DNA of 64,000 bases from Phallusia mammillata. Its lineage: Eukaryota. Under the pieces are notes generated by a model that saw only the letters and a list, made by a program, of their open reading frames with translations, made no database searches and was not told the origin of the DNA. Positions 1 to 64,000 of this stretch are shown here, one piece after another. The stretch covers positions 13,640,001-13,704,000 of the forward strand of contig OZ281494.1 in the NCBI GenBank assembly GCA_965637545.1, in the 5' to 3' direction. Numbering within the stretch: the stretch's first letter is position 1; each line of letters opens with the position of its first letter. Position numbers and translations under genes: made by a program.

Positions 1-1466
1 GCTCGAATTGACCATCGAGACCGGGAAGTGTTAAAGAAAAAACAACAGGGGTAAATTCCATTTTTACAGTTTTACCGATAAAGCATAACATACTGAATTT
101 TTGGACTTTTCAGATCGCTGGATCAGTTTTTCAGACAACGTGTCTAGTCATTACAGGTTTAATATTAAAACATACTTGATGCGCATTGTATAAAAATTAC
201 GTCCATCGAAACAACTTTAAATCATAAAATTGGCAAAATCGTCCTTATTTCACCTTGTCCGTAACGAATTTGAATGATTGATTGTCCGTTTCAAATAACT
301 CAGCTAAAGTTCTTGTCCATACATTGTTTTTCACATTAGTTTGGAGGAATTTCGTTCAACCACACAACAGAAAGAAATGGAATACACGCAATGCCTTGTC
401 AAAATGGCAAAGCGGTTTAAAGAACAACAAGACAAACTCGAACAACTTGTTGATCGTTTCGATAAATCTGTCGACGACATTGAGGAGGTAAACTTGCCAA
501 TTAACGTTTCTGGCATGATCATTTTTTTAGCAGAGTTTTATCGAAACGTGACATTTTTTTGGGCAACTATTAGGGATGTGCCAAAATTGCAAATGTTCTG
601 TTTGGTCGAGCACCGAGCATCTCAAGTTAATGCTCGGTGCTCGGCCGAGCACGCTCGGTGCATTATGACGTCACAAAAAATCCCCTTTCTACCTTTTAGC
701 TCTACAAGGCCTCTTACGTCACCAGCGGTGTATTAAGCTGTTACAGGCCTCAGAAGTACACGTTTTTCCACAATCTAATACATTTGGAAAATCATTTGTT
801 TTTGTTCATAGACACCCTTTCGAACACTAGTTACCTAGGTTAGCAGGGCATGAATATGCAAATTTAATGCTCGGGTCAGTTTGTGCAACTGCTCGGCCGA
901 GCACTGAGCATCAAAAATAGCGATGCTCGGTACCGAGTACTCGGGTTCTGGCTCGGCTCAGCGCATCCCTAGTAACTATGGTAGTGGCAATATACCCACC
1001 ACCATCCAAATAGGGTGCTTGAAAGTTAGAACTTTTCGAGGACGCCGGTAAAGGCTTACTTGTAGAAAGTAATGAGTTGCAACATGTTAACGCACATGTA
1101 TGTGTTGTCTGTGCTACTGCGTAAAAACAGCCTCTTTGTAACCTCCATTTATGCTCCACTAGATTAAAACATATTGTCTGTTATGCCTGACGTAACGGCA
1201 TCATAGTAATTTACGAGTACCATCCTATACTTTATTGGGTTTTACCTAATTAATACAGAAAAATAATGGTTTCCAAGTGTTTTAAGCCATTTAGCCTGTA
1301 CCAATGTCCTCATGTAGCACCTTGATGTCACGCCCTTATACATATTTTATTTTAGTCGTTTAAAAGCACCATGCATTCGCACCAAACCAAGATGGTGGAA
1401 CCAGATTCCGAAATTGCAGCTCTATCCGATTTTGTCGGTCAAGTCCAGGTGGAAAACGCGGGATAA
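1..1466 (+). CDS. 3' part of an unidentified coiled-coil protein gene (exons 1-50, 340-487, 1026-1097, 1356-1466)
   Basis: GT/AG-bounded exons join in consistent phases (2,0,0). The product reads ARIDHRDREVLKKKQQGLEEFRSTTQQKEMEYTQCLVKMAKRFKEQQDKLEQLVDRFDKSVDDIEE-LELFEDAGKG...-SFKSTMHSHQTKMVEPDSEIAALSDFVGQVQVENAG*. The acceptor of exon 1026-1097 is weak and no family is recognised. Confidence 0.5.
571..971. mobile_element. hAT-type MITE in an intron
   Basis: Termini TAGGGATGTGC / GCGCATCCCTA; flanks GCAACTAT / GTAACTAT (7/8 target-site duplication, TSD); repeated palindromic subterminal motif TGCTCGGCCGAGCA. Confidence 0.75.
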
Positions 1467-4400
1467 AAGTAGAGTTTTCAAAAGTTTTATTTGCGCGAAA
1501 AAAAAGCTTTAAGTACGTTAACATAACTTATTGGTTTCATTTGAATTTCTTTATCTCGTGAGACGAAACCCGAAATCTTATGATTTGTGACTACACACCT
1601 GCAACAGCTTCCAATTTCTGGAGGGCTTTAAACAGGTATTCGTGTCTTCTAAGCAGACTCAAATGGTTTGCCAAGTGTAAATGCCTGCATCACCAAATTA
1701 TAATAGTGGCTCTGCGAACTTCCTTGTCTCGTTTATCCGGCTTTTGGTCAATTGATTGTTCGCGGAAAAAAATCGCACGTTCAACAGCCAACCTGCAAAA
1801 TCTTACAAATATGAAATTATTGAAAATTTTGCTTGTAGCTTATATAAGACCTTCTGAAAGATTTCCTTGTTCCCCGGCCAATATTATCACACCATAATAA
1901 CGTTTATTAAGTCAAGTGAACATCATTTTCTAAATGCTGTTCCTGATTCTTAAAGACGAGAAATCAATTATTTATTTTCTAAATTTGAATAAAGCCCGAT
2001 AATGGAACAAGCAATGTATTTTTGTTGTTTTACATTTTGCTTTATTCGCAAACCTGTGTCCTGTACATTTCTAGTCATCCCTTCTGTAATGATCAACAGG
2101 CCGGCTCATAATGTGCTTTTCAGCCACATGGTTTTGTTTACGTTTCGCACGTAACCTATACTTTGTCAATACATTGTCAGAAAACTATTGACGTTTCTTG
2201 ATTACGAAAGCGATGCCGACAAAAAAGTGTAAGCAACGAGTATTGCAGATAGATAGAAGATTCACTGACGGACGGGAATAAGGGATCATGCAGCTCCTTA
2301 ATCTTTAGGATTTTTACAGCTTTTTGTTTGTGATGACTTTTTGCGCTTTGACAAAAAACACTTAAACCGACAACTACATTGTGCCACAGTTAACCGCTAG
2401 AGAAAAAGCTTATTATGATGCCAATATGAAACTTACCAAACCCAAGAAAAAACAACCAGGCTCAAAAAATCGTTAAATTCATCCTCCTGCCATTTAAAAT
2501 TTTATTTTGTTTCCAAGGCCTCATCATTTCTGTTTTCACATTCCAATATCGTACATACAGCCTCTGAATTATATTGCGACTATTGCATTCTTTATCTACG
2601 ATTGTATTCTGTTTGTTTTGGCAGTCATGTTTTTTACCATTAGCCCATTTTCCTTCGTAATCTACCGTCGTATTCATTGCTTCCTACACACAGTCCCATT
2701 TTGTCCGCCCAGAAGACCGTGTTACGTTCCTATGGTCTTAATCACCTTTTTTGCAACCAAGATATCTTTCCACTTACACCGAAAGTTTCATTCCTTGCCC
2801 ACAATTTATTTCGTTTCGCTGCGACATTCCCATTTTGTTCCTGCAGTTTAATTCAAAGCTTATGGTGTGATTCTCCCTCCGACCATCTCATTTATTCAGT
2901 TGCGGTTTTACTGTAAATTAGTGTCTCTTCCGTTTATCCATCATTCGAATAATTAGCACAAGCGGTTGGATCATCACGGTAAAACACCTTACAGCTGCAC
3001 AGTACGCCAGGCCTATTAAAGGCATAAAAGTATCGATAAGTATGCCGTGATCGCAGGTCTGAATCGACGCTTTAGGGCTGATCCCAGTATGAAAATATTC
3101 ATCTTAGCTGCAGCTACACAGGGTCTATAAATAGCGTTCTGCAACGCTAGTGCAACTTTCGTCCAGGGAAAAGATTGGTTTTTCAACTAAGTTAGCATTG
3201 AAGTACAGAGCTTGAAAATGCGGCAATGTTTTCGAATTTAAAAAGTGACTCCATTTAACGCACAGTAAGTAACTTGTGTGTAACAATGTCAGCTTTTGCG
3301 ACACGTCATCATAAATTTCTAATCCAAGGCAGTCTTTAGCGCCCTGTACGACAACTGTGTTTAGAAAAAAGCAGGTATCTATTAGGTCGTGCAAACAAGT
3401 TTAAACTTTAAAAATAGTTCCTGGTGTATAAAAAACACCGAATTCGTGTCAAGTATGTTTCGGTTCCCTGAAACAAACAGTAGGTCTGTGTTTATTGCAC
3501 GTGCTGAGTTACCTTGATGCCATACGAATAGACCATTTGTTTGCTAAAGCAGGTTTACGCTTTTTTTCTGTTCTTTATTTGATGGTTGAAATAAAATCAA
3601 GAGTTTAGTTACAATCGACTCGGGAAGAATTTTTTCAGGGCTCCAGACTTTGGGAAACACTGATTTAGGATAACATTTAGTTTCTGTTGCTTTCAGACTG
3701 AAATCGTACTCAATAAACACCTAAATAGCTTCTAAATCAGAATAAACGGAACCAACTTTCAAATTTTGAATTCATATGGGGAAGATATTTTGTGCATATA
3801 TGTAGATAGAGTCATAACTACAGCACATTATTAAATATGGGCGCTTCGTAGTAGTTAATGTGATTGCGAGGCACCTATAGAAACACGCCAAGAAGTATGA
3901 AAAAGCTGTTAGACAATGTGTAGGAAGATGTATATGACCAATGTCTTGATTAGGTCGTTAAGTACGTACGTATACCTGTAATTGCCATTTTGTAAAGTAA
4001 TTATACAGCAATAGCTGCTTTATTTAGAGTAAAAAATAATTATACAAGTTATACAAGATGGATTTAGAACTCCATCAATTCTTGCAAAACGAGCAGCAAT
4101 TCGTATACACCACGTCACGTGCAATTAAATTGAATCACAAAAACATACTTAGAGTTTTTAAAATGGCACAAACTTTCTAGTTACGACACAGGTAACGATT
4201 TGGTATTAATTTATACCATAAATGATTTCATGACTTGCTCATCTTTTGTTACTAAGAAATCTTCATTGTTGATACACTACATACACATCCTTATTGCGTA
4301 TTGTAAGGGTGCCTATAATAAATTACGCTTTCATCCGGAGTTGGTAATCAAGCTTATCTGCTAATTTGTTGGCGCCTTGCCTAAATCAAATTGCCTATGT

Positions 4401-4949
4401 GACTGGATAACACACATCTACTTACTACATGAAAATCTGAGGCAGTAACCTAACGAAGAAAATTACCCTAACAAGAAGACGACAATAATTGGTAAGTTGA
4501 TTTTTTAGCTGATTGAAAGTTTAAATGATTTGTGGCTATTTAAGTTACTTGCTTTGCTTTTTTTCGCGCGGTGTAGAATGGCATATATAACATTGCTTAC
4601 GACCTAAAGTTGTAAAATTGTTTTGTATGGCGTCAATAGCAACTTATTATTGAAAACACCTTTTTCCATTGACTTAAACGTTGTAAATAAAATTGGTAGT
4701 TTATCACCGTGTAAAGATGGGCAACACAATGACAAGGCGCTAGTCTAGTGATTTCTGTCGACAACAAAAATAGTTCGCACGCTAGACTAACAATAAGGTC
4801 GAGATAAAAATTCTCCGGACCAGCTTTTGAGGTTTAACGCCCAGCTGAACACAAATGAGCAGGGTATTTTGTCGTTCCAGGAACTTCTTGGTTGCACGAC
4901 AGGAACGTTACATCGAAAAGTTTACTTGGAGCAAACAGAGTGCAAGCCG

Positions 4950-7900
4950 ATGGAGAAGTTATGCTGTTATGCGGTTTTATTGCTGGTTTATTGCTGTACA
5001 GTAACAGTAACAGGTAAGCTGCAACTGGTTATTACCTCTAATGTGTATTGGCAGACACGTACGCGATTTCTTGTGTGTATGGGTATACACCAGGGGTGGG
5101 CAACCTTTGTTACTGTAGGGCCAATTATAAATGTCAAAATTGGATCGAGGGCCGCACATGTTCATCACACAAAGTGATTTGGCTTTGTTTCTTACCAAAT
5201 ATGCTTAACTACAAGTATAATTCGTATTTGATTCTAGCCACATTTTGCCAGATCGCAGAAAACTAGCATCAGGCGCATTAATCAGCTCAAAAATATGTAA
5301 TAATTGGACTCGTTTGCCAGCACTTTTGAAATCCAAGCGTCTCTGCGGGCCGCAAGAGCTTTAATGAAGGGCCGCATGCGGCCCGCGGGCCGCAGGTTGC
5401 CCACCCCTGGTACACTGTAAAAAATATTCGTAAATTTTACTTACGAAAGCCGTTTTGTTTTTACGGTCGACTCCGTAGTCCAATATTTACGCATTTTTGT
5501 TGTAAATTACCTTTTTCTAATTGCGCTGACCAATAGCATTGCAGTATGCCGTCACGTGATCTTAATGTGGTGCATGCTGCTGCCTGCTGCTGACAGAGGA
5601 CAAGAGACAGTTGTTTGTTGTTCAGCACAGCTAGTCATGATCAACAGGATCATCTTGTTTAGAAACCAGTCTGGTTATTGGCGCAAAATGAAGCATAGTT
5701 TGCAGACAGTTGTTAAAATGTTTTGTATTGCAGTTTTTGTTGCAAATCAATGTCTTAATATTGTAAGTTAAATGGAATCGAAATTTGTTTGTGCGTTGAG
5801 CACATGTGAAAAGGAGTTTGATACTATTAATGAAATCATAAAGCATATAAAAGAACATATTCGAAAGGGGTATAAAGTTAAGTGTCCGTATGTCCAATGC
5901 GGGCGATCATACACTGTTGTGTCATCTTTTTCTTCTCATCTAAGTCGCTGTCACACTCCTAGTCTCAGTTCCAGTTTAAATAATTCAACCCATAGCTTCG
6001 AAGTTACGGAGTGCGAAGACAACGTTTTAAGTGTTCCACAGCAAGTAATTGAGGTAAACGCACACATATCTGAGCCATTTACTTTTGAAACTGCTTTGAG
6101 ACATCAAGCTCTTTTGTACTCGTTTCTTCAAGAAAAACTGCTTATTCCTAAAAGTACTATCCAGAAAATAATTTCGGAAGTGCAAACTATTTATGGGGAA
6201 GAAACTAAAAACATAAGAGATGCTGTAACTTTAAATTTACAACAACATAATGTTGGGGAAACCATTGTTAAGGACATTTTTAAATTGTTTGAAGATAAGC
6301 AGTTTTCGAAAAAAATGTATGGAGATGATGGTCCTTTACGCTCTTCGTACCTGAGAGAAAAGTACTTTACATCATCGTTTGTTTATGTTAAGCCCCTGTC
6401 TTTGAAACTGACAAAGTCATTCATTGAGGTAGCAAGATCATTCCAGTATGTCCCAATACTTAAATCCATTTCAGCTATGTTTAAAGATTGTTCTGTCCGT
6501 CATGACTTTACTTTTCCCAAGGTTAACAAAGAGTATTCAGATTTCACTGATGGATTAGTAATTAAAAACCATCCCCTGTTTAGTGGTAATTCTCAGACAA
6601 TTAAAGTCATTCTTTATCAGGATGCTTTTGAGGTTACAAACCCCATTGGGCATGCAAAAGGAAAACACAAAATGCTGGCTGTGTATTACAGTCTGGGCAA
6701 TTTGCATCATCATCACAGATCAAGTATTGACTCAATACAGCTTGTTTTGTTATGTAATGAAAAATATGTCAATGAAGACACCCACAGATCTATTTTTGAA
6801 CCTCTTGTTCAGGATTTAAAAATTCTTGAAACTGAAGGACTTGATTTGGGTTTTCCAGTTAAGACCAAGGGAGCATTAGCGTTCATCTGTGGTGATAATT
6901 TAGGAAGCCACTGGCTTGGGGGGTTTTCTACCAACTTCAGCTCCAGTGAGTACATTTGCCGATTCTGCTCATTGAAAAGATCTTCTTTTCACAGTGACCC
7001 ATTTACACAATCATCAATTGTAACCAAACAATGTTACAACTTGTCTGCTCAAGATGGAAATAATAGTTTGTGTGCTGTAAAATTTAACTCTGTATTTAAT
7101 GAATTATGTTATTTTCATGTTTGCCAGCCAGGTTTGCCACCTTGCATTGCACATGACCTTTTTGAGGGTGTAGTGCAGTATGATTTAGCATTGTACATTA
7201 AGTATTTTATCAAAGAAGGCTGGTTCACTCTATCTGAGCTGAATCAGCAAATTCTTAAATTTCCCTTCAGAGGAAGTGACAATACCTCACGTCCAGTTAC
7301 TGTAAAGAAGTCATTAAATAAGTTGGGTGGAACAGCTTCTCGTAACTGGTGTATGATCCGCTTTTTTGCTCTATTGCTGTTAGATTGGGTGGTAGACTGT
7401 GACAATATTGTGTGGCAACTAGTTTTACTGCTACATTCAATTGTTGATTTAGTCTGTGCTCCGTACCTTCCACGCAGTGCTTTATCAGCATTGAAACATT
7501 ACACGGAAGATTATATTGATCAGCGTTGCGTTGCTTTTCCTGATATTCGTTTGAGACCTAAACATCACTACATGCAGCACTACCCATGGCTTATACTACA
7601 ATTTGGTCCCCTTGTTCATGTCTGGACCTTAAGATTTGAATCCAAGCATTCTTATTTCAAGAGAATAATTCGTGCCTCTAAAAATTTTATCAATGTTAGC
7701 AAAACTCTTGCAGAAAGCCATCAAAAGTTGCAAAGTTATTTGATAGAAAAGGGAATCTTTGGACAAGACCTAACAGCTGTCTCTTTTGACTGTACCCATT
7801 TTTCTGACGCTTTTGTAGAAGCTTTTCGCAACTCTCCATTTGTCCTTGTCGATTGCAGATTTTACAAAAGCATTGCATACAAAGGAACAGCATACAAACT

Positions 7901-10900
7901 AAATCAATTTGTATTATTAAAGAAGCGTTGTTTTGATTTTGAGGTTGGCATGGTTAAATTGATGTTTCAATATAAATCTTCCTATTACTTTTGTGTAAAC
8001 AAACACATAGCTGTGTATATTCCCCAACTTGGATTACATGTTTTAGACGAAAAGTGTGTAACTAACTGTTTTGTCAGTTTGGAAAGCCTTCTTGACTTTT
8101 ATCCTCTTAACGTTTATAAAGTTAGCTGCAAGACGTTGTTATGTTTGCATCATGCAGTTTTTTAAATAATTTAAACCTTTTTTAGGGGGCTATAGATTAA
8201 AAATGGAATACGATTTTGGAAATGTTTTGCCAAACATAAGTGAGCAGCAGATTTTGTTGCTAAAACAAACACTTACAGACATTGGTGTAGAAACAAAAGA
8301 TGATTTGTGTGACGTCAGAGAAAGTGACATCACTCATGTGGTAAAACCGATACAAGCAAGAAAGTTAATTAAAGCCTGGCAAACTGGTAAGTACAAAAAC
8401 AAGTAAGCCAATATTAATAATGTTGCCTATGTTTATGGATACTCTTACATGTATCTACAGTCTCAGACGAAAGTGTGTCATCAGCTACAGATCAAGTAAG
8501 CAGCAGCCCAGAGTCAGATGTAAGCTGTTCATCCAATGAAGTTAATTGGATACAATCATTTTCTATTCCCTGGCACAAATTTCCCAAAGTAGTTATTGAG
8601 AACTGTATGAACGAAGTTTATCCTAGTCCTGCTGTCAGGAGAGAAGTTATTAAGTTAACTGTTGAGGAAATTTTTAAATATACGAAACGACCTGGAAGAA
8701 AAAACCTCGAAGTTGTTGCTCATAATATTGTTAATAAGTATCCCAAATCATTTGAGGATAACATTGATGGGGTAAGAATTGGAAATGGAATCGAATCGCT
8801 CACCAATCAGTTGGTATATAAAGTAGAAAACGAAACAAGGAAGGAAAGGAAGTGGCTGAAAGAATTTAAACTTGCAAAAGTAAATCCTGAGGATGAAACC
8901 TGCAAAAAATGGCTCCAAAATGAGTTTATTACCAGCTCTTGCATGCAGAATAGAAGTAAAGTCAAGGAGTATATGGATAGAACCTTTAATGAGCGCCAGG
9001 ATGATATTTCCAAGAAAACTCTGGTTTCAATTTTACACTCAAAATGGCCTTTTATGTTTGAGGAAGAGTTCATTTACTCAGACTACGAAAAGATTGTCAA
9101 CCTATCAGATTGTAAAACCAAATTGATAGAAGTCTTAAATGAGAGATCCATAAGAATATTCAAGTAAGCACACAACCTAAATGTACTCTATTGCTTTAAA
9201 ACTCAGTGCATTAACTCGTGTTATGTTCTACTTTGTTCAGAATTCTGAAACATCTAAATCAATCCAAACCAATCCATATCCAACGCATTGTTTTTAAATC
9301 AATAAAGGATGAATGTGAGCTGCTTGAAAACCAGTTACCCAAAAAAATGCGCTTTTTGGAAGTGCTTGCAGACTACTTTAGTGAAAATATTGACCACGTG
9401 TACAAAACATTTCCAGTAAGTTGGTATAATGTTTGGTTTGTGAATACAAATAAAACACCTGTCATTGTAGGTCCACAAGTCTTTGGAAGAAATTGTGGAA
9501 ATAATTCCAAACACACCATTTATGATCATTATGGGTATGCATATTATTTATTTATTTACTATTACAGTTTTTGCTATCTTTTTTACCAGAAAAAAGTTAA
9601 ACGTGATAGTTTTGTGTATTTTATAATGGTTCTTGGTACAAAAGTACGTGTAAGTTTTTTTGGGGCAGGCTACTGCAAATTTGATTGAATTGTATCTTTG
9701 TAGGGCAGGGGTCACCAAACTACGACCTGCGGGGTTATTTCATCTGGCCCGCGACCGTATTTTTCGATTCGCCAAATCGTATTAAACTTTGTAATAGCCA
9801 TTTATTCCTTACAAAAGACTTCCTGCAACGACATATAGAAATAATTTTGCCTAGTCCAATGGGATTACAACACCCATGTAAACTATGCCGTACTCGCAAT
9901 TTGTTATTGAACTTATCCGGCGGGCAAAAAAATTTGGTGACCCCTGTTGTAAGACATGATAATTTGCCATGTTTTGGATGTATATTAAAATTAATAAAAA
10001 AATTAATACTTATTTAGGAAATTCAACTGCTACTGCTGATAAGTTTGTTGTGTGCATTGAAAGACTGACGGTGGCAAAATTCTCTAACTTCTGGGAAGCG
10101 TTTTCATATATGTTTGTCTGTTTTTATGTGCTAAACATGCAATATCCACATCACGCAGCTGCAACATACGAATTTGTTCAAAGGTAACAAAGTATAATGC
10201 AAATAGAAAGATGTTTCATAACTTTTTACAAATACACTATGTGATTTAGTAGGAAAGATCATAGCTACATTTCGACTGTCTAAAGCTGTTTTTGTATTTA
10301 TCTCTTTTCAGGTTCTGTGCTGAACTGAATTTCTCCAAAACAAAGTTAAAAACAAAGGCCAGTCCAAAAGTGCTAACGCTGGTGAAGGCTATGAAGCGAT
10401 ATGATTCAGTGCTTTAAGCCTTTTGTGCATAAACCCTTGCATTAGGATAAGCCTTTAGTATGTATTTTGGTGTTGCTTATTCGTTTATGTAAGGTGAGAT
10501 ATGGGAATTGTTTCCTGTTTACCATTAGTGTATAGCCTGAATTGAGTAAAGTGGCCGGCTGACTGGCACGGCTTCTGTGTACATGTAAATTCTGTAAATA
10601 TGTTGGTCTAGGCTGTGATACCATTTTTGGTGGGGTGCATTACCTGACATTCAGCAAAAATATTTTTTTATTGAGTTTTTGTGTTTTCAATGTATAAGAT
10701 GGGCCTAATTGTTTTTAGATAGAGAAAAGCAAAAGTTTAGAAATTATTTTTCGCTGTTAAGCTGCAGTGATTTCTATCACTATTAAAGTACTTGGTCTGT
10801 TATTTTGGATTTATCTATTGTAATCTTAAAGAGTTTTCGGAACACTGCCTTTTCTGCGTAGTTTTGCTGCACATCAGTATCCCTGATCGTGTCGTTTAGT

Positions 10901-13900
10901 TTTGTGTGTCACTTAAGATAATATGAAAAGTGTAATGTATAAACTTGCCCAATTCCAGCGTTTTTGTGTTCGAAAATTATGTTACTCTCGATTAGTTTTG
11001 ATAATACTGCCCTAATTGTTCTTACTCAAAATGGATGAAACATATTTTGACTGAGATTGTAGGATAAGTGTTTTTTCATTGCTAATAAAACACTGGTTTT
11101 CTTTTTTAAGTGCATTTTGTGTAAAATCTACTGGAAGCCCGAGCTTGTTATTTTAAATCTACTCCGAAAATGAGCAATTTTACTCCAGATATCAGTAAAA
11201 GTACGTATGTAAGAAAATAAGTTACCTGTAAATTTTACTGGCACTTACAGTAAATTTAAAGGTAAACAAAGTGATTCAACCCGTGATTTTTACGGCAGTT
11301 TACGTAAATTTACATTAAACAACAGTAAAAATGCACTGTAGAAATTACCGCGTTATTCCGTAAAAACTGCTGCCAGTCCTTTTGCAGTAAATTTTACCGA
11401 AATTTTTTTAACAGTGTATACACTGTACTATACAACAAGCCGGAAAAAAGGTTAATGTGTTGAGTAGAGAAATAAGTCAATTTTCCGAACAAAAATTGCA
11501 AACATAAATTACACAGTGCAAATTTATCTGCAAGCGTAGTGCGCTAGTTTGTATGTAAGCATTTAAATAAGAATTAGTATTCTCTCCGCAAGTCATATGG
11601 TTTCTATTAACCAAAACTTTACACAGTCTTCCTCATTTTAAATTCTCGTTCCTGGCCATCCTTAACTGGTTCTCAAAGCGATTACAATGGTTCATTTTTT
11701 CCCTTCGTCATGCATTAGTGCTGTCGCAAAATATTGCACTCACGTTTCCCTTAACAACCCAATCCCTAAAGAGCAATAATATAAATTTGTTTAGACCGTG
11801 GTTAGATCATAAAAATTTGCATTTTAGCAAAAAAAACATGTGTTTCGTAGTGGATAGGTGTATTAGACTAATTAAAGTGATGGATTTATCCCAAACTTCA
11901 AGTATTTATGTATAGAGCGAAACCGTTGTAAACTAATTTCCTTTGATCTGACAGCTCGATGGTGCACCAACTCGACTTCAACATGCCGATTTCCATTTTC
12001 CTACAAGGGCCAGTATTACGAATCTTGTAAAGAAGAAAATACAACTTTCGCTTGGTGCTCGCCAACAAACAGCTTTACTTCTGATCCAGTGACATCTGGT
12101 ATCCGTTGCTACAAATGCCAAGGTAACGTTAATTCAATAATAAAGTATTTCCTCATTTTAACTACCGTATGATTGACGCGATGCATAAGCAATGAGAAAA
12201 CTTGGTAGACCAAATATTAGTTTCAACAAAATTTTGAGCTCTTCCGGCAGTTTTATTTTATTTTAATATGCCATCGTTTCGATGTCCCATACGAAACACC
12301 TTCATCAGGGCATTGCAAACACATGTTATTATAAAGCGAAAAGTGGGCGAAACACCCACACAAAAAAGGGCGATAGAAAAAACGCAGTGCGCACCAATGG
12401 TCGAGTGATAACACCTGGCTCAATGGTGCAAAAGCGACCGATAAGTTATCGGCATTAGAACGTCCGTTTTAACGTTCATCGTGTTGGTGTGAGAATGTAT
12501 GTTCCGCGAATCCAGGATACCTCGCTTGTGAAAATCGGTTTCTCTCGCTAACACCTGGGCAGCTGAGAAGTTTATGGTGTGACCGAGGACAGTAGCATGT
12601 TGTGATAATGCCGATTTTTTAGCATCTTTCTTGGCTACATCCCTTTCATGTTCTTTACGGCGCGTATTCAGAGATCTTCCCGTTTCGCCAATGTAAATCT
12701 CCTTGCACTGTCGACGTGGGATTGCGTACACCACACCCCTTGCCGCGTTTGTATCAATGGGGTCTTTGGGGTACGACAGCATCTGACGTAGGGTGTTGAC
12801 TGGTTTAATCCCTACTGAGACCCCAAAGTCGATTAACATGCGACGGATTATGTCTGTTAACTTGGGAATGTATGGCAAGGTAACAAAAGTACGCTCTTTG
12901 GACTGAATCTTTTTCCACCCGTGGTTTTTCGGTCACGGAGAATCCAGTTCGGGTAGCCATTTAACCGCAGGGCCTGGTGTACCCTTCGTAATTCGGTTTG
13001 GAGCATTCCGGGTTCTGTGGTCAACCTTCGGGCCTGATCTGTTAGCGCTTTCACCACAGCTCTCTTGTGGTGTAGAGCAGGGCTTCTCAAACTGTGGGTC
13101 GCGACCCCATTTGGGGTCGCGGAATAAAATTTTGGGGTCGCGAAACATTTTGCGGTATTATGTCAGTCATAATAAAAGGCATATATTTATTGTTTACATA
13201 TCATTCCCGTGTAGAAGCTATACAAGGGGTGCACAACCTTGCGGCCGTACAGAGACGAGTTTGTGCGGCCGTACAGAGACATGTTTATTAGAATATATGT
13301 ACTGGCGGCCGTGACGTAAATAAAACCTCTTTTGTCAAATATTTTTATTTTCAAACTGCTCTGAACACATTTTGTGGTGCTCAAAAGAATGTTACCATCC
13401 TAGTAGCCATATGCGCCAGACTTTAGTATGCCTATTGTGTGCAAACAATGCGAAAAAGCAGATACCACAAGCGTCACAATGTAGATTATGACGTCATAAA
13501 AGCTAAGACTGGCAATTTGTGTATCAATTTAGATATTAATTTAGGCTTTTTAGGAGCCATTAGATGGTATATAATATATAAGTATTTCTTTAGATGAGTA
13601 ATTTTAAAACACAAGCAAGCAGGCAATAAGCGGCCGCTGGGGAAATAAAGATCTGTGATGCGGCCGTCATAGCGAAAAGGCTGTGCATGCACGCCTGAAC
13701 TATACCCATCAAGGGGTCGCGTACAAATTTCTGTTTTAAAATGGGGTCGCAGAGCAAGAAAGTTTGAGTAGCCCTGGTGTAGAGGATGGTGAGACGTGAA
13801 ATGCAAGTAGCGCCTGGTGCTCGTTGGTTTGTGGTACACTTGCGTGGAAAGTTTCCCGTCTATTGCCAGTAATACCTCCACATCCAGAAAGGGAAGCCGG

Positions 13901-16900
13901 TTGTTAGTTTGCAATTCCATGGTAAATGCGATTCCTTGTTACACGTTGTTTAAGTGATCTAGAAACGCTTAAACCTGGCTAATATTGATGATGCAGAATA
14001 CGTCATCCACATATCTTTGCCAGAATCGTGGTGGTGTGGTAAACGTTTGGAGAGCACGTTCTTCCACCGACTCCATGACCATATTGGCAACTACCACCGA
14101 CACTGGAGAGCCCATTTTGGCGGATGCATGGCCGTGCCAAATATTAGTTTATTTATAACGTATCTTCACGCGACTTTTTTAATTTTGTTTTGGATATAAT
14201 TTATTACGTATTGTTGTTGCATCCGCCAAAAAGTCGATGTCCAAAAATGGAAGTTTGTTTTTAACACCAAGTTAAACGTCTAAAGCAGGGGTGTGCAACC
14301 TTTGTCACTGCATGTGGGGCCAAATAGAATTACCATGATTAGATCGCGGGCCGCACCTTCATATTACACAAGGTGATTATATACTTTGTTGCATACCAAA
14401 TATGCCTATACTGAGTTAACAAACAAAATTGGCATTTGATTCTCGCTGCATTATTGTCAGGTGGCAGAAAAAAAGCACCGGACGCATTAATCTGCTCAAA
14501 ATGTATAAAAATTGGACTCGTTTTCCATTACATTTAAAATCCAAGCATCTGTGCGGGCCCAAGATTGTACACCTCTGGTCTAAATTATAAAAGTACTAAA
14601 TCACTTACACACGAAGTTACCAAACGATATTGATCTTTGCAGACGTGTGTCAAAACGGCATCTGCGGTTCGGGGTATCAATGCGGATGTCCCTTCGACAA
14701 CAATCCTGTACGTCACCAGGGAGGGTCTACCAGCTACTCGGCTCTTGCTCAATGCATCCCTCGAAACTGGGTGTGTGATGGAGTGGCTGACTGTCGTGAC
14801 GAAAGCGACGAACTGTATTGCTCCGCCTGTGCTCCAGAACAGTTTCAGTGCGGCTGCAAATTTCCATCAGAGCGTTGTGTGGGGGGTGCTGGATGCTTTT
14901 TCAAAGGAAAATTGTGCGATGGCAATAACGACTGTTTTGACGGTAGTGACGAAATGGGGTGTGGTGTACCGTTTGATTGTCCGTGTTTGAAAGGGGACAC
15001 GAACTGCCAAGCAAAGCCACCTCAAATTCCTATCGACTACTTCTGTGACCGGAAACCTGATTGTAGGCATGGAACAGATGAACTTAATTGTTTGTGCCCG
15101 TTAGGACAGTTGCAATGCCCAGGTGTCCTTTCTTTGAAATGCATTAAAAATGCATTCTTCTGCGACGGTCAAAACGACTGTGACGATTGGTCGGACGAAC
15201 AAACATGCCAGAGTTGCCCTGCAAATACGATTCAGTGCCCTTGCTACCAACCTGGTAATATTACCTGTACCCTTGCGTTTGGGTGCATACAACCATCACA
15301 AGTCTGCAACGGGGTAAACGACTGTGGCGACGGTAGCGATGAAAACTGCACGTGTCCTAGAGGTCAAATGGATTGCCCTTGTTCAGGGTCCCAATGCCAG
15401 CCGGGTACAAGGTGTATGCCAGTTGATGGTATTTGCGATGGCCTCGTTAGCTGCGACGATGGTGCTGATGAAATAAATTGCACCTGTCCCGTGGATAAGT
15501 TCACATGCAATTGGTATTCCGTTTCGAATCTATCCAGTTTCTTTGATAAATACGGTTGCGTAAGTGCGGGTTACCAGTGCGACTTGTTTGACGATTGCTA
15601 TGATTGGAGCGACGAAATAAATTGTAACTGCACAACCAGCGAGTTTGAATGCGCATGTGGACGCAACCGTTCGTGCGTGGACACCCCTGCCTGTATCAAA
15701 AGGAAGTATGAATGTGACAACTTTGATGATTGCCTTGACCTAAGCGACGAAGTAAATTGTCCCTGCCCTTATGGCGAGAAAACTTGCAATGGGGGATGTA
15801 TTCCTAAAAACGAAATGTGTAATGGAGTGACAGGTTGTCCATACCCTGATGAACTCCCACAATGCCAGTGCATTTCTGGACATGTACCTTGTCCTGGTTT
15901 AGACAAGTGTATTTTCAACAAATGGTTCTGTGACGGCGATAACGATTGCGGTGGATGGGAAGACGAACTTAACTGCACCATTGATCCTAACGCATTTATT
16001 TGTAACTGTTCAAACGACAGAGGATATGGGTGTAAGAAGATATGGGTGAATAGACAGCACGTATGCGACGGTGTTAACGACTGTGGGGACTCGAGTGACG
16101 AGTTTGGTTGTCCGTGTGCAGGACCAAGGTGCAGCTGCATCACAGAACCCAATTCTTGCAATAGTCCCTGTGTTGACAAGAAAATACTTGTAGATGGGAC
16201 GAGGGACTGTTTTGATGGTAGCGATGAACCGTGCGTAGTAACCGAATACACGCCAACAATCAAAACCGCCAGATGTGAATCATTGCAAACCGCCCATACG
16301 TTCAAAAACTACGAGCAACTTGCAAGACAACGAAATTCGACATGTACTTTTGTTGTAACAGACAGAAACAACCAGACCGGCGTGTGGGCTTGTATTAATG
16401 ATTGTGGCGTAGCGCAAATGAGCTGTACGATTCCTTTTCAATGTCAAAGTGGTGAATTTATACCATTGTCAGCTTTTTGTGATCGCAAAATGGATTGCAA
16501 AGACGGCAGCGACGAAAATCAACCGAACACCCTTGGATTTAAATGTGTCGGCACTTTTGCTGTCTTACCGTGCGTCCTTCCTCAATCCAACCTCTACGAC
16601 GACATACAGCATTGCAAGGACGGGTCAGATTTGTGTTTTTCCGGCGTTGGTACGAGTTGTTTTCAATGTTTACAAGATGGCCTTATGATTTCGCGTCGCC
16701 AGGTTTGCGACGGTATTGTGGACTGTCCCGATCTGTCGGACGAGTGTTCATGTAATGATCAAATTGTCTGCAACTCCGTGTTTGGAAATTTCACGTCTGA
16801 TTGCCAAACAAACCTTATGCCATGTGCCAACCTGACAGACTGCGTCAAACCCAAGACTGTCCTCTGCAATGGAATACCGGAATGCATGGATGGCATTGAC

Positions 16901-18526
16901 GAGGCATTTTGCTCTTCGTCGGGCGTCAATACTACAACGCGCACATCAGTGACTTGTGAAACCAAATACGGGACAGCGGTGGCGACAAGATGTGATAAAA
17001 GACCGGAATGCAGAGACATGTCGGACGAGTGCGTAGGATGCCCAGACCTACCGTTATTTTGCAACGACAGTTGTTGGACTTTTTATCAAATCGGTGACAG
17101 GTACTGTGATGGAGTCCAAGACGAAGCTTGGAAGTATTTGAACACAAGCACATGTCCTCAGGGTTTTGATGAACGCTACTGCCCAAAACGAAGAGACTGC
17201 GGAGACGGTTCTACTATTGACGTCAGACAGATGTGCGATGGTCTGATTGATTGCAAAAACAACATGGACGAAGCGCCGTCAAAGTGTCCGAACCGATTCT
17301 ACTGCTTGAACGGAATCCCTTTGTCAGTGGACGTTTCTTTACGCTTCAACGGCATTACAGACTGCAGTGACGGCAGCGATGAGACCGGTCTTTTCTCTTC
17401 GCTCCTGGAAATGATTGCAAATCCCTTTTTGCGCGTCTTGATCTGGCTGATGGGCATTCTGGCATGTCTGGGAAACGGGATCGTTATGGTGACCACGATG
17501 AAAAAGCTCCTTAAAATAAACTCCATTTCGTCTTTTATGCGTGTAAACCACATCCTTGTGTTAAACCTTGCTTTGTCCGATTTCATCATGGGCGTTTACC
17601 TAATGATTTTGGCGATAAAATCAGCCCAGTTTTCCGGAGAATACTGGATTCGTGACAAACCGTGGCGTTTTGGGACTTTATGTAGGACTCTCGGTTGCTT
17701 GGTTGTGATTGCCAGTGAAGCGTCGATTTTGTTTATGGCCGCTTTGACCACATTCCGTCTCGCAACTCTTCGAAAACCCCTTGCTGTCATTAAGCACAAA
17801 ATTGTCAAGCTTACTGTGGTGGTGGTGTTTGTGTGGTTAATTTCATTATTTCTAGCTCTTGTTCCGCTTGTCAACTACACTTCAGGATACTTTGTATCGG
17901 GCGTGTGGTTTCCTAATTTCTTCACGGCGTCCGAAATTGTGGATAAACAATCGTTAACAATATTGGCATCGCGCATGCAACGAACCACTGGAGAAAACAT
18001 AACGATAAATTCATGGTATCACGTGTTAAAATACATTCAGGGTCGATACACAATAAAGGCGCAGATTGGATATTATTCTGAGAATAGTGTTTGCATGCCA
18101 CGCTTTTTCTCTCGCAGTAATGATTCTTGGCATTTTTCGACGTTTTTGTTGACTTTTAATCTCCTTCTTTTTCTTTACATCGCCGCTGCTTATGTTTACG
18201 TGTACCGAGTTGGCAAAACAAAAGTCAGGTCGAACAACCAAAAACGCAATGTGTCGATGCAAAAGCGAATTGCCCGCCTTATCGCAACTGATTTTTGCTG
18301 TTGGATTCCCTTATGTGTACTAGCCTATATCAGCCTTGCTGGCGTCCAGCTGCCTTCTGAGGTATACGCAATTAGTGCTATCGTCCTACTCCCTATTAAC
18401 AGTGTATTAAACCCAATACTTTACTCTGCCACGATGGAGAGGGGATTTGGAAAAATCAGCACGGTTGTTCGCACTAAGCGTATAAATAGAAACACTACAA
18501 CTAATCAAACAAATGTCAGTTTTTAA
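4950..18526 (+). CDS. FN2 + ~20 LDLa-repeat class A GPCR (GRL101/RXFP-like 7TM) lacking LRRs; coding exons 4950-5013, 11955-12122, 14643-18526
   Basis: Exon 1 encodes a signal peptide (MEKLCCYAVLLLVYCCTVTVT, phase-1 donor GTAAGC). Exon 2 is a 168-nt phase 1-1 exon with the FN2 pattern CRFPFSYKGQYYESC...WCSPTNSF...C. Exon 3 (acceptor TCTTTGCAG, phase 1) carries ~20 CDGxxDCxDxSDE-type modules, then FSSLLEMIANPFLRVLIW and seven TM helices including LNLALSDFIMGVYL, ATDFCCWIP and LLPINSVLNPILY. Confidence 0.88.
5091..5409. mobile_element. hAT (Buster/Charlie-like) MITE
   Basis: Perfect 15-bp terminal inverted repeat (TIR) CAGGGGTGGGCAACC / GGTTGCCCACCCCTG. The left TSD is GTATACAC. The right copy is split by the EnSpm insertion (GTA...TACAC). 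Internal sequence is homologous to 14286-14577. Confidence 0.85.
5772..8165 (+). CDS. EnSpm/CACTA transposase, 797 aa, with N-terminal C2H2-like fingers
   Basis: Uninterrupted ORF. Motifs LYQDAFEVTNPIG, ICGDNLGSHWLGGF, CRFC (C2C), GLPPCIAHDLFEG, RPKHHYMQHYP and WTLRFESKHSYFK are typical of animal EnSpm transposases. It lies between the CACTG TIRs. Confidence 0.85.
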   Translation: MESKFVCALSTCEKEFDTINEIIKHIKEHIRKGYKVKCPYVQCGRSYTVVSSFSSHLSRCHTPSLSSSLNNSTHSFEVTECEDNVLSVPQQVIEVNAHISEPFTFETALRHQALLYSFLQEKLLIPKSTIQKIISEVQTIYGEETKNIRDAVTLNLQQHNVGETIVKDIFKLFEDKQFSKKMYGDDGPLRSSYLREKYFTSSFVYVKPLSLKLTKSFIEVARSFQYVPILKSISAMFKDCSVRHDFTFPKVNKEYSDFTDGLVIKNHPLFSGNSQTIKVILYQDAFEVTNPIGHAKGKHKMLAVYYSLGNLHHHHRSSIDSIQLVLLCNEKYVNEDTHRSIFEPLVQDLKILETEGLDLGFPVKTKGALAFICGDNLGSHWLGGFSTNFSSSEYICRFCSLKRSSFHSDPFTQSSIVTKQCYNLSAQDGNNSLCAVKFNSVFNELCYFHVCQPGLPPCIAHDLFEGVVQYDLALYIKYFIKEGWFTLSELNQQILKFPFRGSDNTSRPVTVKKSLNKLGGTASRNWCMIRFFALLLLDWVVDCDNIVWQLVLLLHSIVDLVCAPYLPRSALSALKHYTEDYIDQRCVAFPDIRLRPKHHYMQHYPWLILQFGPLVHVWTLRFESKHSYFKRIIRASKNFINVSKTLAESHQKLQSYLIEKGIFGQDLTAVSFDCTHFSDAFVEAFRNSPFVLVDCRFYKSIAYKGTAYKLNQFVLLKKRCFDFEVGMVKLMFQYKSSYYFCVNKHIAVYIPQLGLHVLDEKCVTNCFVSLESLLDFYPLNVYKVSCKTLLCLHHAVF
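8203..10417 (+). CDS. EnSpm second gene, spliced SAM/SAMD3-like accessory protein (exons 8203-8386, 8461-9163, 9241-9415, 9471-9534, 10018-10183, 10312-10417)
   Basis: All six exons are GT/AG-bounded and join in phase (1,2,0,1,2) with no stop. The N-terminus looks SAM-like (LTDIGVETKDDLCDVRESDITHVVKPIQARKL). The C-terminus reads FVCFYVLNMQYP...TYEFVQRFCAELN...KVLTLVKAM, as in SAMD3-like proteins. Confidence 0.72.
9706..9946. mobile_element. hAT MITE nested in intron 4 of the EnSpm second gene
   Basis: TIR CAGGGGTCACCAAAC / AATTTGGTGACCCCTG; flanks TTGTAGGG / TTGTAAGA (6/8). Confidence 0.75.
12269..12312 (-). ncRNA. Minimal type-I hammerhead ribozyme motif in the Penelope 3' region (core-variant)
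   Basis: Minus strand: UGCC-CUGAUGA-A-GGUGUUUC-GUAU-GGGACAUC-GAAAC-GAU-GGCA. Stem I (UGCC/GGCA), stem II and the CUGAUGA/GAAA core are all present, followed by AATAAAATAAAA. The cleavage triplet is GAU rather than GUH. Confidence 0.7.
13078..13776. mobile_element. hAT MITE interrupting the Penelope ORF
   Basis: TIR CAGGGCTTCTCAAACT / AGTTTGAGTAGCCCTG; perfect 8-bp TSD GTGTAGAG. Removing it rejoins ...SHHPLH-HKRAVVK. A second family member lies at 32691-33195. Confidence 0.92.
14286..14577. mobile_element. hAT MITE (same family as 5091-5409)
   Basis: CAGGGGTGTGCAACC ... TGTACACCTCTG; TSD GTCTAAAG / GTCTAAAT (7/8); shared internal sequence (GCATTAATC.GCTCAAAA...AATTGGACTCGTTT...AAATCCAAGC). 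Confidence 0.8.
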
Positions 18527-19082
18527 TTGTATTTTTATTGTTTTGGTATTTTGCTGTGTTTTACTTTGCATATTAAGTGTTTTTGTTTACTTCGTAGGTT
18601 ATTTTTGCTCCTTTTGTAAATTTTTGTAATTATATCACACGAGTAACTTTTATGTGTACGCTTATTGTAAACTTATAATGCTTTCTTTCTTCCATATACC
18701 AGCAGTATACAATGTTCATGTACAATAAAACAGATTAGGCCTTGGGATACTATACACGGATTTGTTCATATAGCTACGTAAAGTCTATAATGGATAAGAT
18801 TTAGGCTACCCCCAAAACGTACGTAATATTTCCTAGTAGTGTTAGGCAAAGGAAAGTTAACATTAACAAGTATAAACATTGTAGGAATGGTAAACACTTT
18901 ACAAGCTTTGTACCCTAAATGGAGTTTACTATTAAGGAAGGAGTCATTACCAACATCAACTATAGGAAGTAGGCCTACCTCAGCGAAGCAGCGCTCTGCG
19001 ACGCAAGCATTTATTTTTCCCACAGAAATTAGTCAACTCAACAGCAGTATGACAAGGCACTTCATTTGTTAACGAGTTTTTT

Positions 19083-19180
19083 TGACGGGGTTCGAACCTA
19101 GGACGCTCCAAGGGACGCATACCCATTAGCTTTTTAAGTTTGTATGCAGGTCATGCGCGCCGGACCATTCAGCCAAGTTT
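19083..19180 (-). repeat. tRNA-derived SINE-like or degenerate tRNA relic
   Basis: Minus strand has an A-box TGGCTGAATGGT and a B-box GGTTCGAACC followed by an A-run. The acceptor stem does not pair. Confidence 0.35.
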
Positions 19181-20098
19181 CTGGCCTTTTAAACGATGTT
19201 TCAGTTAAAGTATTAGCGACCTCTTGCGGACAAGATAAACCACTTTAACGTGACAAGAGATATTCCTGAATGTGATATGAATAACAGTAATGCTTTGATT
19301 ATATGAAATGCAAAAAGTAGGTAATGACAGTTTAGTGTCACAAATAACATCACATGGTGTTAATAATTAATTTCTGTACAGTTTCACCTTGCTGGCTTGG
19401 AAATTTGAGGATAAGAATAATCTATTCAGAGACATTAATGGTTCATATCATAACCACTGGTTAGATATCGAAACCAAAATATTGGGTTTTTCACTGATTG
19501 TAAAAGAATATTATAATTTTTGGACATACAACCTGTTCAAACAAATTTGTTTGGTTGAAACTCTTGCAAATATTTCAAAAATTTACTATGTTTACTATAT
19601 AGTAATTATACCATAGACCCCCCCCCAAATATTTGACTTTTCTATTGACTAATTATTATTAAACATAACAAAACAATGTCAGTAGCTATCTCTGTCTTTT
19701 GGTTGTATGGAGTTGACCTACCAAACGCGACATAGTCGACATGGAAATGCATTTCAAAGGCGACATGGAAAATTGGAAATGTATTTATTTGGGCCAAATA
19801 AAACAGAAAAAACTAGAAACAATCTAAAAACGTTGACTTGCAGTCATGCATGTCGTTTCCATATACAGGTAAGCCTATTCTTGTTTTGCGTTTATTTTAC
19901 GCACTACCATCCATCAGAACCAGGTTAAAAAGATTAGGAAGATACAGTTTTATACTAAAGTGATTTCAAACTTTACCATTTTGCATGATTTCTACCGCCT
20001 TAAAAACTAACAAAACAAACATTCGCACCATATACACTAATACTACAGAATAATTATGAAATTTACAAGATTGCTGACAAGTGGATATCAGCAGAAAT

Positions 20099-23000
20099 TT
20101 AACAGTTGTCGGCATATCCGAGATTGTTCATCTCCCGAGACAACTGGCACATTGCGCAACACTTGCAGCAAAGAGTCATAAAACAGTCGCTGCAGATGTC
20201 ACCCTGAAACAAACAGAATGCTCTGCGACGTTATTTCGAAACAGTAAATATATGTGCACCACAAAAGCGCTGAGGAAATTATCTGGCAAGAGTGGAAACA
20301 ACTTATTTCTTGAAGGGTGTACATCAGTTGTCGGCAAACTTTTATTACTGCGATCTGATTTTTTTTGTCATATCTGGAGGCTCACACAGCCAATAAGCCT
20401 GATCTATCGCCGTTCATAGCCTACACGAGAACTAATGGCTAAAGTTTCTTCCTTGTATATGCGCCTAAAACGTTAGTTTAATTTAGCTATCCTTTGCCAA
20501 CCAAAAATTACGCCCAATATTGTACCGCGACCCAAAGTTTGGAGACCATGCAATGTGCAAATTTGTGTTCTTTTCAATCAGCCTTTCAAAGCACCTTAAC
20601 GTTTTTGATGTATCAGGTTAAAACCATTACGTTTAGGGGAATATCGAGTGGACAGGTACAAGCTCATGAACGTATTTTTTATTTTTGTAAACATTATTTA
20701 TAACGTGGCTACTAATTTCTGTTTAGCCAACCACTGTTTCTGTTAACAACAATCTAGTTTTAGAGGCTTTATTCACACCCACAGCAAAAACAATGAAGCC
20801 CACAGCTCAACTTTGACTGCAAATTGAAAGCATATTGCAAGCAGTGTTTTGCTTTAGTACGAAATAACACTCAAGGGCATAAAGCGAAGGATAAATGTCT
20901 CAATAACTTATGCATTAAAATGTAGTTTGTTTTGACAAAAAATGTAAGCTTTGCAATACCACAGAACATACACCATAGCACATCATAAAAGTTTACAAAA
21001 GCAAAAAATACAAAGCCTGTATTGAAAGTTGTGAAATGTAAACAAAAGTTTGTGATATAAGAGCATTGGCAGTTTAACAAATACACATTAACTCACAATA
21101 TCACGCAATTCACAGTTAGTTTGAGGAATTCACAAGTTTGCACAATAAATGCCATGCCAGCTTAAAGAGTTCTGACACATTTACAAAGATTTAGGAATGA
21201 CATTTGCATACGGTAAAATTGGAGATACAGGTGTCCACTTGGCATCTGCTTTGGGCCACAAAGAAGCGCAGCTATACTTTTCATATGTCAGACATCTGAT
21301 CAGCTCCATTGGAAGTAGGTGTATGTTACGTAAATATTTCGTAACAGGTAAAATTCCAGGAAAAAATACACTAACCCAGGAATGAAGCAAGAATGATTGT
21401 GAAATCTGAAGTCTATCTGTGCTAGTGAATCGCCTGGTAAAATCACCAGATTTATCAATGAGTTGAACAGATGCATATTTGACAGATGTACAAGATATGC
21501 TTAAAAGACTTTGCTCTTCATCACTCTCTCCAACATGTACTACAAGGTTATCTTTAATTGGTTGGTCAGTTGTTACTGTGTACTGAAAGTTTATTTTGGT
21601 GCAAAGTGAACGGTACTTCCGCCAAGCGCCCTGTATTTTGCGAGCAGCAACATTTTGCTGGAATAACATTTGCTTACGACACCTAGCCAGATGTCGCAGT
21701 GCTTGTTTTTCTCTCCATACTCTTTGAAATAGAGTTGCAGCTGCCACTCTTCTAAAAATCAGTTCCTTGCGCTGTGCCCTACATAGTCTTCTTTGCAGAA
21801 TAGCCCTCCACCAACTAGCCATCTTTTTTACACTTTGTGACACCACCTTAACTCTTTCCTTGTGAAGAATTTCATACAAATCAGCACTCAAAAAGATTTT
21901 GGTCTTGCCATATTGACAGCACTTTGACATTTCCAAAGTGTCGTAGCTAAGAAGCAAACTTTCTACTAGTATCCTTGAAAAGTCTTCCGGATTTTGAAAA
22001 GCAACTTTTAGTGCTTTTCGTTTCAACAGAAAAGAAAACTGACTGCAAAACTGCTGATAAGACATTTTGTATGGAAGAAAATACCCACATATTTGAATTG
22101 TTTCTACAATTCCAGAGGACTTTAACTGGTCAACAACATGTGGAGAATCAAACTTTTTGGGCACAAGTTGCTGATTGGGTTTTATGCAGCGAATATAATG
22201 GCAGTTTGTTGTTGCCATAGTTTTCAATAAATCATCCAACGATCTTTTAAACTGAATTAAGACTGTTTGGTTCCCCTTTCCCCTTTTAGGCTGGTGAACA
22301 ACTTTGCACTCTGGGTACCTTTCCCTCACCAAAGATCGCAAAAAAACATTACCACTGTTTAACAGCAAATCAACAACCTCTGGTGGAAGCTCATCTTTGT
22401 TTTTTGGTATCAGCTGATCAGTGGTGTAACCCACTTTGCCTGCATAGTGTGACACCACAAAGCATGGCACAGTAAGATTGGACTTTCTTACATAAGTGTT
22501 CTGAGGAAAAGATTGAAATATTCTGTTCATAAGTTGTACAGGATTTGTTGACCGATTTAACCTACATTCCTCATTCAGTAGAGCAAAGAGGCTGGAATGG
22601 GGAGATTCCAGGACCTTCAGACAGGCAATCTTATCTACTAATTCGGAAATGTCCCATGATATTTCATCTGAGCGAAGTTCTTCTTGTTGCAGCTTAAGAA
22701 AGTTATCCACATAGTAATGCTGAAGTTTTTCATTTGCGTAGTTAATGCATAGTTGCTCAAGGGCATTTTGTTTGAAGCTTTCAAAACCGTATATATCCAG
22801 CAAGCCAATGAAGCTGCTTGTCTCATCTTGAGGAGCAGAAATATCACTCACAATTTGATCAACAACCCAGTGAAATATCATCTCATAAACAGACTTTTTA
22901 AGTGCTTCCAATCTAGCCTCACACTCTTGCTGTGTACATGCCTTCTTCACAATGCTTCTTCGCTTTGATTTGCGAAGCTTTCCAGCCTCAATATTTCGAA

Positions 23001-25479
23001 CAGAAATTGCCTGTACTAGATTGTTGATTGGAACAGTCATAAGGCATGCAGCATATTTCAAATGTTTTTGACAAGATTTAGTTGGGAGACATGGGTCATT
23101 AAAATTATCATTGCCCTCAAGCGCAACTTTGCCTAAGTGCATAATTGATGCTAAGACTGTAAAAATTTCCATTTGTGTTTCTGATGAAATTCCTATTGCT
23201 GACATAGCACTTTGTGTTACTTTAAATGCCGATGGAGTTTCCATGAAGTTTTCATTCCCTTCCTTTAACAATTCACTATTCTTTTCCATAGTAAATAAAA
23301 ATTCCTTTGGTGAAACATTGCTGTTTGTATTTAAATTCTTTTTTTCTGGACCATCATTATTTTCCAAAAAGCACCATTTCATTTTCTGTTCTACTGTGCT
23401 ACCATGCAACATTTGGTAAAATATATGAAAAGTTTGTTCATTTTCATTTTTTCTGGCAACTCTGGTTTTTTCAAGTAAATATGTCTGTAGTGTGGCCCCA
23501 ATGATATTTCCAGATCGATTGTATTGCAACTGAATGTACTTTCCGAATCTGCTGCTGTTGTGATTGCGAGGGGTGGCTGCATTTCCAAAGGCTTCCAAAA
23601 TTGGGTTGGAGCTTAATATTCGCTTTTCAATTTGGTGGTGTGTGGTGAATGACATGTCAAATGGAGAACTACACACAGGTTGACAACTTTCAGTTTCCTC
23701 ATTGTTGTTGCTGTCTATTCCAACATATGTAAGGTAATGCATCAGACAAGATACAGTCCAGGTTTTTCCAGCTCCACTCTCACCACTAATTATAATAGAC
23801 TGATTACTTTGTCCCATACTGTCAAGCATGTCTCTCCGGGCCTTTTCAACGACAGAAAATACATGTGCTGGCATTGCTGATAGTTCTGCTGTAGATGCAC
23901 CATGGTAGGCATGAATCATTTTTCTGCTGAACATCTCATCAACCTCTTGAAAAGGGTTAATTGCAAGCACTGTACCAGCACCTAATTTACGGTAAAACAC
24001 TCCACAATGATACATTTCTCTCAGTGAATATAACACAGCAGGTGTTGTTAAAGAAGTCATTTTTGATAAGTCTGAATGAAAATATTCCGTTTGCATGACT
24101 TCGTCGAAGCAATTCCACGATGCAATTGAATGAATGTCTCGTTTCGAAATGCGTTGCTTTTCGCTGGACAATGTGCCCACAACATACTCGCCGTTTTGGC
24201 AGACTTCGACAACTCTTACTGGATTCCAAACATCACTTGTGTGTTTTGCCCACACCCAAATACCCTCTTGTAAAGTCATTTCCATACTTATTCTGTGAGT
24301 TTCAAAAAACAGTCCAATGAATTCAAACAAATTGCATATAAAACGCCTTCCAACTTGATTTGATTTCAAAAGTACCTCCAGGCTAATTTATGACCTTAGT
24401 GCGCACTCATGCGTCACCGTATTTTTAATCCTGACGTCAAGACACAAAAATCATAAAAAACTTGTTTTTGCTTATGAACGTAAGTTTGGTGGTTTGCGAT
24501 CAATTTTTGGCATAATATTACGCATATTTGACTTCGTTTGCGTTGCTACACCCTTCTTTCTTGCTTTCTTTCTGTTTTGTCAATTACGTGTTCGTATGTC
24601 ATGCCATTGTGAGCATAACGCATTCAGGCGTTGCCCGCCAACCGAGGATAAAAATGAAACAAAACAAACAAACAAAACGCCTACCGTTTTCACGAACCTA
24701 TTTCGCACCCTTTGCAAGTAAATAGTTTGCCCGTCTGAGACTGAGAGCCATGCAATTTGTGTCAATGCTAGCGTGTTAAAAAAACTATTTTACCTGAATG
24801 CCATGAGTGCCTCTGAACCTGGATCTCATTGCCAAGTGACCCCCTGGAACACAACCAGCTGGTTCTCCGGAGCATCCAACACAGCAGTTTTCTCCCATAC
24901 GCGCAGCAATGCATGCAAAGTAGAAGTGACAGCAGAAAGTTGTCAGGCAACCTACGAATGTTAGTAAAATAAAGACATAAAAGCAGAGCCAAATTTTAAT
25001 TAGTCAAGGCAAACATTTATGCACAATAGTGAAAAAATTCGAATAACAACGGTGACCTTGAGTGAAAAAATACTTGTCCGGTTCGCTGTATGCAAGAACA
25101 CGATAATCGTAGTGAGAGAGGTTGCTAATTTTTTATATTGTTTAACTTATCTTAAATCCGACTAAATTATACGACAAAAGTCATTAATCCTGTTTCGCAT
25201 TATTTCGGTTTTCAGTCAGTTTGAAAAAGTATTGACAACTTACAGCTTTTCATATCAAGGCAACATTCACATAGGCCAGTGCTCCATCCTTTGCCATTTA
25301 TAACTGGCTGTTGGGTTACAATGGTGGTTGTTACCGCTGGTTGAGTTGTGACAACGTTCGGTGGCTGACTTGTGTACGTCACACTTTGATAAGCCTTGTT
25401 GCGACAACAAACAAATATGTTCAATTTAAGAAATCCGTTTGGCAAGAACATGCATACTTACGGGATTCACAGCTGTCAT
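20099..25479 (-). CDS. PLAC8/cornifelin-family Cys-rich protein, ~143 aa (exons 25479-25462, 25394-25244, 24951-24794, 20203-20099)
   Basis: Phase-consistent GT/AG exons give MTAVNP-AYQSV...QQPVINGKGWSTGLCECCLDMKSC-CLTTFCC...RMGENCCVG...LAMRSRFRGTHGIQ-GDICSDCFMTLCCKCCAMCQLSREMNNLGYADNC*, the canonical PLAC8 motif series. Confidence 0.88.
21181..24285 (-). CDS. MYO19: Myosin XIX-like unconventional myosin, intronless, ~1034 aa from the first ATG
   Basis: P-loop GESGAGKTWT (the KTWT is MYO19-like), EAFGNAATPRNHNSSRFGKYIQLQ, TYLLEKTRVA, DIYGFE and CIKPN are present, with three IQ-like motifs. The tail end SPILPYANVIP resembles the MYO19 tail motif SPLRYADICP. The ORF track's TTG start at 24369 is replaced by the ATG at 24285. 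Confidence 0.85.
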   Translation of the reverse strand: MEMTLQEGIWVWAKHTSDVWNPVRVVEVCQNGEYVVGTLSSEKQRISKRDIHSIASWNCFDEVMQTEYFHSDLSKMTSLTTPAVLYSLREMYHCGVFYRKLGAGTVLAINPFQEVDEMFSRKMIHAYHGASTAELSAMPAHVFSVVEKARRDMLDSMGQSNQSIIISGESGAGKTWTVSCLMHYLTYVGIDSNNNEETESCQPVCSSPFDMSFTTHHQIEKRILSSNPILEAFGNAATPRNHNSSRFGKYIQLQYNRSGNIIGATLQTYLLEKTRVARKNENEQTFHIFYQMLHGSTVEQKMKWCFLENNDGPEKKNLNTNSNVSPKEFLFTMEKNSELLKEGNENFMETPSAFKVTQSAMSAIGISSETQMEIFTVLASIMHLGKVALEGNDNFNDPCLPTKSCQKHLKYAACLMTVPINNLVQAISVRNIEAGKLRKSKRRSIVKKACTQQECEARLEALKKSVYEMIFHWVVDQIVSDISAPQDETSSFIGLLDIYGFESFKQNALEQLCINYANEKLQHYYVDNFLKLQQEELRSDEISWDISELVDKIACLKVLESPHSSLFALLNEECRLNRSTNPVQLMNRIFQSFPQNTYVRKSNLTVPCFVVSHYAGKVGYTTDQLIPKNKDELPPEVVDLLLNSGNVFLRSLVRERYPECKVVHQPKRGKGNQTVLIQFKRSLDDLLKTMATTNCHYIRCIKPNQQLVPKKFDSPHVVDQLKSSGIVETIQICGYFLPYKMSYQQFCSQFSFLLKRKALKVAFQNPEDFSRILVESLLLSYDTLEMSKCCQYGKTKIFLSADLYEILHKERVKVVSQSVKKMASWWRAILQRRLCRAQRKELIFRRVAAATLFQRVWREKQALRHLARCRKQMLFQQNVAARKIQGAWRKYRSLCTKINFQYTVTTDQPIKDNLVVHVGESDEEQSLLSISCTSVKYASVQLIDKSGDFTRRFTSTDRLQISQSFLLHSWVSVFFPGILPVTKYLRNIHLLPMELIRCLTYEKYSCASLWPKADAKWTPVSPILPYANVIPKSL

Positions 25480-26319
25480 TGTTCTTTGATTTTTTAGACT
25501 ACAAAACTTATTATAGCTAAGCTTTTGCGCACTGTGGCCAAAGAAAAAAACTGGTGAAGCAAATCGAGCGTGAAATAGAAATGTTACCTTTATGGTTTTG
25601 CCAGAACCCGCCACGCTATTTTATCGACTATAGAAAGCTTTTTGTGAAATTCGGGGAAAACGTATAGCAAACAAAACAAACCCTCAATCTATTGTGTTCA
25701 TTTTTGATGAAAGGAGGTTCATGGATACGTCTTTATGTAAATGGATCGTTTGAATCAAATGAAAAACACAGTTTTATATTTTGAAATATATATATGTATT
25801 AGGTGCTGTTAACATTTATCACTTTCACTTTGAACCCACATACGTTGGTTTTTTAAGCATTTTTTTATACGTTGAAGCTGACTAAATTTATTTTGTTAAA
25901 CAACCTGTTGATAAATCCTTCAATACATTTTGTAGCAACTGTTTTAAATGCTTGAATTGCCTTTAACATCACTTAAAGGCTATAACCTTCTGAAGGACTT
26001 CCAATGCCTGGACTGTTTGAGGCCACTAACTTTACAAACATCCAAGCCCTACTAAACCAACAAGCTGAATTTAACAAAGACTTGTCGAGTTTTGTAAAGC
26101 TGCTACTGCGTCTCAATGTTAAATCATAATCGTATCACATTGTCAGGATTTATTATGATGCTAACGCCTCGTTACCAACAAAGCGAGAACGAATATAAGT
26201 TATCAAACATAAAAGAGTCTATTATAAATTTAAATGAAAAACGAGAAATGTTCAAAGGACAATGAACGGAGGTTTGGTGAAGGATTTTTCCTCTTCTGTC
26301 AGAAAGGTCAATCGTTTGT

Positions 26320-31349
<5,030 letters not shown>

Positions 31350-31621
31350 TTTGGCGACGACTAACAATAAATTAAATGGGTTGATCTAAATAATTCAACT
31401 CCAACTGCACGAGAATAAACACGAATTGAAAACAAAACGAAGAGCTATTTTCTCTTCGTTTTGAAATATTGCACAACTCCGAAGGCTTAGCGAAGATTTT
31501 AGTCTTGCTAGCAGTTCTTTAAATGTACGCACTCTTTGTTTTACTGCTGCTAATGTTGTTGCTGTAGAAGCTGATTGCAACTGATGAGTAAATGGACATG
31601 GACAAACTCTTTTATAGTGAC

Positions 31622-31790
31622 CAAACAACTGGCAATCCGAGCGTCCCGCTGAGCCACCCGAGGTGACAATGACGACCTGAAATGATAATGTTAGCGCTTA
31701 TGTAAGGTCAGCTGGTCACCCACTATGCATCAAAGTCGGTCTTGTGCGTAAATTTGTAACGGGCAATTTCCAATTGGAAAGACTGGGTAA
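31622..31790 (-). promoter_or_regulatory. Proximal upstream block of SERCA-A, conserved with SERCA-B
   Basis: Near-identical to 46827-46996. Contains TTATGTAA (31698-31705), overlapping AGGTCA and CAGCTG, and the palindrome TTCCAATTGGAA (31768-31779). Confidence 0.6.
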
Positions 31791-32089
31791 CAATTATAGA
31801 GGCGAAATATACAGCTAAAACGAATATCTGTTATTTATTTTACTTTTATACGTTTGTAAACTTTATGTATAGTTAATAGTTTGTCAAATATGCTTAGGCT
31901 ACCTTAACTCAGTGGATTCTTCCATTAATGTACTTAATGTACATCTTAGGCTACCTTAAATGTACCAGACCATCCAATTGACACAAGGTGGTCAGTGGAT
32001 TATTAAGAGAGGTAATTATTATTAAAAGAAACAATATTTATAGGTATTTTTATCCGGTCTATTTCTGAAATATAATTTGAGAATGAGGT

Positions 32090-32570
32090 ATTGGTTAAGT
32101 AAACAATAAACATTACTTCGTCAGTACTATTACACTAACAAGTCGCCATTTAAAATCCTGGCCTTTGTTTCACCTATGGCAAAATTATCAACCACAGTTT
32201 ACGTAAGGGTCAACTCGTCGACTTGGATGGTACGAGTTGTTGGAAATAAGTGTATTGCCAATCCCAGATCGACAGCATCTGTCATTGACGTCACCCTGTA
32301 CCGGTAATTCCATTTGTCAGTTTGCAGACAAGCCGCAGGGAGTGAAAAGAACAAGAGGTTTTAAATGCAACTGAGACGACAGAGGATTGAGTGAATTTTA
32401 GCACTTCCAGGTAGGTTTGCTAGTTTACTAAAAAAAGGTCAAGTTTTGAGCATGTGTGTGTTGACTATAGTAAAATATAAGCACAATTTTCTTCCCTGGT
32501 GATAGGCCTACAAAGTAAAGTTACGCCTACTGACTGAATTGTTAGGCAAAATGGGCTTTACAAATCTTTT
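32090..32570. promoter_or_regulatory. Distal upstream block of SERCA-A, homologous to ~48290-48625 and ~49100-49150
   Basis: Clear alignment to the SERCA-B upstream region. Substitutions fall at all codon positions and there are stops, so it is non-coding. A TGACGTCA palindrome is present in the A copy. Confidence 0.45.
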
Positions 32571-32690
32571 TAGCAATACACTTGTGTTTTCTAACATATA
32601 AATCCTAAGATATTTCAAAATTATGAGGAAATAACTTATTTGACAAAGTGTGTTCGAAGACAAAATTACTGACAGGCCTATCGTGTAGGC

Positions 32691-33195
32691 CAGGGCTTCT
32701 CAAACTATGAGTCGCGACCCAAATTATTAACATATATATATACACTGGCGGCCATGACGTAAATAAAAACTCTTTTACCAAATATTTTGATTTTTGAACT
32801 GCTCTAAACACATTTTGTAGAACTTAAAAGAATATTTCCAGCCTAGTTGCCATATGCGCCAGACTTTTTTTTATGCCTATTGTGTGCAAATAATGCGAAA
32901 CAGCAGATACCACAAGCGACACAATATAGATTATGACGTCATAAAAGCTAAGACTTGATCTGTGCATCAAGTTAGAAATTAATTTAAGCTTTTTAAGCGC
33001 CATTAGATGGTATATATAATATATAAGTATTTCTTTAGATGAGTAATTTTAAAACACGAGGAAGCAGGCGGCCGTTTGTGAAATAAAGATCTGTGATGCG
33101 GCCGTCATAGCGAAAAGGTTGTGCACCCCTGGGGGTCGCGTAAAAATTTCTGTTTCAAAATGGGGTCCCAGAGCAAGAAAGTTTGAGAAGCTCTG
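32691..33195. mobile_element. hAT MITE (family of 13078-13776)
   Basis: CAGGGCTTCTCAAACT ... AGTTTGAGAAGCTCTG; TSD GTGTAGGC / GTGTATGC; long internal identity to the 13078 copy. Confidence 0.88.
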
Positions 33196-33894
33196 GTGTA
33201 TGCTCCTGGCGGACAAAGGCGTTAAGCGAAAACAAAACTGTGGGGCGAAAACTAAGCAAACTTGTCGGACAGTCTCAGTTTGCATACGCGTTAATAAATA
33301 ATGTCTGAATTTATGGTATGATATCTCCATGACGGCTTAGGTTACTTTTGTGCACAATATAAACTCTAGGAGGACTAGGTTGGGACCCTGGGAAATCCCG
33401 ATTCCAAAATCCCGGGGTTTGGGGTTTATATCCCTTCTAATTCTGCGATAGGCTAAATATACTTATAGGAGTGCGTATTATTCAGGTAAACTTTTTCAGT
33501 GTGTTATCCCCGTGTCAAGTGTGATGTATATATCTATAGCAACAATGAATAGCTGCCTGGCTGAAAAACATTTCCGCCTAGAGCGCCCGGTAGTACGCAA
33601 TGCGAGCAAAAGCTAGCCATGACATGGTTCTGTCACAAGGCATTGATTTTACTACTGGGCCTGTATAAGAGCGAGTATCACAAATTAATGTTGTTCTATA
33701 CAGGCATTTACTTGTTTGTTTATGTTTCGGAGGAATTAGAGCTAAAAGCGCCGAAAAAGAGCCGAAATTTCTACAGATGGATTGGAAATATTAAATGTGC
33801 TATATAAAGTCATCCATGACAAATCTAGTCCAACCCAAATTAAACCAGTTTTGGTGGCGTGAAGAAAAAAGCGTCAAATTATGTTGCATTATGT

Positions 33895-34197
33895 CAGGGG
33901 TGTCCAAAGTGCGGCCGGGCGGCTTTTTGCGCGCCCCGCGGCTGTGTTTTTCAACTCATGTTGAGTATCGCCTCCATAGTTTGAATAATGTTTTTGGGTT
34001 TTGGCGACTTGCGACCACGCAAAAGCTTTCCAAGGGACGTTATTTACCGGTAAAAAGTAATGTACATGGTGCTGACGCAACAAGTTCCCACCTTTTCTTA
34101 AATCGTGTATTTGGGTTCTAATTAAAAAAACGTTGTACCGCGGGCATCTTTATTTGGTAAAAATTGGCCCCCATCAAGAAAAGTTTGGACACCCCTG
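33895..34197. mobile_element. hAT MITE
   Basis: TIR CAGGGGTGTCCAAA / TTTGGACACCCCTG; perfect TSD CATTATGT. Confidence 0.9.
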
Positions 34198-34275
34198 CAT
34201 TATGTTATCCACTTTTGTTTTTGTGTGGATTGTTTCGATCCTCCACCGTCAAAAATCGCGCGGTATGTTGTAATT

Positions 34276-34703
34276 CAGTGGTCGGCAACCGCCGGTCCGC
34301 GGCCCGGTACCGGTCCGCGAGGGTTTCGTTACCGGGCCGTATAAATTTTTAGGTTAGATGTTATAAAACGTTTGGCCCATGTATCTTGGGGATGATACAC
34401 TAATTTAAGCGTTTTTAGTTAAGATGAACATAAATTCATAACTGGGATCAGCCCTGAAGCGTCTATGCAGACCAGCGATCACGGCACACTCATATATAAA
34501 TCACAGTACGCCAGGGCCATTGAAGGCGCTATACCGAATCAGCCGGTCACCAAGCATTCACCACCCAGGCGTACTGTGGCCCTGGCGTACTGTGATTTAA
34601 GTGTTTTTATTGCTAAATATTTGTACTTTTTTGAAGACCGGTCCGCGATAAAATTTTAGTTTAAAAAACGGTCCGCCGTGCACAAAAGGTTTGCCGACCC
34701 CTG
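34276..34703. mobile_element. hAT MITE
   Basis: CAGTGGTCGGCAACC / GGTTTGCCGACCCCTG; perfect TSD TTGTAATT. Confidence 0.88.
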
Positions 34704-35114
34704 TTGTAATTGATAGAGAAAATTAATTTGTGGGTTTGACTGAAGCGTTTGAAACTCAGGCATGCGAGATATTTTTTCTTGGTTACGAATAGCGATTTGG
34801 GTTTGGTTAGGTCGTGTTTTGTTAAGCTTGACGTACAGACGTTCACATGCTAGTCTGGTGAAAACATTTTACATTCTGACAAATGGATGTCAGGTCGATT
34901 AATGTCTGTACCGCTGTATTTGCCACACAAAACTATAATTAAAGCAAATAAGGGGAAGGGTTATTAGATGCTAACGAAATAAAGCTGGAGCATTCGTATT
35001 TGTTACAAATGTACATATTTAGTGTGTTCGTAAAAATACATGACTTTCACAATTCGCTCGGTATTTGAAGTCCCAACGTTTGTTGGTTGCGTTAAACGAC
35101 AGCAGCATCTACGA

Positions 35115-35443
35115 CAGTGGTTCTCAACTCGTTTCAGATCATGGGCCACCAGTTCCATTAATTTCGTGAACCAGTATAATATTGTGGACAAGTACATTGT
35201 TAAATAAGGACAAAGAAAGCATTCACAACAAAAATATTGGACAGAAATATACTCCTTCAATACAGAATTTCGAGGAGTGATATCAATCAAACAATAAATG
35301 GCCAATAACTGGATCAGATTTTGTTCGTACTGAATATTTCATCAATTATATGCAACCATATCTAGCTTATCACCAAGTATAATTATTGTCCTGTGGACCA
35401 CCCAAACACTAGTGGTCCATGGACCACCGGTTTAGAACCACTG
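35115..35443. mobile_element. hAT-type MITE (TSD not preserved)
   Basis: CAGTGGTTCTCAAC / GGTTTAGAACCACTG termini; the flanks do not match. Confidence 0.6.
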
Positions 35444-35890
35444 AACTCGTCATCTGCCAAGCATTTCCTTTGACCTTCATACAAATAAGTGTACTATTCA
35501 AGTGCAAAAAGTAAGTCACGTTTTTTTGCCAGACGAGCCCAAAAAAACTATTCACACCCATTGAACTGTTCGAACGGCAACCGTCGTTTTTAGCAAGTTG
35601 GACCGCTGGCCACATTCTACAGACGTGCAAGTGTGACCTATATCAAATGTGAAATGTGTTGTAAAGCCGTGTAATTTAAACACTAAATTGCGCACAGTGG
35701 TATATATACAGCAGACGCAAGGAGGTTTCAAGCTAGCTTTGTCAACGGTAGCGGAATAAAAAAAATAAAAAAAAATAATTAAAAAAAAACTCTTTACAAA
35801 CGGTCGATTTCTTTTGTTTTTTAATTTTCAGAAACAGTGTAGGTATTTTCTGATTTTAGATAATCACCAAAGTATCCGTAAATTACCACC

Positions 35891-38800
35891 ATGGTAAGTT
35901 TATTTGTGTAAAAAGTGTGACTGTAACTTAATTTTTTTAAACTACTTTTAAGTAGTATGTGTTTGTATTGTTGTCATTACAAAACAGATATTCTTTTTGT
36001 GCTGCTTATGCCAATAGAATAAGTGCCCGAATCTAAAGCTTTTGAAAATCCGTCACGCGTACTTCGGTTGGTTGCTTTGTGCAGCGCCGAAAACAACCGA
36101 AGGAAGTGGTTTGAGCCAAATATAGCTAATGTTATTTAAACAACATACAACACACGTCAACAGTCTCAGGCGTTGTTTTGCTGTAAGTTTTAATCTGTTT
36201 AGTTTATGATTGTGTGTGCTGGGTTATGCTTTTTTGGTTGATGGTCACATTTTCGATTACTTCGTCACAATGCAACGATTGATCAATGCCTTGTAGCGAA
36301 CAATGCAATAAACACCGAGGGGTACATAGCGCTGCGAAGGCTACTACGAGTAAATGATTAGTTTAACTACCCTTGCAAAGTTGAATTTGAAAATATGTAA
36401 CAATTGTGTTGTTTTTTGCAGGCCACTGATCATCTTACCGAAGAGCAAATTGCAGGTAAGTATTTTTAACTTCCTAAGAGTCACAAATGACAAAACCACT
36501 CTCAAATCGTTTGTTATCGTTTGCACAATCGTCATTTGAGTTCATTTTTCAACCCCAGCTCTTTTTACTTAAGTCAGTGGTTCTCAAACTTTTGTTTGTT
36601 GCAACGCCTCTGGACAAGTTTTCTGGACTTGCGACGCACCATAAAATAAAAGTTAATCAGGAAACATATTATTAAAGTTGTGTTTATTGACACAACAACA
36701 AAAAGCCACGAAACGGAACTATTCTGCGACGCCCTTGGAAAATTGAAACGACGCACCAGGGAGTCGCGACGCACAGTTTGAGAACTACTGACTTAAGTGA
36801 CAATGGTCAATGATTAAAGTTGCTGATGAAGGCTACAAAGTTTCAAATAGACTGTTTATCGTTCAGGACTGAAGGATGCGTTCTCGCTCTTCGACGAGGA
36901 CGGCAATGGCACCATCGCCACCAAGGAATTGGGCTCCGTCATGAAGTCCTTTGGACAAAATTTCACAGAAGCCGAGCTGCAGGTATACGCTGGTTTTCAA
37001 CACGTTCCAGATAAAAAGCCGAAGCTTTCCATTAAAAAAATTATTTCGTTTGTCAAAGGTTTTTGTTACCCGCAAAAGTTTTTCCTCCCCATCTTTGTGC
37101 CTCTTACCCAAATTGTCAGTTGGTAGGACTTGGGGATTAGGATTAACCTTGACGACTTTTTATTGGTGAAATATAGCCTACTTATGGTGCGATAAAAAGT
37201 AATAAGACGGCAAATCAACAATTGCTAATACTGGTATAAACATGTTAGGCTACTAGGTTGGCAAAATCAATTTCCTAACGGCCTTTTTTTATAGATTTTG
37301 AAAGCACAATTGCGAAAATCCGCCTTTACTGTCCTGGAAAATAAGCGGATAATAATGACGCAAACTATTTCGTACTGCACGCTTGGTCGGTGGATGGCCG
37401 TTTATTCAGTATTAGACAAAAAATGTACCAACTTGAGAACTGACATCACAAATAGATTGCTACATACCCATAGCTGCCGCAAAAAGCATTGGCGAATATT
37501 TGAAAGCAAATTCTGTGAAAATACCAGTTACACTATCAGGGCTGCATCGAGGTTTATTATAAAATAACTTTTAACCTAACTTGAAAACTTAGTTCATAAC
37601 CCATCCTTGAGTAGGTTAACGATATTATGCAAACTTGTGTAATGTGAGTTTTCACGTCAGCACTCCTTTGAGTTAACAGTTCAGTTGCTATTTTGTGCAC
37701 TTTTGTTTTATACTGGATCTCATCAAAGAACGTTCAACTACGACAGAAGGCTTAAACAAAAATATCAATCAATGGAACGATTGCGTGTGTCCGAAATAAA
37801 CTATTGTGGCCGAATAAAAGGTAGTAAAAATTTCAACAACTTTAGAGACGTTAAGGTCTATGCTAGGCAGCACTTTTCGTCATGCACACAAAACAAAAAC
37901 CTGTCCACCTTATCTGACTCGCCATACTTGTACAGGCCATGGTCAACGAAGTCGACGACGACGGTAGCGGCACTATCGATTTCCCAGAGTTTATTACAAT
38001 GATGACAAGGAAAATGAAGGAGACCGATACCGAGGAGGAAATTCGCGAGGCTTTTCGCGTTCACGACAAGGTTGTGCTCAGTTATCCTGTTATAACTTAC
38101 GGCGCATATGCCCATTGTTTACATTCAAATGTCTACACTCCATTCAACGATACCAGTGCAGTTAATTTCCGTTCCGTAAAAATTTATTTCATTTGTTTGA
38201 ACTTTGAACTCTCTAAAATCATTGGTCTGTCCCAAAGTGCACCATCTCTTTTGTGAAATTTAACAAGGGGCCACAGAACTTATGTATGTTTATAAACCTA
38301 ACCATTTGCGAAATCGACGGGGCTGCTGTTGCTTGCTTGATCACATATTACTCTTTTTTTCTTTTATGGTTCTCTAGTAAATCTTTTCTATACAGGATGG
38401 CAACGGTTTCGTCACGGCTGCTGAACTTCGTCATGTGATGGCAAACCTTGGAGAAAAACCGACTGATGAAGTAGTTGATCAAATGATAAGAGAAGCTGAT
38501 GTTGATGGAGATGGACGGGTTAATTATGAAGGTATGTGCAATTTTGTTATGATTGCTGGGTGAATCTGTTTACAAACAAGTGTTATGGTAATATGCGCTA
38601 CTGTTCGCCGACTCACAGTTGTAAGTCGTTCCGGACTTAAGTTGTAATAAAACAGGCCTAATTCGGCCTGCCTTTACCTTTGGCATTTTATTCACGCGAC
38701 ATTTTTTGAACTTTCGGGCCCAATTCTGGTTTTCTTTATGGAAGATAATTCCGTGCTTGTAGCCTACTAGTCTAGGTAATTTGGGGACATACCCTGATCA

Positions 38801-38922
38801 TATTCTTCATTGAAAATAACTAAATGTGATTGTGTAGTCCAATTATGGTAAAATATTCATAATTAATTGGTGTTTTACCGTTTTCTTTTGCAGAATTCGT
38901 CAAAGTCATGTCAGCCTCCTAA
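35891..38922 (+). CDS. Divergent calmodulin-like protein, 150 aa (exons 35891-35893, 36422-36455, 36867-36982, 37936-38070, 38396-38531, 38894-38922)
   Basis: ATG-only first coding exon (CCACCATG|GTAAGT), as in calmodulin genes. Product [35 protein letters not shown]...[13 protein letters not shown]...[13 protein letters not shown]...[20 protein letters not shown]. Four EF-hand loops; all phases consistent. Confidence 0.92.
36575..36790. mobile_element. hAT MITE in calmodulin-like intron 2
   Basis: CAGTGGTTCTCAAACT / AGTTTGAGAACTACTG; perfect TSD ACTTAAGT. Confidence 0.9.
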
Positions 38923-39595
38923 ATTTATGCCGCCAACCACGTTACAATCTGAAGAAACGATCCCAACATCCCCTTTCACACCCAACATGCTCACATTCCG
39001 TTTTTGCTACATCTTTTTATTGCGATCTGATTGATAATATTCCTGTTAAAACACAACGGACTTCCAGGGCATTTCAGTTTTTCGTTTGCACTCTCACACA
39101 TTGCCTGTGTTGCGCACTTGTTGCGTTGCGACATAACCATATGCAAATTTGCACAAATTAAAAGTTTTAATTTGATTGTAACATTTCCTTTTAAAATATC
39201 TTTGTTTTTGATTAGCAACAAAAAGTCACAGAGCGTCTTTTAAATTTCAGCGTTTACTCGCAAGAAGCCCCATCGTATTGTGTGTTTTTCAATACAATGC
39301 CACTTTTCTTCAACACAGTAAAAGCAAATCTTAAAAGCGAAGCATTTAGTATTGCAAACAAATAGCATTAGTAAGCTCATATAATGCATGTCCAACCGGG
39401 TAATCAAATTGTTTAACTTAATACACTTACCAAGACACACAAATCAAAATCTTAAGTAAAAAAGTTAATTAACTTCTTGCGAAAGTATTCCGCAACAACA
39501 CTTGCAACCTCGCATGTGCAGAAAAAAAAATGTATGGCAGTAAATTCTACCATAGACAAAAGACTAAACTGGAATACAATTGATAGCATGTAAAC

Positions 39596-40016
39596 CAGCG
39601 GTTCCCAAACTGGGGTCCGCGGTCCTTTTGGGGTCCGTGAGGCAATTTTGGGGCGACCGCGAAGCGGTTGAAGTAATTCTATAATCTTATTTGGCGTCAG
39701 TTTGTGCCACTAAATAAGTTTAAATCAAAGTAGAATTGAGAATCGACTGTCTCCATTGCTAAACAATGGCCTTTATTGAATGACAACTATCAAAAATGCA
39801 ATTGTTCGCGCATAATCGTAATGTTTTTTGTCCTGTCTGTGATGTCATATGCTGTCTTTGGATGATTGTTATGCGCAATTTTGCATAACTAGCTAAAATA
39901 CTTCAATCAACTTTCGTTTTTATGAAATACACATTTAGGCTTAAGGACCGCGAGCCCTCGAAATAATGGCAAAGGGACCGTTTTGAAAAAAATATGAAAA
40001 AGTTTGGGAACCACTG
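39596..40016. mobile_element. hAT MITE
   Basis: CAGCGGTTCCCAAACT / AGTTTGGGAACCACTG; perfect TSD ATGTAAAC. Confidence 0.9.
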
Positions 40017-41141
40017 ATGTAAACAAAAGAAGGATAGCAGGTAAACATTCGCTTCGGTATGTAACCATGTGATAAAAGAAACAAATTTGCTAATCGCCAC
40101 AGAAAGATCTTGCATATCCCACATAAGTTTACATTTACACGTAAAAAAACGCAGGATCTGGGATGAAATGTGATTGTAAAAAGCGTTTGTTGCTTTGCCG
40201 GCTATCACAAAATCGCTTGCAAATCCATGTTTGAAAACCGGTAAGTTGCACATATTTGCCATCATGCCTGTGCTTAGGGTGCAAAAATAGTGACATTACC
40301 AAAGTGAAACTTCTTTTTTTCTGGGCAAAATTTTGCGGTCCTATACCAATATAGGTATCTAGAATTGCTGCATTGTACGCAAAAATAAGCTATTTTAAAT
40401 AGTTAAGGCAGTGGATCTCAACCTGGAGTATGCGTACCACTGGTAGCCTATACTCCAGAGCTTTAGTAGTGCACTGTAGGTGGTACGCGAGTAGGTTTAT
40501 GTTAAACTTAATTTAAGTCAGATCAAAAATTGTAACTCAACTGACCCAACTGATTAGTCTTGGTTTAGGGCGAAATTTGTGTTTTGGACATTCCTTTAAA
40601 ACTGCTAACTATGCTGGTTTCGGAAATATGCTAGCTTGTCGAGGCTTTTTCTTCGATGTTTCATTGAGACTTAGCAAATATATGCTTGTAGTATTAATGG
40701 CAAGCCTAGTATTTTTTGAGAAACGGATTTAAATGAACACAATACGCCTAAATTAGTCTTCAGATTTGAATTTATGCCTGGAGTATTGGTAGCAAGCTAA
40801 GCATTTTTTGAAAGATTGATTTTAACTAAACACTATGCATAAACTAGCCTTGAAATTTCCTCAAACTTTTATAACCATGAGCAAAAAAAAACAGATAATT
40901 CACAATATTTGCGTGACAGTGAAAATGGAAGGCTAATGTCCACAAGTTACAATGATCGATTCAATTGCCGTACAACGTGGTAGAGTAATGAATGTCAAAA
41001 TATTTGCTTCTTTATTAAACCTACATGTCAAATTAAACCCTGTTTTAGAACCGCCAGTTTAATAGCAAAAGAAAAATGACCTGCAACTATCGAGCATGCC
41101 AAAGTAGGGAAAAGTATTTTAATACCACAGAAACCGGATAC

Positions 41142-41425
41142 TTCAACACTTGTCACATGAAATAAAACCGGCTCATTGTATTGCAATCACGCACAACAGA
41201 CATAATTAAAACTTTAGCAACAACGTGATTATATGACCAGAAAATCGATAGTGATGCAAACATGTACTAATATATTACAAGTATGAATCGGGGAAAAAAT
41301 TCCGACAGGGTCATCCGGGGCCTGGGCCTATGACAAGAGGGTGAAAAGGGAATAGGCCTTTAGCACTGGGAAGATTAACCTAATATCGATAGGAAAGGGC
41401 GGGATGATAAGCACAGCATAACATT
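41142..41425 (-). promoter_or_regulatory. Conserved 3' UTR blocks of SERCA-B (41142-41223, 41378-41425), shared with SERCA-C
   Basis: Align to 50238-50322 and 50565-50612 (e.g. GTATTGCAATCACGC.CAACAGACA.AATTAAAACT.TAGCAACAA and ACCTAATATCGATA...CACAGCATAACATT on the plus strand). Confidence 0.55.
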
Positions 41426-41523
41426 ATGCAATAATTTAAAATGAAAAGAAAAAGGTTTGTAGGATAGTGAACGAAAATTTAGTGAAGGTTTTTCCTCTTC
41501 GGTTGGAAAGGTCGATCGTTAGT

Positions 41524-46555
<5,032 letters not shown>

Positions 46556-46826
46556 TTTGAAGATGCCTTGTTATTTTGCGATGACTAACAATAAATTAAT
46601 TGTGTTGATCTAAAAAATTAGATCCAACTGCGCGAGAATAAATAATATTTTTTTTGAAATGAACAGCTGCTCTGCAATATTTCACATATTCGAAAGCTGA
46701 TGATCGGTTTGGTCTCGCTGGGTCGAGTTCTTTTAATGTAAGCGCTAGTTCTTTTACTGACTGTTGTTTCTTAAGCTGATTGCAACTGATGAGTAACTGG
46801 ACAAGGACGGGCGGTTTTATAGCGAG

Positions 46827-46996
46827 CAAACAACTGGCAATCCGAGCATCCCGCTGAGCCACCCAAGGTGACAATGACGACGTGATATGATAATGTTAGC
46901 GCTTATGTAAGGTCAGCTGGTCACCACGCATGCATCAAAGTCGGTTTGTGCGCAAATTTGCAAGGGGTTATTTCCAATTGGAAAGACTTGGTAACA
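46827..46996 (-). promoter_or_regulatory. Proximal upstream block of SERCA-B, conserved with SERCA-A
   Basis: GCTTATGTAAGGTCAGCTGG (46901-46920) and TTCCAATTGGAA (46972-46983) are identical to the A copy. Confidence 0.6.
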
Positions 46997-47529
46997 GCTA
47001 AACCGAATCTGTCATTTATTCTACATTTTATACTGTTTTGAATTTTTGATGATTTGTCAAATATGCTTAGCTATCGTGTTACGTACCTCAGTGCATTTTC
47101 ACATTTATGAGTCTCTAAAGCGGTTTTCAACATTTTAAATTGTCGGGGCCAAATGGTAGTTTTTTTAAGTGTGCAAGGAGCCGCAAAAAAACGAAAGCTC
47201 AGAAAATCGCTAAAGATAGTTACCTTGAAAGCCAAAATAGCAATTTTTGGTGGTTTTCTGAGGTCTGGTGCAAGACGCAAAATAAGTAGTTGGGAGTCGC
47301 ATACGGTAAAAATGATTTATTAAGGCGTTTTCACCGACCGGTGTGAATGTTAATTTGCCAGCCAAACGTACAATTGTCCTGTAACGCAACAGTCGGTAAT
47401 ACAATTAGTGTTCCATTGGAAAACTCAAAATCGCCTGCTTGCTGTGAATATTGGAAAGTGGAATCAGTTTATAACTCACCTCGTGGAACATGTGTGTTTG
47501 CTTACGGTAGGTGTGTTATGTGTCTAAGC

Positions 47530-47976
47530 CAGTGGTTCCCAACCTTTTTTTGACGCGACCCAAATACTTCCCAAAATTTTGTTTTGTGGTCTCTCGCGAC
47601 CCATGGACATACATTCTTACTATTTTGGTTGTATCACGAAAGTTTTATAAAAATTACTACGCCAGTTTTGAAAAATAAATTATCAAACAAATAATAATCG
47701 TTTTATTGACCAAACATTTCCATTTAGCCCAAACTTGAGAACTGGTTCAAAGCATTATAATGCTGATAATTATCAGCCAGACAACGCTCAACAGTGATCT
47801 AACACATATTTTATGAAGTCACAAACATAATTACCCATTATCACGTCATGTTGTCACAAAATTATTATTTGGCAACAAAGTCTTGGGAAATAAAATGAGA
47901 ACACTACGAAACAAAGTCAAATAGTAGATGTTTTTGTTAAAAAAACAGGCGACCCAACAGAATTTTTGAAACACTG
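47530..47976. mobile_element. hAT MITE upstream of SERCA-B
   Basis: Left TIR CAGTGGTTCCCAACC, degenerate right end ...GAAACACTG; perfect TSD GTCTAAGC. Confidence 0.8.
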
Positions 47977-48710
47977 GTCTAAGCGCCCGGCAAGGAATTT
48001 AATTTATACATTGTTGTTTTCATTAGCAGCAAAAATTGCTCATTTGAGTAAGATTTCAGCTGCCGTATGTGTATTGTGCTGCTAAGTTGTGCTGTAACTT
48101 CTTATGTGTACAATTTGTTCGTGTAAACCCGAGAAGTATTTTATTGTGCTGTAGAATTTCTTCCGTCTTACCAGGTGGCGAAACAGTTGGTATGCTTAGT
48201 GATTGTGTGGTTATGTGCGATTTCGTAAAGTTTAAGAGCATACATTTTTATTAAGTCGTTTTTCCCAAAATAATTTTTTAAAATGAGTTATTGCCTAAAT
48301 AAACATTACTTCATTAGTATCTTGAAGCCCACGTTTTCCCAATTTTATTCCTGACCTTTGTTTCACCTATTGCAAAATCATCAACTACAGTTTACGCAAG
48401 GGTCAGCTCGTCGACTCGGGTCGTATGAGTTGTTAGAACTTTTAAAGAAGTGTATTGCAAACCCGAGCCCAACAGCATCTGTCAGCGACGCCAACCTTCA
48501 ACGGCAATTCCATTTGTCAGTTTGCAGATAAGCCACAAGGAGTGAAAAGAACAATTGAGGCTTTGGAAGCAACGGAGACGGCAGCGGATTGGGCGAATTT
48601 CAGCACTTAGGTTTGCTAGTTTACAGAGGCGCGCGATGATAGGTTACAGTTCTGAGCTTATGTGTTTTGACTTGTAAAATAGAGGCACAAGTGGTTAGAT
48701 TTCTGTTATT

Positions 48711-49064
48711 CAGGGTTCCCGCTGGTATGGAAAACCTGGAAAGGTTATGGAAAATTTGTATTTTTAAGGCCTGGAAAAGTTTTGAAAAAAGCCAACTGTT
48801 GTTAAAGTTCTTGAAAAAGTATGGAATTTGGTGCCTGTTTTACCCTGAAAATGCTAGATAGAGATAGGAATTTCAAATCACGCAACGTTTGTATATTCGT
48901 TGCAAGTATGGTAAATTGACTGCATATGCCAAAGCCTCTTTTCCAGTTTTACTATGGGAATAGTTCGATTTTTTTTCAATTAAGGTTATGGAAATTTGGG
49001 TTTTTTTCCTGTAAAGTTTTGAAAAAGTCATGAAATTATAAACGAAAATTGCGCTGGAACCCTG
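48711..49064. mobile_element. Unclassified MITE with CAGGGTTC termini
   Basis: CAGGGTTCCCGC / GCGCTGGAACCCTG; internal repeated (T)GGAAAA motifs; flanked by a 6-bp direct repeat GTTATT. Confidence 0.65.
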
Positions 49065-49478
49065 GTTATTTATAAAGCTTTTGTGTTAATTATATTTCTA
49101 CTAAACAGAGTTACCCCTACCGTTTGAATTTTCAGGCAAAATGTGCTACTTTAGCCTAACTTACAAATGATAGTAGCAAATTTCTCAAAAGCAGAAGCAA
49201 AAGTCATATTTTCGTAGGAACTCTCAGGAAATATATCATGAAAAATCCCGGAATTTGGAACCTAATTATTTCAATTCCGATCCCGGGTTAATGAAAATTA
49301 CGCCAACTATACCTAGTAATTAGTATAGCGTATTGCTTAATCCTAAATTTTCCTTAGAAAATGATACAAATGCCATCCGGAAGCCTACGTCATCCTTGGC
49401 CAAACTAAGTTTTTACCATTTGTATATTTGCATGTACAACGTAGGCTACAAACGTGGTTTAGATGAGAATGTCTATTG

Positions 49479-49801
49479 CAGGGGTTCCCAACTGGGGGTA
49501 CTGGTACCCCTTTGGGGGTACGAGATTGAACATCAAGGGGTACGAAGATCCTTGGGACACAGAGCAGCTTTTCAAACATTTCATACCACAGTTTTATTTT
49601 GGAATTGTAAATGATATCATGCCATTGTGGTCCATGCTTTTCTTTTTGTGTAAAATACCGGTTTAACGTTTAATTGAGCTACAAAAGCAATTTATTTTAG
49701 CAATATATATCTGAAAAATTCCATTAGAATTTTTTGGGGGTACGAAGAATGCTTTGACCTGACAAAGGGGTACGAGCAGGAAAAAAGGTTGGGAACCCCT
49801 G
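49479..49801. mobile_element. hAT MITE
   Basis: CAGGGGTTCCCAAC / GTTGGGAACCCCTG; perfect TSD GTCTATTG. Confidence 0.92.
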
Positions 49802-51152
49802 GTCTATTGTGTGCAAGAACGAGCTACTTAACTACTGTGACTGACGGTAAAAAAACTTTTTGAGAAACTTTGTCCCAGAATCTAGTTCGATAAATTTGTA
49901 AAACACACTTGTAGTTGGACTAGATAATCCGTTGAGAATCACTTTTAAAATAGGATTCCATTTTGGAACAGTTCTGCTTGGATGATTTAAAGGCGAAATA
50001 TGTTGATACAATCCCTCGAATGCCCTTCAATTTGAAGAAAAACTAGTTTTCGTTTTGACGTCGCCCCTTTTGGAATAAGTAATACTGCTAAATGTAAGCC
50101 GCATAAATTAACTAAAGCATAGGAAACAACTTGTTGTAAGCATGTATGCGTGACATTGCAAAAGAAGCTATCGTACAACTGACCAACATACCCATAAAAG
50201 GTTTTGTAGTTTATCACAAAAGAATAATCCGGGCTAACTTCAATGCTTGTCCACATGAAATACAACCGGTTCAGTGTATTGCAATCACGCGCAACAGACA
50301 GAATTAAAACTCTAGCAACAAGGTAACACAAGCAGCGCCCTCTTTGGGCCTTATATTAAGAGGGAGTGAACGGAAACTATGACGAAAACGAGAACTTCAC
50401 ACAACGTATGTAAACACGCGATAAACCGACAATCGCAGCGTTTTATGAAGAGGGATAGGGAGGCGTTTAGAACTTTGGGTCAGTGGGAGCTTTTGAGTCG
50501 ACAGGTTGGTGAAAAACGGAGCAGTAACTAAAAAATAGGCATGTCCATAGCAGTGAGAAATCTTACCTAATATCGATACGGAAGGACGTGGTGATAAACA
50601 CAGCATAACATTTTAGACGGAAAGCATTACCTAAGAAAACCGAGGGTTGACAACAATAATTGTTAACTGTTTGGTGTTTTGTTCGAAAAAAACTAGAGTT
50701 AAATTATATTGCTGTATATAAGGTTCTGTGTTTAACAGCTAATAGGATTTTAAACTTCAAGGTAAAAATAAACCTAGACGCGGAACTGCATGTCATAAGA
50801 AATCTTTATATATTTACTGTCTTTACACGTGTGTACAATATAAAGTTATACGCAGGCGTACAGAACAACAAAAACACGAGAAGTCTACGATTTTTTTTTG
50901 TTTTCCATCATCAACAACAACAAAGACAGGGTGGTTTCGAAAAGTGGAGACAAACGAAAAAAACAGGATGACCACGACAGCCATTTGTGCAGAGAAATTT
51001 TCTACAGCAGAAATAAATTAGACGCTGATGAACGGCGAAGTATAGGCACGCTTTTTGTCTTTGTGCGTCAAACTGCTTCTTTCAGGGACAATTCTTTGTG
51101 TTTCGCCGGTTGTGGTGGTTTTTGATTTTGAAGGCGATTTCGAAGAGATTTT

Positions 51153-62673
<11,521 letters not shown>

Positions 62674-64000
62674 CTACAACCAAGTTTAAACGTGTAAATG
62701 TGTGAACAAAGTTAATTTTTATGTTCGACAATGGCTTAGGAAAAATTGTGTACCTGGCCACAACAGGGATATATTATGTTCAATTGTTAATACATTTTTG
62801 AAGGTTTTCTAAGCATGTGTTCAATAAGAGACAAGTATCATACTCACAAATATACAGTTTAGCAGATTTAAAAACTGAGAATGATCTTACGCTTAATACA
62901 ACCAAACGTTAATGAAAATTGAGAGCACTATATTTACAATGTATGCAGTTATTCAGGCACAATTGTGTCTGTGTTGACTAAGGGCGTGCTAGTTTAAAAA
63001 CCGTAGTGTTTAACATTTCAGCACCCAGCAGTCAGGAATCCACGCTATAAAATTCTTCCGCTTTTAAATGTGTGGGCTTATTACGTCGCAGATAATAAAA
63101 AAGCGGCTGCTATTAAAAGCTAAACAGAGTCATACGTGAAAACCCAATGTATTACGGTACATGCACGTTTTCCGCAGACCACGGTACTAAGGAGAAATGC
63201 CTAAATAGAACTTCTGATGTGTGCCTGCCAAATTTAAGTTTAAGTGGTAAACTGAGTCCAAGACTTTTTACTACGTTATCATGAGGATTCATTCACAAAA
63301 TTCGCCGTTCGTTTTTCCTCCATTTCAATTGACAACAAATCAGACCCACATTACAAACGATTACACTTGCGGAAAGATGGCGCAAGCGAGTATTTCAAAC
63401 TTCACAAAAGTACGTGGTATTAGGTTTCAAGACACGTCTCACTACGAACGAATGATGTAAGAACGCTGCAAAGACAATGAAAACAAAGAGCGTCTACGTA
63501 CACGTGTCCAAGAAATCGCGCGTGATTCTTATATGCGTAACCGTCACACGAAATCTGAAGGTAAACAAAAGAACTCACAAGTCAGGTGACTTGCGAACGC
63601 GGTGAACCGCAACGGCTACGCTACTTGACAGTTTCCCTGGTATTACATCCCCGGTATTACCTTGCTAAGCAGTAAGGTGAAAAGTTATTATTAGACAAAA
63701 TTGAAAGGGAGATTTTATAGTCGATTCGAGCGGTTGCGCGTCACTGTACGGAATGATTAGTCGTGTTGTAACCACGTAACTGCGAGGTGTTTGCTGTTGA
63801 CAAGATTGCGCTTTAATGGGGGCCAACTGAGGTTGCACAAATTACGCCAATATCCTGGCAATTTTTGTGAAGTGTCATGCCGAACAATAACTTTGTGTAT
63901 GTTCACCTCCTAGGGACATCCAAAAACCAGTATTTATCAAACAAAAAATGAGCCCGTTTTGGTACATAAACATGCTGATGCCTAAGGAAAACGAAAGGTA

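Follow-up and report, generated by a model that had tools for sequence, protein, structure and literature searches.

The locus described here raises two linked questions: what kind of receptor is encoded by a gene that joins a long array of LDLa modules to a seven-transmembrane (7TM) domain, with no leucine-rich repeats (LRRs) in the ectodomain, and what is contributed by the single fibronectin type II (FN2) module that it carries at its N-terminus. The gene lies on the forward strand of the window, that is, the whole stretch of 64,000 nucleotides of Phallusia mammillata DNA that was analyzed. It is a real, intact and transcribed three-exon gene, and its product is an orphan receptor belonging to a tunicate family that is already known.

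Gene structure, transcripts and the public record

The gene model comprises the following segments:

4950..5013, + strand: exon 1 (64 nt, phase 1 at its end), with the start codon and a signal peptide of 21 residues; GT follows at 5014; corresponds to residues 1-21 of CAB3263492.1
5014..11954, + strand: intron 1 (6941 nt), with a transposon-like insert carrying a 797-aa ORF (5772-8165) and further ORFs at 8203-9688
11955..12122, + strand: exon 2 (168 nt, phase 1-1), AG before and GT after; a single FN2 module
12123..14642, + strand: intron 2 (2520 nt, GT..AG), full of high-copy repeats
14643..18526, + strand: exon 3, AG before; approximately 20 LDLa modules and the 7TM domain

The ATG at position 4950 is the first of the open frame and begins a hydrophobic leader of 21 residues; the complete frame (64 + 168 + 3881 nt) amounts to 1371 codons. 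Exactly the same three-exon structure was found for the public P. mammillata protein CAB3263492.1 (A0A6F9DJ91, 1371 aa), which also shares the split codons GCT (Ala22) and GAC (Asp78). Approximately five residues differ between this protein and the translation of the window, among them an E/A replacement within the FN2 module, indicating that the public sequence comes from another allele or individual. The first-pass annotation of this DNA had expected the gene to be hidden and likely mis-annotated. This was not borne out, since CAB3263492.1 already holds the full model including FN2; the record is structurally right, and is misnamed (as 'LRP1B-like') rather than mis-assembled.

With regard to splicing, contigs were compared over exons 2 and 3. 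The 12122-14643 junction, for which confirmation had been asked, was recovered from RNA-type contigs of two runs belonging to two studies, as a GT..AG splice that skips 2520 nt, and was absent from the DNA-type run. One RNA-type contig reached 289 nt further 5' of exon 2, its genome match starting at 11951 because exon 1 and intron 1 both end in the four nucleotides 'acag'. This 5' extension and the CAB3263492.1 model together point to a probable junction 5013-11955, as originally placed.

The two introns add up to 9461 nt (6941 + 2520) of repeat-rich DNA, in agreement with the 9.5 kb of transposon-filled introns described at first. DNA depth within intron 2 rose to approximately 46,000, compared to approximately 100 for the exons, and exon 2 is single-copy at this latter depth. 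The intron 1 ORFs gave no Pfam match above threshold, and a minus-strand ORF in intron 2 (12420-12878) showed a weak resemblance to GIY-YIG (Penelope-like) proteins that fell below the Pfam cut-off (E 0.0015). No tandem paralogues were detected in the window, where the three exons alone matched the gene. A MYO19-like/PLAC8 locus is its neighbor.

Ectodomain composition and the FN2 module

The product of exon 3 can be divided as follows:

14643..16231, + strand: first part of exon 3, residues 78-607; 12 N-terminal LDLa modules
16232..16438, + strand: spacer, residues 608-676; non-LDLa, cysteine-containing, poorly conserved, with a low-confidence model
16439..17386, + strand: membrane-proximal ectodomain core, residues 677-992; eight LDLa-type modules, several of them degenerate, conserved in the family
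17393..17422, + strand: pre-TM1 hinge motif FSSLLEMIAN, residues 995-1004, directly before TM1
17423..18430, + strand: 7TM domain, rhodopsin-class, RXFP/LGR type, residues 1005-1340
17888..18130, + strand: extracellular loop 2 (ECL2), approximately 80 residues, with the invariant disulfide Cys1228; the HMMER alignment splits here
18431..18526, + strand: short cytoplasmic tail (residues 1341-1371) and stop codon

The LDLa content of exon 3 was evident from the Pfam Ldl_recept_a profile (E 4e-76; 11 stretches passed the threshold). By motif counting, the array holds approximately 20 modules, 17 of them as cores recognized with a loose pattern plus three degenerate ones, and the full DxxxDCxDxSDE cage is present in nine. 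Many of the N-terminal modules belong to a variant type that has 7-8 cysteines and an additional CxC. The membrane-proximal core was modeled by AF2 with a pLDDT of 80-94 as small modules made of a beta-hairpin and a short helix, with no solenoid, and the AF2 model of the ectodomain contained small modules only. No LRR was recognized by Pfam anywhere in the protein, and an LRR-core pattern matched the ectodomain once, against 0.3 matches expected by chance. The ectodomain composition (Leu 4.5%, Cys 13.3%, longest cysteine-free gap of 23 residues) likewise speaks against an LRR domain. Hence the architecture first read from the letters, a signal peptide followed by FN2, some 20 LDLa modules and a 7TM domain with no LRRs, was upheld in all its parts.

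Exon 2 matched the Pfam fn2 profile (PF00040) with E 2.9e-8 and 34 bits, compared to a cut-off of 22.2, over profile positions 1-36 of 42. The module keeps the four cysteines (Cys32, Cys46, Cys56 and Cys73), FPF, WC and most of the aromatic residues. Towards its C-terminus, SGIRC stands in place of the aromatic pair that FN2 modules usually have ('xGFC'), a replacement by which the classical binding pocket may be altered, as judged from the sequence.

FN2 was found neither in the 119 best homologues listed (phmmer and pattern scan) nor in 10 RefSeq tunicate members, complete members of the same clade included (Pfam scan); in those RefSeq members with a signal peptide, the latter runs straight into LDLa. 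Likewise, two loci were sampled, one from Ciona and one a gene on an ENA contig, and neither had an FN2 exon in the 10 kb upstream. The signal peptide is lacking in 108 of 120 homologue models, in which the 5' exons are thus unmodeled, so that FN2 caps could be hidden in other members and the absence of FN2 from the family is only moderately supported. From the opposite direction, an exhaustive HMMER search of 1.84 billion representatives revealed no combination of FN2 with LDLa or with this 7TM domain among the best 149 FN2 relatives. This is only moderate evidence, since the 150 best matches are mostly multi-FN2 proteins, whose scores add up, and single-FN2 relatives lie near the cut-off and mostly beyond that number. 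A word-indexed protein search with the FN2 region retrieved the protein itself and nothing else, which carries little weight because this kind of search depends on shared 5-mers. The relatives available for comparison of the module reach no more than 44% identity. Taken together, these searches lend moderate support to the FN2 cap being new as far as searched, and the sole unusual architectural feature of the protein. On the same basis, it would be most simply explained as a lineage-specific gain by exon shuffling, on a symmetrical phase 1-1 exon of its own.

Such a gain could have been recent, facultative or neutral, the LDLa-7TM portion doing the work and exon 2 being skippable. The module occurs in one gene only among the approximately 130 relatives examined, its symmetrical exon is embedded between repeat-filled introns, skipping of a phase 1-1 exon keeps the frame, and the public allele differs from the window by the E/A replacement inside the module itself. 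However, in both studies the contigs that extend upstream across the start of exon 3 include exon 2, the public transcript-derived protein contains FN2, and the module has retained its cysteines, its FPF and WC motifs and most aromatics, and passes the Pfam threshold. We consider a dispensable FN2 exon unlikely.

FN2 modules classically bind gelatin and collagen or phosphorylcholine. The first-pass annotation proposed a different reading, in which, for want of LRRs, FN2 and the LDLa array would capture the ligand and the protein would be a GPCR sensing collagen or other matrix, lipoproteins or microbial surfaces. Among solved structures in the PDB, the module is closest to those of MMP-9 and MMP-2, which bind gelatin; the nine LDLa modules with a complete acidic cage are of the kind typical of ligand-binding repeats of the LDLR family; and the LRRs, which form the hormone-binding site in other LGRs, are absent. 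On the other hand, the C-terminal aromatic pair of canonical FN2 modules is missing, and members without FN2 are the rule, so that this module cannot be the general ligand site of the family. Further, the LDLa module of RXFP1 and RXFP2 serves activation and not ligand binding (PMC4561518). On balance, we regard ligand capture of this kind as quite unlikely. Even more of a long shot is the specific version in which a functional cap would make this the first GPCR to capture its ligand by FN2, be it collagen- or gelatin-like matrix, components of the tunic or phosphorylcholine-bearing surfaces.

Hinge, transmembrane domain and family placement

The segment directly before TM1, which had been noticed at the outset as a hinge remnant, turned out to be a conserved element. 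Within FSSLLEMIAN, at least 90% of the 120 best homologues listed share each of the residues F, S, S, E, M and I, and the motif aligns with ISSLENLLAS of RXFP1 and with FNPCEDIMGY of LHCGR, the latter being the internal agonist unit of the glycoprotein hormone receptors (PMC6281744).

Seven hydrophobic helices follow in the product of exon 3, and they matched Pfam 7tm_1 with E 5e-16. The class A residues N1.50, D2.50, R3.50 and W4.50, the CWxP and NPxxY motifs and the cysteines linking TM3 to ECL2 are invariant in 58-120 homologues, which argues for selection on signaling. The acidic residue of E/DRY is replaced (FRL), and G-protein coupling can therefore not be taken for granted. The AF2 model of the hinge and 7TM domain reached a pLDDT of 86, with ECL2 predicted to form two helices plus strands, and the top 35 Foldseek matches of this model were all receptors of the LGR family.

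RXFP1 was the top PDB match of the single sequence (E 2.7e-29). The LGR affiliation was judged by the rank of profile E-values against solved LGRs, and with the family profile RXFP1 (8.4e-54) again came first, 46 bits above LHCGR (1e-39), followed by LGR4 (2e-23) and other class A receptors (5e-14). The RXFP type initially assigned to the 7TM domain thus holds for both the single sequence and the family. Of the features that define type C LGRs, LDLa, an RXFP-like 7TM domain and the pre-TM1 hinge are all present, but the LRR domain between LDLa and hinge is not.

More than 180 relatives of the tunicate family were retrieved. A quick maximum-likelihood (ML) tree, built from members of this family and without outgroup LGRs, placed the gene in a clade of 10 rows (SH-aLRT 98) together with six Ciona members, one from Styela and one from Clavelina. 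The tandem LDLa modules, the transmembrane domain resembling that of the relaxin/INSL3 receptors, the absence of LRRs and the grouping with Ciona members are those of the receptors described in Ciona as "LDLRR-GPCRs" (Kamesh, Aradhyam & Manoj 2008, BMC Evol Biol 8:129; PMC2396169). Accordingly, the expansion of LDLa-GPCRs in Ciona that the first-pass annotation had noted is indeed on record, and the LRR-less multi-LDLa architecture, known since 2008 (PMC2396169), is abundant in tunicates and common elsewhere in the P. mammillata genome.

A reading of the protein as an LRP/LDLR-like endocytic or scavenger receptor with the 7TM domain as a mere anchor, which the large LDLa array and the public name would suggest, is highly improbable, given that Pfam recognized only Ldl_recept_a and 7tm_1, with no EGF module, YWTD propeller or single-pass transmembrane segment with NPxY, that the class A hallmarks are invariant, and that the best relatives in both structure and sequence are signaling LGRs.

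Proposed mode of action and comparison with known receptors

In our view, the gene very probably encodes a tunicate LDLRR-GPCR, i.e., a class A receptor derived from type C LGRs that lost the LRRs, bears tandem LDLa modules on a hinge remnant and 7TM domain, has an unusually long ectodomain of approximately 20 LDLa modules, presumably gained FN2 by exon shuffling and may relay to a G protein. In such a receptor, the LDLa modules would engage an extracellular ligand through their acidic calcium cages, and FN2 might assist. The signal would then be relayed through the membrane-proximal core of eight modules conserved in the family and through FSSxxEMIAN, a nearly invariant segment located at the position of the internal agonist of glycoprotein-hormone receptors, onto the enlarged ECL2 and the transmembrane bundle. 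By likeness to RXFP1 and the glycoprotein hormone receptors, the output would be through a G protein, probably Gs/cAMP. The position of FSSxxEMIAN and the family-specific enlargement of ECL2 suggest that the activation machinery of LGRs was kept after the loss of the LRRs.

Among the GPCR expansions specific to a lineage, that of the LDLa-only, relaxin-receptor-like GPCRs of tunicates ranks with the largest in ascidians, and no ligand or function for its members was found in the literature searchable here. A member bearing FN2 offers a concrete handle for their deorphanization, and the presumed gain of this module neatly illustrates how exon shuffling can add to the ectodomain of a GPCR. Were capture through FN2 to prove true, it would provide the first testable ligand class for this orphan family and would mean that an LGR-derived 7TM domain can be driven by an ectodomain that is neither LRR-based nor hormone-binding.

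With other bearers of FN2, such as MMP-2 and MMP-9, fibronectin, the mannose-receptor family, IGF2R and factor XII, the protein shares a module with the C..PF..W C core; to our knowledge, none of these is a GPCR. With LRP1B and the LDLR family it has in common clusters of LDLa (complement-type) modules with acidic calcium cages. These proteins possess EGF modules and YWTD propellers, a single-pass transmembrane segment and NPxY, whereas the P. mammillata protein has none of them and has a 7TM domain.

GRL101 of Lymnaea and the GRL101-type LGRs of cnidarians and protostomes likewise place multiple LDLa modules before an LGR-type 7TM domain (PMC2396169, PMC4079206). They keep the LRR domain, in contrast with the P. 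mammillata receptor, which has none and carries the FN2 cap.

RXFP1 and RXFP2 possess one LDLa module, a linker and approximately 10 LRRs as the binding site for relaxin or INSL3. The P. mammillata gene differs in its approximately 20 LDLa modules, in having neither LRRs nor a linker-LRR unit, in its FN2 module, which is absent from RXFP1 and RXFP2, and in an ECL2 that is approximately 40-45 residues longer than that of RXFP1. Shared with these receptors (PDB 7TMW) are the closest solved 7TM domain, the aligned pre-TM1 segment and the presence of LDLa in the ectodomain.

The closest likeness is to the Ciona LDLRR-GPCRs, which also carry LDLa repeats directly on a relaxin/INSL3-receptor-like 7TM domain with no LRRs (PMC2396169), belong to a tunicate-specific expansion of orphan receptors and have the eight-module membrane-proximal core together with the FSSxxEMIAN hinge. 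The P. mammillata gene stands apart from them in its FN2 module on a separate exon, which is not reported for the LDLRR-GPCR family and was seen in none of the Ciona, Styela and Clavelina members checked, and in its approximately 20 LDLa modules, compared to the 1-10 reported for Ciona (PMC2396169).

Gene structure and expression

The LDLa-repeat GPCR gene at 4950-18526 ends in an open frame of 3.9 kb (14630-18526, + strand), upstream of which lie two short exons:

Exon 1, from the ATG at 4950 to 5013, + strand: 21-residue hydrophobic leader, GT donor after 5013
Exon 2, 11955-12122 (168 nt), + strand: FN2 module, AG before and GT after

The three exons (64+168+3881 nt) sum to 1371 codons, and both introns are in phase 1. 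By searching with the 7TM part, we retrieved a public Phallusia mammillata protein of 1371 aa (P0001; CAB3263492.1, UniRef A0A6F9DJ91), whose sequence is the exact three-exon join, including the split codons Ala22 and Asp78, as the first-pass annotation had assembled it. That annotation had also expected the gene to be mis-annotated; instead, the exact gene model was already public, under the misleading name 'low-density lipoprotein receptor-related protein 1B-like'. Approximately five residues differ between P0001 and the window, indicating that P0001 comes from another allele or individual.

Splicing was checked with contigs from four public runs aligned over 11700-17699. The proposed 12122-14643 junction (GT..AG; 2520 nt skipped) was found in an 827-nt contig of the RNA-type run X1 and, identically, in a 603-nt contig of X11, an RNA-type run from another study. 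This joint was absent from the contigs of X9, which was read as genomic DNA on account of its depth (~100) and unbroken cover over exon-intron borders. Further, the X1 contig runs on for 289 nt upstream of exon 2, and the match to the window begins four bases early, at 11951; the four bases 'acag' are common to the ends of exon 1 and intron 1, which fits a 5013-11955 join. This putative junction, with exon 1 located 7 kb upstream of exon 2, is supported indirectly, by the X1 contig and P0001. Expression of the gene looks low (contig depth ~10) and was detected in part of the P. mammillata RNA-type runs and not in others.

Within intron 1, a 797-aa ORF (5772-8165, + strand) is weakly C2H2-like at its N-terminus and matches no Pfam family above threshold; ORFs of 67, 230 and 156 aa follow it, up to 9688, and the stretch 5772-9688 (+) looks like an intact transposon. 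Intron 2 carries a high-copy repeat (12250-14300), where DNA-run contig depth was 1,000-46,000 vs. ~100 in the flanking exons. A minus-strand ORF in this intron (12420-12878) weakly resembles GIY-YIG (E 0.0015, below the Pfam cut-off), which suggests a Penelope-like element. Copies of this repeat are transcribed, and many of them miss 13068-13774, the joint 13067-13775 occurring in DNA-type and RNA-type runs alike. Elsewhere in the window, an uninterrupted 1062-aa ORF (21181-24369, minus strand) encodes a complete myosin motor domain (Myosin_head, E 2.8e-168).

The FN2 cap

The FN2 module claimed for the N-terminus was confirmed by Pfam (PF00040, E 2.9e-8, 34 bits vs. a cut-off of 22.2), and its exon is the one joined to exon 3 in the RNA-type contigs. 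This exon is single-copy DNA, in contrast to the adjoining high-copy repeat of intron 2, and is symmetrical (phase 1-1), as is classical for shuffled modules. The solved structures most similar to the encoded module are the FN2 modules with which MMP-9 and MMP-2 bind gelatin; in the Phallusia module, the C-terminal aromatic pair is replaced (the segment reads SGIRC).

Neither phmmer nor a pattern search detected FN2 in the other 119 homologues (best 120 of 187 listed), a comparison that covers relatives at 44% identity or below, in which only 12 of the 120 models include a signal peptide and ENA homologues are single-ORF calls, all of which keeps the support for the absence moderate. Where the model of a clade member includes a signal peptide, this leads directly into LDLa. 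FN2 was likewise not found by Pfam in 10 RefSeq tunicate members, nor was an FN2 exon in the 10 kb upstream of one Ciona and one ENA member. A word search with the FN2 region, which depends on shared 5-mers, matched P0001 alone, while an exhaustive HMMER search returned 306 FN2 relatives, topped by multi-FN2 proteins, the best 149 of which contained neither LDLa repeats nor the receptor's 7TM. Full-text searching of the literature turned up no relevant paper linking 'fibronectin type II' to LDLa and GPCRs. From these comparisons, the FN2 cap is plausibly a lineage-specific variant, undescribed in the literature searched.

Ectodomain, receptor domain and a proposed relay

In the 14630-18526 frame, Pfam places 7tm_1 (E 5e-16) after 11 above-threshold stretches of Ldl_recept_a (E 4e-76); no LRR, EGF or propeller family was detected. 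The parts of the protein were delimited as follows (all + strand):

Residues 78-607, 14643-16231: N-terminal block, 12 LDLa modules after the signal peptide and FN2
69 residues after residue 607: cysteine-containing spacer, poorly conserved, low model confidence
Residues 677-992: membrane-proximal block, 8 LDLa-type modules, several degenerate, conserved family-wide
17393-17422: FSSLLEMIAN, directly N-terminal of TM1
17888-18130: ECL2, ~80 residues, ~40-45 longer than that of RXFP1

The 12 N-terminal modules include many of a variant type with 7-8 cysteines, in which an additional CxC pair precedes the canonical core; Ciona family members show this variant at their N-termini too. The complete DxxxDCxDxSDE calcium cage is retained in nine LDLa modules. 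The reported absence of LRRs is solid, given the Pfam result, the ectodomain composition (13.3% Cys, 4.5% Leu, longest Cys-free gap 23 residues), the LRR-core pattern count (1 match vs. 0.3 expected) and an AF2 model of residues 575-1005, which showed small modules of hairpins and short helices strung together, with no solenoid.

In a single-sequence search of all solved structures, the 7TM was closest to RXFP1 (E 2.7e-29), then LHCGR, TSHR and FSHR, with LGR4 far behind. A family profile of 58 sequences sharpened this ranking, in agreement with the RXFP-type assignment.

Family profile against solved receptors (E-value)
RXFP1: 8.4e-54 (186 bits)
LHCGR: 1e-39
TSHR: 6e-38
FSHR: 2e-36
LGR4: 2e-23
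Best non-LGR class A receptor: 5e-14

The AF2 model of residues 926-1371 was confident (pLDDT 86, pTM 0.82), and its best 35 Foldseek matches in the PDB were all LGR-family receptors. N1.50, D2.50, R3.50, W4.50, CWxP, NPxx(Y/F) and the TM3-ECL2 cysteine pair are family-invariant, and this invariance favours a receptor that signals. At the acidic position of E/DRY, the Phallusia protein has Phe. FSSLLEMIAN, proposed as a hinge remnant, indeed aligned with the pre-TM1 segments of RXFP1 (ISSLENLLAS) and LHCGR (FNPCEDIMGY, known in glycoprotein hormone receptors as the 'internal agonist unit'; PMC6281744). Six FSSLLEMIAN positions (F, S, S, E, M and I) each show conservation of 90% or more across the best 120 of 187 homologues. 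The longer ECL2, for which AF2 confidently predicts two helices and strands, is common to all LDLRR-GPCR homologues in both family alignments (A1 and A2). It could form a lid, or a surface on which the hinge segment docks, peculiar to this family.

On sequence grounds, the gene is shown to encode an expressed mosaic receptor with a predicted signalling-competent RXFP-like 7TM, conserved membrane-proximal modules and pre-TM1 segment, and an enlarged ECL2. Ligand binding to the LDLa/FN2 array would reposition the membrane-proximal modules and FSSxxEMIAN against ECL2 and the TM bundle, and this movement would trigger G-protein signalling. Such a relay would have its parallels in RXFP1, with its tethered LDLa/linker mechanism (PMC4561518), and in glycoprotein hormone receptors, with their internal agonist. 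A matrix-, lipoprotein- or microbe-sensing receptor is possible, and FN2 is excluded as a general ligand site of the LDLRR-GPCR family.

Placement among known receptor families

Kamesh et al. 2008 (PMC2396169) described 14 Ciona intestinalis 'LDLRR-GPCRs' that form a lineage-specific cluster and have 1-10 tandem LDL-A modules, INSL3/relaxin-receptor-like TM regions and no LRRs; they presented this as a novel domain organisation and set it against snail GRL101, where LDLa and LRRs occur together. The LRR-less multi-LDLa core architecture is already known and common in tunicates. In Ciona, Styela, Clavelina and ENA contigs, our protein search retrieved 187 relatives. A quick ML tree grouped the Phallusia gene, with good support, with six Ciona members, one Styela member and one Clavelina member, a clade that has an extra membrane-proximal LDLa in common.

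ENA assemblies contain more than 100 distinct members (contig ctg12895l; P0005-P0120), called as single long ORFs that represent the final exon only, often beside retrotransposon genes and without the extra membrane-proximal LDLa of the Phallusia/Ciona/Styela clade. These members reveal a very large LDLRR-GPCR expansion in at least one tunicate-like genome. At a C. intestinalis locus (AP043577.1, 4.76 Mb), two homologues (P0004 and P0036) are arranged tail-to-tail beside cytochrome P450 genes, with ~2.4 kb between them, and a third (P0002) is on the same chromosome.

These Ciona members are locally clustered, whereas the Phallusia gene is solitary in the 64-kb window. Compared with the LRP/LDLR family, the Phallusia receptor agrees in LDLa content and in no other criterion, and it lacks the LRRs of type C LGRs (LRR-containing GPCRs) proper; by contrast, it has every defining feature of the Ciona LDLRR-GPCR family.

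Follow-up and report, generated by a model that had tools for sequence, protein, structure and literature searches.

Retrocopies that replaced their parental gene are known as orphan retrogenes (Ciomborowska et al. 2013, PMC3548309; Carelli et al. 2016, PMC4772013; reviewed in PMC5470649), and the human members of this group are reported in the same literature to be under strong constraint. Genes nested within introns constitute a second relevant system and are known to cause transcriptional interference (Kaer et al. 2011, PMC3192792). The first-pass annotation of the locus described here regarded nested genes as usually antisense to their host. Same-strand nesting is indeed the minority arrangement; it is, however, less unusual than claimed, as about 37% of human nested genes lie on the host strand (PMC3192792), and 838 of the 2139 human retrocopies that overlap genes have the same orientation as the gene (PMC7290577). 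The nested gene in question, MYO19, encodes the mitochondria-associated class XIX myosin in vertebrates (PMC9929473, PMC8186483).

The window analysed here (64,000 nucleotides of Phallusia mammillata, contig OZ281494.1, positions 13,640,001 to 13,704,000 of the forward strand) contains a MYO19 gene within the last intron of a PLAC8/cornifelin gene; all features discussed below are on the minus strand. Very probably, a retroposed MYO19 inserted in this intron, the original gene was lost, and the retrocopy, transcribed on its own, is now the only MYO19 of the species. Like orphan retrogenes, Phallusia MYO19 is free of introns while multi-exon in outgroups, occupies a new locus with the parent absent, retains an intact ORF, and is expressed. 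It differs from the strongly constrained human orphan retrogenes in having a longer branch than its relatives, and from the known orphan retrogenes in its species, a tunicate, and in the gene concerned, MYO19; in the literature searched, no report of MYO19 as a retrogene or of an intron-free MYO19 was found. The resemblance to nested intronic genes lies in a single exon wholly inside a host intron, whose putative promoter and poly(A) signal, in sense orientation, would be crossed by host transcripts. Unlike for the interfering nested genes described elsewhere, both interference and host expression are putative in Phallusia.

The MYO19 gene, its transcript and its relatives

The MYO19 coding sequence (21181-24285, about 3.1 kb) is one uninterrupted exon of 1034 codons plus stop, supported by the list of open reading frames, Pfam, a UniProt match and a phylogenetic tree. 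The open frame as listed spans 21181-24369, and the annotated start methionine at 24285 gives a protein of 1034 amino acids. Pfam Myosin_head covers it at profile positions 2-678 of 679 (E = 2.6e-168), and the translation contains the P-loop GESGAGKT, switch I NSSRFGK and switch II DIYGFE. UniProt entry A0A6F9DMF7 (P. mammillata "unconventional myosin-XIX") is listed with 100% identity to the ORF. Nearly all named entries among the best 120 hits of the protein search bear the name MYO19, the best matches being the MYO19 proteins of tunicates, amphioxus, echinoderms and vertebrates. In a tree that took in no other myosin classes except one fungal outgroup, the Phallusia protein groups with Ciona and Clavelina among the tunicate MYO19 proteins, and the deuterostome phylogeny is reproduced; the Phallusia branch measures 0.98 versus 0.54-0.62 in the relatives.

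Class XIX myosins are characterized by three IQ motifs in the neck; inspection of the Phallusia neck by eye revealed one canonical IQ motif (IQGAWRKYR) and two degenerate IQ-like stretches. Pfam IQ (PF00612) is reported for many orthologues and not for the Phallusia protein at E<=0.01. The tail includes a hydrophobic stretch, aligns poorly with vertebrates in its middle part, and ends in the conserved motif SP..ILPYANVIPK, whose general form SP..(L/I)(P/H)(Y/F)(A/S)N..P is common to Phallusia and vertebrate MYO19 (vertebrate SP.L.FANICP). The MYO19 of vertebrates and other deuterostomes shares with the Phallusia protein its intact ATPase motifs, short neck (IQ-like in Phallusia), short tail carrying the C-terminal motif and orthologous tree placement and, judged from its sequence, the gene encodes an intact class XIX motor. 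The poorly alignable mid-tail is a difference from the vertebrate proteins, and mitochondrial targeting of the Phallusia protein, through a tail that would bind the outer membrane (MyMOMA/Miro), is putative, the hydrophobic stretch and the C-terminal motif being hints of it. Gene structure differs as well: Phallusia has a single exon, other ascidians have at least 13, and vertebrates more than 20 (the last figure from the first-pass annotation). A common origin with an intron-free MYO19 ORF on a Tara metagenome scaffold was considered and rejected: that sequence belongs to a different tunicate clade, and no PLAC8 exon adjoins it.

MYO19 is transcribed independently, and its mRNA of about 3.65 kb is not spliced. 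The transcription unit (20755-24399, approximately 3645 nt) consists of a 114-nt 5'UTR, the coding sequence and a 426-nt 3'UTR, and is defined by transcript contigs from four studies (X1, 20925-24399 and 20766-20950; X2, 20762-24377; X3, 20757-24367; X17, 20755-24352). These contigs are colinear with the genome, contain no splice joints, and leave the flanks uncovered. They end 2-13 nt beyond an AATAAA poly(A) signal (20768-20773) situated between the myosin stop and the last PLAC8 exon. A putative core promoter (24420-24439) is composed of a palindromic CRE, TGACGTCA (24439-24432), and a TATA-like box, ATTAAAAATA (24429-24420), located 21-40 nt upstream of the 5' end of the longest contig (24399); the two elements may drive MYO19. 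No CRE is present near the Ciona or Clavelina MYO19 starts, which leaves inheritance of the promoter from the parental gene without support. The first-pass annotation had described a complete intronless MYO19 on the same strand within the last PLAC8 intron, with the AATAAA between the myosin stop and the last PLAC8 exon, and had proposed long-read cDNA as a way to recognize independent 5' and 3' ends; gene and signal are present as described, and contigs of all four studies point to such ends.

A six-frame search of the whole assembly (240 Mb, 312 contigs) returned a single full-length MYO19 locus, as far as the assembly is complete. No second, intron-containing MYO19 was found in it, and all remaining matches are short exons of other myosins. 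In Clavelina, Styela and Ciona, the coding sequence is divided into 13-14 separate blocks over gene spans of 7.8 kb, 19.4 kb and 12.2 kb, respectively, and the intron boundaries common to these relatives correspond to Phallusia residues 123/124, 304, 388/389, 494, 534/535, 630/631 and ~717. The surroundings of MYO19 already differ among the three genera, with the exception of a GAS2-like gene, which both Clavelina and Ciona have downstream of MYO19 in the same orientation; in Clavelina, a TBC gene lies upstream. Phallusia MYO19 (C1:13.66 Mb) is 5.8 Mb away from its counterparts of these neighbors (TBC gene, C1:19.418 Mb; GAS2-like gene, C1:19.487 Mb). A tblastn search with four MYO19 proteins against 90 kb covering the interval detected no MYO19 relic between the TBC and GAS2-like genes (~66 kb) at E<=1. 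A myosin 137 kb beyond this old neighborhood was rejected as the parent, being a class II heavy chain. Taken at the level of the assembly, these comparisons indicate that the intronless MYO19 is a derived state, with introns lost, the locus moved and the parent absent. Both the genome search and the synteny comparison had been suggested in the first-pass annotation, and both agree with its proposal that a retroposed MYO19 landed in the intron; it did not foresee the replacement of the parent by the retrocopy, which the comparisons support well.

The PLAC8 host and the candidate boundaries of the insert

The start of the host gene is uncertain. A candidate exon 1 of 18 nt (25462-25479; ATG plus five codons, donor CCC|GTAAGT), read from the sequence, may be one of two possible starts, the other being an in-frame ATG at 25451 that could open an unspliced exon 2 (ORF 25212-25451). 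Exon 2 (25244-25394, 151 nt), placed by homologue mapping, encodes an N-terminal portion rich in Thr, Gln and Pro as well as the beginning of the Cys-rich domain. Exon 3 (24794-24951, 158 nt), placed by homology, ends in phase 0 with the donor CAG|GTAAAA, the end reading ...GGCATTCAG|GTAAAA. Exon 4 (20099-20203; 34 codons and a TAA at 20101-20099) begins tgtttgtttcag|GGTGAC and represents the conserved C-terminal piece of the family. The end of exon 3 at 24794 and the last exon at 20203-20099 are as the first-pass annotation had placed them.

Exon 4 alone matches Pfam PLAC8 (PF04749) at profile positions 78-101 of 101 with 21.5 bits, which for such a fragment is below the whole-protein cut-off. 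Searched one by one rather than as a joined protein, the peptides of exons 2, 3 and 4 map end to end onto six annotated ascidian cornifelin/PLAC8 proteins (44-77% identity), with exon 4 as the C-terminus. All four exons have open frames and canonical GT/AG sites; the acceptor is strong, and the Cys pattern is complete. A HMMER search with the exon 3 peptide gave only read-through ORFs on genomic contigs of other ascidians, all crossing the GT at the same position, and a word-index search with part of exon 3 gave cornifelins of Styela and Clavelina; neither search of the protein collection returned a Phallusia entry for a spliced PLAC8. At least four further PLAC8 paralogues are encoded on Phallusia contig C8. 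No paper on Phallusia cornifelin was found.

The intron between exons 3 and 4 spans 4590 nt at the MYO19 locus, compared with 0.19-1.1 kb in 11 other ascidian PLAC8 loci. Four Phallusia paralogues have introns of 192-1100 nt, four Clavelina genes have 235-538 nt, and three other ascidian contigs, which carry no myosin, have approximately 925-970 nt. These are homologous introns whose flanks are not syntenic with the window, so they do not constitute an orthologous empty site; the PLAC8 loci of relatives were rejected as such, as they have no flanking genes in common with it. A 13-nt direct repeat (12/13 identical) flanks an insert of 3795 nt and may represent a target-site duplication (5' copy TACGTTCATAAGC, 24470-24482; 3' copy TACGTTCATGAGC, 20662-20674), with TACGTTCAT(A/G)AGC as the candidate target site. 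An A-rich tract (20675-20694; 13 A in 20 nt, core ACAAAAATAAAAAA) directly abuts the 3' copy and may be what decay has left of the poly(A) tail that the cDNA brought with it. A repeat of such length was reached in 12 of 300 shuffles and two of 60 genomic control pairs, i.e., at about 3-4% by chance alone, and was noticed post hoc, while A-richness of 13/20 occurs in only 0.7-1.3% of 20-nt windows; as marks of retroposition, the repeat and the tract are only suggestive. Outside the repeat lie the presumed remnants of the original intron: 311 nt on the 5' side (24483-24793), containing neither an AATAAA nor another terminal exon for PLAC8, and 458 nt on the 3' side (20204-20661), with the strong acceptor tctgtttgtttcag. 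Removal of the insert would leave an intron of ~782 nt.

The repeat is located 70-80 nt outside the present ends of the MYO19 transcript. If it is real, the CRE and TATA-like box fall inside the insert, and a parental transcript begun upstream of its own promoter would be needed, which speaks against the proposed explanation.

Origin of the nested arrangement

Retroposition is the best explanation of the MYO19 locus, because the gene is complete, intron-free, single-copy and independently transcribed, its relatives are multi-exon and located elsewhere, and the homologous PLAC8 introns are short and empty; the mechanism itself would be consistent with the candidate target-site duplication and A-tract. 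Reverse transcription of a processed MYO19 mRNA would have produced a cDNA that entered the last intron of the PLAC8/cornifelin gene, then ~0.8 kb long, in sense orientation. The event would belong to the Phallusia lineage and be younger than the separation of this lineage from those of Ciona and Clavelina. The original multi-exon MYO19, upstream of the GAS2-like gene, would then have been lost, leaving the retrocopy as the sole MYO19 (an "orphan" retrogene). Its transcription probably starts near 24399, downstream of the CRE and TATA-like box, with the AATAAA (20773-20768) as its end signal. To produce a full PLAC8 protein, exon 3 would have to be spliced to exon 4 across the 3.8-kb insert; as the first-pass annotation proposed, host transcripts would then read through the MYO19 promoter and poly(A) site, and the two genes may compete.

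That MYO19 is nested in a host that still works is presumptive, as PLAC8 RNA is absent from the four runs (one from each study): no contig covers any PLAC8 exon, and the 24794|20203 junction was not seen. The other RNA-like runs contain 0.58-0.64 of the sampled words, approximately what the MYO19 unit alone accounts for. There is accordingly a modest chance that the insertion killed the host, with the PLAC8 exons being relics, any transcripts stopping at the MYO19 poly(A) site, and paralogues covering the function; the sense-oriented AATAAA in the path of host transcription, the PLAC8 paralogues on contig C8 and the lack of a matching spliced protein in the collection point the same way. The open frames, splice sites and Cys pattern of all four exons argue for a surviving host; as the age of the insertion is undated, this intactness is only weak evidence either way. 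The runs also appear to be a limited sample set, and PLAC8/cornifelin genes are often tissue-restricted. A further possibility, which is rather unlikely, is that the retrocopy carried its own promoter and now gates the host: PLAC8 would be conditional on bypass of the poly(A) site and the two genes mutually exclusive, with MYO19 expressed broadly and PLAC8 only where read-through happens. Here, the CRE and TATA-like elements would come from the inserted cDNA of an upstream-started parental transcript, provided that the 13-nt repeat marks the true insert ends. That the 20203-20099 exon is foreign to PLAC8, such that the host uses a different terminal exon before 24400 and the 20203-20099 sequence comes from another gene or is a stray fragment, is hardly credible even with the junction between exons 3 and 4 lacking RNA support. 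When the peptides of exons 3 and 4 are searched against the whole genome, one sequence of each type falls in the window, and the stretch from the 3' end of MYO19 to exon 4 contains no homologue of exons 1-3. The frame that runs on past the exon 3 donor meets a stop after two codons, 24793-24400 contains no AATAAA, and exon 4 follows exon 3 residue for residue in every annotated homologue, with matching intron phase.

As for MYO19 itself, tunicate genomes are highly rearranged, its synteny varies among Ciona, Clavelina and Styela save for the GAS2-like gene, and the repeat and A-tract are no firm signature; a move at the DNA level, with introns lost stepwise or by in-situ recombination with cDNA within a general tunicate intron turnover, might be considered on these grounds. 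It is nonetheless very unlikely: all of the at least 12 coding introns and any UTR introns are gone together while neighboring genes in the window retain theirs, the unit sits precisely within an otherwise normal-sized intron with transcript-sized boundaries, and two independent rare processes would be required instead of one. The same-strand arrangement could also suggest that MYO19 has no promoter of its own and is transcribed from that of PLAC8 as a downstream cistron, in the manner of an operon or with trans-splicing of a spliced leader, Ciona having spliced-leader trans-splicing and operons rich in intron-poor genes. This is highly improbable, as MYO19 RNA is present where the PLAC8 exons are absent and the CRE and TATA-like box lie just upstream of the longest contig. 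In the four runs, moreover, the contig 5' ends (24352-24399) carry no spliced leader, loose 5' letters, upstream-exon letters or joints, although contigs are weak evidence for true 5' ends and cannot fix them.

Implications for Phallusia MYO19

With retroposition as the preferred explanation, Phallusia MYO19 is a clear-cut example, though not the first, of a retrogene that has taken the place of its parent: comparative evidence documents a conserved single-copy cytoskeletal motor gene of an ascidian as swapped for its own retrocopy. The MYO19/PLAC8 nest alters no general principle. It could serve as a small natural system in which to study how promoters and poly(A) sites on the same strand interfere; ascidian embryos are easily electroporated with reporters. 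If the retrocopy replaced its parent, the regulation of Phallusia MYO19 would rest on a new promoter and a new chromatin context, a shift that would be relevant when Phallusia and Ciona serve as models for mitochondrial positioning in eggs and embryos.

A MYO19 gene nested in a PLAC8 host

The window (C1:13,640,001-13,704,000) is part of a chromosome-scale contig in the 240-Mb assembly of the ascidian Phallusia mammillata. Between exons 3 and 4 of its PLAC8/cornifelin gene lies MYO19, a single ORF on the minus strand with an annotated start at 24285 and a stop at 21183-21181. The ORF is 100% identical, as listed, to UniProt A0A6F9DMF7 ("Unconventional myosin-XIX", 1034 aa) and encodes a complete Myosin_head domain with intact P-loop, switch I and switch II motifs. 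The complete, intronless and nested MYO19 described in the first-pass annotation is confirmed, and all of its coordinates for the PLAC8 exons, the ORF and the AATAAA are correct in the minus-strand reading. Allelic variation was seen in the third IQ motif (window ~21590-21610; KIQDAWQKY in the UniProt entry vs KIQGAWRKY in the window). The contig of one sequencing run differs from the assembly at five MYO19 bases; allelic sites include 23122-23123, 23483 and 24223-24224.

The host, also on the minus strand, comprises exon 2 (25394-25244, read from the sequence), exon 3 (24951-24794, phase 0, donor CAG/GTAAAA) and exon 4 (20203-20099, acceptor tgtttgtttcag/G, stop TAA). Two starts are equally good: a plausible 18-nt exon 1 (25479-25462, donor CCC/GTAAGT), or an ATG at 25451 that is in frame and falls within the putative intron 1, in which case exon 2 would come first. 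A 34-nt piece of intron 2 (25088-25121) recurs in the central part of a 688-nt transcript contig from run X1 that is otherwise unrelated, and is probably a short dispersed repeat.

When the exon peptides were searched singly, those of exons 2, 3 and 4 proved contiguous in six annotated Styela and Clavelina cornifelin/PLAC8 proteins and one transcript-derived protein; in these homologues, exon 4 begins one residue past the end of exon 3 and makes up the C-terminus. A HMMER search with exon 3 retrieved ORFs predicted from the genomic contigs of other ascidian species; every one of them reads through a GT exactly at the exon 3 end, indicating a conserved intron position. Whole-genome searches with the peptides of exons 3 and 4 placed only one exon-3-type and one exon-4-type sequence within the window. 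Read-through past the exon 3 donor meets a stop after two codons, and the 311 nt from exon 3 to the insert contain no AATAAA. Judged by homology (contiguous peptides, conserved intron position, single exon copies in the window), the gene model joining exons 3 and 4 appears sound, in agreement with the earlier assignment of the exon at 20203 to PLAC8.

The MYO19 transcription unit

Logan contigs from four runs in four studies, labelled only "RNA?", were aligned to positions 19850-25650. Every run gave, in essence, a single contig that follows the genome colinearly, spanning 20925-24399 plus 20766-20950 (X1), 20762-24377 (X2), 20757-24367 (X3) and 20755-24352 (X17); the MYO19 contigs have no joints, indels or loose 5' letters, and in these runs neither the flanks nor the PLAC8 exons are covered by any contig. 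Coverage from a DNA library would not be expected to end at the borders of a gene in all four studies, and the runs are therefore read as transcript assemblies; two further listed runs, containing 0.90-0.95 of the stretch, are evidently DNA. MYO19 thus yields an unspliced mRNA, about 3.65 kb long (contigs confined to 20755-24399), that has independent 5' and 3' ends, as the first-pass annotation had anticipated, and is expressed where PLAC8 is undetectable.

The contig 3' ends lie 2-13 nt beyond the AATAAA at 20773-20768 (minus strand). Upstream of the longest contig 5' end (24399) are a TATA-like ATTAAAAATA at 21-30 nt and a perfect CRE, TGACGTCA, at 33-40 nt. Because contigs cannot fix exact ends, these elements are regarded as a putative MYO19 promoter. 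The window holds nine perfect CRE palindromes (666, 8310, 13489, 17218, 24432, 32286, 32934, 43293 and 60948), with ~1 expected from length alone; CREs may be frequent in promoters of the Phallusia genome.

Probable retroposition and loss of the parent gene

A whole-genome search for a second, intron-containing MYO19 returned this one locus only. The gene spans 7.8 kb in Clavelina lepadiformis, 19.4 kb in Styela clava and 12.2 kb in Ciona intestinalis, with 13-14 coding blocks in each and common block boundaries at Phallusia residues 123/124, 304, 388/389, 494, 534/535, 630/631 and about 717. In a maximum-likelihood tree, Phallusia MYO19 falls inside the tunicate clade beside Ciona and Clavelina (SH-aLRT 82-86 at inner forks, 100 for tunicates), on a long branch (0.98 vs 0.54-0.62). 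This placement and the multi-exon relatives indicate that the intron-free form is derived and lineage-specific. An uninterrupted 1092-aa MYO19 ORF (76-3354; 40% identical) occurs on a Tara Oceans METAG scaffold (L029, 4885 nt; labelled metagenomic DNA), which carries no PLAC8 exon beside it. In the tree this ORF groups with unnamed sequences, most of them from plankton samples and possibly from thaliaceans, in a tunicate clade of their own; it may represent another intron-free MYO19 that arose independently.

In both Clavelina and Ciona, MYO19 is followed by a GAS2-like gene on the same strand; in Clavelina it is also preceded by a TBC gene. The orthologous Phallusia exons (TBC, C1:19,418,079, 69-76% identity; GAS2-like, C1:19,487,253-19,488,479, 83-91%) keep the same relative orientation, 5.8 Mb from MYO19, and the roughly 66 kb between them contain no trace of MYO19. 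A further myosin, located 137 kb past the GAS2-like gene, was rejected as a MYO19 relic: it is a multi-exon class II heavy chain gene (C1:19,620,001-19,630,000, minus strand; Myosin_head and Myosin_tail_1).

The host intron containing MYO19 measures 4590 nt. Among the corresponding introns, those of four Phallusia paralogues are 192, 359, 529 and about 1100 nt long and those of four genes in Clavelina 235, 299, 514 and 538 nt; on three contigs from other ascidians, the intron holds no myosin and is about 925-970 nt long. A direct repeat of 13 nt, TACGTTCATAAGC (24482-24470) and TACGTTCATGAGC (20674-20662), encloses 3795 nt, with an A-rich tract (13 A in 20 nt) directly before the 3' copy; without the insert and one repeat copy, the intron would be 782 nt, within the family range. 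Shuffling gave repeats of this length in 12 of 300 trials, and genomic control pairs had them in 2 of 60 cases; a comparable richness in A is seen in only about 1% of 20-nt windows. Noticed post hoc, these sequence features are suggestive marks of retroposition. Should the repeat be a genuine target-site duplication, the insert would include today's putative promoter elements, which would imply a promoter-carrying retrocopy; a search for CREs near the MYO19 starts of Ciona and Clavelina found none and so lends this no support. Taken together, the single locus, multi-exon relatives, tree, lost synteny and short homologous introns make one retroposition event with subsequent loss of the parent gene the most parsimonious explanation, which supports the proposal that a retroposed MYO19 landed in the PLAC8 intron.

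Phallusia has several copies of PLAC8, including a tandem cluster on contig C8 and compact genes with last introns of 0.19-1.1 kb; family sequences lie at C8:13,939,862-13,960,797, C8:14,130,411-14,130,848, C8:2,048,094-2,048,701, C1:13,623,272-13,623,373 and C1:16,861,318-16,861,419, among them one weak exon-4-like piece about 17 kb before the window start. In Clavelina (L031, 6341-15676), a T-box gene has downstream of it a tandem array of three PLAC8 genes, each about 1.1-1.4 kb long; the first, annotated with a 171-aa product and no Pfam hit on record, yet has clear exon 3 and exon 4 homologues.

Consequences for the host and known precedents

The insertion could have inactivated PLAC8, of which no RNA was seen in the contigs of the four runs and no matching spliced protein in the protein collection; its exons and splice signals are nevertheless all intact, a weak counterargument, and inactivation is considered rather improbable. 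In a functional host, transcription would have to cross both the promoter and the poly(A) site of MYO19, and the two genes might interfere with each other, as the geometry and known nested genes suggest (PMC3192792). The nested layout of the sequence is confirmed and its structural and evolutionary interpretation supported; the regulatory part is a prediction from geometry and analogy.

In the library searched, neither an intron-free MYO19 nor Phallusia cornifelin was the subject of any paper. It is common for single-exon genes to be nested in the introns of a host. Among human nested genes, about 63% are antisense and about 37% sense, and 41% are single-exon (PMC3192792); 838 of 2139 human gene-overlapping retrocopies lie on the host's strand (PMC7290577). 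With a probable retrocopy in place of the parent gene, Phallusia MYO19 resembles the "orphan" retrogenes, parent-replacing retrocopies described in human and across animals (PMC3548309; PMC5470649), and is a new, well-documented case of this already known class.
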